From Octopus sinensis (taxonomy: Eukaryota), in the NCBI RefSeq assembly GCF_006345805.1, contig NC_043002.1, forward strand, positions 76,012,001-76,076,000: a DNA stretch of 64,000 nt, written 5' to 3'. Numbering within the stretch: the first letter of the stretch is position 1; each line of letters starts with the position of its first letter. The translations under genes and the position numbers were made by a program. The notes under the pieces are model-generated. The model made no database searches, had not been told where the DNA came from, and was given only the letters and a program-made list of their open reading frames with translations. Below are positions 1-64,000 of this stretch, piece after piece.

Positions 1-26220: not shown

Positions 26221-26769
26221 AATCCTGAGAATGTGATCTGTTACATACAATATATATCATTGCTAATCAATAAAACAATGGAAACACAGCAAACCGATAA
26301 GAAATAGCAATAAAAATTTAGAACAAAACATGGGAAGCAACGTCCCTTCTCACTCACGCGCGTGCACACACACGTGTACAACAAGTCCCAGATTATTCTG
26401 ACAAATCAAAAAAAAAAAAAAAAAAAGCAGGGCATGCTACACTTCTGCAGGCTACCTAGTGCTATAATTAGAGTTGGTCAATAAGAAACGTTCCAGTTTC
26501 GCCGCTCTCACCCACTTTTCCTGAAATTTACTAAACAGTAATTCCCTGTCTTCTTATAAAGCACTTCTTCGGGCTAATGAGAGTTTGACTCGAATGGAAA
26601 ATGTCTGTCATCAATCCGTTCAAAATCGTACACTACACAACTTTCTTCATTATAATGACAGGGCAGAGAAAAACTGCTTGCTCTTCGTTGTCAAAGGAAA
26701 AGTTCAGTTCTATATTTAAGGGATAAGGAATAATGTACACATTATTTAACCACTATGCCATATGCCCAC

Positions 26770-26840
26770 GGGCATATGGCGTAGTGGTTAAGAGAGCGGG
26801 CTGTTAACCCCAAGATTCCGAGTTCGATTCCAGGCAGTGA

Positions 26841-26876
<36 letters not shown>

Positions 26877-27035
26877 TAATAATGATAACAACAACAACAT
26901 CGAAAAATACCTTAGGAATGAGAATCCAGGTTCGAAATTTCCCCAAGACACCTGATGAAGGCTGGAAGGTATACTAGCCGAAACGTTGTGTTAACAACAA
27001 ACAAGATGAGGACAAATATCCATCAAATGTAAATA
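26770..27035 (+). mobile_element. tRNA-Asn-headed, SINE-like element carrying a hammerhead ribozyme
   Basis: A-box TGGCGTAGTGG (26778-26788), tRNA-Asn-like anticodon arm GGCTGTTAACC, B-box GAGTTCGATTCC (26820-26831), then (AAT)n/(AAC)n and the hammerhead at 26948-26991. A 22-bp inverted copy of its 5' end lies at 26746-26767. Confidence 0.75.
26948..26991 (+). ncRNA. Minimal type I hammerhead ribozyme motif (family H2), core intact
   Basis: ACAC CTGATGA A GGCTGG-AAGGTATA-CTAGCC GAAA CGTT GTGT. This gives a 4-bp stem I, a 6-bp stem II (one G-U), palindromic AACGTT as stem III and a GUU triplet. Confidence 0.8.
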
Positions 27036-27062
27036 AAGGAAAAGTTATTATTATTATTATTA

Positions 27063-27128
<66 letters not shown>

Positions 27129-27132
<4 letters not shown>

Positions 27133-27649
27133 TAGTTTTATTTTTATAGCGTGCTTTCACTTCACTACCGAGCGCAGCTCTGTGTGCCTTGGGTATGTGC
27201 TGTGATTTGTTGTGATGCTCTGATGGTTATTGTATGGAAAGTGTTCTGCGTAGGATGTGTGCAGTGCCTAGTAGTGCAATTTTCTGTATGTTATATGTGT
27301 TTGTAAGTCCTGGTGTTTTTGTTATGTATTTATCTGAATATTTTTTTATCATGCCTAATGCACCTACTATGATAGGAATTGTTCTGTTTTCAGATTCCAC
27401 ATTCTAGTTACCTCTATTTCCAGGTCTTTGTATTTTGAGAGTTTCTCCATTTCTGTTAGAGACACGTTGTCATCTGCCGGTATTGATACATCAATTAGAA
27501 AGCATTTTTTTTTCTTCATGATCTCTGACAACTATATCTGGTCTGTTGGCCTTAATTTCTCTATCTGTGTGTATCGGCATATCCCAGAGTATGGTTGCTT
27601 TCTCGTTTTCTGTGACCTTTTCTGGTGTGTGTCTATACCATCTATTTTC

Positions 27650-27651
<2 letters not shown>
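27129..27651 (-). mobile_element. 5'-truncated R4/Dong-like LINE (RLE C-terminus + 3' UTR, family Dong-C) flanked by (TAA)n
   Basis: Minus-strand peptide [40 protein letters not shown], followed after a frameshift by [12 protein letters not shown]. Its 3' end matches 50343-50404. (ATT)n lies on both sides. Confidence 0.85.
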
Positions 27652-27708
<57 letters not shown>

Positions 27709-27726
27709 TATTATTATTATCATTAT

Positions 27727-27793
27727 TATATGTTTGACTTTTGCTTTGTATTTGTGCAAGTTGGCTCCAAGTCTCATCCAGACACTTCAAGAG
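27727..27793 (-). mobile_element. Short 3'-UTR fragment of family Dong-A
   Basis: The minus strand GAGACTTGGAGCCAACTTGCACAAATACAAAGCAAAAGTCAAACATA matches 49102-49149 and is followed by (TAA)n. Confidence 0.8.
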
Positions 27794-28574
27794 ACATTTC
27801 TAGATGAAACTGATGGATGGCAGAAATCGTATCGTATTTATTCTTCCCAAGTCTTCGTGTTCTGAGCTCTAAGCCCGCTAAGGTCAAACTTGCCTTTCAA
27901 TCATCCAAAGGTGACAATTCCAGTTAAATACCGAAATCCATGTAATCGACTAAATCTTACATACCCAGAATGTACTCTTGGGTTTAAATAAAAAAACACA
28001 GTTATCTATATATTAATACGCTAAAGCCGAATGCGTTACGTTGCCACGTGGTTAGTTCAAGGAAGAGGCGAAAAAGAATGAGGGAGAGAAGAGTGATAGC
28101 GCTGAGAACCCAGAGAAATGTATTACTATTTCATTTTGTGGTTAGTTACTTTAAGGAAGAGGTACAAAGTGCAAAGAGAGAGATACAAACATACTAAATG
28201 CTTGGATATGTGGAATAGTTGAAGCGAGAGACAAAGAGAGAGAGACAGAGGGGGGGGGTAGCGAAAGAGGAAGTGAGTGAAAGGCTGTTGGCTGAAAGTG
28301 AGTGAGGGACTATTGGCTGAAGTGTGTGCATGGCACAAAACATGTGTTGTACCATACACACACTCACAGGTTAAGATCAAGTTTTCCAAGCTCCCAAATT
28401 ATATGTCCCTGTTTTGAAGACCCCAATGAAAACCCGAGAGTGGAAAGCAGTTACATAATTCTAAATATCGTATAGCAGAACATCATGACAGAAAATAAAA
28501 ATAAATTTTGGTCCATATTACAGGTTTAAATGTTCAGTCGTTTTTGCATGTTCAATCCGTTAGTTTGTTTGTTT

Positions 28575-28870
28575 ATTCCTTCTCGAGCCATGCCTGGCTC
28601 ATAAGGGCCGGTTTCCCGGTTTCTTGGCGTATAGATTCCCCACCTGGACGGGATGCCAGTCCGTCGCAGATGAGCTGCAAGGTGCAGGAGGAAAGAGTGA
28701 GAGAAAGTTGTGCGAAAGAGTCAGCAGAAGTTCGCCATTACCTTCTGCCGGAGCTGCGTGGAGCTTATGTGTTTTCGTTCATAAACACACACATCGCCCG
28801 GTCTGAGATTCGAACCCGCGATCCCTCGACCGCGAGTCCACTGCTCTAACCACTAGGTTATGTGCCTCCA
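28575..28870 (-). mobile_element. SINE family B
   Basis: Homologous to 44801-45105 (tRNA head, AAGCTCCACG body, CGTCCCGTCCAG...CCGGGAAACCGG tail). Confidence 0.8.
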
Positions 28871-28879
28871 CTTGCGCCC

Positions 28880-29120
28880 TTTTAAAGCCTTGCCAGACTC
28901 ATGGGCTCGGTTTCCCGGTTTCTATGGCGTATATGTTCCCCAGCTGGACGGGACGCCAGTCCATCACACCGTTACTCATTTTTGCCAGCTGAGTGGACTG
29001 GAGCAACGTGAAATGAAGTGTTTTGCTCAAGAACACAACGCGTCGCCCGGTTCAGGAATTGAAACCACAATTTGACGATCATAGTGCTGACACCCAAACC
29101 ACTAAGCCACGCGCCTCCAC
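28880..29120 (-). mobile_element. Hybrid SINE (family C body + family B tail)
   Basis: The body GGAGCAACGTGAAATGAAGTGTTTTGCTCAAGAAC (as in family C) is joined to tail GGGCTCGGTTTCCCGGTTTCTATGGCGT (as in family B). A diverged second copy lies at ~33455-33650. Confidence 0.7.
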
Positions 29121-29423
29121 AACCCGTTAGTGTATCTATGTATGTGGACAGAGAGATTTATTAACGGATAGATGGAAAAACGGATGGCTACATGTATTAA
29201 CGCATATTTAAATCAAAGAGAAAATAACCTTAGCAAGCTGCTGTATGGGTTACTTTTACCTTTTATACTTAGCAGCCCAAAGGCTGAGGCCATGCTGGGG
29301 CACTGCAATTATTTAGTTTTCTTTTCTTTTCTTTTTTAAAATTATTTGGTTTAAATACTTATTCCTATTGTTAAACAGATACATACATCGACAGAAATTT
29401 GAGTAGAATATCATAGATAGAAT

Positions 29424-29508
<85 letters not shown>

Positions 29509-29867
29509 TCGGTAGGTAGGTAGGTAGGTAGGTAGGTAGGAAGGTAGGTAAGTAGGTAGGAAGTTATGTTGGTGGGAATGGCTAGAGGTTTTATTGTAGG
29601 TCGAAGGGGCTATGTTAATGATGGTTTGTCATAGATTGTGTTCATCAGGATTGTTTTGTGCAAGGATTTTAATCCATGAGAAGGTTACCAGTCCAAGATT
29701 GTTTTTGTATTGAAGAATAATTAATTATAATCCTATGGTGCATTTACTATTATTGTTACTGCGTATTTGTAATATAGTGAGGGAGGTTATTGATTGATTG
29801 ATTGATTGATTGTACCATTAATACTGCCCACCTGGATTTTTACATCTCAAAAATCAAATGTTATTAG

Positions 29868-30010
29868 TAGCTTGCTTACAAACTATGTGGCTCCGGGATC
29901 AGTCCCACTGCGTGGCACCTTGGGCAAGTGCTTTTACTCCAGCCTTAAGCAGACCAAAGCATTGTAAGTGGATTTGGTAGACGGAAACTGAAAGAAGCCC
30001 GTCATATATA

Positions 30011-30083
<73 letters not shown>

Positions 30084-30208
30084 GACAACTCCACTAGAGT
30101 AGACGAAACCGCTAATATATGATATATGATTTATAAAAACATGTAACATACTAATAAATATCTGTACATATAAAACCATCCATATTTCTGAGTACTTCAT
30201 TTCTTCTA

Positions 30209-30293
<85 letters not shown>

Positions 30294-30490
30294 GTGTGTC
30301 TGTGTTTGTCTCCCAACATCGCTTGACAACCGATGCTGGTGTGTTTACGTCCCCGTAACTTAACGGTTCGGCAAAAGAGACCGATAGAATAAATACTAGG
30401 TTTCCAAAGAATAAGTCCCGGGGTCGGTTTGCTCGACTAAAAGGCGGTGCTTCAGCACGGCCGCAATCAAATAAATGAAACGAGTATAAA
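29868..30490 (+). mobile_element. SINE family E (CORE-like ACCTTGGGCAAGTG, internal microsatellite, bipartite)
   Basis: Homologous to 57578-57945. Partial copies lie at ~20985-21060 (-), ~40478-40525 (-), ~45165-45230 (+) and ~52160-52275 (+). Confidence 0.8.
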
Positions 30491-33400
30491 AAAATGAGAA
30501 ATATATACAATTTCATACAATTTTCAAAGGATCATGGCATTTCCGCCGGTAATGCTAGTTGTTATTAATAATAAGAACCAAACTATATATGTTAAAGATA
30601 ATACATATATATATATAACAATAATACATATTCTCTTCTCTCGAGAAAAGTGAATAAGTATTTATAAACAAACTTGCACCCCGCCACATTTGCTCACATT
30701 TGCACACTGATACGCCAACAACCTCCAACACAGACATGATCAAGTGCTTCAAAGAAACTGAGAGGCGTGAGCGAGAGAGCTGGGGGTCGATTGCTAGTTT
30801 TCAATATGTCTTCTCTAAATCATAACAAGCTGTTTTATCATCAATTATCGCGTACGTTCTCTCTCGTCAGTTCAACAAATTACACGTTTATTCTTCTTAC
30901 CAGTCCATTTTTAGAAATGATAATAACAATAACAACATCAACAACAATAATGATAATAATTCCTCTCTCCCAATCTTTATCTACCAACTTCATTCCCTTT
31001 CTCTCTCTGTCTCTCTCCTACACACACAAACCTCACATAAACGCAAACACACACAGAGTTATCTTTTCTTCTCTCTCCCTCTGTCTTTCTTTCTGTAATT
31101 CATCTTTTCAATATTTGTGCATATTTTTTTTCTTGCAAATAATTTTGTATGCATTTTGTTTTGTTATTTTTGCCTCATATTATATTTACTTTTCTTTTTA
31201 TCGCCTCTCTCATATTTTTTTTAAGAGAATTTCATTTATTGTATAATTTCTTCTTTTTTTTCCATCTCAAATTCATAATCTTGGAGAATTGCAGTAAAAG
31301 ACGCAAATAAGGAATAATAAAAAAAATACTAAAAATATCAGAAAAAAAAAGGAAATAAAAATTCTATTCAAGAACTATTTATTGGCATATTTCACATTTC
31401 CTCTTCAGAGTGTGTGTGTAAATTTCGTTTTTGTTTCTACTGTTTAATAATTTTCTTTAGTTTTTTTTTATCCCTCCCCAAATTTCTGTAAATGTTTGAC
31501 GTCAGTCTTTTCTTACTTTCTCTTATTTTCTCTTACTCTCCCATTTGCTTCTGTCTCTCTCTTTTTAACAACGTGTCTCTCTGCCTTGCTAAATGTCTGT
31601 CTGTCTCTTTCTCTCTTTGTTTTCATCTCTCACTCTCACTTCACTTTTTCTTCCTTCTCACTTTCTACTTTCGCTTTCACTTCTAACCACTTTCTACCTC
31701 TGTCTATCTTTTTCTTATCAATCATATAAATTTCGACTCTTTACTTTCATTTGCTTTCATTCTTCATTTATTTACATTTTCTTTTCAATATTCCTCTCAA
31801 ATTTCCTTTTTATATTATCTTTCTTATATTTGTTTTATGTATATACATATGTGTTATATATACATATGTATTTATGTATATGTTCATATTTTCAGTTTTT
31901 TAATAATTTTGACACCTCTCCCCATCGTCTTCAAGGCCATATGACTCTCCTTCCTTTTGTTTTCCTTTCCAATATCATTTATCATCACCTTTTCCCTTTT
32001 TTCCAACAACTCCCTCTACCTCCTTCCCTCCCCCTCTCTCTCCCCCTTCCTCGTTCTCTCATATAGCCGCATTTTGTCTTTCTCACACTTACACAAATAT
32101 ATACCCAGTCTTTTGCTCTCTATTTTACTCATATACTCTTTACGTTTCTCTTTGTTTTTAGTCCTTTATTTTCATCATTACCGTTCCCATTATTCTTCTT
32201 TATTTTTCTAGTCTCCATTTTCATGATTTAACTTGTTTCTAATTTTTTATTTTTCTTTCATTATAACCTAATTGAAATTATCATAAACAAAAAATAACGG
32301 AGTGAACTGGGGTAAAAAACAAATGCTGAAAAAATTTTAAAAACAACTCTACAGAAATGAAACCAAATCAAGACACACAAAAACATTAACATCAATCTTT
32401 TATCAAACTACTTTGAACTGGCTAAGAATATACCGATCAAAACCTCATGTAAATATAAACAAATAAATGAAGTTAATATTCCAATCAATCTTCAAGACGC
32501 TTGTCTAGTTTTTTTTATTTAATATGATTGTAATTGTTATAGATATTTTTTATTGACTATTTTTGCTATAACAGCTAATACTACCCTATTAATATTAATC
32601 TCATTGAATTCCTATGTTTATCAACAGTAGGTTTACATAAGTCGTTTAGCTGGAAACTTTAAATGTAAGATTCCTATCTGAATGCAACCTATGTAATTAC
32701 GGTCTCTTTTTATTATCACCTTGTTTATACAATGAATTCTTCCGTTATTTTCCTATATTATGGCCATATGTTTTTTTGTCTAATTTTGTTATAATCCTAT
32801 GTTCCTACTGAATGTTGTTCTTCACTTATTTTCTTGTCCAACGCTGTTATATAATTTCAGCTCAGTATCAAAATGTAAACTCTATATTCTTAAAGTATCA
32901 GACACCATGGACACTTCGTTGAAGTCTGTCTAATGACAGATTATTCTCGCTATATCCTTAATTCAATTGATCACGGTATCTGGGTCTATAAAAATCTGAA
33001 AACCTTCTTAAGATTTAAAGGATGATTAACAAAGCAGGATTAACAAAACGGGATGCTTTCTTTTACAACCTTGCTACCAAGTAGGTGGCTGGATGAACTT
33101 TACTCTAAATTAAAAGGAGTAACAGAATAAACATACATACATTAATATATACATAATACTTACAAACGTACGTACGTACATACATACATGCATATATACA
33201 TACATACATACATGCATACATACATACATACATACAAACATACATACATACATACATACATACATACAGTCATACATACATACATACATACATACATGCA
33301 TATATACATACATACATACATACATGCATACATACATACATACATACATACAAACATACATACATACATACATGCATTCATACATACATACATACATACA

Positions 33401-33431
<31 letters not shown>

Positions 33432-33717
33432 CATACGTACTCCTTCCTGAGTCGTATAAATTCATAGGCTCGGTTTCCCGGTTTTTCTGACGTTTATAGT
33501 CCCGGCAACCTGGAAGTGACGCCGGTCTGTTGTAGGAATACTCCCTTTCGTCAGCGGATAGGAGCAACGTGAAATGACGTTTTGCATCACCTAGTCGAAG
33601 AATCGAGACCACAATCTTATAATCATTAGTTCATCAGCTTAACCAATAAGATATGAGCTTTCACTATATATATGTGTGTATGTGCATGTGTGTGTATGTG
33701 TGTGTGCATTTGCATGC

Positions 33718-33750
<33 letters not shown>

Positions 33751-35797
33751 CTAGCAGAGATACCCGGCGTTGCTCGGGATTAAAATGGCATAGTTTGCGT
33801 ATATATTAGTTATGTTGAAACAGGTGAAACGGGAAAGTGCAGCATTGACGACAAACCATTTGTGGAGTAAATAATGGGCTAATTCGACTAAGTGACATGT
33901 CATGCGTCCGTCTGGAGCATTCCAGGCCCTAACTTGTCATGGAAAATTGGGCATGGGGGTATGTGCATGTCTTTGCTGATCTTGAGAAAGTCTCATCTCC
34001 ATTCTGTCTTGAGACCATTTGCTGATGTTGGAAATGTCTCATCTCCCTTCCTTCTGTCTTCAGGTTCCATTTGACATGCTGCAGCATACATTTGCTGATC
34101 TTGGGCAGGTCTCATTTCCCTTCTGTATTGAGATTTCATCTGATCTGCAGGACTTTGTTGATCTTGGGAAAATATCATCTCCCTTCTCCCTTGAGGCTCC
34201 GTTTGACGTGCTGCAGCATGCGTTTGCTGTCATTGGGAAGGTCTCATGTCCCTTCTATGTTGAGACTCCATTAATTTTAAGGGTAAATATGTAATTGTAA
34301 ATACCTTTCAAACTTGCAACTGCTGCGATAATTATGAACTGGTAATTGAATGGAAAATGTGTATTTTTATATACCTTGGACCTGCCACCTGATTGATTTT
34401 GTCAAGAGTTTCACCTCCAGCCGTTCGTTATGTCAGTCAACACACATACGCTGACACACCATTCTAATATCATGGTGGTAAACACGGAAAGTTGCCGATG
34501 TGTTATGTTATTCACATTAGGATATAAATTATTCATTTATATATCACAGCAGAATTAAAAGTGAAGAATAAAAGTGTGACAATATTATAAGCTTAGAATG
34601 AAAAGCGAAGAATAATAGTGAAACAATATTAAATGACATTACATTATAGATCTTATTCTTTCACTTTTGACACATAATACCGAACCGGTGCCAATGTTAT
34701 ATTGTTTTAATGCAAATGAAAAAAATTACATGTTGACACTCACGGGATCTGATACTATTACCTTGTAAAATTTTAGTTTGATTAGGTCGAACCGTTTGAG
34801 AAAGCATTGGGAACAGACAGACAAAGAATTATATATATATATAGACACATAAGTCAATTTGTAGACAGAACTTACAAAACCTGTTTGATCGTATAAAGCT
34901 CTAGAAGAATATAGCTTGAGCAAAAAAAAAAAATGAGCCGCTTTAGGATAGCTTTCTCTAACGCATGACCACTCAGTGGCGTAGTTGAAATCTCATTGGT
35001 TGGTAATAAAGGCTTATCGGCTGCATGTATCCCATAGCAGTCATACATACGCATACAGACCGGCCGCACAGCATTTCCGATGGTGGGAGCTATGTAAATA
35101 GTGTATTTAAATAGACGGAGTGCAAAAAATTCAAAATAAGTAAAGTAATGTTGTAGGGAGAACGTAAAAATTCCGTGAAGACAAAGATATTTACGCACGG
35201 CAAATTTGAAATAGAATGAAAGCAATTTTTAGGCAGATGTGGCAAAACTGAATTTAAACAGACAGGGTGAACAAAAATTAAAAATAGCTAAATTATTTTT
35301 CAGAGAAAACGTACAAAATCGGTATCAACAGAGATTTTTACGTACGATTAATTGAAATACGCAGCAAGCAATTTGTAGACAGGAGTTAGTAAGTATGTGA
35401 GTGAGTTGAAGAGAGAGAGAGAAAAAGACAGAGACAGATAGTGTGTGTGAGTGAGTGAGTGAGTGAGTAAGTGAAAGAAACGGACATAGACTAACAGAGA
35501 AGAACTATTACAGATGGTGTGAGAGAATATGTGTAAGAAAGGGAACCAGAATGAGAAAAAGAGAGAAATAGAGAGAGAAGTGAGAAAAAGGAGAGAATCA
35601 GTTAAAAACTGCAGGGATTTTTAGAGAAAGACCCTTGTAAAACACCGTTTTCCCCAATTTCTCACTTTACGCGGCACAATGTTATAGTGCATGACCATCT
35701 TTGGCACATAAGAATGTGTGTGTAAAGTTTGGTGAAACTCGACTGAAAACTGTAGAAATGCTACGTACTACACACACAGAGGCACACATATAGACAT

Positions 35798-35864
<67 letters not shown>

Positions 35865-35868
35865 TTAT

Positions 35869-35873
<5 letters not shown>
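33751..35873 (-). mobile_element. ~2.1-kb non-autonomous Helitron with relic 23-aa-repeat (STPR-like) coding segment
   Basis: The minus-strand 3' end is CCCGAGCAACGCCGGG-TATCTCTGCTAG|T (33751-33778). The probable 5' end is A|TCTATATAAT at 35873. 33990-34270 encodes imperfect repeats of the type MESQ.RREMR.SQDQQ..AAA.Q. Confidence 0.7.
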
Positions 35874-35925
<52 letters not shown>

Positions 35926-36029
35926 GTATATATATATATATATATTATATTTAGTATGTGTATATATATGTATACACGTTATATATACATGTATTTATAT
36001 ACTGTAGTCACATATATCTATTTACACAC

Positions 36030-36069
<40 letters not shown>

Positions 36070-36101
36070 ACATATTTATATATATATACATATATTATAT
36101 A

Positions 36102-36150
<49 letters not shown>

Positions 36151-36152
36151 TA

Positions 36153-36214
<62 letters not shown>

Positions 36215-37024
36215 GTAGGTCCCGGGTTGAGTCGGGGTTAACCACAGTAAATAAGGTACTCAATACATGGCAGAGTAAGATAATTTATTTAGCTTCCTGG
36301 TGATTTCATTTGAATGAAACAGTCCTAGTCCTGTAGAAGCTCCTTCTATAAAATAAAATATATATATATATATATATACATATGTATGTGCATATGTATG
36401 TATGTATGCATGTATGTATGTACGTATGTGTGTGTGAATTAATGTATTTATGCATATGATATATTTAATCCATACTTGTTACTTTGGCAATATACATATT
36501 TTGGCGGACTTCGATTATGGATTAAATATTTTTTATTCACTCTCATATTTTCCTTTGAGTTCTATATTCTAAGTGGCCGGACATAGCTTTTTGATAAAAG
36601 TACATGTAAATTCAAGTCATGACTATAATTTTCCAATCTTTGTACTATATAATCAATTTCAGTTTATCTGAACATTTTATGAATCTTGAAGTCGTTTTAC
36701 ATTTTAAAATAAATTCGATGGTTATTTCGAGATGTTTGTAACACAGAAACTAAAGCAAAATAGAATATTCGCAAGAATGTACACACACAAAAACACACAC
36801 ATATACACAGGCATTTATATATATGCATACACACAGATTTATACGTTACATATGTACCAGTACATATCTATGAATCATCGCCATTTTTACAGCTGAAAAG
36901 CAGCAGCTGCCCACCTGGGAGAATGCTAAACTTTCCTTTATCACAGAATCAGATATGATACATTTTCTCCCGTAAGGTGCTTACATATCCTAGAAGTTGT
37001 TAATATGAGTTAATACACACACAT

Positions 37025-37081
<57 letters not shown>

Positions 37082-37350
37082 CATATATACATACATAGAC
37101 AGACAGATAAACAGACAGAGATAGATAGATAAACAGACAGAGATATATATAGACAGACAGACAGATAGATAGATTGATAGATAGATATATGGCTGGATGG
37201 ATGGATGGATGGATACATAGATAGACAGACAGAAAAAACAGACAGACAGACAGACAGGCAGGCAGGCAGGCAGGCAGGCAGACAGACAGACAGACAGACA
37301 GACAGACAGGCAGACAGACAGACAGGCAGGCAGGCCGACAGACAGACAGG

Positions 37351-37480
<130 letters not shown>

Positions 37481-37794
37481 TGAATAAATATAATATATAT
37501 CCTGCGTGAAGATACACGACTGCTGCTGATGGAATATTATCATATTATTCACGAATATTATCATGACAGGCATTTAACTATGTGTCAACATAATATGGTA
37601 AATTGTTTCCCTGAAGAACTAATGTGGATCTGAATATCTGTATTCATTTGTCGCATGACTACTGCCTGCAGAGAATGCAAGTAGCCACAACAGTGAAACG
37701 AGCGTAGGAAACCGGTGGCGCAAACAGCATCTTGTGTTTCTTATACTTCTTCGTGTATACATATGTGCATATCTCTCTCCTTCTCTTTCCACCA

Positions 37795-37945
37795 AGGGCA
37801 AGCAGAAAAGACTGCGCTACGAAGCTTTTGAACAACTTCAAGCATCCCCTCCAATTGAAAATGCTTTCATTCTTCTCAGATGAGAAAAAATTCTGTCAGG
37901 ATCAGAAGATGGGCACACAGAACAACCGTTGGCTTACCGTGAGTG
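37795..37945 (+). pseudogene. Tc1/mariner-superfamily transposase fragment (first catalytic D region)
   Basis: RKDCATKLLNNFKHPLQLKMLSFFSDEKKFCQDQ...QNNRWL contains the FSDEK.F...QN.R motif. Confidence 0.65.
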
Positions 37946-37951
37946 ATAAAA

Positions 37952-38038
<87 letters not shown>

Positions 38039-39152
38039 TGTGTGTGTGCGTCTGTGTGTGTATATAATAAAAATAAGCAAGAAGGGTATCCAGATGTGAT
38101 GCAGCACGATCGTTTCAAGCAACTGCATTTAATTGAACAATGCAATCATTACATCAATTTAAATGCAGAGCAATCCTCAGCTGCATAAAGACATACAATT
38201 TAATTATATTAAAACAGATGAAAACATTGGTATAATTTTACCTAAAATCTCCAAGAAGGTAAAGAAATAGACAAAGAGCATGCTGCCTTCACTTCATCTT
38301 AGAAGCTGATAAGGTATCAGGAAGAAAGACTTCTTACAGATTTTGCTTGTCACTGTTTTATGGGGTTAGTTTTAATTTATAGACTAGTTTTATCAAATTT
38401 TTGTATATCTAAGGCCGAGAGAGCAAGGCGCAGTGTCTGTTAGGATTGGGGCTGAGGGAGTAGACAGAAATCATAGTGGGTATAGTCATAAAGATTTATT
38501 AGAAGCAACATCATGCGATTTGGTAAAGGAAAACTTAAATCAAGATGTCAGCTGACAATTAAGTGGGCCAGCCACTAGCAGACCATTGATAAGGAAACAA
38601 GGGAAATCTTATCATGTAGTACTTTAGTTAAATCTTTTAAATAATATTGCCATATTGTATAAAGTTAAAGTTTAGGGTTATTCAGAAGATTATTAAGAAG
38701 AATATTATAACAAAAGGATTAAAAGTTTTGAACTTTTACTGTAATAGATGGAGGAAGAGAATTTATCTATTTATACATATTTTATACTTAAATACTAATT
38801 TATCAGATGGTATCTGTGAATATTGATCAATTGGTATATACTGGTATTTAATAAAGGAGTACTGAGATAAAAGAATATGCTAACTATATATTAATTAAAT
38901 TATAATCTAAGCAGATATAGATACGTTTATATATGTATATATGTATGTATGCATGTACAATTTATATTGTATAATATTGCCAGAAAGAGTACAGTCTCTG
39001 CATTTGTGGAGAAACTATTTTATTTTCCGAATTAGAAAGGTCAATGGTACACAAAAGCAAATATTTTCGTCTGTATATATATATATGTAATATTATATAT
39101 ATATATATGTATATATATGTATATATATATATATATGTATGTATATATATAT

Positions 39153-39186
<34 letters not shown>

Positions 39187-39190
39187 GTAT

Positions 39191-39791
39191 TTGCATTTAG
39201 GAATGGTCATGTTGCCAGTTTAGCCAATAAAAACACACGCACTATATATTTGGTGTTAATTTGTTTTTCAGCTTCATTTACTTTTTACATTAATCTTAAT
39301 CTTATTTCGGCCAGAGTTCTTTCGTCACACTAAAAACATAAGATACACAGATAAACAAATGGAATTAAATGACTATATACATTAACAATTTTTTTTAAAT
39401 GTAGGCGTAGACACATGAACGAAATAAACAAAAACAATTTACACGAACGTGTATAAAGAGAAGATACAAATATTACAGGCACTTCCCCCCACACACACAC
39501 ACACATTAACTAAACATAGACACACATAGGGGTATACGCATGCGCAAATAAAGACACATACAATAGGAATACAAAATACAAAATGGCTGACCGTTAGTAA
39601 GGAGAGACACACAAATAAGAAAGAAGCAAAGGACCACTGATGAGGTCACAGAAGTGTGACGAAAGAACTCTGGCTGAAATAAGATTAAGATTAATGTAAA
39701 AAATAAATAACGCTGAGGCAAATTAACACTAAATATTTAGTGCGTGTGTTTTTATTGTCTAAACTGGCAACATGACCATTCCTAAATACAA
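39191..39791 (+). mobile_element. Penelope-like insertion: + strand terminal repeat with hammerhead, and an inverted partial copy upstream
   Basis: 39191-39331 is the reverse complement of 39653-39791 (~140 bp, high identity). The hammerhead is at 39634-39673. Confidence 0.75.
39634..39673 (+). ncRNA. Minimal type I hammerhead ribozyme motif (family H3), core intact
   Basis: CCA CTGATGA G GTCACA-GAAG-TGTGAC GAAA GAACTC TGG. This gives a perfect 6-bp stem II, a 2-bp stem III, a CUC triplet and a 3-bp stem I. Confidence 0.75.
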
Positions 39792-39859
39792 CATCTGTTT
39801 CACACACACGATTTCACATCAAGAATCTTTGAAAACAAATATATAAACGTATATATATG

Positions 39860-39991
<132 letters not shown>

Positions 39992-40047
39992 CGTACATAC
40001 ATACATATACATCGATCGATGTATATGTATACATTTATATATATATA

Positions 40048-40255
40048 CGGCAGTTCCTTAAATATCGTGGTTTTTCGTTCTCAGACCCCCCGCGATAAGT
40101 GAAAATCCGCGAAGCAGAAACAATACTGTATATTTTCTTGTATTATTTTTATAACTTGTATATATTTATTTTCTTATAAATGCAAAACAACACCTCAGAG
40201 GAATCGACATAAGCTTAGATGATAAACCGCGACAGGTGAACCGCGATAAGTGAAC
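40048..40255. mobile_element. pogo/Tigger-like non-autonomous DNA transposon relic
   Basis: TA followed by CGGCAGTTCCTTAAATATCGTGG, with repeated CCGCGATAAGTGAA subterminal motifs typical of Tigger-like ends. Confidence 0.5.
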
Positions 40256-40539
40256 GACGATCTCATACATACATACATGCATACATACATACATACATAC
40301 ATACATACAAACATACATACATACATACATACATACATACATACATACATACATACATACATACATACATACATACATACGTAAATACATGCATACACAT
40401 ATACATGCATGTATGTATTCACTTTCAGTATGATAGCAAACATATTGAATCCAGTTATTTTATTTTTTTTTTTTTTGTACTTGTTTCAGTCATTTGACTG
40501 CGGCCATGCTGGAGCACCGCCTTTAGAGTGGTGAAAGAG

Positions 40540-40690
40540 TACATCAGGGATCACCACCATCCCCTGCCGGAGCCTCGTGGAGCTTTTAGGTGTTTTCGCT
40601 CAATAAACACACAACGCCCGGTCTGGGAATCGAAACCGCGATCCTCCGACCGCAAGTCCGCTGCCCTAACCACTGGGCCATTGCGCCTTA
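40540..40690 (-). mobile_element. SINE family B, 5' part
   Basis: Reverse complement of GGCGCAATGGCCCAGTGGTTAGGGCAGCGGAC...GTTTCGATTCCCAGACCGGGCG. Confidence 0.8.
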
Positions 40691-41118
40691 TGTTTGCCAG
40701 TCGTCTGCAAATAAAGCTGCTGTTGCATTCTGGGTGTTTGTTTAGTATAGGATCGCCATTACACTCTAAGTGAGCAGAGCTTGTCTACTCAATCTTAAAT
40801 ATTTTATACTCTACCATCAACATTTGTCACCGGCTTACTGTACCACCTGTTTATTTATTCATGTTTGTTTCATTCTGTTCATTACTTTCAGCGAATAGTT
40901 TAATGTGTTTTATTAGGGTTTTTTTACCCTAAATATTTACCTTTTGCCTTATCATATTTTGTTCTTTACCTTTTTTTAATCACTCATTCTTTGTACTTTT
41001 CATTTATTTGTTCTTCTGTTTTTCATCTATCTCTTCTGAATCTCATAATTTATTTCCACTACGTTTGTTTTTTTTCTTCTTATTATTATATAAGTTCTCA
41101 GTATATATGTGCGTGTAC

Positions 41119-41187
<69 letters not shown>

Positions 41188-41526
41188 CTGTTTATATACA
41201 TGTACACACACACACATATATGTATGCGACGTGACTATATAGTTATGTGTATCCATATTATATACATACATATAAATATGCGTACACATACATGCACGTA
41301 TACCTATATGCCTATTTCTGTATACACATAGATACGTCATATGTATATACATATACATGCATATATGTGTGTTTGCCTTTAATACATATATATATAGGTT
41401 ATATAGGTATAGCAATATATGCATAGAAATATTATATGCATATATACATACATATATACACACACATACATATATATATACATGCAAACATGTATGGCCA
41501 TAAGTATGTATATGTCTGTGTATGTC

Positions 41527-41591
<65 letters not shown>

Positions 41592-41632
41592 CTGTGTGTG
41601 TGTGCGTGTGTGTACATGTATGTATGTATGTG

Positions 41633-41688
<56 letters not shown>

Positions 41689-41794
41689 TATTATTATTAT
41701 TATTTATTATTATTATTATTATTTATTATTATTATTGATGCATTATATTTCTCTATCAATTGTTTATCGCTTATCTTTCCTCTTCTGAAAAACT

Positions 41795-41863
<69 letters not shown>

Positions 41864-42416
41864 TAATAATAATAATAATAATAATAGCTGCAACAATAAC
41901 AATAACTATATCTCTGCATATTTTGATAGTATTTTCTCCCACCATCTGACTTCCAACTAAATATTCCCTATTACTATATAGAATGACAGATCAACAATAG
42001 CAATCCTTCAAATGAAAATCTTGAATTTATGATTTAAAAAAATATTTCTTAAACTGAGACATAGATAGTTCATCTATCTTGACTTGAAAAGAAAATAATG
42101 TAAACAGCATTAAAAAAATATCCTGCTATACTGAGGTAAAAAATGGCAGAGATTTTCATATACTTTCATTATAGGTCCACTTATATTTTTGTCTTATTTT
42201 TTCTTGTTGCTTATTTTGTTTAGGTGAATTATCTCGTTATGTGTATATATATAAGTACCATGCATGTATATGTATATATGTTTATGTGTATCCGTATGTG
42301 TCTATGTATATTTATATCCATACCTACATGTGGGTATGTGTACATATATTTATGTGTATATGTATATACACATATACGCATATATAGAGAGGTGTATGTA
42401 TGTATGAGCTGTATGT

Positions 42417-42665
42417 TGATTTCTTAACTACCCACAAGGGGCTAAACACAGAGGGGACAAACAAGGACAGACAAAGGGATTAAGGCGATTACATCGACCC
42501 CAGTACGCAACTGGTACTTAATTTATCGACCCCGGGAGGATGAAAGGCAAAGTCGACCTCGGCGGAATTTGAACTCGGAACGTAACAACAGACGAAATAC
42601 GGTTACGCATTTCGCCCGACGTGCTAACGTTTCTGCCAGCTCGGCGCCTCTGCCAGCTCGGCGCC
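42417..42665 (-). mobile_element. SINE family A, tail 1, with 17-bp TSD and a 17-bp tandem duplication of its 5' end
   Basis: TSD ATGTATGAGCTGTATGT at 42400-42416 and 42666-42682. TCTGCCAGCTCGGCGCC occurs at 42632-42648 and 42649-42665. Confidence 0.9.
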
Positions 42666-43184
42666 ATGTATGAGCTGTATGTATACATATATATGTCATC
42701 ATATCTGTCTATTAGTGTATATATATATGTGTGTATACACATACATATATATATATGTATGTATTCACATACATATGTATAAGTATATATATGTGTGTGT
42801 GAGTCTGTGTATTGACAGATAGATAGCTAAATAGATATATACGTAGATATCTATTTACATCTTGCTTTTTATCTATCCATCTATCTTCCTGTATACACAT
42901 ATATACATATATATACACATATATACACACTCACACATACGTATATATTTTGAGTGTACATGTATACACATAGACACATACACGCACACTACACACAAAC
43001 TACACGCAATTACTACTTATAAAAACGTTTCATAAAGTAATGTTCTTTATTTGCTTGGCGTTTTTTTTTTTCATTTCTATTTTCACCCTTCTTTACTTAA
43101 TGGCAGAAAATAAAAAAAAATCTTCACAATCGACTACAGAGGCTTTTAACCAGTCACACTATTCGGAAAATTTTTCTTTCTTCT

Positions 43185-43213
43185 ATTTACTATTATTATT
43201 ATTATTATTATTA

Positions 43214-43265
<52 letters not shown>

Positions 43266-43272
43266 TATCATT

Positions 43273-43313
<41 letters not shown>

Positions 43314-43335
43314 TATCATTATCATTATTATTATT

Positions 43336-43367
<32 letters not shown>

Positions 43368-43375
43368 TATTATTA

Positions 43376-43419
<44 letters not shown>

Positions 43420-43483
43420 GTTATTGTTATTATTATTATTATTATTGTTGTTATTGTTATTGTTATTATTATTATTATTATTA

Positions 43484-43527
<44 letters not shown>

Positions 43528-43623
43528 GTCATTGTTGTTATCATCATTATCATCGTCGTCTTCATCGTCATCCTTGTCTTCATCATCATCATCGTCATCG
43601 TCATCATTATCATCACCTTCATA

Positions 43624-43658
<35 letters not shown>

Positions 43659-43675
43659 ATTATTATTATTATTTC
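43185..43675. repeat. ~490-bp (ATT)n/(ATC)n/(GTT) trinucleotide tract
   Basis: Directly visible. Confidence 0.95.
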
Positions 43676-44038
43676 TATTGTGCTACTTCTGTTTTTTTTT
43701 TGTTTATTTAATAAAAGAGTTACTTCTCATCTACTGGGTAATCAATAGGAAACGTGAACAGGTAATAGCACCATTTTTCAAGTGTTATAAGCTGAATTAA
43801 ATAAAATAACATACGTACCATTATTTCTCGGAAGACGATGCTGCAATAACAATGATCAGTGTAAAGAAAAATATGAAATAAAATCAAGTTCTACGACATC
43901 GTGTGAGTATGTGTGTATTGTGTGTGTGTGTCTATACATATATGTGTGTGTATTTATGTATGTATGTGTGTACGTATGTGTATTAAGTAACAGACACATC
44001 AATCCAGCACCTCTTGCTCTTTTTACTTGCTTTATACA

Positions 44039-44129
<91 letters not shown>

Positions 44130-44800
44130 TATATGTGTGTGTGGTATATATATAAATGTATGATGTATATATACATAAGTATACTTATGTAAAAAATATG
44201 TATATAGAGCTACGCATAAGCACAAATAGACACATACACACACATGCACTTATACGTAAATGTATGCACATTCGTACGTACATAAATATAAACATAAATA
44301 CACATATGGAGGGAGATATAATTCAAGACAAAAGTACAGGTGTAAATGGATTTAAAAGCAAGCAAACACACATTTACGCACACACACACACACACTCACA
44401 TATATACACACATATATTACATATGCTTAGACAGATAGAAAATCAAACACAAATGCTCAGGCACTCATACATATAAGCACAAATACACGCATACATACAC
44501 CTACACTTAAAACATACTTTAATACCTCATGCCCTATTCTAGTAGAGAGCTGTTATTCACCGTGATATATCTATCTGGGTGTCGGTGGTTTGTCAAGTAT
44601 TTCTCAAAGGTTTTGTATAGTTGTCAGGGCTGCTAAGGGGCTAAGCATACCGTGTAAATTAGATTTATTAGTCAAGCCCATGATCACCAAAACTCAATTG
44701 CATGGTGACATTCATTAGATCTGGAGGTTGGGCTATAGATTTAGGGTAGTAGGACTGTCGCATCTCATTTCCAATTATACCGAACTTCAGACTAGATTTG

Positions 44801-45105
44801 TGGAGGCGTAATGGCCCAGTGGTTAGGGCAGCGGACTCGCAGTCGAAGGATCGCGGTTTCGATTCCCAGACCGGGCATTGTGAGTGTTTACTGAGCGAAA
44901 ACACATAGAAGCTCCACGAGGCTCCGGCAGAGGGTAGTGACGACCCCTGTTGTACTCTTTCGCCACAACTTTCTGTCACTCTCTCTTCCTGTTTCTTGAG
45001 TAACGCTGCGATGGACCGGCGTCCCGTCCAGCTGGGGTGGGGGACACATACGCCACAGAAACCGGGAAACCGGACCCATGAGCCTAACTAGGCTTGAAGA
45101 GGGCG
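44801..45105 (+). mobile_element. SINE family B, full length
   Basis: A-box TGGCCCAGTGG, B-box GGTTTCGATTCC, body and tail as in 28575-28870. Confidence 0.85.
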
Positions 45106-46193
45106 ACGTTTATCGTTTATCAGACTAGACTGCACATTATGCACAGGATAGTAAATACTGTGCTAGAATCATTCGACTAAAAACACCCTTCAAGGCGGTA
45201 CCTCTGCTTGACCGCGGTCAAATGACTGAAGCATGTGTAATGTGTGTGAGTGTGTGTTTGTGCGTATATGCGTGTATGTATGCATGTGTGTGTGCGTATG
45301 TGTGTGCGCGCGTGTGTGTGTTGTGTATGTGTGTGTGTAAATCAAGAATGGAAATTCAAAGAATCAAACAAGACTCACTGTACGCTTCCCGCCTAGTTCG
45401 TAGCTATCGAGAAGCGGTGGTTAAGTCTAGGATATAACCGCAGCGACATTTTAAATATCCAGGAATCGCAATAGTAGAGAGTATAAAAAACTAGACCAGA
45501 TGAAGGAAGTAAAAGAAGTAAAAGGAGTAAAAGAATAGTAAATTTATTCCATTTATTATAGAATGAAGCTTGCTTGTTTCGGAAACATTATTAATTACAT
45601 AAGCGATGCCACATCATCCGTAACGCAAACGTATATAAATATAGATATAAATATACACACATACAACCATTTGTATAATTGTGTTGTAACATAATGAGCA
45701 GTCTACACATCAGATCTCTTCATGGCAAGTAAATACACCAGAGACTGCAATAAAGTAGCAAATGCTTTCATTATGTAATCACAAACAATAGATTTATTCA
45801 GCAGCAGCTTTTATAAATTCTTTAATTGTCATATATGGAGTGTATTTATTAGTGTTCCCTTTTATTTGACTTACAATAAAAACAGTTTAACATTAAACTG
45901 AAGACTTACTCAATAACTTTTGTGGATATTATAATTCTGCAAGAAAAGGTGTGACAGTGACTTCGACATTCCTGGATGCTGTAGTCTACGTCGATCTGTC
46001 GATATTCTTTCACATGCGTGAATGTATGTCTGTATGGCATGGCTGCATGTGTGTGCGCATGACTATATGAATGTATGCCTGTATCTATGCATGCATAAAT
46101 ATAGGCATGGTAGTTTACATGTATATATTTATGGGGAGCTCTATTTATGAATGTATTATTTAAATAAACTTACACATTCATACATACATACAT

Positions 46194-46262
<69 letters not shown>

Positions 46263-46663
46263 GTATATGATCATATATACACATGCATAGATATATACTT
46301 ATGACTATGTGTGATTACATATGCATATGGAATAGAGGAGATACTTAACAAAGTGTCAAGTGAATTGCGCATTCATGTCAGAAAATATGCATATGCATGT
46401 ACAGAAAGTCAAGAACTCATTACATATAAGCTTATCTATAATGGCATTTCTATATGAGTATCACCACCCCAACTCCTTCTTTTTTCCTCCTTTCTCTGTA
46501 CATATGTTCATACGTATGAATATATATATGTGTGTGTGTATGTGTGTGTGTGCGTGTGCGCGAGCGTATACGTAGATGAAATTCACATGGATGTATGTTT
46601 ATATACGAATGCGTATTTTTATATGTAAAAGAATATACGTACGAATATATATGTATGTATGTA

Positions 46664-46719
<56 letters not shown>

Positions 46720-46839
46720 CTCTCTATATATATGTATATGTGTATATATATATGTATATATATATATTAAATATTATATCTATAGATATTATATATGTAT
46801 TATATATAATACATGTATATATATATATGTGTGTATATG

Positions 46840-46878
<39 letters not shown>

Positions 46879-46931
46879 GTGTATATATATATGTGCGTGT
46901 ATATGTATATACATATATATCATATATATAT

Positions 46932-46966
<35 letters not shown>

Positions 46967-47250
46967 CATTACACACACACACACATATATATATCCTTAC
47001 ACGCACACACACATACATATTTATATGTATCGATACTCTCTATATAGGTAATGTTTACGTGTGTTTCGACGACGTTAAAGATTCCGTATAAGCAAAGAAA
47101 ATCAAATGCAGATATTTGTGTGTGTGCATGTGTGCCTGCGCGCTTGTATATATCTGTGAATTTTTCTATGTCTATATCTGCTTCTATATGTATATATCTA
47201 TATATGCATATACATGCATGTGCGAGTGTATATGTCCATATAATATATAT

Positions 47251-47309
<59 letters not shown>

Positions 47310-47721
47310 CAATGTATGATTATATGTATTCATGCATATGCATACATGCATACATACACACGCCCGCGCGCACAGCGTACACACACAAACACTATTAATA
47401 AATGCTTACTTAAAAATAAAATAAAGTAATAATTTCAATTTAAGAGAGGAACAATTGACAGTAAAATATTGTACCCTTTATTCGATGTTTCGTACTTTAC
47501 TCACTCTCAAGGATCGTTGTGAAGATTACTGTGAGACAAAAACAAGAGATCAAACGACTGGATTCAATCGACGAATGTCAGGTGGAGTGCGATTGATACT
47601 ACGTTCAAATCCTGTCTAGAATAGGACATTTTTTTTTGCATCTTAAACTGTTACATCTAAAGACATAATTATATAGCAGAGGTAACTTACAGAGAGCTGT
47701 GATAGAATAATAATAATAATG

Positions 47722-47793
<72 letters not shown>

Positions 47794-47805
47794 TAAAAAA
47801 AAAAT

Positions 47806-49149
47806 AAGGAAACTGTTGACAATGCATAGAATGCACCACCCTAAGGCAGATACAGAACGACTCTATCTGCCAAGAAAAGAGGGAGGCCGTGGTCTTTTGC
47901 AACTGGCAATAACAATGAAGATTGCTACAATTGGCCTAGACACCTACCTGAAAAACTCTGAGGACTGGATGCTAAAACTTGTCTCAAAACATGAAAACAA
48001 GAAAGCATCATACTCAGTCACAAAACAGGCAAAGGAATATCTAAGTGAATTCCGAATACAACCAATTTCGGAATTAGAGATAGATATACAAGAAACAAGC
48101 ACAGAAAAAGCTAGGCGCATGAAAACCCGTGCCAAAACTGCGGCCTTAGATATTCTGAATAATAAATGGCAAGAAAAACCTCTCTATGGCAAATAGCCAA
48201 AGAGAGCGAATAATGCAGATATCGACAAAGCCCTGACCCATCAATGGCTAATGGCCTCTGGCTTAAAATCTGAAACAGAGGGGTTTATCATAGCAGCTCA
48301 AGATCAATGCCTACCAACAAGAAACTACCAGGCCAACATATTAAAGATCAGAAGCAGTCCAACGTGTCGTGTATGCAAGCAACAAAATGAAACCATTGAC
48401 CATGTGGTCTCCAAGTGCAGTCTTCTAGCGCCCACAGAGTATCTCAACAGGCACGATAGAGCTGCACAATATATTCACTGGGTAATCTGTAAAAACCTGG
48501 ATTTGCCGCATGAAAAAAACTGGTGGGAACACAAACCACCCCCAGTGCTTGAAAATGACCACATCTCACTCCTCTGGAACTTCACCATTCAAACTGACAG
48601 GAAGATAGATGCAAATAGGCCAGACATCATATTGAAAAACTTCAAACAAAGAACATGCCTCCTCATTGATATGACTGTCCCAATCGATATAAACGTATCT
48701 GTCAAGACCTACCAAAAACTGAGCAAATATAAAGATCTTGAAATAGAAATCAGCAAAATGTGGAAGCTGAAGACTAAAACAATACCTGTTGTCATAGGTG
48801 CCCTGGGAATGATAGCAAAAGGGGCTGATAGCTACCTAACTCAGATACCAGGAAACCCAAAAATGGCAGAAGTTCAAAAGATAGTGCTCATGGGAACTGC
48901 TCATATCCTACGCAAAATACTCTCTATGTAATCTCAAGGTTTAAAACAAACATAATTTTCGGTTTAAAAAAAAAAAAAAAAAAAAATTTTTTTTTTTTTA
49001 GACATTCATTAGTACAACATCCCCACCCCCCAAATATATGGCACACTAGGCATAACAACAACATGAACTTCCAACCCTGTTGTCTCTTGAGGTCTCTGGG
49101 TGAGACTTGGAGCCAACTTGTACAAATATAAAGCAAAAGTCAAACATAG
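47806..49149 (+). mobile_element. 5'-truncated R4/Dong-like LINE (family Dong-A), young copy
   Basis: One reading frame runs 47816-48931, with a single internal stop at 48194-48196. Motifs are HHPKADTERLYLPRKEGGRGL, CCHC finger CRVC...DHVVSKC, RHD, RPDII..LID and KLSKY (RLE endonuclease). (TAA)n lies on both sides. Confidence 0.92.
48251..48931 (+). pseudogene. CCHC zinc finger + restriction-like endonuclease domain of an R4/Dong LINE ORF
   Basis: 226-aa ORF in the track with CX2CX7HX4C, RHD, PD..D and KxxKY motifs. The element is 5'-truncated and lacks the RT. Confidence 0.9.
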
Positions 49150-49163
49150 AATAATAATAATAA

Positions 49164-49411
49164 TGGCCTACCAATGTATAATGGCCTACCAATGTATACT
49201 CTGGCCCACCAATGTATACTTTGCCCTAGGAGTCGGGAAGACACTCGGCAAGAAATGGAAGCAAATTTGAAAGAAGAAAAATAATAATAATAATAATAAT
49301 AATAATGACCTACCAATGTATACTCTGGTCTACCAATGTATACTATGAGTTTCTTTGCCCTAGGAGTCGGGAAGACACTCGGCAAGAAATGGAAGCAAAT
49401 TTGAAAGAAGA
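49164..49411 (+). mobile_element. Two tandem ultra-short 3'-UTR fragments (family Dong-B), each followed by (A)n/(TAA)n
   Basis: TTTGCCCTAGGAGTCGGGAAGACACTCGGCAAGAAATGGAAGCAAATTTGAAAGAAG occurs at ~49220-49277 and ~49354-49410, and resembles the 3' end of 49462-50115. Confidence 0.75.
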
Positions 49412-49428
49412 AAAAAAAAAAAAAAAAA

Positions 49429-49461
<33 letters not shown>

Positions 49462-49462
<1 letters not shown>

Positions 49463-50115
49463 GCAAGACATTACAGAGTCGGCCAGTATTTACATTGGAC
49501 AATATGTCGGCATTATAAAATCAAAACCGCTGACAAATGGTATAAACATCATCCTGAAGCTGTGACTGAGGGAGAAAATGTGTCGATTCTATGGGACTTC
49601 CCCGTGCAGACCGACAGGACTATAAAAGCTAATAAACCGGATATTATTATAAAAGATCAGACAAAAAGGATGTGTTTATTAATTGACATGAGTATTCCTG
49701 TGATCACAATATAGCGGCGAAAGAATTTGACAAGATCAGTAAATATAAAGAATTGCTAATAGAAATTGAAAAAATGTGGCATCTCAAGACGACTACAGTA
49801 CCAGTGATTGGAGGATCTCTAGGAATGATAAAAAAAGGTACTGAAACCTATTTGAAAATGATACCAGGCTTACAATCGCTACAGGAAGTGCAAAAAATCG
49901 TATTAACTGGAACGGCTCATGTACTGAGAAGAGTACTATCGCTGTGAAAATAACATCCATCCATGAATTTATTTATTTATTAATTTTTAAATACATATTT
50001 TATCTGTGAATTTGCGCGTGTAATCTGGGAATGCATACAATGCCCTTCTCTGCACTAGGTGTATGGAAAACACTCGGCGAGAAACGGAAGAAAATTTGAA
50101 GAAAGAAGGAAAAAA
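49462..50115 (+). mobile_element. 5'-truncated R4/Dong-like LINE (RLE C-terminus + 3' UTR, family Dong-B')
   Basis: RH.RVGQYLHW...ILWDFPVQTDRTIKANKPDIII...KISKYKELLIEIEKMW..., with one frameshift near 49700 and a stop at 49945-47. Flanked by (TAA)n. Confidence 0.85.
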
Positions 50116-50128
50116 TAATAATAATAAT

Positions 50129-50161
<33 letters not shown>

Positions 50162-50212
50162 AATAATATAATAATAATAATAATAATAATAACAATAATA
50201 ATAATAATAATA

Positions 50213-50268
<56 letters not shown>

Positions 50269-50342
50269 TAATAATAATAACAATAATAATAATAATAATA
50301 TAATAATAATAATAATAATATAATAATAATAATAATAATAAT

Positions 50343-50404
50343 AAGGCACACAGAGCTGCGCTCGGTAGTGTAGTGAAAGCACACTATAAAAATAAAACTA
50401 CTGA
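50343..50404 (+). mobile_element. 62-bp 3' end of family Dong-C inside (TAA)n
   Basis: AAGGCACACAGAGCTGCGCTCGGTAGTG..GTGAAAGCAC.CTATAAAAATAAAACTACTG matches 27129-27190 on the minus strand. Confidence 0.85.
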
Positions 50405-50427
50405 ATAATAATAATAATAATAATTAT

Positions 50428-50496
<69 letters not shown>

Positions 50497-50497
<1 letters not shown>

Positions 50498-51016
50498 TGC
50501 CCTAATGCAGTACCATGGCTGCTGATGTTAACTGATTTGAAGTGTTATCATGTACATTTTTTTGTCTTGTTATAAAAGGTCTACAGCAAATATTCTGCTG
50601 TCAGTTGTTTGACCCTAACCAGTTGAGCATGTCCCTTAGTGGCTGCCGATATGTGCATCTCTGGTCACAAGCAGAAGTAGTGGGGGAGCATCATAGCCGT
50701 GTGTTGAAAGGGATTCTTTGGGGTTTGGTAATTCACCTCTGGAAACATGGATGTTTCGTTCGATATCTTTGAACAACCCTTATTCAGGGACCTTTTGAGT
50801 GGGATGGGCTACTCGACCTGAAGAAAATTCTAACTGGGCCCTACGTGCAAGGTCATGTGCTGTTTATCGTGATATGAGATCACCCTGACGCACCCATATG
50901 GTTGTACTGCATGTACATAGTGTACCCTTATTAGATGGGTAGTGATGATGGGTAAATTGGGCTTTGTATATTTGTACCCCAGTGTCACTTTGATAGCACG
51001 CGCTGCTCTCTCACTC
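50497..51016 (+). mobile_element. ~520-bp non-coding element F embedded in (TAA)n
   Basis: Second copy at 60281-60815 with a near-identical 3' end (...CTCTCACTC then AATAA) and a similar 5' start. No ORF and no obvious A/B boxes. Confidence 0.75.
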
Positions 51017-51034
51017 AAAAATAAAAATAACAAT

Positions 51035-51350
51035 AATCCGTTCTATTATAGGCACAAGGCCTGAAAGTTTGGGGGAGGGGGACAGTCGATTCAACTGGTT
51101 ACTTAGTTCATCGACCCCGAAAGGATAAACGGCAAAGTCGACATCGGCGTAATTTGAACTCAGAACGTAGTGACAGACGAAATACCTATTTCATTACTAC
51201 CCACAAAGGGCTAAACACAGAGGGGACAAACAAGGACAGACACGCGGATTAAGTCGATTATATCGACCCCAGTGCGTAACTGGTCCTTAATTTATCGACC
51301 CCGAAAGGATGAAAGGCAAAGTCGACCTCGAGGGGATTTGAACTCAGAAC
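51035..51350 (-). mobile_element. Dimeric SINE family A (head lost in microsatellite)
   Basis: Two cores. The internal junction GACGAAATACC|TATTTC.TTACTACCC is the same as at 19602-19629. Confidence 0.85.
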
Positions 51351-51353
51351 GTG

Positions 51354-51391
<38 letters not shown>

Positions 51392-51456
51392 ATATTATAT
51401 ATAATATATATATTTATGTATATTATATATATACATGTATGTATATATATATATTT

Positions 51457-51490
<34 letters not shown>

Positions 51491-51537
51491 ATGTATGTAT
51501 GTATGTATGTATGTATGTATGTATGTATGTATGTATG

Positions 51538-51868
51538 AGGAGATCCCCTTCCGTCATGAATGACTATGGGACTGCACCTAGAAAGTTACTGTCCGATGCA
51601 CAAGTCCGGGCAAGGTTGTTTTTTGAAGGCTAGCAGCCACCCATACATACCAGCCTCTCTTCTCCACACCACTGATGTTATCCAAGCGAAAGGCAAAGGC
51701 CGATACGGCTTGGCCCCAGTGATGTCGCAACTTATTTCAGCTGAGTTAACTGGAGCAACGTGAAATAAAGTGCCTTGCTCAAGAACAACACGCTGCCCGG
51801 TCTGAGAATCGAACTCACATCCTTACGATCGTAAGCTCGACGTTCTAACCACTGAGCCATGCTCCTTC
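51538..51868 (-). mobile_element. SINE family C, full length
   Basis: Reverse-complement homologue of 5097-5388, with tRNA head GGCTCAGTGGTTAGAACG...GAGTTCGATTCTC. Confidence 0.85.
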
Positions 51869-51897
51869 ACACACACACACATATATACACATGTATA

Positions 51898-51933
<36 letters not shown>

Positions 51934-52289
51934 TGTATGTATATATATACAGACACAATGTATGCATATACAAGCAGACAGATAGATATATATTTAACTT
52001 CATGTTACGCACACTCGCCTTCTCACAGAAGCAAAACTTATATGATGGTCCGAGCACAAGAGCAAAAGGAATATTTAAGTAAAAATTCCAGGTGTGTCTT
52101 AGAACTGTTACTGAACTAATGGTAACAGGCCTTGCTAGACACTATTCATATCAGATGCTTACAGCCACGGTTGTATGGTTAAGAAGCCCTATTTGTAACC
52201 TTGTACCTTCAGTTTCAAACCCACTGTGGGCATCTTGGATAAGTGTCTTCTACAATAGCCTCAGGGCTAATCAATTATTTTGTAATCGA

Positions 52290-53192
52290 ATTTGATGGGC
52301 GAGAAAATTTTATGCTGGCGAGTTTAGCTTGGACGATGACAGTTGCAGTGGAAGACCTTCAAAATTGGATGATGTTTTGAAGACAAAAATCGAAGAAAAC
52401 TCAAATATCACGACTAGAGAACTTGTAGAGGAGTTGGAAGTTTCTAAAAGTACGGCTCATGAACACCTAGTGAAGCTATGATACATTTCTCGCTATAATG
52501 TATGGTTTCCTTACAAACTCTCAGAAAAGAATTGCTTGGACCAGTATTCTTTTTGTGATATGCTTTTGGAACGGAATGAAAACATATCCTTTTTGAATCA
52601 ACTTTGAGTGGGAATAAAAAAACTGGATTGTGTACGAAAACGTAATGCGAAAAAGATCCTGGAGGTTGCATAAGGATAACCCAAACAGAAACCAAAGACG
52701 AATATCCATGTCAAAAAAGCTATGTTTGGTGGGATCATAAAGGCATTATTTATTATGAGCTTCTGCCACAAAACCATACCATTAGTTCACCAAAACATCA
52801 TAGAATTGAGGCAGGATATTGCCAACAAGACAATCACGACCAGATGTGACTTTGGCTAGCCGAATAAAGTTAAAGGAACTTGACTAGGATCTCTATCCCC
52901 ATCGTCCATATTCTCCTGATATTGCGCCATCCGACTATCACTTGTTTTTGTCTCTACAGAACTCATTTCAAGGGAAAACATTTAACGATTGAAATGGAAT
53001 CACAATGCATCTAAACAAAGTTATCTGGATAACATTTTTTCTTCAAAACTTGTTAAATTTTATGCTGATGGAATATTGAAATTGTTTGATAAATTAATAA
53101 AAATGAAAATTATTTCATTGAATGTAATTTATTGAAAGGTCAATTATTTATATCCCCTTTGGCATATTAAAAAAAACGCCGTACAACTTAAT
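52290..53192 (+). mobile_element. Degraded mariner transposase relic (cecropia/Hsmar1-like)
   Basis: Frameshifted motifs DD.CSGRPS, W(F)PYKL (cf. WVPHEL), KNWIVYENVMRKRSW, D HKGIIYYELLP, HRPYSPDIAPSDYHLFLSLQN. Confidence 0.8.
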
Positions 53193-53269
53193 GTGTGTTT
53201 GTGTGTGTGTCTCTCGTGACCTACATACTGAGTGAGTCCACTGGCTGACCCACACGGTCTGCTACATAA

Positions 53270-54201
53270 GGTGTGTAATAGATCATGCTGGATATCACAC
53301 TGGTAGACGGGGGACGACTGCATGACCAGGCTTATGGCTGATTAGACCTGTCTTTGAGAAGGAGACACAACCGCACTGCTTACACGAAACTCTTCTGTAC
53401 CCATGTCAGCGAGAAAGTTCACATCATCCATATTTTTACAAGCACGTATCAACTCAATGTATACCACCCTATCATTCTTGAATTATTTAACTGCAGTAAC
53501 ACTCTGATTCCTCCACAGCTCTCCATCTCTGTTAGTGTTGATATTGATGTATCTTAAGATTGTCTTTGAAGTGCTTTCTTAGCTTGCACAGGAAATATTT
53601 TTCATGCTCCAGCTCACCATACAACACCTGTTTTGGCATTCGGTTGCGCTCTAAACAGACAAGCTGTCCATACACATTAAATTAGTGATTCATGATTATA
53701 GGGTCGATACTTGTCATTTTCGGTACATGAGATTGTCATGATATCTTAAGGATATTACGCAAGCATCGTTAGAGGAATCGCTCGAGACGTTTGATATCCC
53801 TGCGGTAGATTGTTCAGGTCTCGCATCCATGCAACAGCGTTGTTAAGATGCATACATGATGGACCTCAACTTCCGTTGCTGCTTTGATGTCCAATGCAAC
53901 TAGAGACTCGGTTCAATCTTTTCAAATGCGACACAGACCTTAGAAGTCTCTAATCGACCTCCTCGCCAAATATTTTAATTCTAGATTGTGCGCTACCAAG
54001 GTAGACAAAAGTATTCGCGACTTTCAACATTTTATCCTAGACGAATATCGATGGTAGGATACATGGCTTGCCTGGTGCTAGTTGTAGCATGACTACCATA
54101 TTCTTAAGACTGGTTGCAAGTCCAAACTCATCACACGTGGCAGCAGAGTAGTTCATCAGGAGCTGATTGCAGTCGTTAGCATAAAAGAGATCACGAATGA
54201 G
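53270..54201 (-). mobile_element. RTE (BovB-like) LINE, 3' part: RT motif to C-terminal zinc finger, degraded
   Basis: Minus strand reads LIRDLFYANDC (cf. IRELLFADDC), FVYLGS and terminal C.QCGC...GLISH. Confidence 0.7.
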
Positions 54202-54218
54202 AGTCTAGCCACAACTTA

Positions 54219-54447
54219 TTTCTTTAATGCCCACAAAGGGATAAACATATAGGGGACAAACAAGGACAGGCAAAGGGGTTAAGTCGATTACATCGACCCC
54301 AGTGCGTAACTGGTACTTAATTTATCGGTCCCGAAGGGATGAAAGTCAAAGTCGACCTCGGCGGAATTTGAACTCACAACGTAACGGCAGACGAAATACT
54401 GCTAAGCATTTCTCCCGGCATGCTAACGTTTCTGCCGGCTCGCCGCT
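54219..54447 (-). mobile_element. SINE family A, tail 1, fused downstream of U6
   Basis: Full head-core-tail similar to 425-655. Confidence 0.9.
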
Positions 54448-54455
54448 TTCTTTTT

Positions 54456-54558
54456 ATATGGAACGCTTCATGAATTTGCGTGTCATCCTTGCTCAGGGGC
54501 CATGCTAATCTTCTCTGTATCGTTCTAATTTTAGAATATGTACCACCGTAGCTAGTAC
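54456..54558 (-). pseudogene. U6: Full-length U6 snRNA retropseudogene
   Basis: The minus strand is colinear with human U6 as recalled from memory (93/103 identical, no gaps). ACAGAGA box and AGC triad are intact. There is no oligo-T terminator (AAAAAGAA follows) and no promoter context (upstream is LINE sequence). Confidence 0.93.
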
Positions 54559-54581
54559 CATCTTAGTCTAGCTGCATCTTA

Positions 54582-55088
54582 TCATACAAAAGAAAGTCAA
54601 TCTACTTCGTGAAGCTGCTATCGGTTCCGCAATTAAAACGCATTTCCTGCGGTGCAGCATTTAGCAGGGTTTTCTCAGAGTTCCTCTGAATATTTTATGA
54701 CACTACGGTCGCAACGTAACTCGAAACTATGCACGGCAGTGATTAGTATTTATGAGTCAACGTTTGTCTGTCTCCAAGATGAAAGAAGTAGCTTTAATGG
54801 GGATCTGGAAACAGTTCTGAGAAACGTTGACGAGAATAACAAACTTGTATTTCTGGGAGATATAAATACCTGTGTACGACGTGATTCTGAACTTTGGAGT
54901 AGCATAGGAAATCACGGAATGGAGAGTGTAACACGAATGAGCTATTCCTATTACAACTGTGTCAGGAGTTAGACATAGTCATAAGCAATAATTGGTTTAG
55001 GCAAAAGAATATATATAAGGCTATTTGGAAGCATCCAGCTTCAAGTCATTCGCATATACTCGATTATGTAATAGTCCGTAGAAAAGAG
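54582..55088 (+). mobile_element. RTE (BovB-like) APE endonuclease fragment, inverted relative to the RT part
   Basis: REAAIGSAIKTH (cf. REAGVGFAIK), FMTLR, KLVFLGDINTCV (cf. LIILGDFNARV), WKHP...LDYVIVRRK. Confidence 0.75.
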
Positions 55089-55535
55089 ATACATGTATAC
55101 ATACGCACATATATATATGCATATATTTACATACCTATTTATATATGTATTTCTATATATGCAAACGCGTATATACGTGTGTGTGTATCTGTATCTGTGT
55201 GTTTATAATTGTATATGTATATGCATATATGTGCACACACATATACACATGTATAATATATAATATGTATATGCATATGCGTATATGCAATCATGGTTGT
55301 GGTCGCATAATTTTTGTGCGCAAAATTTTCTTACACAATACATGCATACATCGTTATACAAAATCTATTTGCACATTTACATACATAAATGCATACATAT
55401 CCTTATACACATGTCTTGTTGTTATGAGTGTATTTACTTAATATATATAATAATAGATAGCTTATACTTACACATACATATATACACATACATATATACA
55501 TGCATATCTATATATATGTATGTACATGCATAATT

Positions 55536-55571
<36 letters not shown>

Positions 55572-56596
55572 GCACACACATATATATGCGTGTGTACATA
55601 TTCCACATACACCCTCGTACTCATACAAACATTCACAAGCTTACAATGTTGACGAATTGCTATCTATTTCATCATATATCGGGGCCATTCTACCGAAACC
55701 TATTGAGTATATACAATTATTTTATATTGCTCTCTTTTTTACTTTTCTGTATTTTTTTGTCATTGATTCCATCAATATAATCTATACCTTATTCATAACA
55801 CAATATCAGATCTCACATGCAATTGTAATCCATAGAGCCAGTGATGGCGAAGGTGGTGAAGGTGATTGAGGTGGCATCGGTGGTGGTGGTGGTGGTGGTA
55901 GTGGTGGTGGCAGTAGCGCTGTTGATGTTCCTGGCAGGGTATCTGTTGGTGTATATATGTGTGTGTGTGTGTGAGTATATGTCAGTGGGAGTGTGTGGAG
56001 CGGGGTGGGGGTGGGGGAAGAAAACATGTTATCAACTTGACAATAGACCCGAATATTGAGAAAGAATACAGAACAAAGAAAAACAAATAATAATAATAAT
56101 AATAATAATAAACAGACAGAAATACATAAAGACACAACCAGTCATACTTACATATAAGAACGCGCAGACTAGTATATACTTACATACTCATGTACACGCG
56201 CTTGTACATACATAATATCACTCATATCGCATACAGATATTGTCACTACAACATACGAAGCAACAAAAAATTAAATGTATTGTTGGAAAAGTTATATTCA
56301 TATTCACGTACACACACACACACACTCACACACACACACGCACACACACACACACACCACTTAGGGCCTTTTGTTCATTATATGTGTGTGTGTAGTTCTA
56401 TATAGGCCTCTGTATGTCTGTGTGTGTGTGTTTGTGTGTACGTGCGCACAATAAGAGCAAGTGCACGCAATACAGGTTTTAGAGTATAATCGTCCATTTT
56501 GACCATAAACTACACAGAAACTCATATATGCACCCAGGCGCACGGACACACACACACACATAAAAAAATATATATATATCTTTGTATGTATGTATG

Positions 56597-56655
<59 letters not shown>

Positions 56656-57085
56656 GCATGTATGTATATATATATGTCTTTGCATATCTCTGTGTGTATG
56701 CAGACATATTCTTTTCTGAGACATGCAGAGACACACAATGGTCTGCATTATTCATTCCTACATAAATATGTGAAAACAGACGCCTGATACCCGTGAATCT
56801 TCAACAAAAGAACTATTCTTTGTTTTGTTACTGACCTGCTCTTATTATTTTGCTTAGAAAAAGCCACTAACACACAGGCACACTCACACACGCACACACA
56901 CAGACACACACACACACACGCACATACACACAAACATATATATATATATATATTTGTATGTATATATATGCTTACAATTATGAATGCAGTTACACAAGTA
57001 TGTCAATGCAAATACGTCTTAGTGTGCATATATATTTGCTTCTCTCTCCCGTTATATATATATATATATATATATATACACAAAA

Positions 57086-57119
<34 letters not shown>

Positions 57120-57577
57120 ACATAAATGCATGATAATACATTTATGCATATGTGAATAATGATTTCAGGTACCACAAGCACCAATGCACCAATTTGAGAT
57201 AAATAAAGAGAGTTGAGAAACACGTTCATAAACGGTACGCAGTCACGTATCTATCGCTTCCCGGGCGACCGTGACTTAGTTCTTATATAGCGAAATATGA
57301 GATTATTTCCCGTGCCAAATATCGAATTTAAAGGTGGCTCCTTGCTGTGTTGTATACAAGTAAATACAACATATAATGTTGATAAACATAATAAGCTAAG
57401 TCTTGTTACGCTAATTGACAAGCTTAGTTTATAATTCAGAGACTAATCTAGTTTAGTTTACAAAAGGAAAAAAGAAAAGCGTGATAGTTACTTTGTAATA
57501 TAGCCGATAATGTTCACCCCCGGTAATCGACAGAATCAGGTTCTGTTTCTCCTCAGTTCATTTTTTTTTTAATTGTA

Positions 57578-57945
57578 GGAGTGTGGCTGTGTGGTAAGTA
57601 GCTTGCTTACCAACCACGTGGTTCCGGGTTTAGTCCCCCTGCGTGGCACCTTGGGAAAGTGTTTTCTACTATAGCCTCGGGCCAACCAAAGCCTTGTGAG
57701 TGGATTTGGTAGACGGAAACTGAAAGAAGCCCGTCGTATATATGTATGTGTGTGTGTGTATATGTTTGTGTATCTGTGTTTGTCCCTCCAATGTTGCTTG
57801 ACAACCGATACTGGTGTGTTTACGTCCCCGTAACTTAGAGGTTCGGCAAAAACTGACCGATAGAATAGGTACTAGGCTTACAGAGAATAAGTCCTGGAGT
57901 CGATTTGCTCGTCTAAAGGCGGTGCTCCAGCATGGCCACAGTCAA
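57578..57945 (+). mobile_element. SINE family E
   Basis: Head GGAGTGTGGCTGTGTGGTAAGTAGC, CORE-like ACCTTGGGAAAGTG, tail GGCGGTGCTCCAGCATGGCC. Confidence 0.85.
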
Positions 57946-58135
57946 ACTCTTTTAAGTTTCTTGCCTAGATATTGTCTCATCCGGGATCTCGGTGAGCCAG
58001 AGGTCAAGTTCCTGTTTGAAAACGTTTACATCCAATCCGTGAAGGCTCCTCAGATGCTTCGGCAGACAATTATAGAGCTGCGAGCCCCTGAAACCCAAGC
58101 TATTGTAGCACATCGTCCTTGCTCGAGATGATGCA
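57946..58135 (-). pseudogene. C-terminal fragment of a CR1/L2-group LINE ORF2
   Basis: Minus frame NSLGFRGSQLYNCLPKHLRSL...VFKQELDLWLTEIPDE resembles the usual 'N.LP..IR...FK..LD..L' terminus. Confidence 0.6.
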
Positions 58136-58136
58136 G

Positions 58137-58370
<234 letters not shown>

Positions 58371-58589
58371 ATAAATCTCTGAACGAGGTATGAACAGAAG
58401 CTGCAACACATCGTGAAGTATATTTGCCACTTAAATGTGGCTAACCCCTAAGGGTGGATGCTACTGTAGCTTGTAGCCCCAAAAGGATACCTCCTCCAGC
58501 CGGCTATTGACACGCTTGCTGTGCCCTATCAGTATTTGCAAAGTAATAGGGCACTTTCTGTGCCCTATCAGTATTTGCAAAAAATATAT

Positions 58590-58641
<52 letters not shown>

Positions 58642-59234
58642 CATACAGACAGACAGACAGGCAGATATACACACACATATATATATATATATATGCACAC
58701 ACAAAGTGGAAATTGTGAGTACATGAACATGTGCGACTCCTACAGTTATATCTAGAGTTCCACGTATATTATCATATCCCGGTCTGCTTTCTATGTAGTT
58801 GTTAAGCAACTTCTAAACTGAGTGGTATATGTAGTTATGAACTACAGACCAAATGTAGGAGAAACAGGCTAAACACAAGTTTATATTATACTTCCTATGC
58901 GCATTTCACCCTTATGGTTGTTAACCTGTATCCATCTTCATTTTTCATATATATTATATTATAGTATATCGTATTATATCATATTACATTATGTTATACT
59001 CTTTCATATCATATTTATATTTATATTACATATATATAATGCATATACGTGTAAATCATATGTATAAATATAAATGTATAAATACATATATATATGTATA
59101 GTATATATATATGTGTGTGTGTGTATCTGTATATGTATGTTTGTGTATGCGTGTGCTCGTGTGTTCGTGTGTTCGTGTGTGTGTGTGTGTGTGTGTGTGT
59201 TGGGATGACACAAACTGCAATTTCTTATAAGGGG

Positions 59235-59607
59235 AATGATGACAGTGTTAAGAGATCACGCTAGGAAAATCAGAAAATCCATGCTAAAAATCAAATACGC
59301 ACCACAAAATGTATTATGACAAAATGGCCATACTCTGATAAGTAGCGTTTGCCACGTTGACAAGGAGATTAAGAGAAATCGTCCTGATATTAACGTCAAA
59401 CAACATCATTAAAATATCTCTTAATCGACGTGTAAGTTCCAATGGAATTGATACGTCGATACGTCAATATATTCATGAAAGAAATGGGGAATATATCCCA
59501 ATATAAAACCTGGAAAACGAGATATCCAGAATTGGAGGGGACTGATAACAGAGACAATTCCTGCTATAATAGGTGCCTTAGGTATAATAAAAAGATACGC
59601 AGACAAA

Positions 59608-59608
<1 letters not shown>
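59235..59608 (+). pseudogene. Degraded R4/Dong-like RLE fragment
   Basis: DKEIKRNRPDINV...LIDV, QYKTW (cf. KYKDL), ETIPAIIGALGIIKRY. Confidence 0.6.
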
Positions 59609-59704
<96 letters not shown>

Positions 59705-59964
59705 TATATATATATAATATATAAAAGCAAATATCCGTTGACTTACAGATAGATAATATTCAGTAAATAACCATAATAGATACTACATACATACAAATAT
59801 ACATGCAAATATGTATGCATAAATACATGTATGTATGTATATTGATGTATGTATAACGTAAAGTACTCACGATTTTGCAGGAAAGCCCGACACAAAGCAT
59901 ACTCCCATTAGACCACATACACAAACATAATAAAAAAAAAAATAATAATAATAATAATAATAAT

Positions 59965-60165
59965 AATCCTTTCTATTAAGGACACAAGGCCTAGAATTTG
60001 AGGGGAAGGGGATAGGCAATCGCATCGACCCCAACGCGTAACTGGTACTTAATTCATCGACCTCGAAATGATGAAAGACAAAGTAGACCTCGCCGGAAGC
60101 GGCTGGCGAAATAGCGCTAAGCGTTTTGCGCGGTGTGCTAACGATTCTACAAGCTCGCCACCTTA
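59965..60165 (-). mobile_element. SINE family A, tail 2 with (ATT)n tail and internal deletion
   Basis: Core and head motifs. The tail AGAAAGGATTATTATT continues into (AAT)n on +. Confidence 0.8.
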
Positions 60166-60192
60166 ATGCTAATGCTAATAATAATAATAATG

Positions 60193-60262
<70 letters not shown>

Positions 60263-60280
60263 TAACAGCAACATCAACAA

Positions 60281-60815
60281 AATGCAATACTAGGCACTGG
60301 TTCTCATGGCTTCTGATCCTCTGATTGGAAGCGTTACCGTGTATATTGTTTTGTCTCGGTATAAAAGATGAGCTACAGCAAATATTCTGCTCAATACGAT
60401 AGATTTACTGGTCCATTGCTTAATCTTAATCAGTTCAGCGTATTCTTTGGCGGCTGATGATATGTGCATCTCTGATCACGAGCAGAAGTAGTAGGGGAGC
60501 ATCATAGCCATGTGTTGAGAGGAATTCTTTCGGGGGTTTGGATGATTCCCCTTTGGAAACATGAGTGTTTAGTTCAACACCCTTAAACAACCCTTATTCA
60601 GGGACCTTTTGAGTGAGCTGGGCTACTCGACATGAAGAAAATTTTAACTGGGCCCTACGTTGTTTATCTTGATATGGGATCACCATGTCGCTCACATTTG
60701 GTTGTGACGCATGTGCCTGTTGTACCCTTATCAGACGGGTAGTCATGATGGGTATACGGGGCTTCGTATATTTTACCCCAATGTCACTTTGATGGCATGC
60801 ACTGCACTCTCACTC
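60281..60815 (+). mobile_element. Second copy of non-coding element F in (TAA)n
   Basis: Colinear with 50497-51016. Confidence 0.75.
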
Positions 60816-60879
60816 AATAATAATAATGATAATAATTATTATTATTATAATGATAATCATAATTATAATAATAATATTT

Positions 60880-61290
60880 TCTACTATACGCAGAAAGCCT
60901 GCTTTTGTTTTCGATTTTTGGGGGTCAATGTAGTTGATTACATCGACTCTAGTGCTCAACTGGCACGTATTTCATCGATCCCGAAAGTATGAAAGGCACA
61001 GTCGACCTCGGTGATATTTGAACTCAGAACGTACTTTCAGAGGAAATACCACTAAGCATTGTTTCCGGTGTGCTAACGATTCAGCCAAATAGGGATAATA
61101 TTTTGTACTATAGGTACAAGATCTGAAAGTTTCGGGGAGGGGTTCAGTTGAGTACACCAATACCAGTGTTCCACTGATACTTATTTTATCGATCCCGAAA
61201 TCATAAAAGGCAAGTTTATGCTGGCGGTATATGAAGAAAATGCTGCTTAGCAATTTTCTGTCGTGGTAACGGTTTTGCTATAGCTCGCCG
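60880..61290 (-). mobile_element. Two diverged SINE family A copies
   Basis: Cores at ~60975-61025 and ~61185-61230. Confidence 0.7.
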
Positions 61291-63260
61291 CTGTGGAACG
61301 AAAGAGCGGCTGTTAATTGACAAATCTATATATATAAAACTGTAGTTGTGTGAGTGTCTGTCCCCTTCGATTTAGATTCCTAACTACTCCCACATTTTGC
61401 GGTGCAGTTTAACCAAATTCGTGTATCTTATAGTCGTGATTCATATCGAGCCCGTCTGAGTATTAGCGCGCGTCTACGATGAGTCTACGATTTTAAAAAT
61501 AATTTAACATCATTTTCTATTCCATTTTAATGCATAATTTTTCGTGTGTCGATGGCGGCGGAGTTGGCGTCCATGGTCACACCTGCACTTGTTTGCTTCT
61601 CCCCCTTCTTCCCTCCCTCGTGAAGCTGTGGGGAAGGGAGTGTAAGGAAATCAACGTCGTAAAGCGTTGTCAAGGAGACCAGCGTTCTTTTAGAACAACG
61701 ACTTCATGGCTTGAAGACACCAAAACAGAAATGGCTAAGAAAGCCCGAATTGGCATCTATAAGGGAAGTAACTCTCTAAAAATGCTTATATAGTTATTTC
61801 CCTTACAAACCCGAGCAACGCCGGGCGATACTGCTAGTTAATTATAAGAAGCTGCAAGGGAAGACATACAAACCTGAGCGTGGCTGGGATGGACTATCGT
61901 AAGGCGTATGATACGATTTCACACTCTTTATCATCAAACACTATGGAAATGTATGGAGTAGCAGAAAACATGAAATGCTTATATGGAACCGTATGAAATG
62001 TTGAAGAACTGAACTGACAGCAGAAGATCAGCTATTAGGAGAGATGAAAATCGGTGGAGGAATCTTCCAGCGCGTCAGTGTATCCCTACTAGTCTTTGTG
62101 ATGGGAACTGAAATATTGCAGAAGGCAAAAGTTGGGGTATGATCTTGGAAGTGGTAAGTGAAAATTTAATTAGCTACCATTCATGGATGACTGAAAGTTG
62201 TTCACAAAAAGTGAGCCAGAACTGGACAACCTTGTTCAGTCGGAGCGGATTTTCTCAAATGGTATCACAATGGAGCTTGAACTTTGAAAATGTGCCATGA
62301 TGGGGATAAGACGAAGAAAGCATACCTATGCCCTCTATCAGGACAGAGGGCATAGGTATGCCCAGTGGTGAAATGATGAAGGTCGTATTGAAAGCAGAGA
62401 GAAAGTACAAAAAGGGCATGAAGGGACTATACAATCAATTCCATGTGACCACATCCGAAGCTACTGCAAAACAAGTGTGACTGGCTGATGAAAGGAACAT
62501 GGAAAAAGGAGACTGAGAGCACCATACTAGTATTGCAATACCAAGCTCTAGCCATAAATTGAGACGGAACCTTAGGAAGGAGCACGTGTCTCCATTGTGC
62601 CGCGTCTGTAATAGAATGGACAAAACTATTGCCATATCGTGAATGCCCTAGACTTGCAGAAAGCCATTATAGCAAAACAAAAAGGGGTTAACATTAAGAA
62701 CAAAGTAATTGCAATCACTACATTGAGACAGTTGATAAGATCCTTTCTAGCTGCCCAGTGTTTGCCAACTCTGGTACCTTCACAGTCGGATGCCTACGGA
62801 GTGATATTGATCGTGTTATCGCACATGTCCACCAACATTTCGACATGAAAGCGTAATTGTATAAAGTTTTACCAAACGTGGTTCATGACATTGATCATGC
62901 TACAATCAACTGGGATACCCCTATCGAGACTTACAATGAGATCAGGACAAACCAGGCAGATATAATTCTCAAAGGCTGATTTGAAAAATCTGTGTATTCT
63001 GATGACCATCGTGATATCTTCTGACCCTGACAATATTTCAAAGAATGTCAAGAATCTAACAATCTACCAGGATCTTGAAATTAAAGTAAGCAGAATGTGG
63101 CCGTAAAAGTTAAAATAATATCTATCAGAAATGAAAGGCTACAAATAAAAAATATTGGATAAACACATTAAATTCATGCGGGAGTCTGTATATGAACACA
63201 GAGCTGAAAAATCTCTCTTCAACGTCCACGGCATATACTCTGTTGAAAAAAAAAACAAAG
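61289..63260 (+). mobile_element. Old R4/Dong-like LINE (RT + RLE), heavily degraded, interrupted by a Helitron
   Basis: GTKERLLIDK|LIIRSCKGRHTNLSVAGMDYRKAYD, GGIFQRVSVS (cf. RGIFQGDSLS), FMDD, LCRVC, NQADII, YQDLEIKVSRMW. Confidence 0.8.
61325..61837 (+). mobile_element. 513-bp non-autonomous Helitron with exact boundaries
   Basis: A|TCTATATATATAAAA ... CCCGAGCAACGCCGGG-CGATACTGCTAG|T with no TSD. Removing it restores the host LINE RT frame (GAC AAA|TTA ATT). Confidence 0.92.
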
Positions 63261-63788
63261 AGAATAGAACAATTGACATAACACATAATCTAAACACGCT
63301 ATCGAATTGAATACAATAATGCAGGGGTCGGGGAGCTTTTTAAACCAATTAACCCTAAAAATATTTATTTATGTGGACGTTACCCCTTGATTTGAAAGGA
63401 AGAAAATCGTAGATTCTTTGAATTTAAAAGGTTTATTGAATCTATTTATATGAAGAATACAATTATGAATATAAAAAGTATAAAACAAATGCGATAAAAT
63501 AAATTCATATTCTCATTATGAAACAAAAGGATTTTTCTAGAAACTTTTTACATTTCAGGTTTTGGAGAAAGGATGATGTTTCACTTTTGATGCAATTACA
63601 TCAAAATTGGGGCATTTTGATGCCAGAGCAATTTGGATACAATCTTCGGGGTCCAATTGATTACTCTGCTTTGTTCTTAAGTTCATTTAGAATAGAAAAT
63701 TCTAGTTTGGAAAGGTAGATTGTTGCAAAAGGCAGCAACTTTTGGACTGACTTTTCATGCTAGAAGAAAAATTTCTATCGTAACACGC

Positions 63789-64000
63789 TTTTTACCTCCG
63801 CCTTCACTAAGGCGGAGGTATTGTTTTCAGGCGTGTTTGTCGTTTGAACGTGGACAGAATATCTCAAGAACCGCTGAATGGATTCGGATGGATGTTTCAG
63901 AGACGTTTGGCCTTGTGACTGGCACGAACTGATTAGATTTTGTGATCGATCCGGTATCGGACAAGGATTCTGGATTATTTTTCCTGTTTCTTTAACTTAA
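63789..64000 (+). mobile_element. Helentron-associated (HINE/DINE-like) element, 5' part, runs off the window
   Basis: TTTTT ACCTCCGCCTT-CACT-AAGGCGGAGGT hairpin followed by the typical body ...GAACCGCTGAATGGATTC...GATTAGATTTTG..GATCCGG. Confidence 0.6.

What the first reader, a model, noticed from the sequence alone, without database searches (positions are those of the whole stretch)
54202..54581. U6 snRNA-SINE chimeric retrocopy enclosed by a single 17-bp TSD
On the minus strand, full-length U6 (54558-54456) is followed by AAAAAGAA and then a complete family A SINE (54447-54219). AGTCTAGCCACAACTTA (54202-54218) and AGTCTAGCTGCATCTTA (54565-54581) match at 14/17, and the CA/TG difference fits decay of one CpG. 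The length equals the TSDs of two plain copies of this SINE. Six extra nt (CATCTT) repeat part of the TSD. U6/L1 chimeras are established in mammals (template switching or RNA ligation at U6's oligo-U end). A U6/SINE chimera with an oligo-A rather than oligo-U junction in a mollusc suggests a parallel route, perhaps via oligoadenylated U6.
Basis: partly seen in the sequence, partly recalled or inferred. Interest (0 to 1): 0.8.

Follow-up and report, generated by a model that had tools for sequence, protein, structure and literature searches.

The report
U6–SINE chimeric retrocopy in octopus DNA
A dead copy of the U6 spliceosomal RNA is fused head-to-tail to a complete SINE and bracketed by one 17-bp target-site duplication, most likely one reverse-transcription event; this kind is known in birds and mammals, and I found no report of it in molluscs.

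Summary
Rfam finds one full-length U6 (54558-54452, minus strand, 97.6 bits). It lacks its U-tract; AAAAAGAA and a complete copy of a real SINE family (54447-54219) follow. A 17-mer repeat (14/17) brackets the unit (p about 0.003 to 0.0003). Nothing brackets U6 or the SINE alone. Plain copies of the SINE family have 16-17-bp TSDs.

The best reading is one target-primed reverse transcription event. The enzyme copied a whole SINE RNA, jumped from its 5' end onto an A-tailed, U-less U6 RNA, and the composite integrated.

- The unit sits exactly where two head-to-head fragments of one LINE type meet (RT part on the minus strand, endonuclease part on the plus strand). A more complex single event involving that LINE cannot be excluded.
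- The last AA of the junction may belong to the SINE, because most SINE heads in the window are preceded by AA.
- U6/Alu chimeras, and U6 chimeras made by L2 and RTE LINEs, are already described.

No octopus genome could be reached, so recurrence, the empty site and the source U6 gene are untested. Verdict: a new member of a known kind, one locus, moderate interest.

The parts
54565..54581 (-). 5' copy of the 17-bp target-site duplication (TAAGATGCAGCTAGACT)
   Evidence: 14/17 match to the 3' copy; these are the only two matches in the window at 3 or fewer mismatches.
54559..54564 (-). 6-nt filler AAGATG between the TSD and the U6 5' end; identical to positions 2-7 of the adjacent TSD copy
   Evidence: sequence. 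Reading it as a templated insertion made during 5' junction repair is inference.
54456..54558 (-). Full-length U6 snRNA retrocopy (G1 to CCATAT) with no U-tract
   Evidence: (RF00026, 97.6 bits). The ACAGAGA box and AGC triad are intact in the sequence. The 5' stem-loop still folds, with an A3-U17 pair.
54448..54455 (-). A-rich junction AAAAAGAA. The last AA (54449..54448) may be the SINE's own 5' leader or microhomology
54219..54447 (-). Complete SINE copy with the A-type tail ...TTAAAGAAA; about 10% diverged from a consensus built from window copies
54202..54218 (-). 3' copy of the 17-bp target-site duplication (TAAGTTGTGGCTAGACT). Its last 3-4 nt (GACT) already belong to the LINE RT fragment
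53225..54204 (-). 5'-truncated LINE fragment in the same orientation as U6-SINE. It covers the C-terminal half of the RT onward (residues 765-998 of relative P0006; profile positions 175-483). This is context, not part of the chimera in the best model
   Evidence: E 7e-29 and 7e-28; E 9e-32; 67% DNA identity to paralog L001, window 54165..53225.
54608..55094 (+). Inverted LINE fragment covering the endonuclease domain (residues about 88-261 of P0006), on the opposite strand. Its 5'-most end points at the U6-SINE unit
   Evidence: E 4e-20 for 54652-55094; REAAIGSAIKT against REAGVGFAIRT, extending the match to 54608. One search shows P0006 has APE-type endonuclease and RVT_1 domains.

Best explanation
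One target-primed reverse transcription event made the U6-SINE unit. It was carried out by the LINE that mobilises this SINE family.

Proposed steps:
1. The endonuclease nicked the target, and the reverse transcriptase started on the 3' tail (...AAAGAAAU) of a SINE RNA.
2. It copied the SINE to its very 5' end.
3. It then jumped onto the 3' end of a U6 snRNA that had lost its U-tract and carried a short A-rich tail. The A's shared with the SINE 5' end probably guided the jump.
4. It copied U6 to its first nucleotide.
5. The composite cDNA was joined to the upstream DNA with a 6-nt filler templated from the target. The 17-bp stagger between the two nicks became the TSD.

The target was the junction between two older, head-to-head fragments of another LINE. 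The product is a dead retrocopy: the U6 part has no external promoter and no terminator.

Shown: the parts, their order and orientation, the single enclosing repeat, the typical TSD length, and the LINE context.
Inferred: the template jump, the A-tailed U6 acceptor, and the order of events relative to the LINE.
For: - U6 is full-length and the SINE is complete. Both lie on the same strand, with U6 at the 5' side as in all known U6 chimeras.
- One 17-mer repeat (14/17) encloses both, at p 0.003-0.00025.
- There is no repeat around the SINE alone, U6 alone, or U6 plus the A-run.
- The repeat length matches the exact 17-bp TSDs of two plain copies and the 16-bp TSD of a third.
- The SINE 3' junction looks like those of plain copies: tail intact, with a TA overlap with the TSD.
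- The SINE part reaches its first nucleotides. That fits run-off at an RNA 5' end followed by a jump. It does not fit ligation to a cleaved 5'-OH fragment (compare PMC6789731).
- This system shows template jumping at the 5' end elsewhere. Plain copy 42647-42420 carries a 17-nt re-copy of its own head between the TSD and the SINE.
- The ages of the parts agree. The SINE is about 10% from consensus. U6 differs at 10/103 positions from human U6 (my count from the sequence). The two TSD copies differ at 3/17.
- The literature has precedents: U6/Alu and U6atac/Alu chimeras, U6 chimeras made by stringent L2 and RTE LINEs, and polyadenylated 3'-truncated U6 pseudogenes (PMC4476161).
Against: - This is a single locus, with no orthologous empty site and no second example.
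- The 17-mer overlaps the junction of two head-to-head LINE fragments. In this model that is a coincidence of a few percent.
- The canonical U6 oligo-U tract is absent, so the A-tailed U6 acceptor is assumed, not seen.
- The TSD copies differ at 3 of 17 positions, and the 5' junction needs a 6-nt filler.
- The SINE's partner LINE is not identified.
Confidence: 0.55

Rival explanations
1. One complex event together with the LINE. While a 5'-inverted ('twin-primed') LINE insertion was being resolved, the growing first-strand cDNA left the LINE RNA at RT residue about 765. It annealed briefly to the end of the inverted cDNA, switched to a SINE RNA and then to U6 RNA, and re-annealed to the same cDNA end. 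On this view the 17-mer repeat and the extra AAGATG are repeated copies of that cDNA end, not a TSD. The whole structure is a tripartite U6-SINE-LINE chimera with an inverted 5' segment.
For: - The LINE RT fragment has the same orientation as U6-SINE and starts at the last 3-4 nt of the 3' repeat copy.
- An endonuclease fragment of the same LINE type lies inverted on the other side. Its 5'-most end faces inward, as twin priming predicts.
- There are effectively two and a half copies of the 17-mer (X, X', and AAGATG).
- Tripartite chimeras and twin-primed snRNA/L1 chimeras are known (PMC4476161; PMC2104539).
Against: - The repeat is exactly the family's usual TSD length (17, 17 and 16 bp). That would be a coincidence in this model.
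- The SINE 3' junction looks like an ordinary priming site.
- The model needs the polymerase to copy 13 nt of DNA template, leave it, and return to the same spot.
- The inverted and sense LINE segments are about 1.5 kb apart in LINE coordinates, which is unusual for twin priming.
- No TSD for the LINE could be found.
- The LINE's reachable 3' region shows no similarity to the SINE tail, so it is probably not the SINE's partner.
- The RT fragment carries more stop codons than about 10% divergence would predict (6 in about 235 codons, my count). This hints weakly that it is older.
Confidence: 0.13
2. Two independent insertions that happen to abut. Either a U6 pseudogene with an A-tail came first and a SINE then landed at its tail, or the SINE came first and U6 landed exactly at its 5' end.
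For: - U6 pseudogenes ending in an A-rich tract and flanked by TSDs are a known class (PMC4476161).
- A-rich tails can attract insertions.
- SINEs in this window often sit in head-to-tail arrays.
Against: - There is no second TSD. Nothing brackets the SINE alone, U6 alone, or U6 plus the A-run, whereas plain SINE copies keep clean 16-17-bp TSDs.
- Only one AAAGAAA lies at the SINE 3' end, so an A-rich TSD cannot be hiding there without truncating the SINE tail.
- The outer repeat abuts the SINE 3' end exactly.
Confidence: 0.1
3. A pre-formed U6-SINE RNA was retrotransposed as a unit. Either (a) it was a read-through transcript from a true U6 gene whose terminator had been displaced by a SINE inserted just downstream, which could act as a master for a composite family; or (b) U6 was ligated to SINE RNA by an RtcB-type ligase before reverse transcription.
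For: - Both routes give one TSD around two complete parts.
- RtcB joins U6 to other cellular RNAs in human cells (PMC6789731).
- SINEs with snRNA-derived heads exist (Kojima 2015, cited).
Against: - (a) The retrocopy has no U6 3' fragment or T-run after the SINE, and AAAAAG is unexplained. Only one copy lies in 64 kb.
- (b) Canonical ligation products keep the U6 oligo-T tract and join it to cleaved 5'-OH RNAs. Here the U-tract is missing and the SINE is complete to its 5' end, so it is presumably a 5'-triphosphate primary transcript.
Confidence: 0.1

Closest known systems
Group IV snRNA pseudogenes: U6 chimeras with non-LTR retrotransposons (U6/L1; rare U6/Alu and U6atac/Alu; U6 with L2 or RTE LINEs). 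Buzdin 2002/2003, Garcia-Perez 2007, Doucet 2015 (PMC4476161)
   Same: Full-length U6 at the 5' side, in the same orientation as a retrotransposon part that keeps its 3' end. One TSD encloses both and none lies between them. It is made by a LINE machinery. A stringent, non-poly(A) type of partner is inferred here, because the SINE has no poly(A) tail. Stringent L2 and RTE LINEs form their U6 pseudogenes only as template-switching chimeras.
   Different: The junction is A-rich (AAAAAG[AA]) and the U6 oligo-U tract is missing. The 3' partner is a complete SINE, not a variably 5'-truncated LINE. The host is a cephalopod. A 6-nt templated filler lies at the 5' junction.
Group II/III snRNA pseudogenes: polyadenylated, sometimes 3'-truncated U6 copies flanked by TSDs (Doucet 2015)
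   Same: U6 is followed directly by an A-rich stretch instead of its U-tract. That fits a U6 RNA tailed by the nuclear surveillance machinery before it was reverse transcribed.
   Different: Here the A-stretch is only 6-9 nt and leads into a SINE, not into the 3' TSD. The A-tailed U6 would have been the acceptor of a template jump, not the RNA on which priming started.
[quoted passage not shown]
   Same: The end product is a U6-retrotransposon fusion inside one TSD.
   Different: That route predicts a retained oligo-T tract and a partner cut to a 5'-OH. Neither is seen here.
Twin priming (5'-inverted L1 insertions; Ostertag and Kazazian 2001) and tripartite chimeras (Gogvadze 2007, PMC2104539)
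   Same: The flanks are two segments of one LINE type in opposite orientation. The 5'-most end of the inverted segment abuts the sense segment. Three RNA-derived parts (U6, SINE, LINE) lie in the same orientation.
   Different: About 1.5 kb of LINE is missing between the two segments. No LINE TSD was found. A 17-mer direct repeat of typical SINE-TSD length separates U6-SINE from the LINE parts.

Membership tests
U6 spliceosomal RNA (Rfam RF00026) | Covariance-model score above the gathering threshold over the full model | tested here: met
   97.6 bits against 44, model positions 1-105, no truncation.
U6 spliceosomal RNA (Rfam RF00026) | Functional gene features: a 3' oligo-T terminator and an external upstream promoter | tested here: not met
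   AAAA replaces the terminal UUUU and there is no T-run within 40 nt. The upstream sequence is the TSD copy followed by antisense LINE endonuclease sequence. It is a retrocopy, not a gene.
U6 chimeric retropseudogene (Group IV, Doucet 2015) | Full-length U6 at the 5' side, in the same orientation as a retrotransposon part with an intact 3' end | tested here: met
U6 chimeric retropseudogene (Group IV, Doucet 2015) | A single TSD encloses both parts, with no TSD between them | tested here: met
   14/17 repeat, p 0.003-0.00025, and no internal or alternative repeat.
U6 chimeric retropseudogene (Group IV, Doucet 2015) | U6 ends in its oligo-T tract, fused directly to the partner | tested here: not met
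   CCATAT is followed by AAAAAGAA.
U6 chimeric retropseudogene (Group IV, Doucet 2015) | Both parts arrive together when compared with an orthologous empty site | not testable with these tools
   No cephalopod assembly could be reached.
tRNA-derived SINE | Short, multi-copy, flanked by TSDs, with subfamilies that share a head and body but differ in tail | tested here: met
tRNA-derived SINE | tRNA-related head with A and B boxes | tested here: inconclusive
   ARAGORN finds no tRNA-like gene, and Rfam in E-value mode gives no tRNA match at the locus. By eye, GAGTTCAAATTCC resembles a B box. That is my own reading, not a test.
Twin-primed (5'-inverted) LINE insertion | Two segments of one LINE in opposite orientation, with the 5'-most end of the inverted segment next to the sense segment | tested here: met
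   endonuclease residues about 88-261 on the plus strand and RT residues 765-998 on the minus strand, with their inner ends within 44 nt of each other once U6-SINE is removed.
Twin-primed (5'-inverted) LINE insertion | The two segments are nearly contiguous in LINE coordinates, and one TSD flanks the whole | tested here: inconclusive
   About 500 residues lie between the two segments. No TSD was found, and the outer end runs into microsatellites.

The most novel reading that the evidence does not exclude
U6 and SINE cDNAs were captured in the same event that made the flanking 5'-inverted LINE insertion. That would be a tripartite U6-SINE-LINE chimera formed during twin-priming resolution, with repeated re-annealing to one cDNA end producing the 17-mer repeat. 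A second possibility is that octopods have a recurrent route in which surveillance-tailed (oligoadenylated, U-less) U6 is the preferred acceptor for template jumps by a stringent LINE, giving a whole class of U6-SINE copies.
Probability: 0.15. Interest if true: 0.6.

Novelty: new member of a known kind. Interest (0 to 1): 0.35.

Why it matters
If confirmed genome-wide, this would extend U6 chimeric retrocopies from vertebrates and fungi to a lophotrochozoan, and to a SINE/LINE pair without poly(A) tails. That would support template jumping as an ancient, general property of non-LTR reverse transcriptases.

The U-less, A-tailed junction would be a genomic trace of U6 3'-end surveillance intermediates serving as templates. 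U6 retrocopies could then be used, as in mammals, to date LINE activity in the repeat-rich octopus genomes.

As it stands, this is one decayed, non-functional locus.

Tried and rejected
1. 'Inserted into a continuous LINE ORF'. My first reading of the flank translations suggested this, together with an empty-site test based on the constant 14-residue spacing in relatives. I rejected it. A profile HMM finds no LINE signal on the minus strand upstream, and tblastn places the upstream LINE piece on the opposite strand.
2. A third copy of the 17-mer after the LINE 3' end, which would show re-use of one nick site. None exists at 3 or fewer mismatches. TAAGTTGT at 53190..53183 matches 8/8, but it probably lies in the LINE ORF (L-S-C against L-T-C, same C-x6-C spacing as paralog L001).
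3. A TSD for the LINE itself. None was found.
4. Reaching octopus DNA or other U6-SINE junctions:
   - A protein search with the stitched pseudogene found nothing. I set the E-value cut-off at 1e-5, which was stricter than needed.
   - A search with the ORF that reads across the SINE/U6 junction found nothing.
   - Exact look-ups of window ORF 48251-48931 and of the Octopus bimaculoides hit found no contig.
   - Metagenome scans for the junction pattern and for the SINE core were both empty, so that collection holds no cephalopod DNA and the negative result is uninformative.
5. The two LINE paralogs I could fetch (L001 from a Tara metagenome, L002 from Logan) are only about 67% identical. They carry no SINE or U6 and do not align across the junction.
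6. Pfam on the decayed window fragments gave no hits. ARAGORN found no tRNA-like genes. A full-text search for SINE sequence strings found no papers.
7. Sub-threshold miRNA matches at 55084-55601 are microsatellite artefacts.

Full report
**1. What is there**

All features below are on the minus strand. Rfam finds one U6 snRNA in the whole 64-kb window, at 54558..54452 (97.6 bits against a gathering score of 44, full model, repeated). The copy runs from G1 to ...GTTCCATAT. The four terminal U positions of the model are AAAA in the window, and there is no T-run downstream. The ACAGAGA box and the AGC triad are intact.

The copy differs from human U6 (my recollection of the reference) at 10 of 103 positions. 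Six of the ten lie in the 5' stem-loop and keep it paired: A3-U17 replaces G3-C17, there are two G·U pairs, and the loop is UACG instead of UUCG. Rfam flags no non-canonical pair, and the hairpin folds at -6.5 kcal/mol against -9.5 for the human one. These changes may therefore come from the octopus source gene and not from decay, but I could not check this.

After CCATAT comes AAAAAGAA (54455..54448), then a complete SINE (54447..54219). The SINE family is real. It has about 28 blastn matches in the window and three other full-length copies at 86-89% identity. There are at least two tail types on a shared head and body. The chimera's SINE keeps the family's 3' end (...TTAAAGAAA) and its 5' end. 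It is about 10% diverged from a rough consensus built from window copies.

**2. The enclosing repeat**

TAAGATGCAGCTAGACT (54581..54565) and TAAGTTGTGGCTAGACT (54218..54202) match at 14 of 17 positions. They are the only two matches to the inferred ancestor in the window at 3 or fewer mismatches. The 3' copy abuts the SINE tail directly. The 5' copy is separated from U6 G1 by AAGATG, which repeats positions 2-7 of the 17-mer.

I applied a scan that allows 8 nt of slack on each side to 8000 random pairs of non-repetitive positions at the same spacing. It reaches the observed score in 0.3% of cases. Shuffling the downstream flank reaches it in 0.025%. The window's many microsatellites inflate a naive null to 1.9%. 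The same scan finds no repeat around the SINE alone, U6 alone, or U6 plus the A-run.

Plain copies of the SINE have exact TSDs: 17 bp (654-427), 17 bp (42647-42420) and, for a copy with the other tail, 16 bp (20352-20524).

**3.

I first read the flanks as one decayed LINE reverse-transcriptase ORF split by the insertion. That was wrong. An exhaustive HMMER search with the downstream flank found 204 LINE-type relatives. A profile built from the 37 longer ones maps the downstream flank to profile positions 175-483 (E 7e-29 and 7e-28). The match starts at the codon ACT, which is the last three bases of the 3' repeat copy. The profile finds nothing significant on the minus strand upstream.

tblastn with the full-length relative P0006 then placed residues 765-998 on the minus strand (54201..53553, E 9e-32). 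It placed residues 114-261 on the plus strand (54652..55094, E 4e-20). P0006 carries an APE-type endonuclease at 35-281 and RVT_1 at 574-844. The plus-strand match extends by eye to 54608 (REAAIGSAIKT against REAGVGFAIRT).

So U6-SINE sits exactly where the 5' ends of two head-to-head fragments of one LINE type meet. This arrangement, in which an internal piece lies inverted with its 5'-most end next to the sense piece, is what twin priming produces. However, about 1.5 kb of LINE is missing between the two pieces. I also found no TSD for the LINE, because its outer end runs into microsatellites. The LINE's 3' end must lie between about 53160 and 53035, since a mariner-like remnant begins below that.

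**4. How it most likely arose**

The simplest account is an ordinary insertion of a chimeric cDNA into that pre-existing junction:
- The SINE's partner LINE nicked the target and primed on the SINE RNA tail.
- It copied the SINE to its 5' end.
- It jumped to the 3' end of a U6 RNA and copied that to G1.
- The cDNA was then joined upstream, with six bases re-copied from the target.

Support for this account:
- There is a single repeat of the family's normal TSD length and no internal repeat.
- U6 lies on the 5' side in the same orientation as the SINE, as in every described U6 chimera (PMC4476161).
- The SINE is complete to its 5' end. That fits run-off and an end-to-end jump. RtcB-type ligation instead joins U6 to cleaved 5'-OH fragments and keeps the oligo-T tract (PMC6789731).
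- A plain copy in the window (42647-42420) carries a 17-nt re-copy of its own head between the TSD and the SINE. This shows that the enzyme does jump at template 5' ends.
- The ages of the parts are compatible: the SINE is about 10% diverged, U6 differs at 10/103 or fewer, and the TSD copies differ at 3/17 (and sequence).

**5. The A-rich junction**

About 11 of 16 SINE heads in the window are directly preceded by AA, whatever lies upstream. In one copy the A's lie inside the TSD, and in another they lie outside it. The AA may therefore be a 5' leader of the SINE RNA or a preferred microhomology.

Either way, the last AA of AAAAAGAA probably belongs with the SINE, and the true extra sequence is about AAAAAG. 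Sense-strand A's would require T's to be added to the cDNA, which would be unusual for untemplated addition. A templated origin from an A-rich RNA 3' end is therefore more likely.

A U6 that had lost its U-tract and gained a short A-rich tail is the kind of surveillance intermediate proposed as the template for human polyadenylated and 3'-truncated snRNA pseudogenes (PMC4476161). The shared A's would help the cDNA end pair with it. This step is inference.

An alternative I cannot exclude is that AAAGAAA is a few bases copied from the tail of a second SINE or LINE RNA, because the family's tail is ...TAAAGAAAT.

**6. Rivals**

- *One complex event with the LINE.* This would explain why the unit sits exactly at the LINE junction and why the 17-mer is present in two and a half copies. 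It makes the 17-bp length a coincidence, and it needs an awkward leave-and-return on a DNA template. The LINE's reachable 3' region shows no similarity to the SINE tail. I give this about 0.13.
- *Two independent insertions.* This lacks the second TSD it requires. About 0.1.
- *A pre-formed U6-SINE RNA (read-through or ligation).* This fits the missing U-tract and the complete SINE 5' end poorly. About 0.1.

In the best model (0.55), landing on the LINE junction is a coincidence of a few percent in this repeat-dense DNA.

**7. Origin and limits**

The intact TE ORF at 48251-48931 has its best match (77% identity) to an Octopus bimaculoides protein. All other hits are 63% or lower and come from other phyla. 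This supports an octopod source for the window.

No cephalopod assembly was reachable by any route. The checks that would decide the matter could therefore not be run: other U6 loci, the orthologous empty site, the source U6 gene, and junction reads in RNA.

**8. Comparison with what is known, and verdict**

Doucet et al. (PMC4476161) already define a class of snRNA pseudogenes fused to a SINE or a LINE. They cite U6/Alu chimeras and describe a U6atac/Alu chimera with a 14-bp TSD. They show that L2 and RTE LINEs make U6 chimeras by template switching from birds to mammals. Tripartite chimeras are known in human, mouse and Magnaporthe.

I found no report from molluscs. Two features here differ from the canonical case: the A-rich, U-less junction and the complete SINE partner.

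This is a new member of a known kind, seen once, in a decayed and non-functional state. Interest is moderate (0.35). It would rise if a genome survey showed that the A-tailed route is recurrent, or if the locus proved to be a single U6-SINE-LINE event.

Noticed in passing
window 53225-54204 (-) and 54608-55094 (+): Two fragments of the same type of APE/RVT LINE lie head-to-head: RT residues 765-998 on the minus strand and endonuclease residues about 88-261 on the plus strand. This looks like a 5'-inverted (twin-primed) insertion with about 1.5 kb missing between the two pieces. The U6-SINE unit sits exactly at their junction.
   Followed up: yes
window 42400-42682 (-): Plain SINE copy with an exact 17-bp TSD (ACATACAGCTCATACAT). 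It carries a 17-nt re-copy of its own head (GGCGCCGAGCTGGCAGA) between the 5' TSD and the SINE, which is a footprint of a template jump at the RNA 5' end.
   Followed up: partly
window 19486-19843 (-) and 51093-51352 (-): The same composite appears twice: an A-tail SINE, then TAG, then a SINE that starts at position 49 and has the other (B-type) tail. This may be a dimeric SINE subfamily or a duplicated segment.
   Followed up: no
window 23862-24979, 16440-16923, 19486-20524: SINE copies stand in head-to-tail arrays, separated only by tails and short spacers. This suggests repeated insertion at or next to earlier copies.
   Followed up: no
5' flanks of SINE heads across the window (e.g. 656-657, 16522-16523, 20349-20350, 24029-24030, 60163-60164): About 11 of 16 SINE heads are directly preceded by AA. 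In copy 20352-20524 the AA lies outside the 16-bp TSD, and in copy 654-427 it lies inside the 17-bp TSD. The AA is either a 5' leader of the SINE RNA or a joining preference.
   Followed up: partly
window 53183-53190 (-): TAAGTTGT follows a (CA)n run and matches the first 8 nt of the 3' copy of the 17-mer exactly. It probably lies within the LINE ORF (L-S-C against L-T-C in paralog L001, with the same C-x6-C spacing). A short LINE TSD is not excluded.
   Followed up: partly
window 54540-54558 (-), U6 5' stem-loop: All six differences from human U6 in the 5' stem-loop keep it paired: A3-U17 is compensatory, there are two G·U pairs, and the loop is UACG. They may reflect the octopus source gene and not decay.
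   Followed up: partly
window 52200-53000 (+): Decayed mariner-type transposase remnant. Frame translations show ...PYSPDIAPSDYHLFLSLQN..., the conserved mariner motif. I recognised this from my own knowledge and did not run a profile search.
   Followed up: no
window 47816-48931 (+): Two adjacent open ORFs (126 and 226 aa) from the C-terminal part of another LINE. The best hit of the 226-aa ORF is Octopus bimaculoides A0A0L8FXY1 at 77% identity, with hundreds of relatives at 52-63% in cnidarians and echinoderms. Some hits carry PF13966 (named 'reverse transcriptase zinc-binding' by some source records).
   Followed up: partly
window 55084-55601: A microsatellite-rich (TA/CA) stretch gives many sub-threshold Rfam microRNA matches (mir-297, mir-3149, mir-466 and others). 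These are composition artefacts. The same kind of repeats inflates naive TSD statistics in this window.
   Followed up: yes
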